Source: Mayamaea pseudoterrestris (Eukaryota). Taken from it: a stretch of 64,000 bases of DNA. The notes beneath the pieces were generated by a model. That model did not search any database, had not been told where the DNA came from, and worked only from the letters and a program-made list of their open reading frames with translations. Both the position numbers and the translations under genes were made by a program. Every line of letters starts with the position of its first letter. The first letter of the stretch is position 1. Shown here piece after piece: positions 1 to 64,000 of the stretch. The DNA lies in assembly GCA_027923505.1 (NCBI GenBank), contig BROI01000001.1:1116001-1180000 (forward strand). The letters run 5' to 3'.

Positions 1-1338
1 CCGCTCCTTGGTTGCAATCAAGCTCATGGATGGCACACTATCGGCTTGCTCCAAGCGCTTTAATGCTTCCTCAACAATTTGCACGTCATGCATTGGTCCC
101 AGCCAAAGCGGTCCACCAATCTTTAGTGATTCCTTATCATTCATATCCATTATCTGGTCCTTACTCATCCGTCCAGCCTGATAGACATTGCTGTTGCGTC
201 CGCCCAGCTGCCCTGCTGCTACTACATGAAAGACTGGACTATGCGTCGACTGGAAAACGTTCCCAGTATGCAGCGACAATCGACTGACGCCGGCCTTGTT
301 CTCATTAATTTCCACAAAGACACGAACATAAAATGCCATGCCCACGCTCAAGACTGGATGCATAGTTCTTCCATATCGAGAGGCACTACTAGCAATTGCA
401 TGCAGCAAAATGCGAATGGCTACTTCCTGCAAGTATCCAGCGCGTTGAATGGGAATACTAGCATACCTGCCAAAGCACGTTTCTGGATGCGCGCCACCCA
501 GTGCCGCCATGTCAGTGCAAGTAATGCACAGTAGACCGCCATTGGCAATGCCTTGGACTGCCGCATCTAGAAATGGAGCAGCTGAACCGTATGGGTCTAG
601 ATCAATGACATCCCATTGTGGTTGTAGCTGGTAGCTTGACGTGGTTGTTGTGTTAGAGTTCTTGTTGCTGGCTGTTGCTTCCTTGCTCGCTGGCGGAGGC
701 ACGGGAGGCTTGCGACTGGCGTACATTTCCATGAGTGCATCACCAGTTTGAATGTGAATGCCATGAGGTCGTTCATAGCTACTCGAGTTGCCATTGCTTT
801 GAATTGGAGCATCAGGAGCAGATGCATTCGCCAGACTATCTTGTAGATTGTTTTGTCTTACATTTTCCATGGCTCGATCCATGGCCGCCGGATCAATATC
901 GTTAATAGCAACATGTTTGACATTTGGAATTTCCTTCCAGTATCTAAGTGAGCGCAATCCTGACGCTGCCAAAGCATCAAGAATGCAGAGTCCATGTTTG
1001 GAAGCATCCAGTGACGAAACAAGTGCTGTCGGGTCAATCGTTTTACGATATTCCTCCACTTGCTCCTTGATGGAAGATTCAGAATCGTGGTTTAACTTGT
1101 CTCGTCGCTCCTGCTTCAGTTGCTTCTCCTTTTCTTTCAAAGCAATTCTAAGAGCTCTTCGCTCGCCAGCCAATGTAATCATGAGAATGGAAAGGTCGCG
1201 ATTCTGAACTTGCACTGGATTGTAAAAGACTTTTGTCGCGTCTCCAGCTGGAAAAGTCATACTAATCGATCCTTCCGTGATTGTCGTCGTCGTTGGTTGC
1301 TTTGTATCATCCTTGGTTGAGTCGGGCATGATAGTCAT
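1..1338 (-). CDS. TRM1: tRNA (guanine26-N2)-dimethyltransferase Trm1, partial (C-terminus beyond left edge; start ATG at 1338 or 1329)
   Basis: Absent from the ORF track because no stop lies in the window. Manual minus-strand translation gives VFYNPVQVQNRDLS, ILDALAASGLRSLRYWKE, INDID, DVIDLDPYGSAAPFLDAAVQ and GGLLCITCTDMA, all Trm1 hallmarks. Confidence 0.95.
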   Translation of the reverse strand, partial: MTIMPDSTKDDTKQPTTTTITEGSISMTFPAGDATKVFYNPVQVQNRDLSILMITLAGERRALRIALKEKEKQLKQERRDKLNHDSESSIKEQVEEYRKTIDPTALVSSLDASKHGLCILDALAASGLRSLRYWKEIPNVKHVAINDIDPAAMDRAMENVRQNNLQDSLANASAPDAPIQSNGNSSSYERPHGIHIQTGDALMEMYASRKPPVPPPASKEATASNKNSNTTTTSSYQLQPQWDVIDLDPYGSAAPFLDAAVQGIANGGLLCITCTDMAALGGAHPETCFGRYASIPIQRAGYLQEVAIRILLHAIASSASRYGRTMHPVLSVGMAFYVRVFVEINENKAGVSRLSLHTGNVFQSTHSPVFHVVAAGQLGGRNSNVYQAGRMSKDQIMDMNDKESLKIGGPLWLGPMHDVQIVEEALKRLEQADSVPSMSLIATKER

Positions 1339-2715
1339 GAGACGACAAAATATAGCGCGGCACACTTGCAACGAGGAGACCGAGGGAAAAAATGTCGCCT
1401 GATGATTCGCCAAGCCACAAAAGTGAGAAAGTCGGACAACAGAGACACGCCGTGTCAATCGAGGGATTATTAGTATATGTGACACTATCTTGAAAAAAGG
1501 CAGCAAGCAGGGTGGAGGAGGGACCTATTGCTTGTCAACAAGTGGATCAAAATCTGGAAGGATCGAGTGGCCGACGCCGCCGCGCCGAGTGAATCGCGCT
1601 ACGACTTGAATCGATTACCGCTACGACTAAAGACGAAATTCGATTTGACGAATTTGATGCATGCAATTGAGACTGTGAGAATGGACAACTTGCTGCTCCG
1701 TCAACATCATCCATCAAATCTTGCGCCAAACATTCCCGATGCCGAAAACTCAGGATTAAGCAAGTTGGCAGGATCGCTGTACGCTGTACTCTACATTTGA
1801 CAATTCCAAGTGCAAGGGCGAATGGCGATGCTCACTCCGATGCCATGCCATATGCCATGCCATTTTGGAATTTGTTGAGCCACTGGGAGTAGCTGTAGTT
1901 ACTGAATGCACTCCTTTAGGCATGGTGATATTATCCAAGAGTCCAAAAGACGAGAGCAGTCACCATGACAGATGACAGACTGTGACGCTAGCAGATTTCA
2001 GAAGTTCAGCTCTTTCCTATCTTGCGTCTTGCATGGAGTAAATCTGAAATGCGTTGACGAAGTACAGGACTGCATGATGCTGCTTATACACAGCGGGTAA
2101 TAACTTTTTCAAGCTGATGCAAGATGCATCAATACATCTACATTATGCAACAATTTCACATTTTACAAAGTATCATCGATGATCCTTTCAAGAGGCCCAA
2201 AATGTTCTTTCAGGAAGTAAGTGGCACAGGGTCGCAGGTTGCGAGCAAGCACTGTTGGCACCAATCATCTTCCATGGCATGCAAACAAGCAAGGCCACAA
2301 AAACCGATTTGCCAGGAGCCACGAGCCACGAGCCACGAGACAGTCGTAGTCGAGTCTTTCCCGCATGGCGATGGCGACAGCACCGTCGGAATCCGCTAAG
2401 GCGCTGCACCAGCGGCAACAGTACAATTGCAGTAATTGTGCTTGTACCAATCGCTTCATTCATGGACGCGACTTGCGAAAATAAAGACTGAAGAAAAAGG
2501 CGACAGTGAGGATGACGTAACCTTGTGGACGACGTATCTGGCGTAAGACACCATCCCAGCTGTTTGCGCTGACAGCGATATTGACAATGGAACGGAGTTG
2601 CACGGACACATTGATGTCATTTGTGAATATACTCCGAGACAAATGCGAAGCATTCCCGCAATCATTGGTAGGAGTAGCAATTAAACGGCTACAATGACAT
2701 AAGCAAATATCCGAA

Positions 2716-4149
2716 ATGACTGCCGTAATTAAGCCCTTGCACAAGTCCGTGAATAAAGCGATCATAAAACGAGACGTGGAATTGCATCGTGAGTCTACAT
2801 CGCAGCGAAGCGAAGGAGGAAATAGACACTGCAAGAGTCCCATTGTCTTTTTTCTTTTCGAGTGTTCAAGTATATTTGGATTACAAGAAGCAATGTCGAA
2901 AGGGGATGGAATGCCAGGTTTGATCGCTGCGAAAAGAGAGCAGGGAATGCAACCTGACTCGCATCTGATGAGCGAGGAAACGATGCTGCTTGCGGAGTCG
3001 TTACCAAAGAATACCAGTCCATTGGTCAGCGAATACAGTCGTGAAGGAAGCATCAAGCCTATTGCGAGACGAGCTTCGCACAAGGTAAAGGTTAGGTTGG
3101 ATGGAAAGCCGCATCGCCCACTCAGTGCCTACAATTTCTTTATACGCGAAGCAAGGGCTCGCATCAAGGCTGACGCTTCCTCCACGTCGTCCAACTCAGA
3201 CAACCAGACTTCAACCGAGAATCCACGAGACACTTTTGTCTCAGTCGGGAAATTGTTGGCAGACCGCTGGAAGGACATTTCTGACGATGAAAAGGCCAAG
3301 TTCCAAAAGTTGGCCGATGAAGACATGACACGATATCAAAAGGCCATGAGCGCGTACCAGCTTGGAGAACTTCGAAGGAAGCGCACTGCCAAGCCTGAAA
3401 TGAGTCGGTATGCCTCATCTGCAGTGCCAGTCCTTCCAGTTGCGCAGACCTTAAGAAACATGGGTCTCGAGGTGCCGCAGTCGACCAACTTTGCCATGCC
3501 GACGGGCGCCTCGAATACATCTTACCAAAATATCTTGGCGCATGGCAATGGAGGAGTTGACTTTACGGCGGCATGGCTTCAGCAAGAGTTGAACAAGTAT
3601 TCACCGCTTCTGTCTCCGCCAAATACGATGCATTCTCTGCTTGCTCAGGGTGGGATGCCAAATCTTCAGAGGGACTTAAGCTCCATGAATCAGTATGGTC
3701 AGACGAACCTTTACCCCTTGCTGCAAGAACGGTTGCGACAACAGTCCTTTCAACAGCCATTTCTCTCCAATGAATCTGCACTTTTGCAGTCATTACAAAT
3801 GCAGCAAACATCGGAGCAACTTCGACAAGCGCAGCTACGACAACTCGAAAGCGATGCATTGCAACAAGGTCTTCTCCGAAACATGCTACAACCGTCCTTG
3901 TCTGGAAACGACGGACTATTCCAGTCTGCAGACAGTCTACTTGGACCATATGCGTCCGCAAATTTGGCATCCATGCCTGCTTCCCACATTCCAGGGGCCG
4001 ACACAAGTGGACTTCTACAATCGTATCTTCAGAGCTTGGCAAATGAACAAAGTACAATGATTGGGCTTTCGGCAGCTAACGCTAGTGACATACAGGCTAC
4101 TATGAAGAAAGCTCGAAGCAATGGAAAGCCTGATCAGCGATTCAGATAA
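2716..4149 (+). CDS. HMG-box protein with Q/L-rich C-terminal tail (true start may be ATG 2893)
   Basis: KPHRPLSAYNFFIREAR...VGKLLADRWKDISDDEKAKFQKLADEDMTRYQKAM matches an HMG box. Confidence 0.9.
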   Translation: MTAVIKPLHKSVNKAIIKRDVELHRESTSQRSEGGNRHCKSPIVFFLFECSSIFGLQEAMSKGDGMPGLIAAKREQGMQPDSHLMSEETMLLAESLPKNTSPLVSEYSREGSIKPIARRASHKVKVRLDGKPHRPLSAYNFFIREARARIKADASSTSSNSDNQTSTENPRDTFVSVGKLLADRWKDISDDEKAKFQKLADEDMTRYQKAMSAYQLGELRRKRTAKPEMSRYASSAVPVLPVAQTLRNMGLEVPQSTNFAMPTGASNTSYQNILAHGNGGVDFTAAWLQQELNKYSPLLSPPNTMHSLLAQGGMPNLQRDLSSMNQYGQTNLYPLLQERLRQQSFQQPFLSNESALLQSLQMQQTSEQLRQAQLRQLESDALQQGLLRNMLQPSLSGNDGLFQSADSLLGPYASANLASMPASHIPGADTSGLLQSYLQSLANEQSTMIGLSAANASDIQATMKKARSNGKPDQRFR

Positions 4150-4786
4150 AGCCATGCGCAGATGATTGTAAAGGCCAAGCGTTATGTCGCTGCAGATACT
4201 GTTAGCGAATCTAGTGCTTACATAAATCGAGTTTAAGCTATACATATGGCTATCGCTTGTATCATACGTCTGTAGGAGTAGGGTCTAGAAGAAGCGTCAC
4301 TCAATCCAATTCTTCTTATTTCTATAGGGCGAGTAATTGGACCTGCAATGCCTATGAATGCGGACTGTACTCGCCCTAGCTTTACGTTGGAAGTATGCCG
4401 GCTTAGAGTATTTAGGCAAGCTTTGTCGGACCGTGCGTCATCGTCCATGCTTGTTTCGTCGCGCAATTTTAAACACTGGTAGGCTGTTTCAAGGAGTCAT
4501 CGTTCATTAAGTGCTTTGCTATAGACCTACCAAGCCCGTCGTTGGCATACTCCTCCAAGTCGTAACGATTGTCGCTGAGAGATTCTGTGTTTCAAAGGAG
4601 CAAGCGATAAAGATGCCAGCAGGCGGAGACTGCAAAGTCAATCAAGGTATCTACCATTACCATAGGAAAGGGCGGTTGTGCCGAAACGCGAGGACGAGGC
4701 CGTCAATTGTCGGAGTGAATGCCCGCTTGGCTCAATAGAGTTGTTTGCTTGGCCAGTGACAAGTGATTGGCACCTATTAAGTTGAG

Positions 4787-5458
4787 TCATGTCAATTGTC
4801 GTTGTATATGCTGGTGCAAGTAATCGTGCTGAAGCGTCTCCAGGTCGAAACGATATCCAAACGCCGTGTCAAGTCCATCAACTCCTTCCAAGGCGGCCGC
4901 TTTTTCCAAAACTGCCACTCGCTGGAACCCCAGCGACTCCCATAGAGCTATACTGACTGGATTGGACTTGAATACAAGGTTAAAGTATGCACTCTTGTAG
5001 TCCAAGTCGCGAGCGATTTGTAGAAAGACGTGACCCATCAAGCGGCCAACGCCTTGGCCGCGAAAGCGAGGTGCCGTAATGAAGCCGCCGTTACAAACGT
5101 GCGAGCATCGGCCTGGAAAGTTTGGCTTAACGTAAAAGCAACCCATGAAATCATTTGTTGGGGAATGATTGCCTTGATTGTCGACTCCAGCTTCAGCAGC
5201 GCGGACGACCAGTGCAGTGTGTGACAAAAAGTAGCGTCGATAGTCTTCGAGCGTTGCAAACTCGTCTCGAAATGGCCAAGTTCTGCCTTCTCGGATAATC
5301 AAATTCATGAGATCAATTCCTTGATTCCAATCCTCTCGTTCAAATGCAGCGACTTGAACATTACGTCCATTCTTGAGTCTAGTTTGGAACGGAAGGTACG
5401 TCAATGTTGACAGACCGAGTGTTCCGTCGCCAATGTCACCGCAATATGCTGTCGTCAT
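4787..5458 (-). CDS. GNAT N-acetyltransferase, Mpr1/Spt10-like
   Basis: GCFYVKPNFPGRCSHVCNGGF, acetyl-CoA motif RFRGQGVG, FNLVFKSNPVSIALWESLGF. Confidence 0.88.
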   Translation of the reverse strand: MTTAYCGDIGDGTLGLSTLTYLPFQTRLKNGRNVQVAAFEREDWNQGIDLMNLIIREGRTWPFRDEFATLEDYRRYFLSHTALVVRAAEAGVDNQGNHSPTNDFMGCFYVKPNFPGRCSHVCNGGFITAPRFRGQGVGRLMGHVFLQIARDLDYKSAYFNLVFKSNPVSIALWESLGFQRVAVLEKAAALEGVDGLDTAFGYRFDLETLQHDYLHQHIQRQLT

Positions 5459-5796
5459 GATAACGACAAATTTACTGTTCTATGCGATGGATAGTCGGGA
5501 GTGGCTGCAAGGAGCGTAATTGATTGTTATTGCAAGTACGACGAGACGACGATCATCGATGGACGGAGCTTCGTGGTGGCGCGCCTTCGCGGTGGCTCGC
5601 TTGAATACCGGAAAGGTACCTGTGCGACTTTATCTAACGTGCGATCGAGCGCATTGAGGCAAGAGAAGGGCAAGCCGCTAGCTTGTATAATAAGGGCCGT
5701 GACTCGCGATACTGCAGTATACTGACAAGTCAAAGTTTTAAGCCGGCAAATATTTATGGTGGTCATTTTACTAATAAAAGATAGGGTTTGCACATT

Positions 5797-7535
5797 CTAA
5801 TGCTTGTGCCCAACCGTTGGCATGGTCATGCCACCCAAATCGGCGGGGTGATACGGCCAGTTGCTCGTTACAGTCTTGAGTTGCGTATAAAAGTATACTC
5901 CCGACCTTCCGTAAAAGTTGAGATCACCGCGAATGCTTGCCTTGTTGCCCGTGAACGAAAACATTGGTAACGGCACCGGAATGGGAACGTTAATGCCAAC
6001 CTGGCCGACTTGAACTTCGTGCGTAAACTTGCGTGCAGCTGCTCCACTGGAAGTAAAGAGAGCACATCCATTGCCATATTGATTCGAGTTTGTAATGCTC
6101 ACGGCTTCGTCCAGCGTGTCTGCTTCCAAGCACACTAGCACTGGTCCAAAAATCTCCTCGGTATAGCAAATATTTGTCGTGTCAACCTTGGACAAGACTG
6201 ACGGCCCGACAAAGTTGCCATCAGGATACTGATCTACTACGTGGCTGCGTCCATCCAAGAGCAGTTCAGCTCCTTGATCAACTGCTTGAGCAATGATGCG
6301 CTCCACTCGCAGTTTCGCAGCCTCGTCAATGAGTGGCCCAATATCCACTCCATCTTCCCAACCTGCTCCAACCTTGAGCTTCGTTGCCTCCTGCACAATA
6401 TCAGTCAGCCACTCCTTTGCATCGCCGACAAGAATCAACGTTGACAATGCCATGCATCGCTGTCCAGCCGCTCCAAATGCAGCTCCGCATATTGCCTTGA
6501 CGACAGCAGCTCGATCCGCATCCGGTAATACCACGGCATGATTCTTGGCGCCCATGTTACTTTGAACTCGCTTACCATTTGCAGTTCCAAGCTCGAAAAT
6601 GTGTTCACCGGCTCGGTTGCTTCCGACAAACGAAATGGCCTTGACGTCGGAGTGCGTGCAGATGCGATTCACAGTGTCAACGCTACCATGCACCACTTGC
6701 AACACATTTTCCAGCAATCCAGCTTCCACCATGAGTTGCGCCAGCATCAATGTTGCACTCGGCGTCTTTTCACTTGGCTTGATGACGAATGAATTGCCGC
6801 AAGCAATAGCGAGTGGAAACATCCAAAGCGGAATCATGGCTGGAAAGTTGAACGGACAAATGCCGGCGCAAACGCCCAATGGTTCTCGATACGAAACAGT
6901 GTCCTGTGCAAATGATGGAAGAGATTTTTGAAAGCGAATGAGCGAGTACTATACTTGGTGTTTGGTACTCGTAATGTATTAGCCAGCAGCGAAAGGGAAC
7001 GAGACAATGGAACACTCACCATAGTTGAACTAATCCCAGCCATTGAGTCTCCCAGTAGATACGGCGCCACTTGACACGCCGTTTCCACAACCTCCAACCC
7101 TCGAAATACATCTCCTTTTGCATCTGCCAAAGTCTTGCCTTGTTCAATGGTAATGCAGTGCGCCAATTCCGGCGTGGCAAGTCGAATGAGTCGCTGATAC
7201 TCGAGCATGACGCGCTGCCGCTGCTGAACAGGGACTGTACGCCAATTCAAATAGGCTGCGTGCGCCTTGTCGATAATGTGATGGAACTCATCCTCTGTCG
7301 TTTCAGCAATGGTAGCAATTGTCTCCTGCGTGGCTGGATTCGTCACGTCCAGCGAAGGAAGGGCGGCGCTCAAAGAGAATGAATTGTCTGTAAACTGCTT
7401 GTAGACGTTGGTATTGGAGTCGATCCAGTCGCCCTGCAAGACTGGTGTAGCCGATGACGAAGAAAGAACTCGTAGCTGGCGGCTTGTCGCTCGACGGAGC
7501 ATGGCGGCTGTGGAACGCTTCATCATCATCATCAT
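5797..7535 (-). CDS. ALDH6A1: Methylmalonate-semialdehyde dehydrogenase (acylating), mitochondrial; 2 exons, intron 6904-7019
   Basis: Splicing GTGAGT...CAG joins [30 protein letters not shown]. Also catalytic [18 protein letters not shown] and an Arg/Ser-rich presequence. Confidence 0.96.
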
Positions 7536-7786
7536 GGTGGAAACTGTGACGGAATTCTCGCCGAGATGCGATGGATCGCTTCGTTCTGTGGTGACGTCAC
7601 CAAGATGTCACGTTCAGTCGCTTAAAACGTCATCTTGTCGCTGCGACAGTCACAAGTCAGTCGACGACGAATGTGCACGCGATCACCATGGCGAAGACTG
7701 ACCCGACTCCGGATGCACCGCTTTTGTCCCCTTGTCGAAAGGCGTCCACATCTCGCATCCAAGAACGTCACTGACAAAGACTCATC

Positions 7787-8881
7787 ATGACTCGTAAATA
7801 TAGAAAGGACTTTGGCATTCTGCTTGTCCTTGTGCTCTGTCAAACTTGTACGACCGCATTCCAATTCCAATTTTCGACGAACGTTCACGAGTTTTCGAAA
7901 AGCTCATCAACATGTCTGTTTGCCATTAAACGAGCAGGACTGGAGGATATTGATGCCGATGCCCTAAAAGCGAGTAGAAAAGGCAAGAAAAACAAGAACA
8001 AGAAACCGCAGCAGCAGCAAGCATCCATTTCTCCAGCATTAGCACAATGGGCGGCAACTTCCGCGAGTAGCGAAAAGGACGCAGATGCAGCTGCATTTGG
8101 GAAAGAGTCACAACAACCAACAGAAAACAACGCAAAGGGATCTTCTCGTCGCATAAAGCAAGCCAGTCGACAGGCAGTCGACGTCGAGCGAGACTCCAAG
8201 ATTCAAGCTCTCATCGTTCAATTCCAGGAAACTCTTTCATCAAGCAAGCCAACGATCGACGCCATACTACGACCCATTCGAGACTTGCTGCAACTAGCAT
8301 TAACGTCTACATCATCCAGCACTAGTGTTAGCCTTCGCTCGCTCATCGCCAGTCCCACTGTATACCACTACCGACTAGCTTGGGTTGGATCAGATGACGC
8401 GGTGTCGCACGTTGGCACTGGCTTGCACAAGGTTCCACTGGCGCGTCTGCAGGAAGTCTTTTTGACATTGGGGCGCGGAGGTCGCGTCACATGGATGGAG
8501 GCGATTCGATTGCTGGGGCCGTTTCCAAACATTAAGAATGAGTTGCAGGGTGAGTGCAAAGTGACGACAGCGTCATTGACTGCCAACAAGAAGAACACTG
8601 GCAGCGACGAAGCATCATCATTGTCGATAGTGCCAGCAGACTGGAGCATTACATGGGACAGTATGATTGATGGGACTGGTCGACAGGTGACTGCTGGTCC
8701 AGAGGTGCGGACGGTGGAGTTGCAAGTCGCCCTTGCCGATTCGGCAGTGATTGTGGCGTTCATGCCAACAACTGACGGAACACTGCGTAATGATCCATTG
8801 GAAGCAGGTGGCAAGCATGTTTTGGTGTTTGTTCGAGAAGATGAATTGGACGAAAAGTTGGAAGCTTTGCGAATTGCTTAA
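7787..8881 (+). CDS. Hypothetical protein, probably plastid-targeted
   Basis: 364-aa ORF with a hydrophobic signal peptide ending CTTA-F (ASAFAP-like) and a Ser-rich transit-like region. Confidence 0.7.
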   Translation: MTRKYRKDFGILLVLVLCQTCTTAFQFQFSTNVHEFSKSSSTCLFAIKRAGLEDIDADALKASRKGKKNKNKKPQQQQASISPALAQWAATSASSEKDADAAAFGKESQQPTENNAKGSSRRIKQASRQAVDVERDSKIQALIVQFQETLSSSKPTIDAILRPIRDLLQLALTSTSSSTSVSLRSLIASPTVYHYRLAWVGSDDAVSHVGTGLHKVPLARLQEVFLTLGRGGRVTWMEAIRLLGPFPNIKNELQGECKVTTASLTANKKNTGSDEASSLSIVPADWSITWDSMIDGTGRQVTAGPEVRTVELQVALADSAVIVAFMPTTDGTLRNDPLEAGGKHVLVFVREDELDEKLEALRIA

Positions 8882-9088
8882 TCAAAGATGATAGGGCGTG
8901 CTGATGCCAAGGAGCAATGACACATGATGGCCGCATACAATTAACTCAACCCTTTACTTTTGATAACGTAATATAAACCAAACTGCTTACTTAAAGAGGC
9001 GGATCAAAGATGATAGGCGCTCCAGAATGACACATATCCGCATACAATTAACTCAACCCTTTACTTTTGATAACGTAATATAAACCAA
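8881..9088. repeat. Imperfect local tandem duplication, 2 copies
   Basis: 51-bp identical core CCGCATACAATTAACTCAACCC...TATAAACCAA at 8931-8981 and 9038-9088. Both copies open with ATCAAAGATGATAGG (8881, 9003). Confidence 0.95.
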
Positions 9089-9304
9089 TAAGCCTTGCTT
9101 GTTACTTACACTTGAAAAATACGGTCCGTTTCAGACCTTTATTAAACCGGTACCGGTACGACGTCGAAGAATTTTCAGCCTTCACCATGGCGCGGCGCTG
9201 CGGCAGAAAGGCCTGCTCACTGCCAGTCGATTGGCCGACGAAACGCCAAAGAAGCCAAAACAAGTCAAAGTAAATCAAGCAAAACACGATCAAAGTACTG
9301 ATGA

Positions 9305-10492
9305 ATGAAAGTTCTACCGGTACAACGGAGAAAGACTGCTTCTTTGCGACAGTCGAGTCTTTTGCTTTGTCTCTTCGCCCTGGTCACACTTCGATTCTGG
9401 AAGGCGTTCAAACAAACTTCCAATCAGGCGTTAGCGCTACTGATTACGAGTACATCCAATGTCACTGCAACAGATGAGAGAAAGGATGTGTGGATAGAAG
9501 ATGGTGCTTCGTCTATCAATAGCAGCAGCAGGAGTAAAGGAGGCAAGCAGAAGTCGAGCAGCAATCTACGAACCAATCATACTACTGCATTTGCATCAAC
9601 ATTCCCGTCTGCATCACCTTCCTCCACCGAGCATCAAAGAATTTTCTACTCCCAGCTGCGAACGGACCGATCCGGTGCCGTCATTCAGGACTTGCTCATG
9701 GCACATGCCTACGCGTTTGAGAATGACTTGAAGTATGGAGGCGCCTGTGACGAGAATATAATGTTGAATGAGACAGAACAAGGCAGCGTCAGAAACAAGA
9801 ACAGCTCTGTCGCCAACATTCAGCACTTGATACAGAGCCTCGGCTTGCAAAATGATATCTCATTGGCATGTCCTACGTCCAATGCAAAGGCTCCCATTGT
9901 CCATCGCAATTTTTACACGTCGAGTGGCATGGCCGTCTTTACCAAACGCTGGCTCGACTACATTCATTCCAAGGTTCATTATTCACAGTCAAACAACAAA
10001 CACTCCAATACAAACCAGAGCGATCATCAACAATTGTTGACTCCAACTACGAAACGAGCTGTCATTCACATGCGACGCGGAGACGTGCAGCCATGCGACG
10101 ATGAAGAGCAACGATACTTGCCACATGCATACTACCTGCGGGCCATGCTGGACCATGTTCCCATTGATTACCAAGTTACAATTCACTCCGAGTCGCAGTC
10201 GTTTGAACCATGGAACGACTTTATGAATCAGACGAACAGTTGGAATGTATCGTACATTTTTGACTGTCCCATTCTAGATGCTTGGATTGACATGATGAAC
10301 GCTGACGTTCTGATTCTTTCAAAAAGCAGCTTTTCGCTCGTTCCAGCTTTGCTGAACCAACATGGCAGAGTTATTTACACCAACTTTTGGTACGAGCCGC
10401 TTCCGGATTGGTACGAGACGAAAATTAACTATCAAGCTGACTTATATGAGGTGAAGCGAAGGTATTGTCGCAGTTATCAGATTGTAGAGTAA
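9305..10492 (+). CDS. Type II membrane glycosyltransferase, GT11/fucosyltransferase-like
   Basis: N-terminal TM, Ser-rich stem, IHMRRGDV (GDP-sugar HxRRGD motif) and ADVLILSKSSFS. Confidence 0.75.
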   Translation: MKVLPVQRRKTASLRQSSLLLCLFALVTLRFWKAFKQTSNQALALLITSTSNVTATDERKDVWIEDGASSINSSSRSKGGKQKSSSNLRTNHTTAFASTFPSASPSSTEHQRIFYSQLRTDRSGAVIQDLLMAHAYAFENDLKYGGACDENIMLNETEQGSVRNKNSSVANIQHLIQSLGLQNDISLACPTSNAKAPIVHRNFYTSSGMAVFTKRWLDYIHSKVHYSQSNNKHSNTNQSDHQQLLTPTTKRAVIHMRRGDVQPCDDEEQRYLPHAYYLRAMLDHVPIDYQVTIHSESQSFEPWNDFMNQTNSWNVSYIFDCPILDAWIDMMNADVLILSKSSFSLVPALLNQHGRVIYTNFWYEPLPDWYETKINYQADLYEVKRRYCRSYQIVE

Positions 10493-10821
10493 TGACAGAC
10501 GATTATGCTCGTACTTCTGCCGACGCATTTAATTTGCACGGGAGGAAAGCTAAAGTAGCGACTACCGGTAGTGACGAGTCATTTTCCATGATTTAAGTCG
10601 CTTTTGGAAGCATACTCCTTGATTTCGAACGAGTTATTATTACCTAAAGAAAGGTCCAAATATCATGTAACACTATATAAATGATTAACGCAGTTATACA
10701 AACACTCTTTCCTCGTATTGTATCATATCGAAGATACCCATGAATACATAATCTCCTAGTCCACGAATTTTCCCATTCATTAAATACCTCATTAGTCCAC
10801 CAGGTACATTCTCCTAGTTCT

Positions 10822-13290
10822 TCACGATCGATAAAACTGAGCGGCCTCCTCATTGAGCAAGGACGACACGGCATCTGCCGACATTTCCTGAAATATGGAA
10901 AGTCCTCGCTGATGTCCAGCAGCACCAGCTCCGCCATTACCACTCGTCGCCACCAAGGGAACCGCCGATGACGATGAAATCTTGCCACGGCTGTTACCAT
11001 TAGTCTGCAAGTCATGATGACGCTTGCACATGCCGTTAATAATTGCTTGCTTGGCACAGTCACCTACCATGCAAAGCTTCTTGCGCGCACCATGCCCAAT
11101 GCATCGTCCACCTTGGACCGCCACCTTTTCGCAGCCCGGAATATCGCAACGCTTGCGAGCCGGCCCGTGCGCACTGCAGAGACCAGCCTTTTTGACATTC
11201 TTGTCACATCCAGGATGCTTGCACTGCTTGCGCTTGGCGCCATGCGCAATGCAGAGTCCGCCTTGAACGACGCGATTCTCGCAATTACCCATTTGGCACT
11301 TGCGGCGGAGTCGCTTGCTCGTGCCACCAGCCGCTAGTCTCGAGCCACTGCCATTCAAATTATTCCCTTCCCCGTCAGTATACTCCTCGGATCCATCCAA
11401 GCTGTGTTCAGCATTGACGCTTCCGCCTTCCGACTTGCGTTCGATAATACCGCAGAACTGGATGCGCCCATGCTCCGGAATGACCACTGACGATGATGCC
11501 GCCACATCGGCATACGACAAGCCCGCGACGCGAGTCGGTCCTTCCTTGACGGTAGGCAATGGCGGCGCAATGGATCTTAGACCAGGCGACGGCTGCTGGT
11601 GCACAAGAGTAACCGACGGACTCGTCGCGGACGCAACCGTTGCTGGTGGCGACGGTGTGCTCTGCCGTGGAGGAGCGTCCATCACCAAAATACTTGCCTT
11701 TGGCATGTCAGAGGTCACTTGTTTCTTCTGCTGATACTGTTCCTCCTGCACTTGCTGCGACTGCGCCTGAGACTCGCGATAGGCTGCCTGTAGTTCATCA
11801 TTCGACGCTTGCAAATTGCGCAAAAACGCATCGTCCGTATCTAGTGCACCACTCGAGTCATTCAAATTTTGCAAAAAGCTCACCGTCGACGACGTGACCC
11901 GATGGTGGCGGCCGCCAAAGAGGTTCAAGCTTGGTGCGTTCATCATGGCATCATCGTCATTATCCAAGTCTGCGCCCAACATGCCGTTCAAGGCGGTGCT
12001 GAAAGACGAGAGTTTGCGATGATGGGCCGCTCGACTAGTCGTCTTTATGCTTGGTTGAAGTACTTTGGTGCCATCACCAACTGCCAATCCAGTGACAAAG
12101 GTTTGCGATCCCCGATTCTGAATGCTATACTGCGGCTGTTGCTGCTGCTGTTCCCAAAAGTGAACGTTCCGCGTCGTTCCTGCAGCGGCAGCATCATTTG
12201 CCGCTGCCATGCGCAAATAGTCGCCATAGCTTGTGGCTGGCGTGAAAATTGCCGCTTCCGATGACAGTCGCTGAATCGGATACTGCGAATTAGACGGAGG
12301 CGGTGGCGGCAACATGCTGGCATATGGATAGTTGGAGGCTGCAGCAGCTGCAACCGTCGAATACAAGAGGGCATGTTGGTTAACAGGAGGAGCGGAAGCA
12401 AAGCCAGGGTAGTTGACAGCCGGTGCATACCCATCCATGGAGGTACTTGCGGCAGTGGTAGTATTCATCCGCGCGGCGGCAAGGTATGATGATGGAGGTG
12501 GTGCAGCCATTTGCTGCTGTTCCTGTCCATTCTGCTGCTGCTCGTAGGATCCAGTGCTAACCAGTCCGAGACTTGGACGAGAGTTGCTGCCGTTTGTATG
12601 ATTCATGGTTGCGTCCGCATCGTCGCCAACTTCAAGTCCATCCTTGCCCTTGGTCTTGACGGCAGCCGTCGAAAGCAACTCTAGTCCCTGTCGTTGCTGC
12701 TGCTGTTGCTGAGGTTGCTTTGGTCTAATCTTTCGCTCGACGCGTCCAACGGAATCCAATCGTCGATGAGCGACCGAGGGATGAACTCCAGTGAGCGACT
12801 CGTCGGAAAACAAGCGACGATGCTTGCGATCCTCCTCACTGATCGCCTTGCCGTCTAGTTCGTCATTGAGTTGCTGAAAGAGACTTGGCTGCTGCTGCTG
12901 AGTTGACGACGAATAGTTATTGTGATTATTCCTCGGACCTCTACCTTCGCCTTCCTCGTGCTTGGAGTTGTGGTCCGTCAAAGTGGCGGCATCCAAAAAA
13001 AGGTCCGACAAGTTGCGCGATCGATGGCCTCGTCGCTTCGTCTTTTTGCTGCCGCCGTGCTGCTGCTGATGATCATTGCTGTTCGCAGCGCTACCATGAT
13101 GGCTCGATTCCTCAACCACCAAGGCAATATCTCCATCCGGAGTGCTTTGATAGTTTGGAAGAGTCGATGCTGTCAATGTTGCTGGAGGAGGACAAGTCGA
13201 CTGGAGCTGCTGCTGTTGCTCTGACTGCTCCTCATGATGCGTGTACATGCTGCTGTTACTGCTGGAAGGCTGCTGCATGGAGGCCATCAT
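10822..13290 (-). CDS. Low-complexity protein with C-terminal WRKY19-like Cx4C...Cx2H zinc-finger repeats (putative transcription factor)
   Basis: Four repeats: CQMGNC..GGLCIAHG, CKHPGC..GLCSAHG, CDIPGC..GGRCIGHG, CMVGDC..GMCKRHH. Confidence 0.88.
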   Translation of the reverse strand: MMASMQQPSSSNSSMYTHHEEQSEQQQQLQSTCPPPATLTASTLPNYQSTPDGDIALVVEESSHHGSAANSNDHQQQHGGSKKTKRRGHRSRNLSDLFLDAATLTDHNSKHEEGEGRGPRNNHNNYSSSTQQQQPSLFQQLNDELDGKAISEEDRKHRRLFSDESLTGVHPSVAHRRLDSVGRVERKIRPKQPQQQQQQRQGLELLSTAAVKTKGKDGLEVGDDADATMNHTNGSNSRPSLGLVSTGSYEQQQNGQEQQQMAAPPPSSYLAAARMNTTTAASTSMDGYAPAVNYPGFASAPPVNQHALLYSTVAAAAASNYPYASMLPPPPPSNSQYPIQRLSSEAAIFTPATSYGDYLRMAAANDAAAAGTTRNVHFWEQQQQQPQYSIQNRGSQTFVTGLAVGDGTKVLQPSIKTTSRAAHHRKLSSFSTALNGMLGADLDNDDDAMMNAPSLNLFGGRHHRVTSSTVSFLQNLNDSSGALDTDDAFLRNLQASNDELQAAYRESQAQSQQVQEEQYQQKKQVTSDMPKASILVMDAPPRQSTPSPPATVASATSPSVTLVHQQPSPGLRSIAPPLPTVKEGPTRVAGLSYADVAASSSVVIPEHGRIQFCGIIERKSEGGSVNAEHSLDGSEEYTDGEGNNLNGSGSRLAAGGTSKRLRRKCQMGNCENRVVQGGLCIAHGAKRKQCKHPGCDKNVKKAGLCSAHGPARKRCDIPGCEKVAVQGGRCIGHGARKKLCMVGDCAKQAIINGMCKRHHDLQTNGNSRGKISSSSAVPLVATSGNGGAGAAGHQRGLSIFQEMSADAVSSLLNEEAAQFYRS

Positions 13291-14185
13291 GGTTTAGAGT
13301 AGACTTGCAGTAAATCAATGGATTCGTCTCGCCGCTGCTGTCACTGCCGCTGCTTGCTGACTGTTCCACAAATGAAGAGAATCTGCAAAAAATCATTCAA
13401 AACAGAGTGAGATTTCTTCCACGGCGAGGTGCGCTTTTGAACGATGCACATGGCGTGACGGAAGGATCCTCATGGTCGGAGCGACAGCAGTTTGAAATTT
13501 GGGCGGAGTCTAAGGCAACGGAACGAAAGAGGTGCAGCTGCGACATGGATCATGTCAGTCGCTCGGAGTCGACGAACGAACTGAAAGGTAGATTCCTCTC
13601 TCTTGCACCTTTACCATAGTCTCACTTCCTCTCCCTTCTCTTACCTCCTTTATACTACTCTCTCTCTATATATCCTCGTCCAATCTCACCAGTACAAGTT
13701 GTCGGAAGGAGGGAGTCAATCACGCTCTTGTGCTGCTCTTGTCATGGTATCGGTGGCAATGGTGACCTACAAAAGGGGGTGGCGAACGACTCATCGCCTT
13801 CTTTCGCGACAATGAGGTCCGGGGGTGCTGGCGCGGAACCTTTATCGACACTGGCACGAACTGTACAACCCGAAGCTCCATGGGGGGGTGACGCCTTTCG
13901 AAGTTCCAATTTCCAACCATGGAACTCGCGTCGATTGAAACCTTCCCGGTCGACTTCAAGCTTGCGATAAGTAGCAGAGATCATGCGATGTATGAGGGTT
14001 GATCATGCGGGATCTACGGTGGAGTAGAGGTTGCAATCGACTATTTAGTAGCCTGTGTATCAGCAGGTGAATGCTCTGGTCTAATATATAGGTTATCCAT
14101 AGGTTGGACGAGGAATCAGGTTGACTAGTAGCTAACCGCATTTAACTTTGCGAGCCAACAAGCTAAGTAGACAAAACAGCACACG

Positions 14186-16276
14186 TCAAACGTAGTCGTC
14201 GCCATCAGTCCACACCGTATCCGGACAAAGCAAATCGGGTAGTTTTATAAAGGTATCGGGATGCTTGCTACCCGTGCCCTCGTTCAAGCTTAAAACTGCG
14301 TCGATCACGGCGCGCCGATAGGATCCAAGGCGAGCAATATCGCGTTCTTTCAACCAGTCGCGATAGGTAAAGGCGCCAATGCATCGAGGTGCTGCCATAC
14401 ACTGGGCTTGTGACTGTTCAATCATTCGGTCTACTCGGTCGAGAGAATACCGAGAGTCGTACGAAGCTTCCAGCTTCATGTCGAGCATGCTTTCCATGGT
14501 TAAATGCTGATTATCAGCAGGCTTTACTACCGGGCGACGTGACCGCAAAAGCTTTCTGGCTGGCACCTTGCGTTGCGCTAATTCCGCCGCCACTGATGAT
14601 GGAGGTTTGGTCGCTGCGGCGCCTTCGTTCGAGCCAATGTCCCGATGACTAGCAGGGAACGAGTCGAGTAGAAATGACAGCGAAGGCATGGAGCGCATCG
14701 CAGGCTTTGTTAAATTGTCATCGCCACTGCTTGCGCGCGTTTGCCTCGACTGTGACTCATCGTGATGACTGGCTAGTTGCGAACCTGTCGCATCATCTCG
14801 AGGCGGCACTTCATCCGCAACAATGCCTCCTGCTCCTCTTTCGTCTTCACGCGTATCTGACGATGTAGATTTATTGGCTCCACTCGTTAGCTTTCGGTAG
14901 TCCACTTCCGCAGGTGGCGCAATATGATTCACCTTTAACCGTTTCGCCGAAGGCGTTGGTGCGAATGCGGCTGCCTGCGACGATGCCTTCGACAGGCTCA
15001 ACTTTAAACCACCATCCCTTCCACCATGATTCTGCGGACTGTCCGTTGTCAAAATGCGCTTGTTCATCCTCTTGGCATCCATCAAATCCGGCGTCACGAC
15101 GTTCACTGGAGGCGCGCCGACCAAGTCGCGACGAACTACGCTGACACTCGTCGGGCCTGATTCTGTAGATGCTATTGCATAATCCTTGCTTTTGCTTCGT
15201 GGAATATCACCAATATTCTGATATGTCTCGTCAAGTTTTGCCAAAATAGTCGGTGCCTGCTTGCGACAAAACATTGTCGAGTCGCTCGCTCCATGGACAG
15301 TAACTTGCCTGTTGCTGTCAGAAAAGAGGTTGCGTCGAGCAGGAGAGTCACCCTTCGTGAATCCCAGAGTCTTGCCGCCACCATTACAGCCATTATTGTC
15401 CTGACTTTGGCTGCTAATTCCACTCGAGTCAACGGATGAGTCCGTTAATTGTAGTTGGTAACGTCTATGCTGCTTTGACCTGTTCGGTGCAACAGTCGCA
15501 TGCAGCCATCCGTCACTGCTTGCATTTACAGTATCGCAACAAGCGTTTGAGGCTGCCAAACTCAATGTAATTTTGCTACTTTTGCCAGTTTGCTTTTGTG
15601 TCGACTGGCATTCCGACGCCCACGGATCACGCAGCAATCGCCGTGCCTGCTCCAGAGTATTTTGCGTATTGTATGAATTCTCGTCTTCACTGCCCGATAC
15701 GTCATCGTCTAGATCATTCATTTGTTTAATAGATACTTGCTTCTCAAGCGTAGTGCCTGAATATTGCTCGACAAGTTCCAATTGAAACCGCATCCAAACT
15801 TCCGTTAATCCAGCCACGCGTACATGTACACCTTGCTTGGTCGCCAGTCGCCCTTTGAGTTGAAAGAACTGCTTGTGACTGGCTATAATCTTACACTTTT
15901 CGTCTTTTGAAACGTGAATGGCTCTACGAGAAAGTAATTCGTAGTTGTGTTGAGGTTTTCGTCGTCGGCGTCGTCGCCTCGTGTCATTGAGACTGTCATC
16001 GTCTGCATCCAAAATTCCCTGCGCTGATCCATTCACCACCTTTCGAATATTATGACAATATTTTTCGCAAACGTCTTTATAGTCAGAAGAATTGGCTGGC
16101 GTCAGTTTGCACTGAAAGGGACAGTTCATCCACCAGAGTTCGCATAGCTCCTGACGACCAAGAGTGACGGGGAGTTGCGTGTAAATCAGCGGCTCGGACG
16201 AATGTTCAGGATGACTCTCGTATATGGGGGTCACGCGAAGAGCTTTTTGTTCAGTACGGGGACGTTTGGATGCCAT
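14186..16276 (-). CDS. Hypothetical protein, largely disordered, possible NLS
   Basis: 696-aa uninterrupted ATG-initiated ORF with an RRRRRRRK cluster; no recognised domain. Confidence 0.7.
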   Translation of the reverse strand: MASKRPRTEQKALRVTPIYESHPEHSSEPLIYTQLPVTLGRQELCELWWMNCPFQCKLTPANSSDYKDVCEKYCHNIRKVVNGSAQGILDADDDSLNDTRRRRRRRKPQHNYELLSRRAIHVSKDEKCKIIASHKQFFQLKGRLATKQGVHVRVAGLTEVWMRFQLELVEQYSGTTLEKQVSIKQMNDLDDDVSGSEDENSYNTQNTLEQARRLLRDPWASECQSTQKQTGKSSKITLSLAASNACCDTVNASSDGWLHATVAPNRSKQHRRYQLQLTDSSVDSSGISSQSQDNNGCNGGGKTLGFTKGDSPARRNLFSDSNRQVTVHGASDSTMFCRKQAPTILAKLDETYQNIGDIPRSKSKDYAIASTESGPTSVSVVRRDLVGAPPVNVVTPDLMDAKRMNKRILTTDSPQNHGGRDGGLKLSLSKASSQAAAFAPTPSAKRLKVNHIAPPAEVDYRKLTSGANKSTSSDTREDERGAGGIVADEVPPRDDATGSQLASHHDESQSRQTRASSGDDNLTKPAMRSMPSLSFLLDSFPASHRDIGSNEGAAATKPPSSVAAELAQRKVPARKLLRSRRPVVKPADNQHLTMESMLDMKLEASYDSRYSLDRVDRMIEQSQAQCMAAPRCIGAFTYRDWLKERDIARLGSYRRAVIDAVLSLNEGTGSKHPDTFIKLPDLLCPDTVWTDGDDYV

Positions 16277-16593
16277 AATGTGACTGTAAGGTCGCAGCGA
16301 GCGTTGGATAAATCGCGTCGACCGCCATGGTCGATTGTGCGGTTTTGTGCGATCGGCTGGCGATGATTTATCGCAGCGGTTTCACAAGATTAGCTATTTA
16401 TTTGTCGCCAGTCCACCAATTCAGTCGTCATCGGAATGGTAATGCATCTGCTCCGACAGATCCCACAGACTATAAACAAAACAACACGCGGCACGGAGAA
16501 GAAGATGCAAAAGATTATTACTATGAGGGATAATTTTGATGGAGTTTCTTCTACTTACAAGTGAGCTTTTGCTCCCGGCAGGGGTACCGGTAG

Positions 16594-17916
16594 TCAGCGC
16601 TCCTTGGCTTTGGGTGCGGAATCTGCTTCCTCGTCGACCAGTCTCACACGCGAGGACTCCTTCTCGTCAATAAACAAGCAGGGGGATTTCTTTAAATGAG
16701 GAAAGTACACCTTGACCATTGAGCCATCAAAAGTGACGATTGATTCCGTCATTACCTTGCCCCTGCACCAACCCAACTCATCGTTGTAATAGTACTCGAC
16801 GATCATTCCGGGAAGTAGTTTCGTATCCCAAGCAAATGAAGCAGGCAGAGGTCTCTTGTCATTTTCTACATTCTTCGCCGCCAGCAATCCAACCGGCTCG
16901 ACATCATTATTTACAGTTAGTCCAAGATTTGACCCCGCATCGGAAACGGAGAGTTGCTGACGAAGCAGCCCCAGCATTACCCGCATTCGCTCCACAGAGT
17001 CAGTCATGGAGAGGTAAATTCGTCGTTCATCATTTGTCAGCCTGACAAACTCCATGCTCAACAAGCCGATGCAATAGTACTTCTCTTCAATACTTGGGTA
17101 AAGGTCATCAATAATTCTCGATACGTAGTCCAATGCGCGTGCCTTTTGACATTGAACATTTGACTGCTCAGGCTCAGCCTTTTTCAGATGCTGATGAACA
17201 TGAGCGTGCATTGCATCCATTAGCGTCGCCATGAGCTCGTCTGCCTCGTGTCTCTCCACGCCCTTAGATAGTTCCTGGCTGTCATTGCCCTTGCCATCGC
17301 GCGGCCTCGTTTTGTCAATAACTTTTTGATCAAATAGTTCATCCACTAAGACTACTGGGAATGGATTCGTCGATAACACTTCCTTGACAATGAAACGCCA
17401 TTTTCCGTTCGTACTAACCAAAGGCGATAGCTTCGGCGAAACTCCCGTTGACTTGATTTCGTCGTCCTCCCTCAATGATTCAGCACAGAAAGCTTGGACG
17501 ACGCATCCAACGGCTCCTACGAGCGATTTATTAGCGCGGCCATCATGTAGAGCCACAATACCCATCCGCCCACCTTGCTCCAGAAATGCATGGCGGAAGA
17601 ATCGACGATGTTCCCGTGTCGAAAGTCTCACGCCACCTAGTCCCATTCCCGACAGCTCGTACGGTAGATGATCAGCGGGTAGCGGAAACGCCATCACGTC
17701 CTCGTCAACAAAGGGTGGAGCAAGAACGAGCTTGACGTTTTGGAGTACCGCTCGAATCTTTGGTGAAAGATAGACCGATGCCGCATTTGGATGAATGAGT
17801 TTTTGCGGCAATGCCTGCTGCTGTAATTGCTTCGGATAGCGCACTGCAAAGCAGCTCGAGCTGTCAAATAGGCCGAGTAGGTTCACAGCCCACAAGCGAG
17901 TCTTCAATTTCGCCAT
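16594..17916 (-). CDS. Divergent LON substrate-binding-domain-like protein, possibly plastid-targeted, with SH3/Tudor-like C-terminus
   Basis: 440-aa ORF. VGCVV, WRFIVKEVLSTNPFPVVLVDEL and LSMTDSVERMRVML resemble the Lon N-domain; GMIVEYYYNDELGWCRGKV at the C-terminus. Confidence 0.55.
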   Translation of the reverse strand: MAKLKTRLWAVNLLGLFDSSSCFAVRYPKQLQQQALPQKLIHPNAASVYLSPKIRAVLQNVKLVLAPPFVDEDVMAFPLPADHLPYELSGMGLGGVRLSTREHRRFFRHAFLEQGGRMGIVALHDGRANKSLVGAVGCVVQAFCAESLREDDEIKSTGVSPKLSPLVSTNGKWRFIVKEVLSTNPFPVVLVDELFDQKVIDKTRPRDGKGNDSQELSKGVERHEADELMATLMDAMHAHVHQHLKKAEPEQSNVQCQKARALDYVSRIIDDLYPSIEEKYYCIGLLSMEFVRLTNDERRIYLSMTDSVERMRVMLGLLRQQLSVSDAGSNLGLTVNNDVEPVGLLAAKNVENDKRPLPASFAWDTKLLPGMIVEYYYNDELGWCRGKVMTESIVTFDGSMVKVYFPHLKKSPCLFIDEKESSRVRLVDEEADSAPKAKER

Positions 17917-18412
17917 GGTCGTCCACGGCGAGTGCTCTCACGCTTGATTTCACGGAATGAAGCGACATTCTCGTGTGTCTTTGGGCGCACCTCGAGAGTC
18001 AAGTCGTTTGCTCGTAAACCGCATTTATTCGCGAATACTGAGTCTTCCATGGAGCGAGATTCTTTCAAAATGTCCTCGTGGTAGGCCATTTGATTAATCG
18101 ATTGTTGGATCTGAATCATACGCGTCTTACAAGTGATTAAAAGGACTATTGCGTCTAGTCATGGGCCTCGGGGTCACGCACTTGTGCATCCCAAACCCAG
18201 TCGGCGACGATTGACAATCGTCCAAGACTGTAAGTCCAAGTCAAACGAAATCAAGCACCAGGCTCACCAATGTTGTAAAGCGGGTAACAAAGTATCTATG
18301 TAAATGGGTGTATATTTATGTAGAAGTCTATCATGCATGATTCATAAAGCAGCAGCATGTTGGAATATAATGTATATTCAAGCAACGCATCCGTAATAGC
18401 CATGTCCAGCAA

Positions 18413-19036
18413 TCAAATTACATATCGTTGCAGGTACACATGCCCATTGCAAAAGGGCGATGGCGTGAGCTCCTCGCGATTCTTCCGATAGGCCCACGCC
18501 ATGATCAGTTCAATCTTGCGTCGGCGGTCCATTTGCCGAATCTGGTTGTGTGTATATCCAGCCTTGCGGAGTCGATCATATCGTTCCTGCATGGTGAGTG
18601 GCTCGTAGTCGTTGGCCGTCTTGTAAGAATCAGCCTTGTTGTGCTGAGCCTCCTCAAACTCATCGACTGAGTATCGCTCCGGCTCATCGTAATCCCAGTC
18701 CAATCCCAACGGCATATCCGTCCATGCATTGTCACCCAACGTGATGCGATAGGGACGAATCTCAACGTCTGAGAATCTCACTGAATGTTGCGACGAGTTG
18801 GATGAATTCTGGGTATCTTGGGTGGTGCTTGTCGATTCCTTATTTAACGTTTTCGGTGGATGCAGCTTGGGTGCCTCTGGTGATGGTGGAGGCGTTTGCA
18901 TTGGCATTTCTTTTCGGTGGATCTTGTCATCCGCAAACATTTCGGCCGAAGATAGACTCGTACAGGATGGAGCCTGATTGATGGCCAGGAGGTTGCCCTG
19001 TCGTTTGCGATTGCGGTTCCATTTCCAACTTGTCAT
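18413..19036 (-). CDS. Diatom-type hypothetical protein
   Basis: VRFSDVEIRPYRITLGDN..PLGLDWDY..SVDEFE..ERYDRLRKAGY, a motif string I recognise from uncharacterised diatom proteins. Confidence 0.75.
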   Translation of the reverse strand: MTSWKWNRNRKRQGNLLAINQAPSCTSLSSAEMFADDKIHRKEMPMQTPPPSPEAPKLHPPKTLNKESTSTTQDTQNSSNSSQHSVRFSDVEIRPYRITLGDNAWTDMPLGLDWDYDEPERYSVDEFEEAQHNKADSYKTANDYEPLTMQERYDRLRKAGYTHNQIRQMDRRRKIELIMAWAYRKNREELTPSPFCNGHVYLQRYVI

Positions 19037-19848
19037 GTTGCGCGATGGTGTGGGAGGATGTTGTTGATGCTGTATCTATTGTTGTGATCCAATGAGATGT
19101 TTTCAGAATTCCATTCGCCGTTTGCGACGGAGCATGTTGGTCGGGCTTGTCTAGGAGAGAGCGCTCGATTGAAGGTAATCTGTCAACTCTCGTGCTCATC
19201 ACGGAACAAGCGTTCGAAAGATCCCAAGTCACGCTGCTTCCTTCGCTTTGCGAAGCATCGGCTAAATACGTGTCGCATTGGTGATTACTGGTGTCATTCA
19301 GCGTTCCTATTGGTTCGAAAATCGAGCCGGGCGAGAAAACGTTTTGTTCACACGACTGATTCAAGCGCTCGAGCTGTGCTACCACTTCTTTGCTCCCGCA
19401 ACCATGGCGCACCTGCCAATAACGACGGCTTTATAACGACTGATAATGTACGAGAAAGGGTGAGTGTCTAGGCTTGGGCTAGATTCTCGTCTGATAGCCA
19501 CTTTACGCGTCCGAAGAGTGAGCGACATGCGTACTTGATCTCACTGGCCGCTATAACAATGGCATCATGCAGCTGTAGCCAGTAAAGTAACGCAATTAAG
19601 GCAGCGCTCCTTGTGCATCAGAAAAATGGTGAAGGTAAAGCGACATCACGGGTAGCATCAAAAGGGAGTGACACCTAGACGATTGGAATCACTCGGCAGC
19701 TATACAGCAACAACAATGTTCTCTGTCGCTCTATCGCTTACGGCAAAAGCCAAATTCTTAAATCAAGGATTATGTTTTAACAATGCTATATTTGCGCGAT
19801 CTGTTGCTGACTCCTACTTTACGCTCAATCGATTCCTTCAATGTCAAC

Positions 19849-20403
19849 TCAACATCCATACAAGCCCAGCGGGCCGGTTCCTCGCTGCAGCCGCACTCGC
19901 GCCGTCTCGACCACACGGACATTTTCACAATCCAAGTAACCATCGCTTCGTACGAACAAGTGCAAGGGCGTATCGCCCTGATGGTTTCGGACGCCCATGG
20001 CTTGAGGACACCATGTTGCCAAGTTGTGGACAATGTGAATGTCTGTCTCGGAAACCATGTGGCGACAGAGTGAATGAAGTGGCGTGTTTCCGTTATTGTC
20101 CACCGCCATCAAGTAGTCGGGACGTTCGTTGGCTGGAACGAGTGAAAGCATTTCAATAATGAGCGAGTTCGGCGCATCCTTGGATATGGCGTGTAGTGGA
20201 GACTCGCCAAAGCGGTTGCACTGCGTCAGAGCCGTGCGAATGGAGATTTCGTCTCCTTCCGAGCGAAGAAGCTCTAGGGTTTCCGAAAGGCTCGTCCACT
20301 TGAGCTTGCGAATGTATCGGTGTAGCTTGCGGGCGCCGTCCGAGAGTCTGTCCTCATCTTCGGTGTCGGAGGAGCGAGATTGAAGGCGACTGCGATGCGG
20401 CAT
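19849..20403 (-). CDS. Short ankyrin-repeat protein, possibly truncated
   Basis: Three ankyrin cores: GESPLHAI, GNTPLHSLC, GDTPLHLFV. Confidence 0.75.
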   Translation of the reverse strand: MPHRSRLQSRSSDTEDEDRLSDGARKLHRYIRKLKWTSLSETLELLRSEGDEISIRTALTQCNRFGESPLHAISKDAPNSLIIEMLSLVPANERPDYLMAVDNNGNTPLHSLCRHMVSETDIHIVHNLATWCPQAMGVRNHQGDTPLHLFVRSDGYLDCENVRVVETARVRLQRGTGPLGLYGC

Positions 20404-20897
20404 GGCGATGATATGAATGCTTGATTGATAAAATTGGTAGACCAGAGTATGCAACTGTGATGGAGTTTGGATCGTTCTTATAATTGTGAGGACAATTTGC
20501 TGGTCAAAGTAAACAGCGAAAGCGGTTCCCCGCGATTCGGAGGAACTTCCATCCAGTTGAAGTTCCGAGAATGACCAGGAGTGACATTAAACTTCGATAT
20601 AAGCTTCGGCGTCACTAGCGTGAAATTGTTCGAATTCGGAGTAAAGGGATTGACCGACGGACCTCTATAACTCCTTATTGCCCCGCAAATAGGCCCAAAG
20701 ATTCACGATCACAATTGATGATGACTGAAACCGGAAAAATGATTGGCGGATGTCATGACACCAGTCATTTGGGTCATTCATCGCAACGAAAGATCGTCCG
20801 AATCGTTTGCGCATGCTGGTCGTTAAAGTTGATCCCATTGTCCTTCGCACCATCAACCCATCTCCATCATTTTCCATTGAACCTCCTGTCTGTAAAC

Positions 20898-21794
20898 ATG
20901 CCTAGCCGAGATGACGACAGCTCCTCCTCCGAGTCTACTGTGAGCTCCATTGAGGAATACACTCCACCCGCACGAAAAGCTCCTGCTCGCACACAGAGCA
21001 TGGTCACCAAGCCAACATTTGCTGCCAAAACAACTTCGTCCGCCCGATCCACATCCGCAACCGTCGTTTCCGACTCTGATGACGACTCAGATGATTCTAG
21101 CGACGACGAAGCTGCCAAGCAAAAGAAAAAGACGATTGTCCGCCGCGCTCCTGCGCGAGCCCTCTCCATGCCAGTGACCAAGGCCAAGGGCAGCAGCAGC
21201 GACAACGCTGCTGGCGTATACATTAACGAAACAACCCTCCTCATGTCCAAGCAGGCCGCCGACATGGCTGCATCTCTCAAAATGAGCATGGATGCAGCGT
21301 CAGTGCATTCTCGTGATAATGAGGTTGAAGCAGTCATTGACTTTACAGCCGACCTGTGTGACTTCAAGGCACTTGACATTGGAACGGCCGTCAAACCGAA
21401 AAAAGACAAGAAAGGAAAGAAAGGCGACAAGGCCATTTCAGTCCGTGAACTTGGCAAGATGTCTATTGAAGCCAAGAAGGAGGAGCGCATGGAGCGAGTC
21501 CGGCAGCGCATTGAAGCCGAGGAAGATCGCAAGCAAAAGGAACTATATCACGCCAAGATGAAGGAGATTGAGGATAAGAAGGCTGACATGTCGGAAGCTG
21601 GCCGACGCAAGCGTTGCTGGGAGTGGTACTCGCGGACTGGAATGATTAGCAAGGCAGCCTTTATAGAAAAGATTCCCTACCTTCCGCCGGCTGCTTCGTT
21701 GGATGAAGCAGACGTCGAGTTGCTCCCTTGGAATGCTCGCGGAACCATGGTCAATGTGGCCAAGTTGAATGGCATGCTCTTGTCATCATCGTAG
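20898..21794 (+). CDS. Hypothetical protein (Ser/Asp-rich N-terminus, coiled coil, WEWY...ELLPWN C-terminal domain)
   Basis: ATG at 20898 within a 359-codon ORF; coherent protein-like composition. Confidence 0.75.
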   Translation: MPSRDDDSSSSESTVSSIEEYTPPARKAPARTQSMVTKPTFAAKTTSSARSTSATVVSDSDDDSDDSSDDEAAKQKKKTIVRRAPARALSMPVTKAKGSSSDNAAGVYINETTLLMSKQAADMAASLKMSMDAASVHSRDNEVEAVIDFTADLCDFKALDIGTAVKPKKDKKGKKGDKAISVRELGKMSIEAKKEERMERVRQRIEAEEDRKQKELYHAKMKEIEDKKADMSEAGRRKRCWEWYSRTGMISKAAFIEKIPYLPPAASLDEADVELLPWNARGTMVNVAKLNGMLLSSS

Positions 21795-22946
21795 AAATGG
21801 AGGACATGGCTCTGATGATTTTGCATCAGTCGGCTGTTGTCTTTTTAGATCACCCTTTGCACGTAAAACTATAAATTGTTCCCAATATCAACAGCATGTT
21901 GGAATCTAGTAGTACTGTAGGTCTACGTCAACTGCATGTTTGCTGGTGCGTTGTGCTAGTGATTTACTAAAGAGAGGGCAGCATTGTCAGCATCAATTAC
22001 TCTAGTTCGCTGCTGCACGTTACATCCAATCCCAAACAAGCTGTAGTCCGTCGTGAAGATCATATTTCAGCCTTCAGCCAGGCATGTAAGCAGCCCCATC
22101 AACTTCGGATAATCAAACTAATCAACTTTGCCAACGCGTGCCAGCAAGTTGTGCTGATCAGGAGCAATGAATGTGACCTTCACACCAGTTGCGACATTTT
22201 CTAGAATGCGTCGAAAGCTTGTCGAGTCTCGACGTACACCATGCAAGTAATTGTCATAACATGTACGCGAGTAATCCTGCTGGGTCCCAAACGTGTCCGC
22301 GTAAGCTGCAGTGGCAGCAAAGCCTTCAAGAGCCATCGATTGCATCGATTGCATCAATTGCATCACTGCATTCGCCAGGCTGCTGGAAGTGCCGATTAAT
22401 GCCTCGAATACTTGCTCAACCGGCAACGTGAGTAAATAGGGCTGCAACGTTCCACCTGCACGATGACGACGACGACGACGACATCAAAGACAGGAGCTTT
22501 GGCTGCTAGAATGGCTCGCAGCATGATTGTTTGCACTTTCTAGGTGAATACGTATGTCGGAAGTCGAAACTACTTGTTGAAACGCAGACCAAAAGCGCAG
22601 CAGTGGCTGGCGAGTCCAACATCTGACGCTTTTTCTTGCATTATCTACTGCTTGTGCTTTCGAAGAGACTGATAGCCGAGCAGGGCCTGACAGTGAGTTC
22701 GAGCAGACTTCCATTGGATTATGTTATGGTGCAGAGTGCAGATTGTGGTGGATCTTCATCCGTCTGATCTCGAGTCTTGCGTACTTGTCGTAACGGTTCT
22801 TCAACCCGCGCCGGCGCGGCGGGGTGACATCATCCACGTTTCTCCTTCACCATGGCGCGGGGCATCGCGGCTGCGTACGTAAATCTCAAAGACTTTGTAG
22901 CTTCTTTGACTCACAGCTATTTTATTTTATACATAAGAAATTCATA

Positions 22947-24141
22947 ATGGGCAAAAAGAGCAAAGCTACTGCTGGAAACCGTCGACGAGTTCAGCAAAAT
23001 GGCTATCTTGCGCTTGACGATGACGACGACTCGGTTCCACGGCGCAAGGCGACTACTACGACAACGAACAATACTCGCTATAAGGGAGGCAAGAGTACGA
23101 AACGAAACGGCAAGAGCGGCTCGTCGCCGTTGTCAGCGGAGGATGTTGCCTTACGGAGGTCCATCACGGAAGGTATGAATGACTGATGACTGGTTGAACA
23201 AGATATTGCTATGCAGGTCTTTTGCTTGCTGCAGCCACTCAAGACTGACTCTTTCTCTGGTCATTTCAGACGGCACGAAGGAAATTATTGAAGTTTCGGC
23301 AGACGGCAACTGTTTATTTCGAGCCCTCTCCGACCAACTCTACTACGATCATGGCGCGGCTCACGAAGATGTTCGTTCCGACGTTTGCAACTACTTGCAG
23401 GCGCACGAAACAGACTTTTGTCACTTTTTGGTGTTGGACGATGAAGACGCGCCACCCAACGAGGAGGATGCGTCAGACTTTACGTCATACGTGGAAAAGA
23501 TGCGACGCGATGGAACGTGGGGTGGAAACGTGGAGCTTGTGGCGGCGGCACGACTCTATCGACGCAACATTTTGGTGCATTCGGCGGATCTTGACACGTT
23601 CATGATTGACTGTGACGAGTCGAATGCGAGCCACCAGCGTGACTCTGTCCCAAATATGATGGTGAGTTACCACGACAATGATCACTACAATAGTGTTCGC
23701 GACACTCGCATGTCCAAGCCGCCGACATTTACCAAGGTGTACTTTGAAATGCCAGCGACGGCTGATGGAGAGGAGGAGGATTATGATTTGAACGCGGACA
23801 ATGGAACGGATGATACGGCAACGACTGACAATGAAAATGAATCTGATGAAACAGCGGATACAGTTGCAACTGCAGATGACTCTGGACATGGCAGCGGTGG
23901 TGATGCCGTGCAACAAGTTGACAATTCCATTAACGACGCTGCCACCAGCTCCTTGACGCCAAGCAAGAGTGCACCATGTCCCTGCGGATCTGGCCGACGA
24001 TATCGAAAATGTTGCATGCTCAAGGAACGACAAGCTACAAGGACAAGGAATGAATCAGAGACGAAGGAAGATGCTCGAACCCGACTTGCCAGCGAAGAGG
24101 AACTCGAACTGGGCGGTCCAATGCGTGTCATGGTCATATAA
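22947..24141 (+). CDS. OTU deubiquitinase (OTUD3/OTU7-like) with SEC-C motif; 2 exons, intron 23173-23269
   Basis: ADGNCLFRALSDQL (catalytic Cys), YHDNDHYNSV (His box), SEC-C motif PCPCGSGRRYRKCC. The GTATGA...TTTCAG intron joins the frames. Confidence 0.93.
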
Positions 24142-24210
24142 TGTTTTATATCCGCAAGAAATTTTTAAATAATGCAGCTATGAAATGTATTGCCTCATTT
24201 TTAACCATAG

Positions 24211-25536
24211 TTACCTGAGCGGCACGACGCAAAGAACGTCCATGTCCACCTTGGCTTGACCAACAAACTTCCACAGTCCATTCTCCTCCAAGACATATTT
24301 TTGCACAAAAGGATATTCCTCCGCATTCATGCCAACAAAGAGCTCCGACCCTCGTCTAGAAAAGTGTCGAACCGCACCAGGTGTTTGTATAAACTGCCCA
24401 AGCTCCAATCTGCCGTCAATCAGCTGCTTCAACACACGCACTCCCATTTCCGCCTTGCTGTTCCAGCCCTTGGCCAAGCCGCGCACACCCACCAATATCG
24501 TGCGATCCTCCTCGTAGAGTTGCATTTCGCTAATGACCGTCACGCCGAGTCCAATGTACTTGGCACCTGCGAGCGAATGGCCGGCAACGACCAACTCTTG
24601 GATTGGTTCCGGAGCAATGCAAATGTCTCGACTGTTCGAAGACTGTTGCTGCACCTTGTATACTTGAATCGTATTGGTTAATTCGCCAATGCAGTAGAGG
24701 ATTGATTCGTTGCTGGTGGTTGCATCACTAGGGAAAGCTGTTCGTCCCAAGGCGACTCGCCGCAAGCGAAATCCGTGGGGACTGACTTTGAACAGGTAGC
24801 GCATCGAGTATCGAAAAAGGGCTTGCATCCAGCCGGAACTGATCCGCGCAGTTGTTGACGAAGCGTGTGGCTGGCAGCGTACATGAGCCAAAGGACGGTC
24901 GTCAAAGTGCCCCATGTCATCGACGGAATAGATAATGGCGGCATCCTGGGCGCAGTCCGCAACTAGTAGCACATCGGCATCCTGCGTGCCGTCTACCATG
25001 CGCGCGTACTGAACATGATGAACGGCCCTGGGCGGAGCAATGGTAGGAGGAGTATCGTGGTTGCCGCGCTGGAAGGAAGGATGATGCATCATGCCAGTCA
25101 GCTCTGGAGGCTTGACTGTCGACAAGACAATAGGCGGTCCATCCTCCAAAACACTAAAGACTGTAATAGTCCCGCAATTGTGATGACCAACCACGTAGGT
25201 GCTTCCGTCCGCGCTAAAAGAGCCCGAGGCGGCTTGATATCCTTCCGTGGAAACACTTGCGCCGCCGAGCTTGATCAATCTGCCATCAGCTCCAATGCTA
25301 AAGGCTGTCAGCATGGCATGCGCCTTGTTCCAAAAGCTTGTCAAGGCATAAAGCATATCTCCGCCTGGGGTCGTATCCATCCACTCGGTCATGCCATTGT
25401 CAACGAGCAAGCCCTCCGGAAGAGGATCAACGATTGGATAGATCGTTTGAAGCGTCTGAAGAAGATTGCCGCTTTCATTGTCAACACCAATGACGGATAG
25501 TTTGTTCAGCGGACAGGAGACGTAGAGGATTGTCAT
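24211..25536 (-). CDS. Seven-bladed beta-propeller lactonase (6-phosphogluconolactonase/cycloisomerase-2-like)
   Basis: FSADGSTYVVGHHNCGTITVFSV, VHHVQY, LLVADCAQD, LYCIGELTNTIQVY, VRHFS. Confidence 0.7.
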   Translation of the reverse strand: MTILYVSCPLNKLSVIGVDNESGNLLQTLQTIYPIVDPLPEGLLVDNGMTEWMDTTPGGDMLYALTSFWNKAHAMLTAFSIGADGRLIKLGGASVSTEGYQAASGSFSADGSTYVVGHHNCGTITVFSVLEDGPPIVLSTVKPPELTGMMHHPSFQRGNHDTPPTIAPPRAVHHVQYARMVDGTQDADVLLVADCAQDAAIIYSVDDMGHFDDRPLAHVRCQPHASSTTARISSGWMQALFRYSMRYLFKVSPHGFRLRRVALGRTAFPSDATTSNESILYCIGELTNTIQVYKVQQQSSNSRDICIAPEPIQELVVAGHSLAGAKYIGLGVTVISEMQLYEEDRTILVGVRGLAKGWNSKAEMGVRVLKQLIDGRLELGQFIQTPGAVRHFSRRGSELFVGMNAEEYPFVQKYVLEENGLWKFVGQAKVDMDVLCVVPLR

Positions 25537-26343
25537 GGTGCAGATAGAAGGTAGAAGCTTGCCTTGATTCTTTGTTGCAGTCGACTACATGAAATCTGTG
25601 TCATGTCGAAAGTCCAAGATTGCTCGCGGACTCGCGGATCTGCTTCTCAGATCGCATTGGTACTTACTTTGACCCGCTGCGACGTATTGCGCGCCGGGCG
25701 ACGTGCTGGGACGAAGAATGAAGGCGCAATATTGCGAAGACCATCATCTTGCTCATTTGCCTCATTCTTGGTATGCGTCGACTGGATCGAGCAAAGTCCT
25801 TGCTTTTGGAGCAACGGATAAGTTACGAGTTGTGCAACGCGACTGCTCGTCTATCGAACCTTGCATTATTTCCTCGTATGGTTGCATCTAGCAGATCATA
25901 TTTCACTGGTCGCTTGATTCGGCCCTTACAGTCGACGAAAGGCTCAATCAGCTTTAAAAGTAGCGAGGCAAGCTGTAGGACAAAATACCAAATCGCTGAC
26001 ACAACCTGGAAGCTGATTTCTTTCCTTCAAACAAGCATTCCGCCTGAGTTCTGCATTGTTCTGCCGCATCAACCGCTCGTGTCCTTCGCCCACATGTCCT
26101 GTCGCGTAAGCTTCTGCTGTGCTAAGGTTCTTCTGCCTCCAGGTGATTAAGCGAGAAGACACACTGCGCAAAGCGTGTTGCAAAGGACTCTGGAGCGACA
26201 TCATAAACGCATGTCACGCATGCGGCAACCAAAAGCAAGCCTACAGACTTTTACAAACACTTATAAATAGTATCAACATATACAAGTTACATACAATGAA
26301 ACTTTATATCTTCTGTACAATGCAACGTCGCGTACGCACGCGT

Positions 26344-26652
26344 TCACTTCTTGTTCAGCAACTTTTGCAGCGACCCATTCTTGTGCGCCGCCTGCACGTC
26401 GCTGTTTCCTCCAACATGCTGATTGTTGACAAATACGTTTGGAACAGTTCCTTGTTTCGTCATTTGCTGCAGTACAGCCTGTATCTGACTTCCATCGCTC
26501 CGCTGATCAAGCTGATGAATGACAAGGTCGACATTCGGCATGCTTTGAAACAGTTGATTCGTGCGAGCGCAGTATCCACATGAGCTCTTGCTCCAGACAA
26601 CGACTTGGTGCTTGCTATTTTCGGATTCAATGAATTGTTTCAAGTCGCTCAT
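26344..26652 (-). CDS. Dithiol glutaredoxin (CGYC)
   Basis: WSKSSCGYC, TVPNVFVNNQHVGG. Confidence 0.95.
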   Translation of the reverse strand: MSDLKQFIESENSKHQVVVWSKSSCGYCARTNQLFQSMPNVDLVIHQLDQRSDGSQIQAVLQQMTKQGTVPNVFVNNQHVGGNSDVQAAHKNGSLQKLLNKK

Positions 26653-27344
26653 TTTGGTAGTGTTGCTGATCGAGGTTCGAGTAGACGGTGAATCACGTGA
26701 GTGATGGTGGAGAATGGAGGATGGAAGTGAGAGGTTGATGATGAGTGGCGTTTACGGCGTGATCATCGCTTCATGACACTTGCAAGGCGTGTCACTGTAA
26801 TTAATATGCTTGCATAGCGTGTACATACCTTGAAGATATTGTCGCCAAGAAGTTTCCCATGGCCCGACCGGGGAGAAGTGCGGTGGACGGAAGTTGGTCG
26901 TGGCCGTCGAACTTCCAAAGGAGCTTGGCGCGCCAAATAGATGCGTCGCATAGGTTCTGTGAGTTTCAGTGCGACTTTTAAAAGGCGCGACGGCGCGGCA
27001 GCTTGATCCATTTCTGACGCGACACAACATGCAACATGATACATGACAGAGTGTCTAGTTCTTTGTAACTTCTAGTATCGACGAGAGCTTCAGTCAGAGC
27101 GCTCTCGCGCCATAGTCAATATAATGTACCGGTCGTACGTAGTACCTACCGTAGTGACGAGTCGCGACCGAATCTTCGCCCCTCTTTAAGCACCAACACT
27201 CGTCCGGAATGTTCCTCTCGACTCTTTGCAGAATAATGACCAACCGTCTTCAAATTACTTTATCAGCAGACGTTAGTAACGCATACTCTCGACAAGATTT
27301 TGGGCGCGTTCGCTTCCCACGGATCACGGAACGTGAGAATCATA

Positions 27345-28682
27345 ATGCCGACGTCGACGTTGAGCAAGGGATTAGTTTACCCACGGTCGAGAAGGGATGG
27401 CACTGACAAGCGTACATTACATACCATGAACGATATAACTGTCGTATTCTTCATCTGTTCCATCCTGACCACTTCGCTGCTCATGTTGGCGCTTCATTCG
27501 CCCAGCTACACGCCTTTGGATCATCGGATGATGATGACGATGAACCTCAACGAGCAAATGGCCTTGGAGGACTTTCACCATACTACCAGCAAGCGAAAGC
27601 ATCGTTATCGATTATCCGAATACATCTTGACGCATCGAAACGAATGGTCTAACTCGCACAATGTCGTACATGTTATTACCTCTCGCTTCATGCAGCATCA
27701 GTCCAAACTCAAGCACTTGGCCATGGCCCGTTTGAAGCTACTCGAAGCAATTACCATACCGTCGTTACAGCAGCAAACCAACCAAGATTTTTTATGGATT
27801 CTGCGCGTCGACCCTCATTTGGACAAGGAGGTCATGGCATTGCTCATGGATGTTACCAAATCCGTGCCAAACCTTGTCATCCACTTGACTAATGACAATC
27901 GAGAAGGCTTCCGTTCAATTCCCAAAGATGCTTATAAACACTTGGCCAACTCAGACAGCCGCCAACTGTTAGAGTCGTACATTGACGCGGCGCAAACTCG
28001 AACAGTTTTGGAGACGCGGTTAGACGCTGACGATGCACTCATGGTGAGCTTTGTCGATCACATCCAGCAAGACGCCTCGAAGCAGTTTCACCACGTACCT
28101 GATCAATGGATGGTTTGGTGTATCGAGAACCATTTAGAGTGGCAGCAAAATAGTCCTTGGCACGAAGGCGAAAGCGCCATTGTCGGCTTTCGGGCGCCAC
28201 ACTGCGTGACACCCGGTTTGACTTGGGGGTATCCTGTCGGGGTTGTTCGCGAAGCATCCATGACGGGGCAGCACCACACTATTCACAAGCGTCTCTCTCG
28301 ATGTGACAAGGCATCTGGCCGTGGTGCTAAAGGAAAGTGCATGCATCGACTGAAATCGGCGTGGCCCATGGCACTGCGAGCGCGAACGATTACAAGTGCC
28401 GGCATGGCTAATTTAGTGCTGGATCATGAGACTGACCCCATGGCCGCGTCGCTACAAAACTCACGTTGGAAGGATTTGCAGGAGGAGCTATGGGGCCACT
28501 TGGAGTCGTTGTTTGGTGTGTCGCCAGAGGATTTGCATCGTGTCCGAAAGCAGCTGGCGGATCACACGCATGACATTGCCGTTGATGCTTTGAAAGGACA
28601 GTGCACGGCTGGTCACTCGTGCAAAAAGCGATCGAAGGCAGTGTTACGAAAGCTGGCCAATGTATCCGCACATGTTGTATAG
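27345..28682 (+). CDS. Type II membrane putative glycosyltransferase, rhamnosyltransferase-like (start uncertain, alternative ATG 27426)
   Basis: TM helix, RLKLLEAITIPSLQQQTNQDFLWIL, TRLDADDAL (DxD). Confidence 0.75.
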   Translation: MPTSTLSKGLVYPRSRRDGTDKRTLHTMNDITVVFFICSILTTSLLMLALHSPSYTPLDHRMMMTMNLNEQMALEDFHHTTSKRKHRYRLSEYILTHRNEWSNSHNVVHVITSRFMQHQSKLKHLAMARLKLLEAITIPSLQQQTNQDFLWILRVDPHLDKEVMALLMDVTKSVPNLVIHLTNDNREGFRSIPKDAYKHLANSDSRQLLESYIDAAQTRTVLETRLDADDALMVSFVDHIQQDASKQFHHVPDQWMVWCIENHLEWQQNSPWHEGESAIVGFRAPHCVTPGLTWGYPVGVVREASMTGQHHTIHKRLSRCDKASGRGAKGKCMHRLKSAWPMALRARTITSAGMANLVLDHETDPMAASLQNSRWKDLQEELWGHLESLFGVSPEDLHRVRKQLADHTHDIAVDALKGQCTAGHSCKKRSKAVLRKLANVSAHVV

Positions 28683-29591
28683 ATTGTGGGCATGCTGCAG
28701 TCTTCCAAAAGTTGACTTGATGTTCTGCGGCAGGCTATCCACTGTCGCGCCGATTTTAGTCGGCTTGGCCGATGCTATTAAACTGTCATCGTTCCAGCTA
28801 TGACGTGGTTAATATTTTCTACGGATGTTGTGAAACTAATTTTGCACTCTAGCTTCTTACTTTGCGTAGGAGTCGGTCTTTTGCGAACCTGGCGGGTTAA
28901 ATGGAGGCATTCAACAATGGAGATGCCTTTTGAATGGGGCCAACGTTCCATAATCAGCATGAATGCAACCGTGCGGCTCTACAATCGTGCTGGGATGGGG
29001 ATACACTACACGGACGACAGGCTACTCGCAGGCGAGATTTGGCTCATTCGCTTGGACTTTTTAGACAATCGAACCGCATGACAAGGTCAGACTCTTCCTT
29101 ATATCTAATCCTACACGCAAGACAAGTGAATAATGTCACTAAACAACATCTAAAATCCATCTGAAATAGCATATTTGTGGCGCAAAAGCAAGGGCCGCCA
29201 TGTTTGTGGTGTCGTCTGTACCGCAAACCGCAACGACGTTGATTCTCGTAGACCGTTGCCAATAACGCATCTCTTTCCATCTCATTTGATCACTCGCTGT
29301 GCAGCTCCAGCTCGATAAACGTCGTCAAGGGACGGGATCACGGCAGTAGCGTCCTCTCAGCATGCCGACAGTTTGGTATGATACAGTATTCGTGGACCAG
29401 CAGATGCAGTTGCTATCAAAACAGTCGTCCAACGTTTGCGAGACACTTTGGACTTTGCCACAACCTGCGCTGGCGGAGTAGTTATATGGCCGGCGACAAT
29501 CAAAATGTCTTATGACTCACGTTGACATTATTGTGCTGTCACATGGACGGAAAATGACGGAGGGAAAGATAATCTTTCGTGCAATCTATTA

Positions 29592-29783
29592 AGCCTACCT
29601 AATGTTCCGCAATAATCGGCGTAAGTGCGTTTCCCCGTGGATTGGTTGTAGTCGTGTAATGGCGGCTGACTCACTTTCATTGGTTCGGTTTCTAATACAG
29701 CCTACTCAATGTTCCACAGTAAACGGAGTAAATGCGTTTCCCAGTCAATGGTTGTAGTCGTGTGATTGCGGCTGACTCATTTT
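29592..29783. repeat. Diverged tandem duplication (~86-bp unit, period ~107 bp) upstream of the peroxiredoxin-like gene
   Basis: Copies start at 29592 and 29699 and share AGCCTAC, AATGTTCC, TGCGTTTCCC, GGTTGTAGTCGTGT and GCGGCTGACTCA. Confidence 0.9.
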
Positions 29784-29931
29784 TTGCCCGACTGGCATGC
29801 ACAGAGAGATACCGTTGCATGGCAAAAGAAAGAAAAAGAATCCACTCACTAATAACTAGCACACAACTTCACTGCGCATGCTCTGTGCACCTCAAAGGTT
29901 TTGCTGTAACATTTCCCCTTCCAGCTCCATC

Positions 29932-30735
29932 ATGACTACTACTTCCGGTATCAACCAACGCTCCATCCCAAGCGAAGTGCAAGACGCCAAGGCCCGGCTC
30001 AAGCAGCGCCATGCTGCCGACGAATCATCTCAGTCATGGACGACCGCCACGAGCACAGGCACTACAAGTGTTACCAGCAGCTTAGGATTGCCCGAAAGTA
30101 TCCGCAAGAACATTGGATCTTTGAACAGCGTATCACTCGCCCCGTTAAACCTTTCCGACGATAAGCTCCACGAAAAGGCCGCCATCTCCTTTAAGACGGC
30201 CCTCAAGAAGGAATGCAAGCGAGCTTCAAATGGCAAGAAGCAGGCAGACGTTGCTGTTGTCTTCGCCATTCGCCGACCAGGCTGCAGTTCTTCACGAGAG
30301 CAAGGGCAACAGCTTTCTGCCTTGGCCATGGAGTTTTGCAATCTTGCCGTTTTTGGCATTGTCAAAGAGTCCGGTGCTGCTGAAGAACAAAACCTAATTG
30401 CCTTTTACAACGATCACTTTCAACATCCCATTTACAAGGATGATGAGTGCCAAATATACAAGGCTATGGGCAATCGCAAACTCAACTCCATCCAGCTTGT
30501 CAAGGGCAATCTAGCAGCGAAGCGACGGTGGGCGGACAAGGCCATACCGCAAAAGTCTGGCGGCGAAAACCGCGTACAAGGTGGGATTTTGTTTTTCAAG
30601 AATGGCAAGCTTCGATGCGCGTACCAGGAGGAGTATGGAAAGGAGCTTGACGTATCAAACATTCGCGCAACCATTAAGGAGTTGCAGGAGGAACAGGAAG
30701 ATGTTTCGTGTTCCGAGACTTTGGATGGTTGGTGA
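29932..30735 (+). CDS. Peroxiredoxin-like 2 (PRXL2/FAM213, AhpC-TSA_2) family protein with CxxS site
   Basis: VVFAIRRPGCSSSREQ, GIVKE, YKAMG, VQGGILFF. Confidence 0.85.
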   Translation: MTTTSGINQRSIPSEVQDAKARLKQRHAADESSQSWTTATSTGTTSVTSSLGLPESIRKNIGSLNSVSLAPLNLSDDKLHEKAAISFKTALKKECKRASNGKKQADVAVVFAIRRPGCSSSREQGQQLSALAMEFCNLAVFGIVKESGAAEEQNLIAFYNDHFQHPIYKDDECQIYKAMGNRKLNSIQLVKGNLAAKRRWADKAIPQKSGGENRVQGGILFFKNGKLRCAYQEEYGKELDVSNIRATIKELQEEQEDVSCSETLDGW

Positions 30736-31026
30736 AGCAAATCCTGACACATCCGAGGAAAGAAGTAACAGTTCACATTCTACATAACACAGAGGATAGT
30801 AGCACAAATTACATACTTAAATGAGTTGCCTTGACGTAATGAAACAGATAATTGTTGCTTCGTCGTAGTGTGTGAGCCCAACGATCAATACGCTAAAGCA
30901 GGAGGAGAAAGACGGGAGGCAGAAACGATCCACTGCAATGTGATGATCAGGTAGGACGGTAGATCGACATTATATTAATAAGTGTAAGGTACAGAACAAC
31001 AATAGGCGAAAAAATATAACAAATCG

Positions 31027-34000
31027 CTAATTTCGCGGCCAACCGCCGTGGTCAAACATGGGAATGCAGTCAAAGCGATTACCATCCGAACAACCCACCG
31101 TCACTCGACTGCAAACGAACGCCAATCGACGCTCCTGTTGGTACAGAGACGGGAATTTCTGAGCTTGCTTTCGGGTCCACAACGACAATTGCTCGGTCGT
31201 CGAATGGCGAGCTACCGTCGACGCCAATTCGCGCTCGACCATGATTGACTGCAAGTACTTTACAGCAGATGCGCGTGAGAACAGTTCATGCGATTCGCGA
31301 TCCGGAATCACAGAAAACAAACCGCAAGTTGCAGCTTGAATGACAAGACCCACATCATGGACTGATGGGCGCCACCATACGGGCATGTCTTTTAAGGCCA
31401 GTAAGGGTTTCGATCGCACAACATGATTCAAGTTGTCAAGGACGACACCATCTCCACAAACAATGTACTGGCATGCTCTCAATAGACGCACGCGACGAAG
31501 AATCGCATTTGCGTAGCCGAGGGCTTCCATTGAGTGCCCCTGCAGCGACATGCATGGGTCTGGAAGTGGTGAAGGGTAATGCGCGTTCGGTTCCGGATGA
31601 AGCGATATTCCGTACGCGGTCTCGTATTTGCCCTCGCTGCCACGTGCGCCCCGTGTTGTTGGACCATTTCCATTGATGCACAGGCGAAGGCAATGAGGTA
31701 AAAGAAACAACGCAATGTATTGACGAAGTAGGTCGCTGTCAGGTACATCAATGTCAGGCGCCAGCTTGATCACAACATTCCGAAAATCGGATACCGAGAA
31801 TATCATCGGTGGTTGTATCAGCTCAGAGGAGCTGAGTTGGCTAACATGCCCTACCCAAATATCTGTGCCTACGGCCTGCGAATCATTCGTCGCTGGAAAT
31901 CCATAAAAGAGTGTTGCCAAGCAAACTGTGGCGCGAAGTTTCGAATTGAATCGAAATTCAGAGGGTATGGAGTCTGTAATCTTGGCCATCGTGGCAAGCT
32001 CACGAGCCTTTTGCTCCTCCGTTGTTTCGACATCGCTGTTCGATTTTACTATCAACTCGCTTTCCACCTGATCGATAGCCAACAAATCAGCGCTTACGGA
32101 TGCAGCGGTGAAGAATGCATCTTCGACGGCTCCCCCGTCTGTAATGTTCATCGTGTCAATGTGCGCTTCATCAAAAGACGCAGGGGCCATTGGCAGCGAT
32201 GGCATGTCGAACACTTCAGTCAAATCAGTTGATGAACCAAAGTAGCGAAGGTGCTCGTCGTCGACAAGTCGTTTTACAACGGTTGTATCAGCGTATACAA
32301 GACCAGAAATGGCGAATCGCGTAATGTTCATAGGTACACCAAGAGCGCGAAGGTAACGTGGAGCATCGGTGCCGTAGGCTACTTGGCTAAGCTGCTGACT
32401 CGCGCTGCCAAACCCGTAGTCGCAGCCATCATTTAACGTGCGATGGGAGGTTCCACACTGATTTGCTCCAATTCCTATGCCACAGAATTCATCAAAAATG
32501 TCATCTTTGTTGGTGACAAACAATGGAATGATCTCTTTGCTGACGAGAATGTTCGTCAGGCAGTCATCACTTTTTAACCATAGGTCCGGATTTGGTTCCT
32601 CGAGAAAACTCTCAGCATTCATTGAGACTTCTATCGTTCTCAAAATTAAAAGCAGTCGATGGTCTAATATTCTTGCATCCGGAATTGGACATCGCTGGTG
32701 ATCTTTGATACGTTCAGATGATGCGCCATCAACGCTGTCGTCGCCATCTGCTGAACCTTTGATTATATGGGATTCGCTTTCGCTTTCCATATTCACAGGG
32801 ACGAGCGCAGCATGCTTGCCGATAGCGTCCAGTAAATCAGATTGCATTCTTAGCAGCGTTACAAAATGTGAATCAGTTCCATCGTACGCAAACGCGTTTT
32901 CGACTTGCGTATCAGGCATATTTTTCGCTGCAAGCTCTGCTTCCGCTCCGCCTTTCCGTAGTCTGGCAGCATCCACTTCTCGCTGGGAAGCGGCTTTCGC
33001 TGCGGCAGCTACTGCCGCCTGCACTTCAAGTTCCGCTTTAATACGAGCAGACTCTAACGCACCATCGAACGTTTGGCGCGCAGCAGCAGCGGCAGTGCGA
33101 AAGCAATCCATTGCTTCTTTGCAAGCCTCATCCTCGTGTACGAGTTTTCGCAATTTTTGCGCAAATGGAAGTTCCGAGTCGTTCCGCATCGATTCATAAT
33201 TCCCTAAACCATGTACAAAAGAACCGATCAGCAGACCAATGTCACAACTCCGATCCCACCAGGACACTGGCTCGCGTACACGTATCAAGCTAAGATTTGT
33301 GCTAATCGCAAGCGACAACTCTTCGGTCGAGATATAGCGAGCCTTTAAATCAACATCAAGGTTGATAAGGTCATGACTTGCACAGCCTCGCTTTCCAAGT
33401 TCTTCGTGACCTAATTGACTTAGCACCGAGTCGATGCAGTCTTCGATAAATTGGTTCAGTCTTGTAAGTAATCCAATACGCCGAAGCGCACGCAGAGCAC
33501 CACCATTTCGGAGGAGGTCAACGTAAACAGGTTCCACCAAAATCGCGGGCATGCGAAGCATCCGGCGGTAACTCTCAACGTCGGCTTGCATAATTATGAC
33601 ATCTCGAATTGATTCAGTCAACCAATCAACTTCCGAAACACTCAATCCGCCGAGCCATTCTTGAAAAAGTGCTCGTAGATGAACGAAATTGGGTCCACCT
33701 GGAAGTTTCGTTATCAACATTTGCGCGGCTTGAAGGCCCAACTGGAACACATAGCATCGGACAAAATTTTCAAGGTCTTGCAGTGGAAGACTGCTTAAGT
33801 TCGACTCGCTGCGCATCTTGCAAAAGCGGCCAAATCCGAATCGGAGGAACGCTGCAGTAGCTTTCGCTCGCTGAGGAACTTCCCATCCTTGCTTTAGCCT
33901 CTCCATGAGCGGATCCTCATTCTCGGCTCGCTTCAAGCTTAAATGCCTTTCAGATTTCTTCGTTTTCTTCGGTTTCAACAGTAAGTCTAAATTTTCGGAT

Positions 34001-37000
34001 GGAGTCTTGTTCATCTTCACCACCTCTCTGGAAAGCGTCGGTACTTTTGCTCCGCCTTTGTTGTCCAAAAGTTTAACGCTCTGCTGTTCCTGCTCAAGCT
34101 TCTTCTTGGCTTTCACTTCTTGGATTTTTTGCTTCTTCTCCAATCTAATACGCTCCTTTTCTTCTCTTTCCATAAGCCGTTCGAGCGCTAGCCTATCCTT
34201 CCTCATTTGCTCGGCTTCAGCTACTTCGGCATAAGGATCGTAAACTTGCACTTGCTTTCGACTTCGTTTCACGCCATCGTCGATCATTTGCGCAATGTCT
34301 TCCGGGGTCTCAAGTGGAACTTCCAAACCAATCGCCTTTGACCAGAAATCAGGATCGTCTAGATCGACATCCTTTTCGCCTTCGTCCGTACTTGCCACAA
34401 AGCTCGCTTTGCTGAAACTACCAAGCCCGCTTCCCAGAGAGGAACTAGTGGCGTCTCCATAAACAACCTTTTTGGAACTGTGTGCAAGCAGCTGATCTAT
34501 GTCCGTCTCCATGAATTTTTCTGCCTCGCGGTCGTCTTCGTCGCCTCGGAAGACATCATATGCCCCTTTTTTCAAAAGCTCGTCAATTTCCTTTGCTTGC
34601 TGCTCTCGATCCGCTTTCTTTCTCGATTTGTTGTCAGCGTCGCTGTCGTCTCCAACACCTTGCTCCCTATTTTGCGACAGGACGGCTCGCTCAAGGCCCA
34701 GTTTCATGCTCGCGGAATGAAACATGTGCATCTCGTATGTCTTCGCTGTCAAAAGACGAAAAACTTGGACAGCTTTTGTCTGTCCGATTCGATGACTGTA
34801 TACAAATTAATGAAACCGAAAATGCAATTAGATACGACAGGACAAGCGAGCTGATTTTTAACGAGGAATTTCAACGAGGGATGCAGTACTTACGCTCTCG
34901 CCATTCTGCAAATGAAACATGAGAAATGAAGTGAGTAACGTCGGTCGCCACGATCAAGTACAGTTCTGATGTCATGTATGGTGCTTACGCTTGGAGGTCC
35001 TGTGATTGGCACAACCAGGAATGATTAGAGATCACAGTCATTACCTCCCATCTCGAACGCCACTCGACAAAACAACTTACATTTTGGGGGTTCCAATCAC
35101 TGTCGTAGATGATCACAATATCAGCTGCAGTCAAATTCAAACCAAGACCCCCTGTAAAACGATGAAGAGTCAGAGAGAGCCTTTCGGCAGCTGCTCCGCC
35201 AAAGCTTGGCGCTTGAACTCACCGGCCCTTGTCGACAGAAGCATAACGAACCGCTTCAACGAATTGCGGTTAAAACGATCGACGGCATGAGTACGAGAAG
35301 AGGAGGACGTCGACCCGTCTAAACGCTCATAGCGATAGCTTTTCATCTTCAGTAGCTCCTCAATCAAGTCTAGCACACGAACCATCTGAGAGAAAATGAG
35401 AACCTTGTGGCCGTCGGCGAAAAGCTTATGTAGTAGCTTCTCCAGTAAAACCATCTTTCCAGAAGACTTGACCAGTTGTTCTCCAAACAATTTTCCTTGG
35501 TCATATTCTATTGCGTGTCCTCGCTCATCCTCCTTCTCCGACAGCTTCGCCGCTGCTTCACTGACGATGCGATCCTCCGCACCTTTCACAAGATAAGGAT
35601 GGTTGCAGCACTTACGCAACTCCATCATAACATTCATTAGTGACGGCTGGGAAGTTAGACAGAGATGTGAGCGGTAAGTATATGCACATTGCGTTAACAG
35701 GGCAATAGCGAGCTGCAAATTCGACATACCGCATTATTGGGTTTAGCTCCTTTGTATAGAAACGCTGTATTTCGCTCGTAAATTGCCTTGTAAAAAGTTT
35801 TCTGTATAGGTGTTAACGAAACCTCCAAAATTGTCTCTTCTTTTGGTGGCAATGACTTTTCAACGTCTTCCTTCACGCGACGAAGCAAGTAGGGTTTTAA
35901 AAGGGAATGCAACGCATTCACTTGCTTCGCATCAGTCATTTGCCCAAACTTTTGTAGAAAATCGTCCTCGTCATCGAAGATGGTTGGATTCGCAAAATGG
36001 AGTAGCGCATAGAGCTCATCCACGCAGTTACCAATAGGTGTACCGGTGAGTAAAACGCAGTAGTCGCGCGGAACACTGGCAAGTTCTTCAAAAAGCTTAG
36101 CTTTAGAGTTTTTTAGGCGATGGGCCTGCGAAAACACAAATAATTGTGATGCATGAGACAGAGGGTGGCAGTGTCGCGAGGTTGATTCAAGACTCGTTGC
36201 GCAAAAGTATGACTCCCCAACAAAAGCTGTACTCACCTCGTCTACTATAAGTGTTCGCCATTTGAGCTTGGATAGGACCGTGATATCTTTCAGAACAACT
36301 TCATATGTAGTAATTAACACGTGAAACTTAGTGATGCCGCTCTTCTTTAAGCTCGCGGCTTCTTGTTTCGATACAAAAGGCTCAGCGTAATAAAACTCGT
36401 GTTGGACAAGAAAGTCTCGGGCATTGGCTGAGCCATGAAAAAACACGACGTTGAGGTCGGGTGCCCACGCTTTTAGCTCAGATTCCCATTGACCAATTAA
36501 TGACAAGGGAGCAACAATGAGAAATGGACCACGCACTCGCGCGCCTGGAGTAGTTTGAAGCTCTTGCAAAAAGGCGGCCGACTGAATAGTCTTTCCAAGA
36601 CCCTGTATAAAGATGTTATGCTGTCAAAACGCATGGACCTTACCAGACACAAGGTCCAGCAGCACGTCTACCGAACTTACCATTTCGTCTGCTAAAATGC
36701 AAGAGCGTCGATTCCACCAATTAAACAACAGCCAGTTCACACCCTCCAGTTGGTAACTGCGTAACTGAAATCGAGGCACAGCTTCCTCATCATCATCATT
36801 AACCACAATCGGCGCGCCGTCAAGCCCAATGATGGGTCGCGCACGCATTGACTTTCCATAATTAATTGATCCATCGAGCTTACGGAAGTCGCGTATGTTG
36901 GGATGGGGTCGCATGGCAGCCTCAATCGCCTCATCCACGTTCGGAGCGCGCTGCCGATGCCAAAAGTCTTCCGCTTCATCCACTGCATCGCGTTTAATGT

Positions 37001-38639
37001 CGCGCCAGTATTCCCATGTCATTTCCGAGTAAGGAAGACCCTTCCATTTGACAACGTATCGAACGTTATCTTCGGGATCCCAAGGAGCATCTTTGCTGGC
37101 TATGTCTAACACGTTGCAAGCCGCCTTTCGAATGTTTAGCGTGGCCTTGTCTAATTCGACGCAAGCCGAAGCATTAACCGTTTCGATATCGTCGACATCC
37201 GCGCTCGCATCCTCCATTTCCTGTACCAGTGCACGATACTTCAGTAAGTTTAAACCCCGTTGTTTAGCTAAAACTTGCATGTTCATCTCCGACTCATCGC
37301 AAAACATGATACGTTCCACTTCCAAACATTGCGGCGAAAAGAACCCATCATTGGCCTCGCCGTTGTCGTCATCGGCTGTTGCGATCCCATGCGCTTGAAT
37401 CGTGGCAGCCACTCGACGTTCCTCCTCCATGACTTTCTTCCAGTCCAAACCTAATAATGCTTCTTGCTGCTGATAATACCGACGTATCTTGTTTTTTGCA
37501 GTGCTATTATTGGAGGGATCCAGTCGCGTCAGATCAGACGCTCGCTCCCAGGAGCAATGCATGTGCGAGCGGCCCCGCCATTTGATGAGTAAGAGCTCCT
37601 CGCGCGGACCAGCTTGGAGTGTGTATTTTGGTGCAGCATTTGCCACCTTGGCTTGCTCGGCCGCTATCGCGAGAATCAATGGACACTTCGAAGGAAGCAA
37701 TCTCGATACTTCCAGACGCCTGAGTGATTCCCCGAAAAAGTCTTCGTTCGCCAAGAGTCGACTTTGAATGACGGTAGCTTCCGCCAGAGACAGTTCCACT
37801 GGCTTGTCGTCTCCATCCACCAGCTGAAACGACGTGCGCGTCTTCCATGCGTACACCTTTTCGAGCACAAACACGTTCAAAAAGTTTTCTCGTGAGTACC
37901 AAAGCGTATTCAATACTCCAGGAGGTGGACTGTCAGCTACGATAGTGTTGAGTTTCGATGTAACCACGATTCCATCTGCGGCAGCTTCATTGGTTGCAAA
38001 AGCTTCATCCATCGCACTACTAGTTTGTGTCTGTTTAAAAGGTACCAATCGTTGTCGCTTCTTCTTGGGAGCAACCTCGTCCTCATCCTCCGTTTCCGTC
38101 ATCAACAGGTCATCGTCATTCACATCGTCCACGTAGCTGGCTCGTTTGATTGGCGCTCGCAAACTAGCTCTATGCTTGGAGTAAATGCCGTAACCACTAT
38201 CCAGATCCATGCCATGCGTCCGAATCTTTAGAATTATTGGGTCATTCGAAAGAATGCGGATCGTTTTTGGTTCCTTGTGCTTGTGTCGCTGGCGAGGGTG
38301 CTTCAATGTCGATGATGAGTCACTTGACTTTGATTCTTGTGCATGGCGGGCCGGAGCTTGCGCACTTCCTTGCCGGTCTCGGTCATGCGGCAGATGCTGC
38401 TGCGAGGAGGATGTTGACATTGGCAGCGACCGACCCGATAGCTTGTGCTTTGGCTTTTTAAACTGTCGCAGTCGCGCATCCTCGACTGATCCTGGCGTCG
38501 GTGGGGCAACTGGTATTGACGACGCAGACGCACTCGACAACGATGACGGAGGCGGAGCAGGAAGCTTTTTGCGTGGAATGGCACCAAGGACTGGAGGAGG
38601 AGGCTGTTTGCCATCGCCGCTACTGCCTGATCGTTCCAT
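31027..38639 (-). CDS. CHD chromatin remodeler (CHD6-9/Kismet-like), 8 exons: 38639-36681, 36602-36237, 36125-35730, 35646-35223, 35151-35081, 34999-34989, 34905-34894, 34795-31027
   Basis: Two chromodomains ([31 protein letters not shown]). Seven GT-AG introns restore [52 protein letters not shown] and WNPQN|DLQA|MARA|HRIGQ. Confidence 0.95.
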
Positions 38640-39409
38640 GATGCTAGATTCTTGAATGATCAATCGGCACCTCAGCTAATGTTGTGTGTGGAGTATATCT
38701 GAAGTGGGGAAAATGATTTGTGTGAATGACCTGTTCAGATACAGAGCACAAGCGACAAGCATAGCTGCTCAGCAATTGTAAACATCAAGTGTAGAGTTTG
38801 TAGAGCTGCAGAGCTGCACTCGCCCTAAATCACGGCCTCATTCCATCCTTTAATCATCCGGCGATCAAATTCAGTTTGTCGGAAGGCATGCATGCATAAC
38901 AAGCGCTTTTCTTCAATTTCAACGTCAGCAGGCTCTCATCGCTTCTTTTTCAGAGCTACCACTGCTTCCCAACATGCGCCGTTTCCCATTCCTTAATGAA
39001 AGCAACAACAATTTGTTCTATAGAAACTCACCTCAATGTGTATGTCAATCGAGCACTTGCTTCAAGACCAATCCCAATATCACGACTTGGCTATATGCAC
39101 AAACAAACGCTGCAGTCTTATCGCTGCAGCTGTCCTGCGTTCGAAGAAATTGTGTGGCTGCCACATCATGATGCCTGCCAATTTCACGTCATGGTCGAAG
39201 AAGTTGGATCGGATCATCCGCGTTTTCGCTTCAAAACTTTGAATGGCTAATTATTTCGCATCATGACGTGGATAGAAGCTATCCTATGCTGGCGGAGTAA
39301 GCTATGCAAGTGCCACCAGAAGGTACCGATGAAGCTGTATTTTAAATCATAATAATTATTAAAGCACTTTGGCTTTTACTCATGCTCACCGGTTATTGCT
39401 TTCGACTCA

Positions 39410-41039
39410 TTAGAAGCCTTTCGTCGCTGACGCAACCTCCTGCTTGCTAAATTCATTCGCCGCTTGAACAGCAGCTGCCTTGGCCATGGCGACAATGGCA
39501 TCGGCTTTCGCCATTGCTTTGGGGTTCGCCTGTATCTCAGCTGTCGTCGCATTCGCCATGGTGGAGCGGGCCTGCGTCAATATACGATTGGCCATATCAA
39601 TGGCAACTGACGCAGCTTGCTGGGACGGAAACACGCCCAAGTAGCGAGATTGACCGACAAAGAAGATTTGCGCTTGCTGAATGTAGATATTTGGTTTGAG
39701 TGATTGACAGATTCAGCGAGCGTGCGAGAACATGACGAGAAACTTTGCAGCAATGACACCACGAGTTGTATCATGTTCGTCCACGTACCCATTTGCCGGA
39801 TGGTCGTTTCGTCACACCAAGAGGCAAATTCAAAAGATCGCAAGTGTGATCATTTAGAGCGGCTGTGGGTGCTATTTCAATTGACGTCTCGTCGCTATTG
39901 GTAGCAGCTCCGTCCGACGTAGTCTGCTTGTCTCGTGGACGAGTTGTCATGGCATTCTTACTTTTGGGACTACACGCAGCATCAGCTGCATTTTGTATTG
40001 TCGTTGACTCTCTCTTGATTCTCCGAATATTACTGCAGTTGCTATTCTCATCGGCTCCGACATCCTTGTCTGCTGCTACCCTTTCTATGGCGGCTTCAAA
40101 AGGATCTGTTTCGACAGAGGAACAAGAACCCTTCATCCCAATGCGTTTGCTGCCAATCTCGACGCATTTCACAACGTTTTCATTTACTCCATCAATATTC
40201 GTCATGCCAGTCGATAGAGGCCGCTGCTGTCGTTGATTTTCTATCTGTTTCTTTTGCTGAATCGATGCAAGCTGTTTCTCCATACAAATTTTCTGCAACG
40301 TTTCCAATCGCTTGGCCCTGGCGGATGTTTTCTTGGCCTTGTGCGGCGTGGTAGTAAATTGCTTGCGCGACAGGACAAGATTCTTCTTCCTTCGCGCAGG
40401 AGCGTTACTGGTTTCCTCCGAATTGGTCGGAGAAATCGTACTGGCCGTTGTCGTCGTAGACGTTGTAGTTGAAATTGCGCGAGGCTTGCGAGGAATGGGA
40501 AATGGTTTCGGCGCAGCTGACGATTGGTATTGCCAGGCTGGCGGATATGTATATGGATATGAATGATGTTGAGGCGCAGCAGCAGCATGCCTTTGATAGT
40601 AATGTTGCTGATACATTCGTTGCTGCTGCGGAAACGGAGGCTGCGCCAAAGGTACTTGCTGCTGCGGCATGGACGGTCCTGGTTGCTGCTGCTGCATTGG
40701 ACGCGATTGCACCTCCTTGACGTGCGATGCGACGATTTCGAGTGGATCCGACAATGGATTCCATCCGTACCCGCAATACACCATGAAGCGTCCGCCTCGT
40801 GAGTGAATCGTCTCCACAATATCGCGCGAGGAAACTTTAGCATGAATCATTTGATGAAAGGCTGCATTGCCTGGCCATCCAAAGGCTCCTAGTAGAACGT
40901 CATGCTGCTGCTGCCGCTGCGCTAACGTCAAAGCAATATGATGAGGTTGATTGTCGGCTGCTGACGAGGCTGCTGAATCTGGAATTGGCTGGCGCTCCAA
41001 AATGGCAGCTGCTTCAGCAATGCAATCCAAGCTGTTCAT
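39410..41039 (-). CDS. AP2-domain transcription factor with degenerate N-terminal DUF6824-like region; 2 exons, intron 39677-39788
   Basis: Splicing gives GVTKRPSGKW|QAQIFFVGQSRYLGVFPSQQAAS (AP2 domain). N-terminal DVLLG..PGN..F..IVETIHSRGGRF..W. Confidence 0.87.
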
Positions 41040-42255
41040 TGTAGTTATATACAGTACAGTTTAGTACGCTTCACTCATGGAGCAATTTCGGAGCGTTGTT
41101 GTGCGCTGCGCCATCTCTCGTCGATGCTTTCGCTTTGGCAGTTTCTCGCCGTCGCGCGAGCATGGCCGTCAACGGTCGGTTCCATCTTTTCAAAAAATTG
41201 AAATCTGAAACGTCGCACTGGTTTCCTGATTCGTGGAGAGCAAGAACAACTGCGATTGCGCCTCGTCATCTCCTTCCTCTTTATCCTCTCGCCGCATCTC
41301 ACGTTCAGGGGCTACTAGTATCGATGATTGCATCACGACGTACGTCTTTCATTAGTCATGAACACCGAGAGAGTCCGTTGTTGGTAGAGGCCGAGAATAC
41401 GAAGCAAATGTCGCGTGCTGCTCGCTTCTGATGCTACTTGCTGATAATCATTACCAGGTCATTAGAGTATCTCTGTTCGAAGCAAATGCTATATATAAGA
41501 AACTCAATCTCGTCATCGTCCTCCACTTACACGATACTACAGGCTTCCAACGAATCAGCAATGTCCAAACTTGATGCTTTCCCGCGGTGTTCTGTGTCGC
41601 AATTCGCAATGTACTTGGATCTTGAATATTCGACGTCGACCGCCAAGACGCCAAGAATTGCTGGGAAGCTTTCCATGAGCGCAATGGCCTGCACTCGAGA
41701 TTCTACGCGATGAGGGGACTCGCTGTAAACTTGGTCTAGTGCCTTCTTGTAACGACGGACGCATGAAACGAAATGGATACTTTCGTTGCGACAAGTGCGA
41801 CGTCTATTTCCACCGAAACGACCCTTAACAAGGAATCTGCGGAGTGACGCGCTGTCGCGGAAGCCTCATTACATTGTCGAGTTGCAATGCCGCATTGCAT
41901 CCAAGTGTTTTGACTGTGAAGATCACACACCTTGCGACCAACGCGCACAAGGCCGTCGTCTGCCTTGATTGCATAGGGGGTGTCGTGTGGGTCTGCCAGG
42001 TTTGCGGCATTCGGCCGCGCTGACTGCTGTGGTAGTCAACTTTGCGGTGATTGCGGCAATGCGTGGAGCGATGCCTATCTAATTGCGACGAATGTAACGG
42101 TGGCGCATGCAGCGTGCGATGTGATCGGCCTGATCCTTTCCCTGGTGCCAGAGAGCTTGAGCAATGCTCCAAAAATGTGCCATTGTAACTGCTTCGCAGA
42201 CTCTTTAAGTGTTTACACTAATAAATCACGTCAATAAATATAGTATCAGTGTAAT

Positions 42256-44457
42256 CTATTTTTCCTTTTTCCCTTCGCTTCCGTTTTCGCCAACATTGTC
42301 TCCCTCTTCCACCCCTTCCTCTGGTTGCTGCTCTTCCTTCTCCATTGGCACCGCTTTGGCCTCCCGTCCCGCTTCCTTGGAGCTCAGGACAATCGCGTCG
42401 ACTGTAAACTCCGTGTCGCATCCCATGAATTCGTGACTTTTAAGACTCACAGTGAATCGGTATTCGCCAGGTTCAGAGGGTGCCTCGAACATAATTTTGC
42501 CCTGAATCGCACCCTGCTTTGGGTTTGCAACCACCACTGGCCGAGCACACAGAAAGTCACGATCATTATTTTTCTGTCGTTGTTCAAACATATCTAGCTT
42601 GTCATCGTCAATCTCAAGCTGCGCCAAGAGTGGGTCGTGTCGGTCGATGCGCTTGTGCCATCGCGTTTTCGACTCGTTCTCAACATTGCCCCCAAGTCGT
42701 TCAGCCTGAACAATAACCCACCATACTTCGCGAAAGGTTTGAAGAGCAATCTCAATTGGGATGCCTTGTTTTTGCCACTGCATAAACTTTGCTTTAAGCA
42801 TTGGTTCTGCATGTGTTCGTTCTACCGCAAACTGCAACGCTGTTCCAGAGTCACCAGCGACAATGTTGCTTTCACCTTCCGTCGTAACTAGAGGCGCTTC
42901 TTCTTGATGCACCTGCAACTTTGGAACGCAGTTGACTGTTCTCATGCAAAAACTATGAAACTTGTCCTTTTCGTTCATCTGACAACCAACCGAAAACATG
43001 GCGACAGATTCAATCGTTGTTTGCAGCAAACTAGCGGAATGAAAGGTGGAAGCAAGTCGAATAATCGCTTCCAGTAAAAGTCGCATGCGATGGCGAAACA
43101 TGACGTTTGCTCCAAAGTAAGTTTGATCAATCATTGGTGGAGGACCAGCAGCAGCAGCCGCTAATAGTTCCTTATGCGTGTTCAAAAATTCGGAATGGGT
43201 CCGACCTGTCAGCATGCAGAGGACCCGGCTTATAGCGGGATCCTGAAGTGGATTGTCGATTGCTGTCATATCCTCGAGTGCTGCCACGTCTGGTGGTGGC
43301 CACAGGTTTGCATTGGTTAGATTTCGTTGCACCCATGCTTGTCCCAAGACGCCGTCGTCAACTCCTTCCAGAAGCATGGAGTGTATTTCCGTGGATTTTT
43401 TCTTCATGCTTTCTTGTAGCTGTTGCTGCTTCTCCTTCGCGGCTCGACGGGCGGCTTTTGTTGCGACATCGTCGTCGTCATTCTCATCATTCTCGGAATC
43501 ATCAGCCCAGCCGTCATCATTCTCCAGCAACGCATCCCAAGCATTTGAAGTATTTTCAGCTTGCCCTTTGCTCTTTTCTGCTAGCAACTGCGCGACCCGC
43601 TCGTTTCGTAGCTTGTCGATGCGTTGCAGATCCATCTTGGCCCAATGAATCATCATTTTGGGCGCGGTCGCAGCCAGATACAAGACTTGTTGGTGGGACA
43701 TGTCGGGCTTCATATACTTGGCCAGGTGCTGCAAGTCTTCCTGGATTACTTGATTCTGCATCATGGCAAAGTCTTCTTCCGGAATTTCGTCATCTGTATC
43801 CGTTTCATTGTGGCGGCGACTCCCTAGAGCAAATCCAACCACGCCAAGTATGATACATGCGTATGCAAGCTTCATTGACGTCGCAATTTCTTCATCCCAA
43901 ACAAGCAGCCACTTTGGAAATTGCAGTGAAAACACCGGAGTCAATAGAGGTCCTTCTGGATGCCCATGTTTTGCGTATTGGTCCTTGGCCGAGTCTTCGG
44001 TGAGTGAGCGAAACGCCCAAACAGCTTCTTCGAATGCGGCGCGACTTCCGGTATCCTTATTCGATGGATGTACCTTCTTGACAAGCTCGCGGTATGCTGC
44101 ATTGATAATTGTCGTGTAGTCAGTATCGTTGCGTTCAGACTCGCCTGGGCGAGAGATTTGAAGAATTGCGTACGGATCGAATTGGGAATGTTCATGTTTT
44201 AGAATAGCGCCTTGTATCCGACCAACCGTGAAGGTGTAGCCAGCGAGCGCCAGCAATGATATCAGGTGCCAGGTATATCGCGAGTACATAGCTGGTGCTG
44301 ACTTGTTGCGTGATGACGCTGCAGACCGACTTAGTCGAGTTGGTGTTCCAGAAAACTGGAGGTAGACGGCTCGTGCGAATGCCATGAAACAGATTGCCAA
44401 AAGCCCGGCCGCCACGGGCATGAGCTCCACTGGTACTGGATAGCTGTTCTTTGGCAT
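42256..44457 (-). CDS. SEC63: Sec63-like ER membrane J-domain protein with HPS in place of HPD
   Basis: Three TM segments, FDPYAILQI..AYRELVKKVHPSNK..AFRSLTE..YAKHGHPEGP..FPKWLL, C-terminal FEAPSEPGEYRFTVSLKSHEFMGCD, acidic tail. Confidence 0.85.
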   Translation of the reverse strand: MPKNSYPVPVELMPVAAGLLAICFMAFARAVYLQFSGTPTRLSRSAASSRNKSAPAMYSRYTWHLISLLALAGYTFTVGRIQGAILKHEHSQFDPYAILQISRPGESERNDTDYTTIINAAYRELVKKVHPSNKDTGSRAAFEEAVWAFRSLTEDSAKDQYAKHGHPEGPLLTPVFSLQFPKWLLVWDEEIATSMKLAYACIILGVVGFALGSRRHNETDTDDEIPEEDFAMMQNQVIQEDLQHLAKYMKPDMSHQQVLYLAATAPKMMIHWAKMDLQRIDKLRNERVAQLLAEKSKGQAENTSNAWDALLENDDGWADDSENDENDDDDVATKAARRAAKEKQQQLQESMKKKSTEIHSMLLEGVDDGVLGQAWVQRNLTNANLWPPPDVAALEDMTAIDNPLQDPAISRVLCMLTGRTHSEFLNTHKELLAAAAAGPPPMIDQTYFGANVMFRHRMRLLLEAIIRLASTFHSASLLQTTIESVAMFSVGCQMNEKDKFHSFCMRTVNCVPKLQVHQEEAPLVTTEGESNIVAGDSGTALQFAVERTHAEPMLKAKFMQWQKQGIPIEIALQTFREVWWVIVQAERLGGNVENESKTRWHKRIDRHDPLLAQLEIDDDKLDMFEQRQKNNDRDFLCARPVVVANPKQGAIQGKIMFEAPSEPGEYRFTVSLKSHEFMGCDTEFTVDAIVLSSKEAGREAKAVPMEKEEQQPEEGVEEGDNVGENGSEGKKEK

Positions 44458-44944
44458 GATTCGCGGTAATTTTTAGGACTGACTGTGAGAGGCAGCCTTC
44501 AATTGGCTTGGATTGCCGTCCGTTTTTTGTCATGGTGGCCATCAAAATCGGCGCGGCGCTAGAATCGAGAACTTCAAGTGCGTATCCATGTCGCAGCAGA
44601 ACTCGATTAGCTAATCCGCCACACCCTTTGACTGGACGGATGACAGATCTATATCATACAAGCGGTATCTTGATCCGAAAAAGATCACATTGACATGCGA
44701 TGAACCGTTGCCTACCGGTAGATTATATGGTGTAAAAGTTCCTGTCGTTGTGATATCTAAGAAAGAAGCGAACCCTGAAGCTCTGCTACAATGATCAAGT
44801 AGTACATATAATCCACTTATTTTATGCAAACGACACTTTCCGTCTTTGACTATGCAGATATCGAAATTGATTGCGAGAACGCTCGAAACGCATCGCCCAG
44901 ATATATTGTGCACGAAAGTAACAAACCAGCAACGCCGGGCAAGC

Positions 44945-46510
44945 TCAAGGAAGCAACACGTGATCTACTTCATGAATCACTCCGCCGCAATTCGCAATAT
45001 CGGCCTTGACAATTTTTGGCATGGCATGTCGGGAGTTGCCCCGTCCCTTCTGATAAATAGCATCATCGCGACAGACGGTGCGCGTGTAATGATCGTTCGC
45101 CATCTGAAGCAAATGAGTGCAGTGCAGAACAGACGAATACAGCGTCTCGTCCATTACAACATGGTAGAGCAAAAGATCTTTCAAGTCGTCCACGTCTTCC
45201 AGCAAATCCTCCAGTGTCCCGTGCGGCAACGACGCAAATGCCTCGTCGTTCGGAGCGAATATTGTAAAGTTGCCAGAGTCACTCGGTGCAGATTCGCCGA
45301 GACCAGATGCTTTAACGACACGGCACAAGGTTTTATACCCAGCCGATCCGCATGCAAGGTCTTGTACTGTAGAACAATTGCCAGTTTCGTTGCGGCCTGA
45401 AATGGGGCTGATCGAGGGTAACGATGTAATAGTAGGACTCGTCGTGCTAGCTCCGTACGACGGTGCTCCCGACGGTATTTCTGAAGCCATTGATCCGCCG
45501 CCGCTTGGCGCATATGATTCCGTCGAAGGAGTCGGTGTTCGGATGCCGATTACTGGTCGAGCTGTGCGACCCGACACTGGTTGAGTGGAAGGCGTAATTG
45601 ATGCTGCGCGTCCCGAAGGCTGAATTGAAGAAGGCGCCACGGATCCTTTGGCTGGGCGACGTGGAGTCCTCGTTTGCTTGCTGGAAGGTTCTATCGACGG
45701 CACCAAGGATGGCTGCATGATAGACGGGGCCACTGACTCCTGACTTGGGCGAGGCCTCGCCGTCCGTCCCGGGACGGGTGGCGACGTTGCAATTGATGGA
45801 GCTCCCGTCGTTATCTGGCTCGACGGAACGAGCGACGGCACTTGTGAACCAATCATTGACGGAATGTCGCTGGCGGCCGCTGTTGGCGCTTGAGTTGTTT
45901 CGTTCGTCGGCACCAGACTGGGAATCAAAACGTGATCAATTCCATGAACTACACCATTGCAAAACTCCACATCCTTAATATCAATCTCCGGCATCATGTT
46001 GCGCGAGTTCTCCGCTCCGACAATGTAAATGTCGTCGTCTCTGCAAACTGTTTGCGTCGTTTGTCCGTTGCCCATGGTGTTTGACTGGCCGCACTGCAAA
46101 TCGCTCGCGTACACTGTCTGATTTGGAATCGTATGATACAGTAAGAGACTTTTGATTGCATCAAGGTCATCCCAGTACTGCAACAAGAGTTCTTGCGGGA
46201 CGTCCTCAAACGCTTCGTTGGTGGGCGCAAAGATTGTCCAGTTTCCTTGATCCAGAACACTTCCCATACCAGAAATGGCGACCGCCGCGCAGACTGCCTC
46301 CAAGTCTTTCGTGTTACAGACGGCTTGCTCAAATGACGAACAGTTTTGCTGCTGCCGTGAAATGTTTCCACCGCTTCGCTCCTCCGTTCGACCGCCACTA
46401 GTCTCGGATCGGTTCTTGGAAGCATGCTGCGTGCCGTCCGACGGCAAGGTAAAGGCTGCAGCGTGAACCGCTGACGCAAGGGCAAGTATGCATACAATGA
46501 AGAGTTTCAT
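44945..46510 (-). CDS. Secreted fasciclin protein: two FAS1 domains joined by a Pro/Ser/Thr-rich linker
   Basis: Signal peptide; TIFAPTNEAF..LLLYH..NGVVHGIDHVLIP and TIFAPNDEAF..LLLYHVV..GVIHEVDHVLLP. Confidence 0.93.
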   Translation of the reverse strand: MKLFIVCILALASAVHAAAFTLPSDGTQHASKNRSETSGGRTEERSGGNISRQQQNCSSFEQAVCNTKDLEAVCAAVAISGMGSVLDQGNWTIFAPTNEAFEDVPQELLLQYWDDLDAIKSLLLYHTIPNQTVYASDLQCGQSNTMGNGQTTQTVCRDDDIYIVGAENSRNMMPEIDIKDVEFCNGVVHGIDHVLIPSLVPTNETTQAPTAAASDIPSMIGSQVPSLVPSSQITTGAPSIATSPPVPGRTARPRPSQESVAPSIMQPSLVPSIEPSSKQTRTPRRPAKGSVAPSSIQPSGRAASITPSTQPVSGRTARPVIGIRTPTPSTESYAPSGGGSMASEIPSGAPSYGASTTSPTITSLPSISPISGRNETGNCSTVQDLACGSAGYKTLCRVVKASGLGESAPSDSGNFTIFAPNDEAFASLPHGTLEDLLEDVDDLKDLLLYHVVMDETLYSSVLHCTHLLQMANDHYTRTVCRDDAIYQKGRGNSRHAMPKIVKADIANCGGVIHEVDHVLLP

Positions 46511-46784
46511 TTTCTTGAGCAAGTGTTGTTGTTGCGTTGTGTTTGTGAATTAAAAATCCCGAGACGAAAGGCAGGTGAACGACTTGAGAATGGGGCGAAA
46601 GTCCACCAGATATCCATTGTTCGCTGCAAGTAGCTTCCGGAAAATCGCGTGTCGTTCGTTAAGCAAGCCCGTATCTTCGCAGGTCTGAGACGTAGATGCC
46701 GACAAGACAATATGACCTGTTTTATGATAAAAGAGTTCTATATAAAAGCAATAGAACATTGATTTTCGGGGCGGCTCTTGTCTT

Positions 46785-47285
46785 TTACTGCTTGTGGTAA
46801 CACTGTCCAGTCCCCATGCGCATGACGGCCATCGGTCCAAGCATGGAAGCTGGCAGAAAGGATCCTCCATTTTCGCAGACGCATTTCCATTTAGAAGGAT
46901 TGCTTACTGCAGCTTGGTTTGATACCGAATGTGATGCAGCTGTCAACGTCTGATCCAACGTGGTCGTTGGTGATGCAGTTGCAGTGGATGGTGCCTCGGT
47001 TTCAAAGTGAGGCATCTTGACAACACCTTGCTCCTGATGAAACTGATCCGAATAATCGCGGAGCAAGGAAACGTTCGATGGTTGCTGCGGATGCTCTGTT
47101 TTCGGTTCTTCGCCAGAAGGTGAAGGTTTCTCATTGATTGCTGTTGTGCTCGTACTTGCTTGACGAAGAAAAATGCCCGACACGAAGGATGGGAAATGAC
47201 TCATCCAAGGAACAATCAGCAGCGAAATTAGGGTCAGCAGCAGCGCAAAACCAGTTGAAATTTGTCGTTCGTCAGGATCGTCCAT
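46785..47285 (-). CDS. Small single-TM hypothetical protein with Cys-containing C-terminus
   Basis: ATG 47285, TM FALLLTLISLLIVPW, C-terminal WKCVCENG..FLPASMLG..MGTGQCYHKQ. Confidence 0.7.
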   Translation of the reverse strand: MDDPDERQISTGFALLLTLISLLIVPWMSHFPSFVSGIFLRQASTSTTAINEKPSPSGEEPKTEHPQQPSNVSLLRDYSDQFHQEQGVVKMPHFETEAPSTATASPTTTLDQTLTAASHSVSNQAAVSNPSKWKCVCENGGSFLPASMLGPMAVMRMGTGQCYHKQ

Positions 47286-47630
47286 ATTGTTTGCTGATTT
47301 ACCAAGCGCAGGCGATGATGGAACGCAAGGTCCATGGTGGCGCGGCGCGAATGAGCTTGTTCGTGTCGCATCGTCGCTCGTGTCGCAGCGTGGACTCCTT
47401 GGCGTTTTAAGCTCGGTCTGACTCACCAAAGTCGTACTAATTTTTTTCGCGCGGAACACGTTTTGTGTTCTCCGGCACGCTAGAGAGTCGAGAACTTCGA
47501 CGAATCCTTTCTTTTTTGGATTCGGTCACCATCGGCATGTTACAAGAGTCGAGCTGAATAGTTCATTTGCACTGACCTGCTCTACTACTGTTCATCAAGA
47601 AGTTAACAATTTACACTCTACAAAACAGAT

Positions 47631-48719
47631 ATGACGAATGCAAACTTTGGCGACTCGGAAAAACCTCTGCAGGTGCTTTCCCGCAAACAGACAATCGTTC
47701 ATCAATTCCATCAACCGCAACAAGAATTACTGAATCACCTTCGAAAGCACACTATAAGAGACAGTCTTGCCAGTCGCATTATCGGAGACGTTGTCATTGC
47801 TCTTGGTGTCACTGCATGTGTGTCTCCCATGTTGACGGTTGTGGACAAGGCGGTTGTGCAGACAGCATCGCCGTCATCGTCGCACACATCCGTCGCCTCG
47901 TCGGCATTTGCGACTACGTCAAACATGCTGCATCGTCCGTTGGCTTTTCTCAAAAGTCCAACGTTTCTCTGGATGTGGATGACCTATGCTGTCACTTACT
48001 CGGCGGCAAATGTTTTGCAAACATTGATGGAACATCGAACTGATACTGCGCCTTCCAACGACACGAAACTTCCAAAGGTCTTGTCCAGTCGAGTCGGCCG
48101 TACACATGCCACGAAACAAGGCGAACGCTCAACATCACCGCCGGCATCTCCTTATATCCTTTTCATTGGGACAACGCTCGTAAATAGCGCAGCATCTTTG
48201 GTCAAGGATCGAGCCTACGCTAAACTATTTGGCCAGTCGTCCGCAAAAGGCGTTCCGAGAATTACCTATGCACTCTGGATGGTGCGTGATTTCACAGTGA
48301 TTGGGTCTTCTTTTGTCTTGCCCAAGTATACGACTCCAATGCTGGCTGATCACTTTGGCTGGACCCATCATCGGGCTGGAACAATTGCACAAGTCGGAGT
48401 CCCCGTTCTCATGCAAGTCGTCGCGAGTCCACTTCATCTCATTGGACTTGATTGTTACAATCGCCGCATGGCGGGAGTTCCTTGGTCGCAACGCGTGGTT
48501 GAGCGAAGCAAATTCTTGGCGAGAGACTTACGCCAAGTCGTTGTCGCCCGGATGCTTCGAGTTTTGCCTGGGTATGGGATTGCTGGCGTTTACAATACGA
48601 AATTTCGAAATCAGTGGAAGTACTTTCTAGCTGAACAAAAGCAGCATCAGATAAGAAGAACGAGTGATTTTGGTTACAGGCCGAGATTTAGCGAATTGTT
48701 GGCGCGGATTCGAAGTTAA
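47631..48719 (+). CDS. Conserved multi-pass membrane protein, probably mitochondrial (uncharacterised fungal/protist family)
   Basis: SPMLTVVDKAVV, TYSAAN, KDRAYAKLFG, RDFTVIGSSFVLP, PLHLIGLDCYNR, RMLRVLPGYGIAGVYN. Confidence 0.7.
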   Translation: MTNANFGDSEKPLQVLSRKQTIVHQFHQPQQELLNHLRKHTIRDSLASRIIGDVVIALGVTACVSPMLTVVDKAVVQTASPSSSHTSVASSAFATTSNMLHRPLAFLKSPTFLWMWMTYAVTYSAANVLQTLMEHRTDTAPSNDTKLPKVLSSRVGRTHATKQGERSTSPPASPYILFIGTTLVNSAASLVKDRAYAKLFGQSSAKGVPRITYALWMVRDFTVIGSSFVLPKYTTPMLADHFGWTHHRAGTIAQVGVPVLMQVVASPLHLIGLDCYNRRMAGVPWSQRVVERSKFLARDLRQVVVARMLRVLPGYGIAGVYNTKFRNQWKYFLAEQKQHQIRRTSDFGYRPRFSELLARIRS

Positions 48720-48885
48720 TGGTTTGAACAAAATGACCGCTTGTTGACTCGCAGCATGTTTTAGACGAATTGTACATACAGTGTAACATTTGCTTATAGA
48801 TTAAGGCAGGTGCAAATAAGCGAAAACCTTTGATCGCTTCATCGTATTTAAATTCCCGACTCTGGCCCCACTGCGCACCATGGAT

Positions 48886-51800
48886 CTAATTTTCGTCACC
48901 TTCCATAGAACGCATCGTATTTGAAGTTGAAAACACCCTTATGTAGTCCTTGGGTTCAAGAGGAACGTCAGTTGGGGGTCGACATGCCGACGCAACACCG
49001 GTGAAACGTGCGAGTCGCTCGTACGCCAACAAGGCCAAACTAAATTGCGGTGCAACGCGCAGCATTCGGGGTAAAGCTCCTTGAAAGAATGCTTTCGTTC
49101 CCTCCAACTCATAGATTTTTCTGGCGCAGTCCCTAATACCAGCATAGCCAAGCTCGCCAGCACCAGGAATTGCTTGCAATCGTACCCGTATTACGTCGAA
49201 CGGTGTCGTCAAGATGGCCGACGGAACTGCCGCCAGAGTTCCAGCAATCAATACGTCGGATAGAGTGATTTGGCCGTCCGGTCGAATGTCCGCTAAATAT
49301 CGCTTACTCGCAGCGTAACCAGGAAAGTAAATAGCGCTAAAGGTAATGTCGCGCAACAGACATGCTGTCGCTCCATGAACAAGTATCTGCGGAAAGCCAA
49401 GTTCCCGGACAACGCCGGTCAATGTCAGCAATCGCGGTGGCTCGATGGTGCGAGCTTTGTATAGCTGTAACATTTCGTCATGAAGTATCAGGCGAGTCTT
49501 GCTCAGCTCCATGGGATTTGAAACCAAAAGCTGGCAAGCGCCTGCGCAGGCGCCCGCTAAAGCCTCCACAAACACGTTGCTCTCGCGGCTGCTCAAAGAT
49601 GGATCATTCTTATTGTCAGAGGACCTGAAAGTGTTCATTATCAAATCGTTAACATGAAGTTTGATAGCCTTTTCGGGTGCACTTAAAAGCAATTGTGGCA
49701 GCAATCCACGGTATAGACCAGCAAAACCATTAAATCGAAAAATTTGACGGTAGCAGTCAAGCGAATTGGCGTATAAACGACGTTCGACTATTCGCTGATT
49801 CATTAAACGCGTCTTTATCACGTCAAAAGGATAGCAAACCACAACGGCAAAAATGGTAGCGAAAGTACTGAGACTGACTTGGGCCACTGAATCGCCACAC
49901 ATCAAGCCGACTGAATCACTCTCGTTGTTTTCCAAAGCATCGCGCCGCGCCTTTGCAGGGGGTATCAGAGTGAGTGCATCACCACGATCGGCGTCTGGAG
50001 CCAGTCGTTGCACAAAATCAATGCCGCATACTCTGACCGTATCGTCGTGGTCTACAAAGCCGTCGCAATCCACATCGAACAAAGAGAACACAATTTCCAC
50101 CTGTCGACGACTCAGCCGGTTGCCAAAACCGATAGCCTTGTTTGCCACTTTGAAGTCATCGGCTGACACTGGACCACCCTTGATCGCCTGTGCTTTGTTG
50201 ATCAAGTTGCAAATACCCGGCAACACGGCAATTACCTCTTGGAAGGCCACAAAGTCGGCGTAATCCAAAAAGTGCATGCTCTCGAGCGATGATCTTGTCG
50301 TCTGTGCCGGACTTTGTTCTGTCGGCACTGGCTGCGTTGCAGATTTGCTCGATTGCTTCTCCAGCGTCGAAGAGTGGGCCGTCTGCTCAGTCGTTGTTGG
50401 AATACTACGTAGTGTTTCACGCCAGGAAAGGCTTTCTAATCGATCAATTACACCACGAGGCAATCTCCCTCCGGAGCTCGCAGTAAGGACTCGGACAAAG
50501 TCTTCTGGAGGCAAGCATCCGTAATTTCGTCGGTCGCTTCCAGACTGCTCATCCACGGTTTGCCAAAACGATTGCTGACCAAGTTCTCGTTGCAACTCAA
50601 CTAAAAATTGCGGAAATGTGGATTGGCGGATACACTTTGATGCGTCTTTACCAAAATAGTTTTGGAAAAATTCGGATCGATAATTCACACTCGGAAAGTA
50701 AGGATGAAGACACCGGTGAACGTCTTTCATAAAGACTCTCCCAGATTGTTGCTCATCGAATAGTAAGAATGCAAGGTCCACTTCCGGATCCGGCCGAGCC
50801 ATGAGCAAATGTAGGAAGCAAAAGTCGGCGAGGTAAACGTTTTGACTGTCATCGTTGCTCCTGTCTCCTCGCCGGCGATTAAGCACTCGATATAGATTGA
50901 CGAGGCTCACGTCGACCAAAGGATCCGACGTTGGAATATTATTGCTCCGATACAACTCCTGCCAAGCTTGAACAAACTCCTCTAGAGTCAGGTAGAAAGT
51001 GCCTCGTGCATCTTTCTTGGTTGCATATTGCAGAAACAGGTTATTCATTCGACAAGACGGCAAGACATGGTTTCGAAAGGCCGAGTAATCAACCACCCAG
51101 CACTGCAACGACCGATTATCATGATCAGCTGCACCGGCCACAACTGATGCAGAATGTTGTCTTCCAAACAGAAAACCCCCTTCTCCAAATATAGCGCCAG
51201 GTCCGAGAGACGCGGGACGAATGGTGCGATCGCGAAGTGAATGATTTGCCGAAAAACGCCCTGGCACTTGCTGTACAACGTGGGCACGACCTTGTCGAAC
51301 AATGTAGAGTGCTCTCGGCGCGTCAGACTGGGGAGGTGGTGGTAGTATTGAATCGTTGTTTTCGTACTCATGCTGCGTCGCTGTTGTAGATTGCTGCATG
51401 GCTTTCGTAGACTGCTGCACCGTTGCGAGATTTGACGACGAGGTGTACGTCCGCGACAATGGCTGGGTACTAGCAATATCCTCTTTCGCCTCCTCCGCCT
51501 CCTCCCTCGTCTTTTCCAACTCCTCCAATAGCAAGACTGCTTCCGTAACTGACTCTGCATATTCAAAGGGCTCTTGTGTACCACTTTGTACAGTGGTTCC
51601 ATCACTTTCGTCGTCGGCTGCGGCATCATCAACTGTCGTTCGCCGTCGTGTGACATCTTCCGCATCGACAGAAGCTACTGCAGGACGATTGACGGTAGCT
51701 GCGACTTTATTATTCTCGAGCCTTTGACTGTCGTGTCCATTTTCTCCTTCTGCATCAACATCATCCATCCAATCTGCAGCGTCCACCGTTTCCTCTAGAT

Positions 51801-52122
51801 CAGCTGGTCCATGCGAAGCACTAGTCTGACGTTGCAAATGTACCTCTGGTGGCCGGACGTCGACATCATTCTCATCGTCTGCATATACATCGACGCAGCC
51901 TTCTAGAATGATAATGTCATTTGGCTGATACTCGGACAAGTAGGCGGCTGCAACGAGTCGTTCCACTTGCTCATCGTCGAGACACGAAAAGAAGGAATTC
52001 TTGCGAAGCGCCAGTCGAATGAGCCGCTCATCGTCGGAGCTTTTATAGGAGGACACTGGTGGAACTGGAGCTGCAAAGGTTGACGACGACGATGATGAAG
52101 AGGACGCAAAGTTTGTAGTCAT
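48886..52122 (-). CDS. Aralar/citrin-like (SLC25A12/13) mitochondrial carrier with EF-hands and an extra N-terminal cNMP-binding-like domain
   Basis: Carrier motifs PFDVIKTRL, PMELSKTRL, PFDVIRVRL; aspartate/glutamate-carrier-like PEKAIKL, RDITFSAIYFP, PQF; EF-hands FDEQQSGRV and FDVDCDGFVDHDD; cNMP-like LYIVRQG..GPGAIFGEGG. Confidence 0.9.
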   Translation of the reverse strand: MTTNFASSSSSSSSTFAAPVPPVSSYKSSDDERLIRLALRKNSFFSCLDDEQVERLVAAAYLSEYQPNDIIILEGCVDVYADDENDVDVRPPEVHLQRQTSASHGPADLEETVDAADWMDDVDAEGENGHDSQRLENNKVAATVNRPAVASVDAEDVTRRRTTVDDAAADDESDGTTVQSGTQEPFEYAESVTEAVLLLEELEKTREEAEEAKEDIASTQPLSRTYTSSSNLATVQQSTKAMQQSTTATQHEYENNDSILPPPPQSDAPRALYIVRQGRAHVVQQVPGRFSANHSLRDRTIRPASLGPGAIFGEGGFLFGRQHSASVVAGAADHDNRSLQCWVVDYSAFRNHVLPSCRMNNLFLQYATKKDARGTFYLTLEEFVQAWQELYRSNNIPTSDPLVDVSLVNLYRVLNRRRGDRSNDDSQNVYLADFCFLHLLMARPDPEVDLAFLLFDEQQSGRVFMKDVHRCLHPYFPSVNYRSEFFQNYFGKDASKCIRQSTFPQFLVELQRELGQQSFWQTVDEQSGSDRRNYGCLPPEDFVRVLTASSGGRLPRGVIDRLESLSWRETLRSIPTTTEQTAHSSTLEKQSSKSATQPVPTEQSPAQTTRSSLESMHFLDYADFVAFQEVIAVLPGICNLINKAQAIKGGPVSADDFKVANKAIGFGNRLSRRQVEIVFSLFDVDCDGFVDHDDTVRVCGIDFVQRLAPDADRGDALTLIPPAKARRDALENNESDSVGLMCGDSVAQVSLSTFATIFAVVVCYPFDVIKTRLMNQRIVERRLYANSLDCYRQIFRFNGFAGLYRGLLPQLLLSAPEKAIKLHVNDLIMNTFRSSDNKNDPSLSSRESNVFVEALAGACAGACQLLVSNPMELSKTRLILHDEMLQLYKARTIEPPRLLTLTGVVRELGFPQILVHGATACLLRDITFSAIYFPGYAASKRYLADIRPDGQITLSDVLIAGTLAAVPSAILTTPFDVIRVRLQAIPGAGELGYAGIRDCARKIYELEGTKAFFQGALPRMLRVAPQFSLALLAYERLARFTGVASACRPPTDVPLEPKDYIRVFSTSNTMRSMEGDEN

Positions 52123-52365
52123 GCTGCTTGTGACGACTTTCGACAATGTTCGATCCAAGCGTCGTCGGCAGCGAACCTTTAGCTACGGTACGGTACCGTA
52201 TCCAGATGCAAAAGACAGATAGTTTAGGTCTTCGATGCCTGACCTTGCGAACTGTACGAGTCGCTCTACTAATTCCTATAGTTGAAAACTTCAATCTTAT
52301 ACCTGTTATACTCATCTGGTTCATCGCACTAAACATTCATCTATGCCGCTGCCAAGCAAGCTGAC

Positions 52366-53630
52366 TTACTCCGACTTCTCCTTCTTGCACATCTCCTTGA
52401 AATCTTCAATCGCCTGTTTGATGATGGCTGGGATCGCCAAATACGCTTCTTCAATCGCCTGCTTGATAAAGGCTGGGATCGCCTTATTCGCTTCTTCAAT
52501 CGCCTGCTTGATGATGGTTGGGATCGCCTTATTCGCTTCTTCAATCGCCTTCTTGATGATGTCTGGGGTCTGTTTGGCATCCGCTTCGACAATAACTTTG
52601 ATTTCGGCGAGCGTCTTCTTGTTGTCTTCGGCAGCAGCTTTGATGGCGACGAGCGTCTCCGTGTTGGCGGCGAGCGTCGCCTTGTTGGCTTCGGCGAGAA
52701 TCTTGCTTCCATTGACCGTCTCCGTGATGGCGGCGAGCGTCGCCTTGTTGGCTTCGGCGAGAACCTTGCTTCCATTGACCGTCTCCGTGATGGCGGCGAG
52801 CGTCGCCTTGTTGGCTTCGGCGAGAACCTTGACTCCCGTGATTGACACTTTGTTGTCCACAACGGTGTTCAGGACCAAGTTGACGCGGCCGTCATTGAAA
52901 GACTTGTCTTCACTCAATTTCTGCATCAGTGCAGTATGGTGGGCAGTCGCTTCCGTCGTGAGCGCATCCTTGTTGGCAGTCGCTTCCGTCGTGAGCGCAT
53001 TCTTGTTGGCAGTCGCTTCCGCCAAGATCGCTTCCTTGTTGGCAGTCGCTTCCGCCAAGATCGCTTCCTTGTTGGCAGTCGCTTCCGTCGTGAGCTCACC
53101 CTTTTTGATGGCCACATCCGCCATGACCGCATCCTTGTTGGCAGTCGCTTCCTTCGTGAGCGCCTTTGAATGCTTGTCAAACACGGCTTTGACCGCTTTG
53201 TTGATGTCGTCGCCTGTCATCTTTGCATCTTTGACGGCTTTCAAGACAAGGGCACGAAGTCGCTCCTCCGAATCTGCAGAAACATGATGCAATGAAAGCG
53301 AGCGGTGAGACGTGAGACTTGTCATGATCATTGAGTCATGCCGGCATGGCTACTTTGACTCACCTTCCTCGGCATTGGCAGCCGCTAACAAATTGGAAAA
53401 AGAATAGCAATCATGAGACAAAGTGCTTGGTTTCTCAAACGACCCTGCACCATCACTGTACGAGTATTCTTACCGGTACGCAACTTCTTGTCCTTGGGCT
53501 GCGAACCCTGCGCAGCTGCACGTTTGGCAATGTTTGGACGGGGAGGGCAGGTCGTTGCTGTTTGGTTTGACAGCTCTCCGTCCTTGGCATTGGCTTTCTG
53601 CTGATGGCGCAACTTGGCAGAATCAGCCAT
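52366..53630 (-). CDS. Unknown repeat-rich helical protein; predicted exons 53630-53474, 53384-53364, 53273-52366
   Basis: Phase-1 introns GTAAGA..TAG (89 nt) and GTGAGT..CAG (90 nt) join DKKLRT-A-AANAEE-D-SEERL in frame; 11-, 21- and 15-aa tandem repeats. Confidence 0.7.
52395..53165. repeat. Three coding minisatellite arrays with 45-, 63- and 33-nt units
   Basis: TTCTTCAATCGCC recurs every 45 nt (~52400-52560), GCGAGCGTCGCCTTGTTGGCTTCGGCGAGAA every 63 nt (~52670-52830), TTGTTGGCAGTCGCTTCC every 33 nt (~52940-53155). Confidence 0.93.
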
Positions 53631-54520
53631 GGTGATGAATGAAGGGGTGAATAGGGATCGAAAGTGGAGGACCGTGCCGTTTTGTGGCATCGTTCAGCCA
53701 GAATCGCACCTTCGGGGTTTTGCCGAACGATGACCGTCGGAGTCGTCGGAGAGTTCCAACTTCCGAACTTGAAGGAAAAGTGCCAGCAGTTGACATATTT
53801 TACCGAAGAAAGGGTCATTCTGAATGTTGAGGCTGTAGTTAATCAACGGTTCTATCCGGCCCTTCCGGATCTCAGACTTATCACTGAATCATTCGTCAAG
53901 TAAGCCCCAAGACCATCTGTTTAAGCCTTGCAGCGGTTTAAACCTGGAATCTTGGGATTCTGAATTGGTCGTTCCAGTTTCTTCAAGCCACGCCAGTGGC
54001 GTTCGCAGCGAACAGCTTCTCCAGACATTTTTCGTTTCCGGTTCGGAGTGACGCATATCCCACGGGCTTTCACTAGCAACTCTGAACTACTACCGGTAGT
54101 CGTGGTCATCCCGAACGATGACCTTGACATGATGACCGTTTGGTCGCTGCAGCACACCAACAACGAACCGTATCACGACGTACAGTACTCACTGTCAGTA
54201 GCAGCACTCGGCCAAGTTGCAGAAGCCTGCAACACATAATATGACATGACCATGGCCTTTACGGGTGTGCGATTGTTTCATCATTAGTGCGATACGTATT
54301 GTAAACAAATTTGACAAAGCTACAGGTACTTGTGCACATCAAAGCAAACGCTCGCTGTGCTACCGTACGAAGTACCGGTACGACGTATCGAAAGAGGGCG
54401 CAGCAACGTCATTACCGTACATATGCGATCTTTTCAACACCGTTGCGATATTCTTCCCTCGTCGATTTCGGCGCGCCACCTACGGCGAGTTCAAAGCAGC
54501 ATTGAAGATGACGAGGGAGG

Positions 54521-54789
54521 TGTTGATACTCCACTTCCGGGTTCCTTATCCGGTATCCAAGGAAGCTGCACTGGCTCGGCTTCCACCTAAGTGAAGCCTC
54601 CACCGTTGCCTAGCACATGTGTTTTAGTTATGCCTCAGCGACAGGCGGTTAGATCAGCGAGCCAACCGAGGTTCCCACCGGCCACAAGTAGCGATAGAAC
54701 TCGGCAGGCAGTGCGACAATTGCCGCTCATAATAATTCACGTCAATCGTTTTGATCATTTCTAGTGTCTCTCCCTTAGAGGCATCAACA
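54521..54789 (+). repeat. 5' LTR, 269 bp
   Basis: TG...CA ends with a 7-bp terminal inverted repeat; 54586-54789 is identical to 56413-56616. Confidence 0.95.
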
Positions 54790-54801
54790 GACGTGAATTA
54801 T
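54790..54801 (+). promoter_or_regulatory. Putative self-priming primer-binding site
   Basis: GACGTGAATTAT abuts the LTR end and is the exact reverse complement of ATAATTCACGTC at 54732-54743; no TGG-type tRNA PBS. Confidence 0.75.
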
Positions 54802-54961
54802 ACGATAATATCCGGCAAGTAACATCATTGACTCTTTCGTTTAACAATCTAAAGAGCACTCACGTTACCACCTTCGTCTTTTGCGTCCAGCGACTGAACG
54901 ACTCGAGCAACCCAGCTCTTCCCTCCGAGTGTGATCCTCCGCTCTTCTACCCTTCGTCACC

Positions 54962-56089
54962 ATGGCGGATTCAAGCAGCACCAAGCTGGTCTTTCCTCTC
55001 GAAGAACTGACTGTTCTAGGCTCTACTGGCACCATCACGTTCGACGAGGCGCTCCAATTCGACAAGGAACTCCTCCAGAACGCGCGCTCCGTCACCAGCC
55101 AGTATGGCAACGGCAACGTGGGTCACATTCATCAAGTTGTCACCCCGGCCGAGTATGCCGCACGTTCCCCCATCGTCTATGAAGCTGTCGCCTTTCCGCA
55201 GCTCATCATTGCGCCAGGCGCCACTGGTCCCCAGATTGCTCAAGCCAACCGCGAGTACTCGGCTGCACTCTCGGCTTTCAACAAAAACAACCTGGTCGCC
55301 ACAGCGCTGATCTCTCAAGTCACCAAGGCCATTCCATCCATCTATCTCCAAGCGTTGGAAGATCCAGTCACTGGCATGGAAGAAGTCACCATCTTTCAGT
55401 TGCGCCAGCACATCAAGATCGAGTACGGCACTGCCACGGCGCAGCAAATCGAAGCCAACTACGCCATGGCTGGCGAACCGTTCAACTTGAGCGAGTCGGT
55501 AGAAGCCTACACTGGCAAAATGGAACGCGTTCGTCGTCTTGCAGCAGCAACCAACGACCCCATGTCGGACACCGCCTCCATCCGTTTCGCTGTGGCCGCC
55601 ATGGCTGCAATGGGCCAGTTCAAAGCCGACTTGCACGCCCGCACCATTGAGCAACAGCTCCCAGGCCAAGCTGATGAAACTTGGCCAGCTTTTGTCTCTT
55701 GGCTCAAGCGTGTGGACAAAGCTCGCCGCCAGGAGAAAACCGTTGCCGACGCTGGTTACATGGCGCAGGCAAATTTTGCGTCCGCTGTCGCAGCTGCTGT
55801 CCGAGAGCAAATCGCTGCGACACACCGCGCGCCTGCGAATCCGCCGCCGCCGCCGCCCAACAACAACAACAATCAGGGCAACAACGGCAACAACAACAAC
55901 AACAACGGCAACAACGCTCCTCACGTCAAGAAGTACTGTCATTCCCATGGCTACTGTGGACATACAAGCATGCAGTGCAACCGTCGCAGCCCCGGCCACC
56001 AAGAAGCAGCCACTAGTGCCAACAAGATGGGCGGCAACGAAACCAATTTCGTCTACCGCAACCAACGCAGTCGCGCGCAGGGAGAATAG
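54962..56089 (+). CDS. gag: Retrotransposon Gag
   Basis: Intact 375-aa ORF inside the LTRs; zinc-knuckle variant YCHSHGYCGHTSMQC followed by PGHQEAATSANKMGGN; poly-Pro/Asn linker. Confidence 0.9.
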   Translation: MADSSSTKLVFPLEELTVLGSTGTITFDEALQFDKELLQNARSVTSQYGNGNVGHIHQVVTPAEYAARSPIVYEAVAFPQLIIAPGATGPQIAQANREYSAALSAFNKNNLVATALISQVTKAIPSIYLQALEDPVTGMEEVTIFQLRQHIKIEYGTATAQQIEANYAMAGEPFNLSESVEAYTGKMERVRRLAAATNDPMSDTASIRFAVAAMAAMGQFKADLHARTIEQQLPGQADETWPAFVSWLKRVDKARRQEKTVADAGYMAQANFASAVAAAVREQIAATHRAPANPPPPPPNNNNNQGNNGNNNNNNGNNAPHVKKYCHSHGYCGHTSMQCNRRSPGHQEAATSANKMGGNETNFVYRNQRSRAQGE

Positions 56090-56412
56090 GCCGGAGGGAC
56101 GGCATCTACTCGTAGTTCATTTAATAAGCTTGAGTTAAATGAACTTGATGTCTCCTCCCCGCCTATATCTCTAGCCATAGCAGACACTGGATGTACTGGA
56201 CACTACATCTCGTGCCAGTTGCCCTTCACCAACCGGCAACCCGCCAATCCCAGTCTTACCGTCCACGTTCCCAACGGAACCACCATGCATTCAACTCATA
56301 CAGTCCAGCTCGACCTGCCCGGTTGCTCCTTTGAGGCTTGTACAGCACACGTCTTCCCCGACATGACGCAGTCTCTCATTTCAATCGGTCAATTGTGTGA
56401 CGATGGATGCTC
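56090..56412 (+). pseudogene. pol: Truncated pol (aspartic protease only), in frame with gag after TAG
   Basis: AIADTGCTGHY, VHVPNG, AHVFP, SLISIGQLCDDGC, then an abrupt junction into LTR sequence. Confidence 0.9.
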
Positions 56413-56616
56413 CCTAAGTGAAGCCTCCACCGTTGCCTAGCACATGTGTTTTAGTTATGCCTCAGCGACAGGCGGTTAGATCAGCGAGCCAACCGAGGTT
56501 CCCACCGGCCACAAGTAGCGATAGAACTCGGCAGGCAGTGCGACAATTGCCGCTCATAATAATTCACGTCAATCGTTTTGATCATTTCTAGTGTCTCTCC
56601 CTTAGAGGCATCAACA
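56413..56616 (+). repeat. 3' LTR lacking its first 65 bp
   Basis: 204 bp identical to 54586-54789, ending ATCAACA and followed by the TSD. Confidence 0.95.
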
Positions 56617-56860
56617 GGAGGAGCACCTGATGATTACTATTGTAAAACAATTCTCGTTCTCTCTTTGTAGTCAAGCAACGGAAAAATAGAAAGCCGTCGA
56701 ACTTTCTACAGGCAGGTTTAGCGCTTGTGGGCGTTGGCAATCGTCAATCGACAATCGACAGTGATTTGGTTCTTGCTTGCACTCAAGTCGGTGGGGCAAT
56801 ATACAGTAATTTCAGACTTGCAAACAGCAAGTGACAAGGACGAGCAAGAGGCGATTGATT

Positions 56861-58186
56861 ATGCAGTATGTGTTTGCTACGGCTTGTTTTGCAGTCTTTA
56901 CTACTACTTGTCAGTCAGATGTCGTTGCGGCAGGAGCAGCAGCAGCAGCCTTTGTGACGCATCATGACGGCAGCCGGACTAGAAAAACGCTACCGGTATT
57001 CATGCACGAGAGCAACACGAACATTAACGAGGAGTTTGTTTCACCATCGCAGCTACTCTACAAGGAGCAAGAAAAGATGCTAGTGGAACGAGGCAAGCTG
57101 GAGGCGAACATCATGGCATGCGCTCCAACTTCCATACTGACTGCTTCGGTCGTCAAAGGCGTCGGATCGGGTGGAGGCTTTGGCGGCGTAGCAACAAAGA
57201 GTACAAGGAAGAAGCACGGCAAGCCGACGAAGGCGTCCTCGATGGCTACGCTAAAGAGCAATCAAGCCATTGGAAATTATCATGCAGCCGAGCTACAAAC
57301 CCAAGGAGTCATTCGGATTGACAAAGTCATTTCGGATGCAACCGCTGATCGGATGCGCAACTACGTTTTTCAACTACGCCAACAATCCGAAGCACTTGTA
57401 CGACAGGGAAGCGTTGACTCGCTAGATTTGTTTGCCAATGTGCTGCTGCAAAACAAGCGATGCGATTTAAAACTGCCATTGCTCGTGGACAATGCTGCTG
57501 ATGACGACTTAGACTCTACCGTCGTTGTGCAAGCACTATACGAACTGCTCGTCGCTAGTCCAGTCGGAGCGACAATGAACTCTTTGCTTGGCCCAGATGC
57601 AGTCCTACAGGAGCTCAGTTGCCTAACTTCGGATCCAGGGAGTGACAGACAGGTTGTTCATCCTGATACACCATGTCGAACTGGCAATGATGGGACCAAT
57701 GATGAGGCGGTGTTGTACACTTGTTTCGTCGCTTTACAAGATGTTCGTGCCGATATGGGTCCAACCACGTGGCTTCCCAAAACGCATACATACGAGATAC
57801 ATCAAGTTTTTCAAGATGATTTTGTACCGACGACGAATTCGAAGTTTGCAACAGTTGGTGACGATAATAGCAATCATAACATCTCTACAATGAGTCCAAA
57901 AAACCAGTTGCTGCAGTCGCAACCGATTGTTCTCGGCATGCTTCCAAAGGGATCCTGTGGAATTTTTGACTCGCGGCTGCTTCATTGCGGCGGAGCGAAT
58001 ACGTCCGAGACGAGTCGATCCATCTTTTACGTGAGCTTCAAGCACCCAAGCGTTGGCTATTCAGGCAATCCTCCGAGCATTCGTCCTGAGCTTGTCAATC
58101 AATTCACTTTGGGCGATTTGGAGGAGGAGTTGACGCTATTTTACAAAAAGAAACCGACGCGGCGGATAATGCGGAATGATCGGTAG
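56861..58186 (+). CDS. PhyH-like Fe(II)/2-oxoglutarate dioxygenase, probably plastid-targeted
   Basis: QVVHPDT (HxD), FVALQDV..MGPT, FDSRLLHCGGAN..RSIFYVSF; signal peptide ending AAA-F. Confidence 0.88.
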   Translation: MQYVFATACFAVFTTTCQSDVVAAGAAAAAFVTHHDGSRTRKTLPVFMHESNTNINEEFVSPSQLLYKEQEKMLVERGKLEANIMACAPTSILTASVVKGVGSGGGFGGVATKSTRKKHGKPTKASSMATLKSNQAIGNYHAAELQTQGVIRIDKVISDATADRMRNYVFQLRQQSEALVRQGSVDSLDLFANVLLQNKRCDLKLPLLVDNAADDDLDSTVVVQALYELLVASPVGATMNSLLGPDAVLQELSCLTSDPGSDRQVVHPDTPCRTGNDGTNDEAVLYTCFVALQDVRADMGPTTWLPKTHTYEIHQVFQDDFVPTTNSKFATVGDDNSNHNISTMSPKNQLLQSQPIVLGMLPKGSCGIFDSRLLHCGGANTSETSRSIFYVSFKHPSVGYSGNPPSIRPELVNQFTLGDLEEELTLFYKKKPTRRIMRNDR

Positions 58187-58980
58187 TTTTTATGAACAAT
58201 AGAGCAATCAAAAGCACAAGTTACTCCTATTGGTATGAACTGCGACATTGGCCGAAAAGAGAGTGTATGTACGTCTAGTAGAAGAATACAACTACGTAGC
58301 TACTAGAGTAGCGCGTAGCTGAGAGCACAACAATTCATGTCTTTATTGGGCGTTGCATCGCGGTGTACATGTAAAGCACTTCGCTTTGCTGTCGTCCTGA
58401 CCAAACAAGGATATCGTCCATCGAATACATCTGCCATCTGCCAACAGATGCAGTCAGATGCACTGCCAGTCTAGGTAATGACATGAAGCGGATGCATCGC
58501 ATTGACTATGAATGCCGAATAGACGCGAAAAAGCCGTTCGAAAAACCAAGACACGGCGGCCGGCCTGCCAGTGTCGCGAAACGACTTGATGATATTCTGT
58601 ATGGATCCCCAATGAATGGTCGCGACGGACGTGACTGTTCTGCATGTCCAATTCGGTTTGAACATTGATCTGAAATCTGAAAATGCAAGATAACACGACA
58701 GGACGAGTGCTTGCTTAACAACTTGTGTAGCAGAGATAACAGTGGCGTGCAAGTCTGGACAACATCTTTTGAAAGTCTGGCGGCTTGACTATCACCAGCT
58801 TGTTTTCTTTGAATGTTTCCATGGTCATTTTGCTTTCGGTACGTACGTTCGCCGACGCCGACGCTCGCTTCGGGATGTCACCCTGAGTACCGATACGATT
58901 GATTCGCAGTACCAATGCGATACTTAGCATTCGCCGCTCGGCGCGTCCATCCAAACTCGCATTTTTGCTACCATTTCACC

Positions 58981-60021
58981 ATGACAAAAAAGTCACAAGA
59001 ACCACTTTTGACAGCAGCTGAGCTGCTGCGACGCAACAGAAGAGGGAACAATTCAAGTCTCGACGAGGATGAAGCGAAAAGTGGAGGAACACTTACTAAA
59101 TCCGCGTTGTTGGCACCATCCGATGCGATTGATGACGAAATCCAACGGTTGGAACGAGAATTACAACTGGATGATGGCAGTAGTAGCGATAGCGAAAGCA
59201 GCAGCGAAGATGAAGATACATCGACTGCTGATATTACTTGTAGTAGGAAAACGAATCAATACAATCTTTCCAGACTTCGAAACGAACGCATCGAACCACT
59301 TCCGTTAACGTGCTTGCCATCGCTCACCTCCAAGCGAATTGCAGCCATTGACAAGACCACCGACGACTTGGACCGACCAAGCAAGAAACACAAGACTTCT
59401 ATAAGTGGTAGCAGCAGAGCATCAGCCAAGTCTTCAGCATCTCCTATTGATCCCGACATTCAGCAATCCGTCCAGGCCATGCTACAGGAATATGTACCTC
59501 GCTCACGTGACAAGCTTCCCTTTTATTGTCGCTTTTGTCAACATCAATACGACAATGAGGATGCGTTTAGAAACCATTTTGCAAACGACTTCCACAAGGC
59601 TGCTGTTCAAGTGGAGCGAAAGGCGACATACTGCAAACTCTGTCAAAAGCAAATGACAAGTCCGACGCAAATGCAGGAACACTTGAGTAGTGGGCCTCAT
59701 AAGGAGCGATTGCAGTATCGCAAAGGAATGCAGCAGCAGCAGCAGCAACAGAATCGTAACGGAAACAGAGAGAGTAGCGGAAGATACCACGAAATCGGTA
59801 GCGGTGGTGGGCCCGGCCGAGGCGGTGATTGGAGGAGAAACAGTCATGCGCCAAATGGCAGACGACATGAACAATCTCGACCAAAAGAACGAGGACGACG
59901 ACAAGGACGAGACAACTTTTTGCAGCAGCAGCAGCGAAGCGCAGTCATGCATTTGAAGGCCGACGACTGCAGCAAACAATACCAACCGCAAGAACTAGGA
60001 CGGCGACGACGACAAGGATGA
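58981..60021 (+). CDS. Protein with two U1/JAZ-type C2H2 zinc fingers and an R/G/Q-rich tail
   Basis: FYCRFC..FRNHFANDFH and YCKLCQK..MQEHLSSGPH. Confidence 0.85.
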   Translation: MTKKSQEPLLTAAELLRRNRRGNNSSLDEDEAKSGGTLTKSALLAPSDAIDDEIQRLERELQLDDGSSSDSESSSEDEDTSTADITCSRKTNQYNLSRLRNERIEPLPLTCLPSLTSKRIAAIDKTTDDLDRPSKKHKTSISGSSRASAKSSASPIDPDIQQSVQAMLQEYVPRSRDKLPFYCRFCQHQYDNEDAFRNHFANDFHKAAVQVERKATYCKLCQKQMTSPTQMQEHLSSGPHKERLQYRKGMQQQQQQQNRNGNRESSGRYHEIGSGGGPGRGGDWRRNSHAPNGRRHEQSRPKERGRRQGRDNFLQQQQRSAVMHLKADDCSKQYQPQELGRRRRQG

Positions 60022-60263
60022 GACAGCTTTTCGCAGCAGCAGCAGCAGCAGCAGCAACAGCGAAGCGCATGGTGCCATCGTCGTTAAGATTCTATTTATA
60101 GTTTAAACAACACAAGTAAACTCTACCATACGTATTACCAGTTTCTTGCATTCCGCTATGTTGTGAGGGCACTAGCATCGACAGCACAAGTACGTAAAAG
60201 GTATATGCAACAGTTATAGCAGTTACTACGAAAACATGCTATCTGATCGATTCTCCAAGTGGT

Positions 60264-61676
60264 TCACTCCAATTCACCTGATGACGAAGAGAACAATCGC
60301 TGGCTAGTTTTGTGGATCTTACTCGAACGAGGCGTCTGGGATGCACCTGGACGAGTGCGAGGCGTGCGAGGCGTGCGTGGATGAGAGCGAGGTGTGCCCA
60401 TGATGGCGGTATGATGCTGTGCCTTCTCCATGAGGCGGTCTTGGAATGCCTTTGACTGCAAATAGAAAGCGCCGCCATGCATTTCAGTAACTGACTCATT
60501 GTCCCAGTGCATAGCCAAAGCTGTAACACAACGTTCTTGGAGATTTGACAAGGTGTCATTGGCCACCAGCTCACGCTCCTTTTGAAGTAAAGGCCATGTT
60601 GCTTGTGGATGCAGTTCTGGCAGGACCGTAGGATCTGTTACTTCAAAAAACGTTTTGGCGTTTTCAAATCCAGGACTCTCACAAAACTTTGCAACGACAA
60701 GGCTACAAAGCTGACTCCGCTCTTGGTTGCCCCACAAGACTGCCAAAAGTGCCGACAACGTCAGTTTGCTGGCAAGTTGCTCCAAAGCAGCATCATCTTG
60801 AAAGGTGAGCTTGTCCAAATGGTCCGTAATGAGCTGAATTGCCTTCTCCGACACGAAGGACTCTGCCGAATCTTCATCGAGCCCGATTGCTGCTGCAGGG
60901 ATGAGGTATCCGGCGCAACTGAGCGGATCTTTGTTGCCAGTCGCCATGAGATCCACCTGCAGGATGTGCTTGAGGCGGTGCATCTTCAAGTGACACGCCA
61001 GCCAGTAAAGACCCACAAGTGCGTCATGCCGGCCGACTCGCACATGGACAAGATTGCCGCCACTGTAGAGGTAGTCGAGTAGGATTGGAAACGCTGCTGC
61101 AGACAGGTCATTGAGCAAAACCTTGGTTGCAAGGAAGTCCAAGCCCTGCAAGAGACCAGCGAGCCTATTCTTGTGCACATGGTAGACTGTCGAAGCCCCG
61201 CTGCTAGTGATTTCGATCTTGCAGTCGGCGTGACTGTCCTTGGGGTCTTGACGCCAATCGACCAAGCGCTCATTCTCGTAGAGTAGGATTGGAGGGCGCA
61301 TAACTGCAGCTTGACGCTCCGCAGGAACATCTGGGCCAATATACGACCAAAGCCGCGTTGGAGGCGTCATCAATGCAACGTCCGAAGCAGCATTGCTTTG
61401 GTAGTAGTACTGGAGAGTATCATCGCTGAAACATCCAATGCGCCAGCTGCTGCACTCGTCGACGCGATCCATCCAATACGTCGCAGGTTTCCCATCCTTG
61501 GTTCCTTCCATGCTGTAGCGCGGAGCGCCTACTGCATCGCTTCCATCAATGCCTGGCACTGCTGCCTCGGAACGCCCTGCAAACTTGTACGTGCCGCAGA
61601 GTTCGCTCATGCCGGCGCCGAACACTTCAACTGTCGCAAGCTCCCAATCCTTTCGCTTTACATCTGTCTCCGTCAT
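60264..61676 (-). CDS. BTB/POZ-like domain protein
   Basis: DCKIEI..VYHVHKNRLA..AFPILLDYLYS..LYWLACHLKMHRL, a degenerate BTB domain of the kind common in diatoms. Confidence 0.75.
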   Translation of the reverse strand: MTETDVKRKDWELATVEVFGAGMSELCGTYKFAGRSEAAVPGIDGSDAVGAPRYSMEGTKDGKPATYWMDRVDECSSWRIGCFSDDTLQYYYQSNAASDVALMTPPTRLWSYIGPDVPAERQAAVMRPPILLYENERLVDWRQDPKDSHADCKIEITSSGASTVYHVHKNRLAGLLQGLDFLATKVLLNDLSAAAFPILLDYLYSGGNLVHVRVGRHDALVGLYWLACHLKMHRLKHILQVDLMATGNKDPLSCAGYLIPAAAIGLDEDSAESFVSEKAIQLITDHLDKLTFQDDAALEQLASKLTLSALLAVLWGNQERSQLCSLVVAKFCESPGFENAKTFFEVTDPTVLPELHPQATWPLLQKERELVANDTLSNLQERCVTALAMHWDNESVTEMHGGAFYLQSKAFQDRLMEKAQHHTAIMGTPRSHPRTPRTPRTRPGASQTPRSSKIHKTSQRLFSSSSGELE

Positions 61677-62401
61677 GGTCAAGTAGTCTTTGAACAAGGA
61701 AGGAGAGACTGAGACACTGATCAAAGGCTTCGTTTTTGTGTGAGCTTGACAGTGAGCTTGACGCTCGCCTTCGCCATTGTGGCACGTTTAGCTCGTCTAC
61801 GCCGAACGCCGTGTAGTGTTCACTATCTAGCGCCATGTGACAAAATTGCACTCCCGTGCGACTGGAAACGTTTTTACGCGAATCTGCCGTGGACGTGATC
61901 ATCAAACTTCTGCATGTCTCTCCGGTATGCTATGGGCAATAAAAATTAGCTACCCATGTTGCCATTAGGTACACTTAGACAACCTACAGCTACGCCAACC
62001 TCCTCCCTCATGCAGACTGATCAATTTTATAAGGTATATGCCAGGAACCCATGCCGCCTACATAAAATTAGATGGCTGAAACAGGTCTCGGTTGCAATAT
62101 TTGAGCCATTCTTGTTGCAAGCACCTACCGGTAATTATTTAAAGTATCATTCAAGGTGCAGCCCACCACTCAAGGCTGCAGTGAATCCGTTTCGAAGCAA
62201 GTGTCAACCCATCTAAATAGTTACTGTTACAGTACCATTTGTTCATTGACTCATTTTAGGCAGGGAATAAACAACAATTATAAGCTGAATTGTATTGTAT
62301 TAGTCTGTATATTTTATATGGCTGGTAGCACAGCGAGAGTTACTCGTATACATATACAAGTTCCTTTAGCTTCGTCAAATCTGTTTACAATACGTATCGC
62401 A

Positions 62402-64000
62402 CTAATGATGAAACAATCGCACGCCCGTAAAGGCCATGGTCATGTCATATGTGTTGCAGGCTTCTGCAACTTGGCCATCCTGCACGGATCCACCTGGCTG
62501 CGCTACATACGACACACCCAGCTTGCTCGCATGGTCAATGGAATCGCGAAAAGGAAAGAAGGCATCGCTACTAATGGCAACGCCGGAGCTTGTCTTCATA
62601 AAGTCGTCCTTTTCCTCCGCTGTTAGTGGTTCCGGAACCGAAACAAACTGCTCTTTCCACAGTGCATACTCTTGAACGGTAAAATCGCCTTCAATGTACC
62701 GCACCCGCGCATTCACCTTGTCCTGGTTCTTGACGCCATCCTTAAAAGGCAATCCAAGCACCTTGGGATGTTGTCGCAAATACCACGTGATCACTTTGCG
62801 GCCTGCAAGTTTGACGCAATCGACCCGACTCTGCTGGCCTGCACCGACACCTACCATCATGCCATGCTTGCAAAAGCCAACCGAGTTACTTTGAGTGTAC
62901 TTGATGCAAATAGACGCAACAATCAAGTCGCGAATGGCGTCTTGTGACAGTTCCTTTTTCGTCGTGGCAATGTTTGAGGTGAAATGATTGGCGCAAAGAA
63001 TCACGTCGTTCCGCTTTTGCGAAAAGACCGTCCCAAAGACTTCCCGGTACTCAATGCTGCCGGGTTGAAAGGTTGGATCGGCTCGAAGAATGATAAACTT
63101 GCCAGCCTTTTTTGTCTTCAAAATCTCCAAAGCCCGGTCGGAGAAGCCTGGAGCAATGATTCCGTCCGAAACTTGCTTCTTTAAAAAGAGCGCCGTCGCC
63201 TCATCAACCTCATCACTCAATGCGCAAAAGTCGCCAAACGAGCACATGGGGTCAGCGTTGCGGGCGCGTACGTAGGCCAAGGCGGCTGGCGTCAATGTTT
63301 CCGTCGCTGGAATGCCGTATGCGTCTCGCTCCACGTCCGACAATGGAACTGCTGATACGGCGGCACCGGCTGGGCTAACGTGCTTGAAGCTGGCGGCTGC
63401 CACCAAGGTCCCTCCTGTTCCTTCCTTGAGTTCTGACACGAGTTGCCACGCATTCAAAGCGTCCAGCAAATTAATGTAGCCCGGCGATCCACAAAGTACT
63501 TGGAACGGCAACTTTTGTCCGACGCGACTCAATATACCAGCTGGATTTTGGTGGGGATTGCACCCATACTTGAGTGGAAACTCTGGCTGATACACGTTTA
63601 CAACAGCGGGTGTCGAAAGTTTCGATTCGCCTGTGCTGGATTTCGAGAGCTGGTCTGAAAAGTAACTAGCAATCGCGCCGTCGTAGCTTGCACTCAAGGC
63701 GAATGCCTTGGCGGACAACAATTTTCGCAGCTGCAATGTCGTCGAATTGTCGTTACTCTTCATGCACTCCATGACCTGTGCATAGTCGGTGGGATTTGTG
63801 ACAATGGCTGTAAACTGATGATTCTTGGCCGTGGATCGCATCATGCTTGGACCACCAATGTCAATGTTTTCAATACACTGTTCAAACGAGTTGCCAGGTT
63901 GAGCAACTGTCTCTTGGAACGGATATAGGTTCAAGACCGTCATGTCAATGTACTGCATCTTCTGCGCCAGCATGTCAGCGTCGTGCTGTGGATTTCCTCG
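62402..64000 (-). CDS. ATIC: Bifunctional AICAR transformylase/IMP cyclohydrolase, partial (N-terminus beyond right edge)
   Basis: NLYPF, ENIDIGGP, LKYGCNPHQ, SFKHVSPAG, KYTQSNSV, GAGQQSRVDC, SSDAFFPFRD, RLFHH. Confidence 0.97.
   Translation of the reverse strand, partial: RGNPQHDADMLAQKMQYIDMTVLNLYPFQETVAQPGNSFEQCIENIDIGGPSMMRSTAKNHQFTAIVTNPTDYAQVMECMKSNDNSTTLQLRKLLSAKAFALSASYDGAIASYFSDQLSKSSTGESKLSTPAVVNVYQPEFPLKYGCNPHQNPAGILSRVGQKLPFQVLCGSPGYINLLDALNAWQLVSELKEGTGGTLVAAASFKHVSPAGAAVSAVPLSDVERDAYGIPATETLTPAALAYVRARNADPMCSFGDFCALSDEVDEATALFLKKQVSDGIIAPGFSDRALEILKTKKAGKFIILRADPTFQPGSIEYREVFGTVFSQKRNDVILCANHFTSNIATTKKELSQDAIRDLIVASICIKYTQSNSVGFCKHGMMVGVGAGQQSRVDCVKLAGRKVITWYLRQHPKVLGLPFKDGVKNQDKVNARVRYIEGDFTVQEYALWKEQFVSVPEPLTAEEKDDFMKTSSGVAISSDAFFPFRDSIDHASKLGVSYVAQPGGSVQDGQVAEACNTYDMTMAFTGVRLFHH

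Follow-up and report, generated by a model that had tools for sequence, protein, structure and literature searches.

The window analysed here, a 64-kb stretch of Mayamaea pseudoterrestris DNA, contains on its forward strand a Ty1/copia-type insertion bordered by the 5-bp target-site duplication (TSD) GGAGG, located at 54516-54520 and, after the 3' LTR, at 56617-56621. The 5' LTR (54521-54789) is 269 nt long and ends in a 7-nt terminal inverted repeat, TGTTGAT...ATCAACA. In its 3' part, an initiator-like TCATA (54727-54731) with a predicted transcription start at T54730 (or A54729) precedes a 12-nt stretch, ATAATTCACGTC (54732-54743), called arm 1 in the following text. Arm 1 is the putative self-primer, with a predicted RNase H cut after C54743. 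The remainder of R-U5 forms a 46-nt loop (54744-54789) that starts with a T-rich block and in which 54764-54784 make up an inner hairpin. The putative primer-binding site (PBS), GACGTGAATTAT (54790-54801), adjoins the LTR end directly. The gag ORF (54962-56089) encodes 375 aa, includes one CCHC-like knuckle, and is closed by the stop codon TAG at 56087-56089. The beginning of pol follows in the gag frame (56090-56412) and consists of a conserved block behind the stop, GGAGGGACGG, and part of the protease, ADTGCTGH ... SIGQLCDDGC. The element is terminated by the last 204 nt of the 3' LTR (56413-56616), in which arm 1 recurs at 56559-56570.

Sequence common to both LTR copies is limited to 204-205 nt, at a distance of 1827 nt, and the segments 54586-54789 and 56413-56616 are 100% identical. 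At the deletion junction 56412/56413 the protease runs into the middle of the 3' LTR. The element, described in the sequence-only reading simply as a copia retrotransposon, is not whole: an internal deletion extends from 56412, in the protease region, to 56413, within the 3' LTR. INT, RT, RNase H and PPT are absent from the window copy, which is therefore replication-incompetent; it is a dead deletion derivative of a Ty1/copia element. Identity of the remaining LTR parts, together with the intact TSD, points to a recent insertion.

Other copies of the family were observed in the host. In read contigs from four sequencing runs, compared over 54300-56400, depth in the LTR bin was about 7-24 times that of the flank, which showed that the LTR family is multicopy. 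In host contigs the LTR start was also seen directly behind a PPT-like ...CAGGGT(G), and full-length copies therefore exist in the host. All four indels listed within the LTR among host copies are placed in the loop (54757, 54760, 54765 and 54771). Paralogues of the window gag, 86, 84 and 60% identical, are annotated in Mayamaea pseudoterrestris. In addition, a 276-nt contig present in two of the four runs follows the left flank as far as 54518, after which come 35 letters unlike the LTR; it may represent an empty-site allele, i.e. a polymorphic insertion.

Assignment to copia, proposed in the sequence-only reading, held when the protease fragment and its relatives were examined. The fragment itself matches Pfam Pol_BBD with an E value of 4.7e-5, which does not reach the curated cutoff. 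Its relatives are polyproteins with an N-terminal PR, an integrase annotation before RT, and PF07727 (RVT_2), and the complete relatives that also have the structure described below (L034, L039 and L029) encode PR...RVT_2 polyproteins, in which residues ~700-970 of pol match the copia-type RT domain RVT_2 with E values of 5e-7 to 2e-4, falling slightly short of the gathering score. RVT_2 and the PR-INT-RT order characteristic of Ty1/copia are thus known from the relatives, the window copy keeping gag and a PR fragment only, and the LTR terminal inverted repeat and the 5-bp TSD of the window element agree with this assignment. The tRNA-complementary PBS expected of the group was not found in its usual TGG form: TGG does not follow the LTR in the window element, nor does it in the 20 relatives that share the structure, and the PBS varies among lineages.

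Re-reading the sequence bore out the features from which the idea of self-priming had arisen. The 12 nt that follow the 5' LTR are the perfect reverse complement of arm 1, TCAT (54727-54730) is located 1 nt upstream of the LTR 12-mer, and no TGG-type tRNA PBS is present behind the 5' LTR. The start of the paired 12-mer at the first base past the LTR does not depend on the pairing itself, because the LTR boundary is fixed independently by the TSD and by the end of the 3' LTR (56616). Throughout the 64-kb window, perfect matches to the 12-mer occur only at 54732-54743, at 54790-54801 and in the 3' LTR copy. Allowing at most one mismatch gave 4 hits, the additional one at 42221, vs 0.34 expected, and none of 100 shuffled sequences reached 4. 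A tRNA scan of the same 64 kb detected 0 tRNA genes.

Folding of the RNA segment 54730-54806 produced a 12-bp closing stem and an inner hairpin, with an MFE of -22.5 kcal/mol (z = -4.8), a stability that none of 200 shuffled sequences equalled. The small stem that had been proposed within the 46-nt loop is present in this fold as 8 bp between 54764-54771 and 54777-54784, two of them G-U.

To obtain related loci, metagenome contigs were scanned with an alignment of the protease region, which yielded 45 loci. A blind search was then made upstream of gag for inverted repeats with perfectly matching arms of 10 nt or more and loops of 15-150 nt. A common layout was found in 21 of the 45 loci, consisting of a YCATWA motif, an arm of 10-12 nt, a loop, the LTR end, and a complementary arm flush with it. 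The blind search disclosed perfect arms of 10-12 nt in 17 loci, with loops of 36-50 nt and an LTR-like terminus in ..CA or ..TA. Four loci have the layout in imperfect form. In L012 the pairing between arm and PBS includes one G-U, and in L015 11 of 12 positions are paired. L029 has 10 Watson-Crick pairs, one G-U and one mismatch, although it is young (its LTRs are 99.6% identical), while L010, a decayed copy, has two G-U pairs and a loop collapsed to 13 nt. The distance between arm and PBS is 28-50 nt in 20 of the 21 loci, and in all 21 the PBS begins with G, followed by A or T. The LTR end was confirmed by a second LTR in L029, L034 and L037, and a terminal inverted repeat fits the inferred end in L005, L017, L034, L043, L045 and L015.

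The remaining 24 loci were left out of the positives. In 16 of them the 5' leader is missing from the contig: twelve have less than 700 nt before the protease match, and the contigs of L004, L014, L019 and L021 start inside gag or at most 36 nt from it. In L028 the contig extends 15 nt upstream of the PBS, which has the same sequence as in L045. A deletion into gag has removed the PBS of L022 and L044, in which arm 1 and the LTR end are retained. In L033, whose gag is broken, the motif and an arm-like sequence are present and the complementary PBS is absent. Four further loci (L024, L025, L035 and L041) have upstream sequence in which no structure could be recognised. One TGG-like candidate in L025, TGGTAATCCGAC, has an upstream partner but was rejected, as its surroundings contain no LTR end, motif or gag start.

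The initiator-like motif is a regular component of this organization. In all 21 aligned elements YCAT[A/T]A is positioned at a near-fixed distance before arm 1, and where the arm is perfect, the Inr-like motif is 0-4 nt upstream of it. The motif fits the diatom Inr-like sequence TCAH(+1)W proposed by Kadono 2015 (PMC4686930), and on this basis T54730 is the predicted start of transcription in the window element. If transcription does start at TCAT, the primer would carry 2-4 unpaired nucleotides at its 5' end.

The arms fall into 12 sequence lineages, each matched by its own PBS, which differs in all 12. Examples of lineage arms are ATAATTCACGTC of the window element, CTTCGTAGTTC, CTCGTTAGTTC, CTTACTCAACTC, TTAATATCGTC and TATTAACGAC, and further ATAAGTTAGAAC, ATAAGTGATAAC, ATTAGTATCGTC and TCTTATTAGTTC. 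Many loci come from a few metagenomes, and for that reason the 12 lineages do not represent 12 independent hosts. Pairing was quantified as the longest perfect run that starts with the first post-LTR base, in comparison with 100 nt of upstream sequence. For 12 representatives, comparison of each PBS with its own upstream region gave runs of 12, 11, 11, 12, 11, 10, 12, 12, 12, 12, 9 and 4. When foreign PBSs were compared with the same upstream regions (n=132), the maximal run was 8 and the mean 3.6. Shuffled upstream regions (n=12,000) reached a run of at least 10 once, and other positions in the same loci (n=696) gave a maximum of 7.

Counted per position in a register anchored on the structure, and not in the MAFFT register, pairs 1-11 are formed in 11-12 of the 12 lineages, with 1-5 types of base pair at each position, and pair 1 is C:G in every lineage. 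Pair 12 is formed in 9 of 12 lineages, and pairs 13 and 14 in only 2/12 and 1/12. As pairing drops beyond pair 12, the duplex is sharply limited to 11-12 bp. An automated pair count was also made on the unedited MAFFT alignment of 21 rows, in which the window element, L034 and L037 are out of register. In this alignment 85.4% of cells are paired vs 55.2 +/- 2.5 in shuffled controls (0/500 reach the observed value), and the covariation score is 0.699 vs 0.174 in shuffles (0/500). Controls with a slid register were 27-50% paired, and in 11 of the 12 pairs both strands carry changes. The stem is found in the MFE folds of the window element and of 10 out of 11 relatives, the exception being L007, in which the PBS pairs elsewhere.

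The check on relatives suggested earlier, a search for compensatory changes, was thus answered in favour of the structure, since arm and PBS change together in 12 lineages, stay complementary, and keep their position flush with the LTR end. This covariation strongly supports the initial proposal that the copia element is self-primed. We consider it probable that the lineage primes synthesis of minus-strand DNA with the 5' end of its own RNA, in the manner of Tf1, and not with a tRNA. Counter-evidence comes from L033, which lacks a complementary PBS, from the imperfect pairing in the young L029, from the alternative fold of L007, and from L024, L025, L035 and L041, in which no structure was recognised. 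According to this model, transcription would start at the initiator-like TCAT in the LTR, and RNA nucleotides about +3 to +14, corresponding to arm 1, would fold back over the 46-nt R-U5 loop and pair with 54790-54801. While the complementarity of the two sequences is observed directly, formation of the duplex in RNA is a prediction. By analogy with Tf1, the RNase H of the element would cut after the last paired C, and the freed 3' OH would be extended through U5 and R, so that the LTR would end precisely where pairing begins. The PBS strand of the duplex is in fact flush with the LTR end, the position required of a primer that sets this end. If plus-strand synthesis recopies the PBS from the primer, as the general scheme of reverse transcription suggests, arm 1 and PBS would drift together, and this would explain their covariation. 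The model makes a sharp prediction, namely that the 5' end of the RNA is at 54732 or a few nucleotides upstream of it, and that the primer is RNA of the element itself.

Two observations concern the putative cleavage site. At the LTR edge, where pairing ends, the final base pair is C:G in every case, an indirect hint on the putative RNase H cut. Moreover, a T-rich block, AT(C/G)NTTTT, is kept directly 3' of arm 1 in most lineages (54744-54755 in the window). It may provide the context of the RNase H cut, or it may be a 3'-end processing region that defines R.

The same pairing between arm 1 and PBS could also operate in trans, with a short LTR-derived 5' RNA, or the 5' end of a co-packaged second genome, as the primer. 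The covariation demands complementarity and not a hairpin, and the loop varies freely in sequence and, within 28-50 nt, in length, being collapsed to 13 nt in L010, all of which priming in trans would accommodate. It would also be compatible with the dimeric genome of Pseudoviridae (PMC8515867). Confinement of the arm-to-PBS distance to the same 28-50 nt in 20 of 21 loci, on the other hand, speaks for an intramolecular structure, as does the stem itself, which 11 of the 12 representatives form in their MFE folds. Intramolecular priming is also the accepted model for Tf1, and we regard priming in trans as unlikely. A similarly low probability is given to the explanation that the stem is a structure of the leader RNA, serving in packaging, dimerisation or translation control in the way of retroviral U5-leader stems, while another primer, such as an internal tRNA fragment of the hemivirus type, is used at or near 54790-54810. 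Precedents are found within copia: copia and Ty5 use internal tRNA fragments, half tRNAs are described for Osser, Bryco and Bianca (PMC6317226; PMC8515867), and the fungal GalEa copia elements have a conserved hairpin of unknown function at the PBS site (PMC5445492). A leader structure of this kind does not account for the paired arm beginning exactly at the first post-LTR base, the position of the primer 3' end, in all 21 loci, nor for pairing that ends sharply after 11-12 bp, near the 11 bp of the Tf1 primer (PMC5445492). Furthermore, no single tRNA fragment can serve as the primer, because the PBS differs in all 12 lineages.

This variability also weighs against a host tRNA or tRNA half that primes at 54790-54801, with the LTR 12-mer as an incidental tRNA-like stretch. 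Each lineage would need a different tRNA and, in addition, a matching tRNA-like copy in the corresponding place of the LTR, beside the initiator motif, and since TGG is missing at the PBS, the 3'-CCA end of a tRNA cannot pair there; we judge such priming very improbable. An inverted repeat that arose by chance and has no function is the least credible of these explanations. By our own estimate, the complement of a given 12-mer is expected in a 269-nt LTR with a probability of ~1.5e-5 (258 positions / 4^12), and all controls based on runs, shuffling, other positions and slid registers are far below the observed pairing. On the evidence of the compared sequences, chance is already refuted as an explanation.

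The preferred reading, self-priming by a fold-back of the element's own RNA, invites comparison with known systems. Tf1/sushi elements are Ty3/gypsy chromoviruses with a gypsy-type RT, INT after RT-RH and a chromodomain, and in Tf1 pairing starts at nucleotide 1 of the mRNA. The window element shares with Tf1/Tf2 of Schizosaccharomyces pombe a PBS directly 3' of the 5' LTR that is complementary to the start of its own mRNA (as predicted here), a duplex of about 11 bp (10-12 in the window lineage), the lack of a TGG-type tRNA complement, and a hairpin that spans R-U5. More specifically, its PBS adjoins the 5' LTR and is complementary, in 12 of 12 bp, to LTR sequence downstream of the putative promoter, which is the Tf1-type arrangement. 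It differs in its diatom host, in the copia-type RT (RVT_2), and in INT located before RT; moreover, it is known here from sequence alone. If TCAT is the start of transcription, the diatom primer would also differ in having 2-4 unpaired nucleotides first, while Tf1 pairs from nucleotide 1. Finding RVT_2 in the relatives, with integrase before RT, does not agree with membership by descent in the Tf1/sushi clade, and this difference of family makes convergence with Tf1 plausible. The element would work like Tf1 while standing outside the Tf1/sushi clade.

According to the ICTV profile (PMC8515867), reverse transcription in Pseudoviridae starts from a host tRNA, in most cases initiator tRNA-Met. 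In Ty3/gypsy, self-priming has been demonstrated experimentally for Tf1 and the Tf1/sushi group (PMC5445492; PMC6317226). Within copia, the plant elements Houba and Osr-1 have been proposed to be self-primed, and the same is predicted for the TAR lineage as a whole (Neumann 2019, PMC6317226, citing Capy 2005). TAR elements resemble those described here as copia elements without a tRNA PBS and with predicted self-priming; they differ in having land-plant hosts, and the comparison is with their published description (PMC6317226). The novelty considered in the sequence-only reading is thus narrower than it appeared: self-priming in copia as such is not new, given the prediction for TAR, while for diatom copia no report was found. 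The latter holds for diatom and stramenopile retrotransposons in general within the full-text literature searched. Fungal GalEa copia elements (Donnart 2017, PMC5445492) also have no tRNA PBS and carry a conserved structure at the PBS position, but this is a local palindrome beside the LTR for which the authors found no complement in the LTR (PMC5445492), whereas the partner of the diatom PBS is in the LTR, near the putative start. Hemivirus-type elements that use an internal or half tRNA (copia and Ty5; Osser, Bryco and Bianca) are similar in having a non-TGG PBS in copia. Their PBSs, however, are conserved and match tRNA-Met or tRNA-Ile (PMC6317226), whereas the diatom PBS is lineage-specific and matches the element's own LTR.

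The diatom copia groups CoDi1-7 (Maumus 2009, PMC2806351) share with the window element and its relatives the host group, the PR-IN-RT-RH order and short LTRs. The main text of the paper that defines CoDi (PMC2806351) does not mention a PBS or priming. The protease fragment of the window element is 59-62% identical to integrase-domain proteins of Phaeodactylum tricornutum, and one protein of this diatom shows 86% identity to the gag of L011, a locus in which the structure is present. Because of the latter similarity, the prediction is testable in a transformable model diatom. Taken together, these comparisons support well, at the level of sequence, a probable assignment of the element to the self-primed LTR retrotransposons, as a new and well-documented member within a diatom copia clade; the category of mechanism is itself known.

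A broader version of this proposal can be formulated, which we put forward tentatively and consider possible but rather doubtful in its full extent. Self-priming would be the standard mode of a diverse stramenopile copia clade, with relatives of P. tricornutum families among its members, either as an independent invention or as the relic of a hairpin-primed ancestor. The primer would be a capped 5' fragment of 14-17 nt with a short, unpaired 5' tail, cut at the invariant C, and the PBS would be rewritten in each cycle. A hairpin-primed ancestor has been proposed for LTR retrotransposons (Benachenhou 2013, PMC3601003). If self-priming is indeed clade-wide, the element would be independent of host tRNAs and invisible to silencing based on tRNA fragments.

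Copia elements are dominant, stress-activated transposons of diatoms (Maumus 2009, PMC2806351), and their mode of priming tells which host factors they need or can spare. CoDi elements, for example, are activated by nitrate starvation. With the structure described here, predicted self-priming reaches a third lineage and a new eukaryotic supergroup, which bears on hairpin priming as a possible ancestor of tRNA priming. In addition, annotation pipelines keyed to tRNA PBSs will miss or misjudge LTR elements of this kind.

Several other features of the elements were recorded. Gag and pol are in the same frame and are split by a single stop codon, TAG in the window (56087-56089) and either TAG or TGA among the relatives. 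A conserved block similar to GAGGGACGG is located 4-6 nt past the gag stop (56087-56105 in the window) in about 12 of the 21 elements listed, and weaker variants were observed in others. Judged from the sequences, the junction looks like a programmed stop-codon readthrough signal, which would be unusual in copia. About 10 codons around the gag/pol stop are left out in gene model P0008 of P. tricornutum. A short, conserved PPT-like sequence, GCGAGGGTG / CCAGGGTG, abuts the 3' LTR in L029, L034 and L039, and is lost in the window copy. In L003, L005, L034, L037, L045 and others, LTR termini are TA...TA (TATTGA...TCAATA, TAACAATA...TATTGTTA) and not TG...CA. Among CoDi elements, TG/CA is missing in 3 of 26 families (Maumus 2009, PMC2806351).

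On the left side of the insertion, the segment 52286-53349 is dense in in-frame tandem repeats with periods of 33, 45 and 63 nt, located in long ORFs on both strands, for which a Pfam search gave no match. Farther upstream, at 48886-52182 on the reverse strand, a long ORF encodes EF-hands and, at its C-terminus, a mitochondrial carrier domain, together with a weak match to a cNMP-binding domain that stays below the curated cutoff. This neighbour of the insertion is an ordinary host gene.
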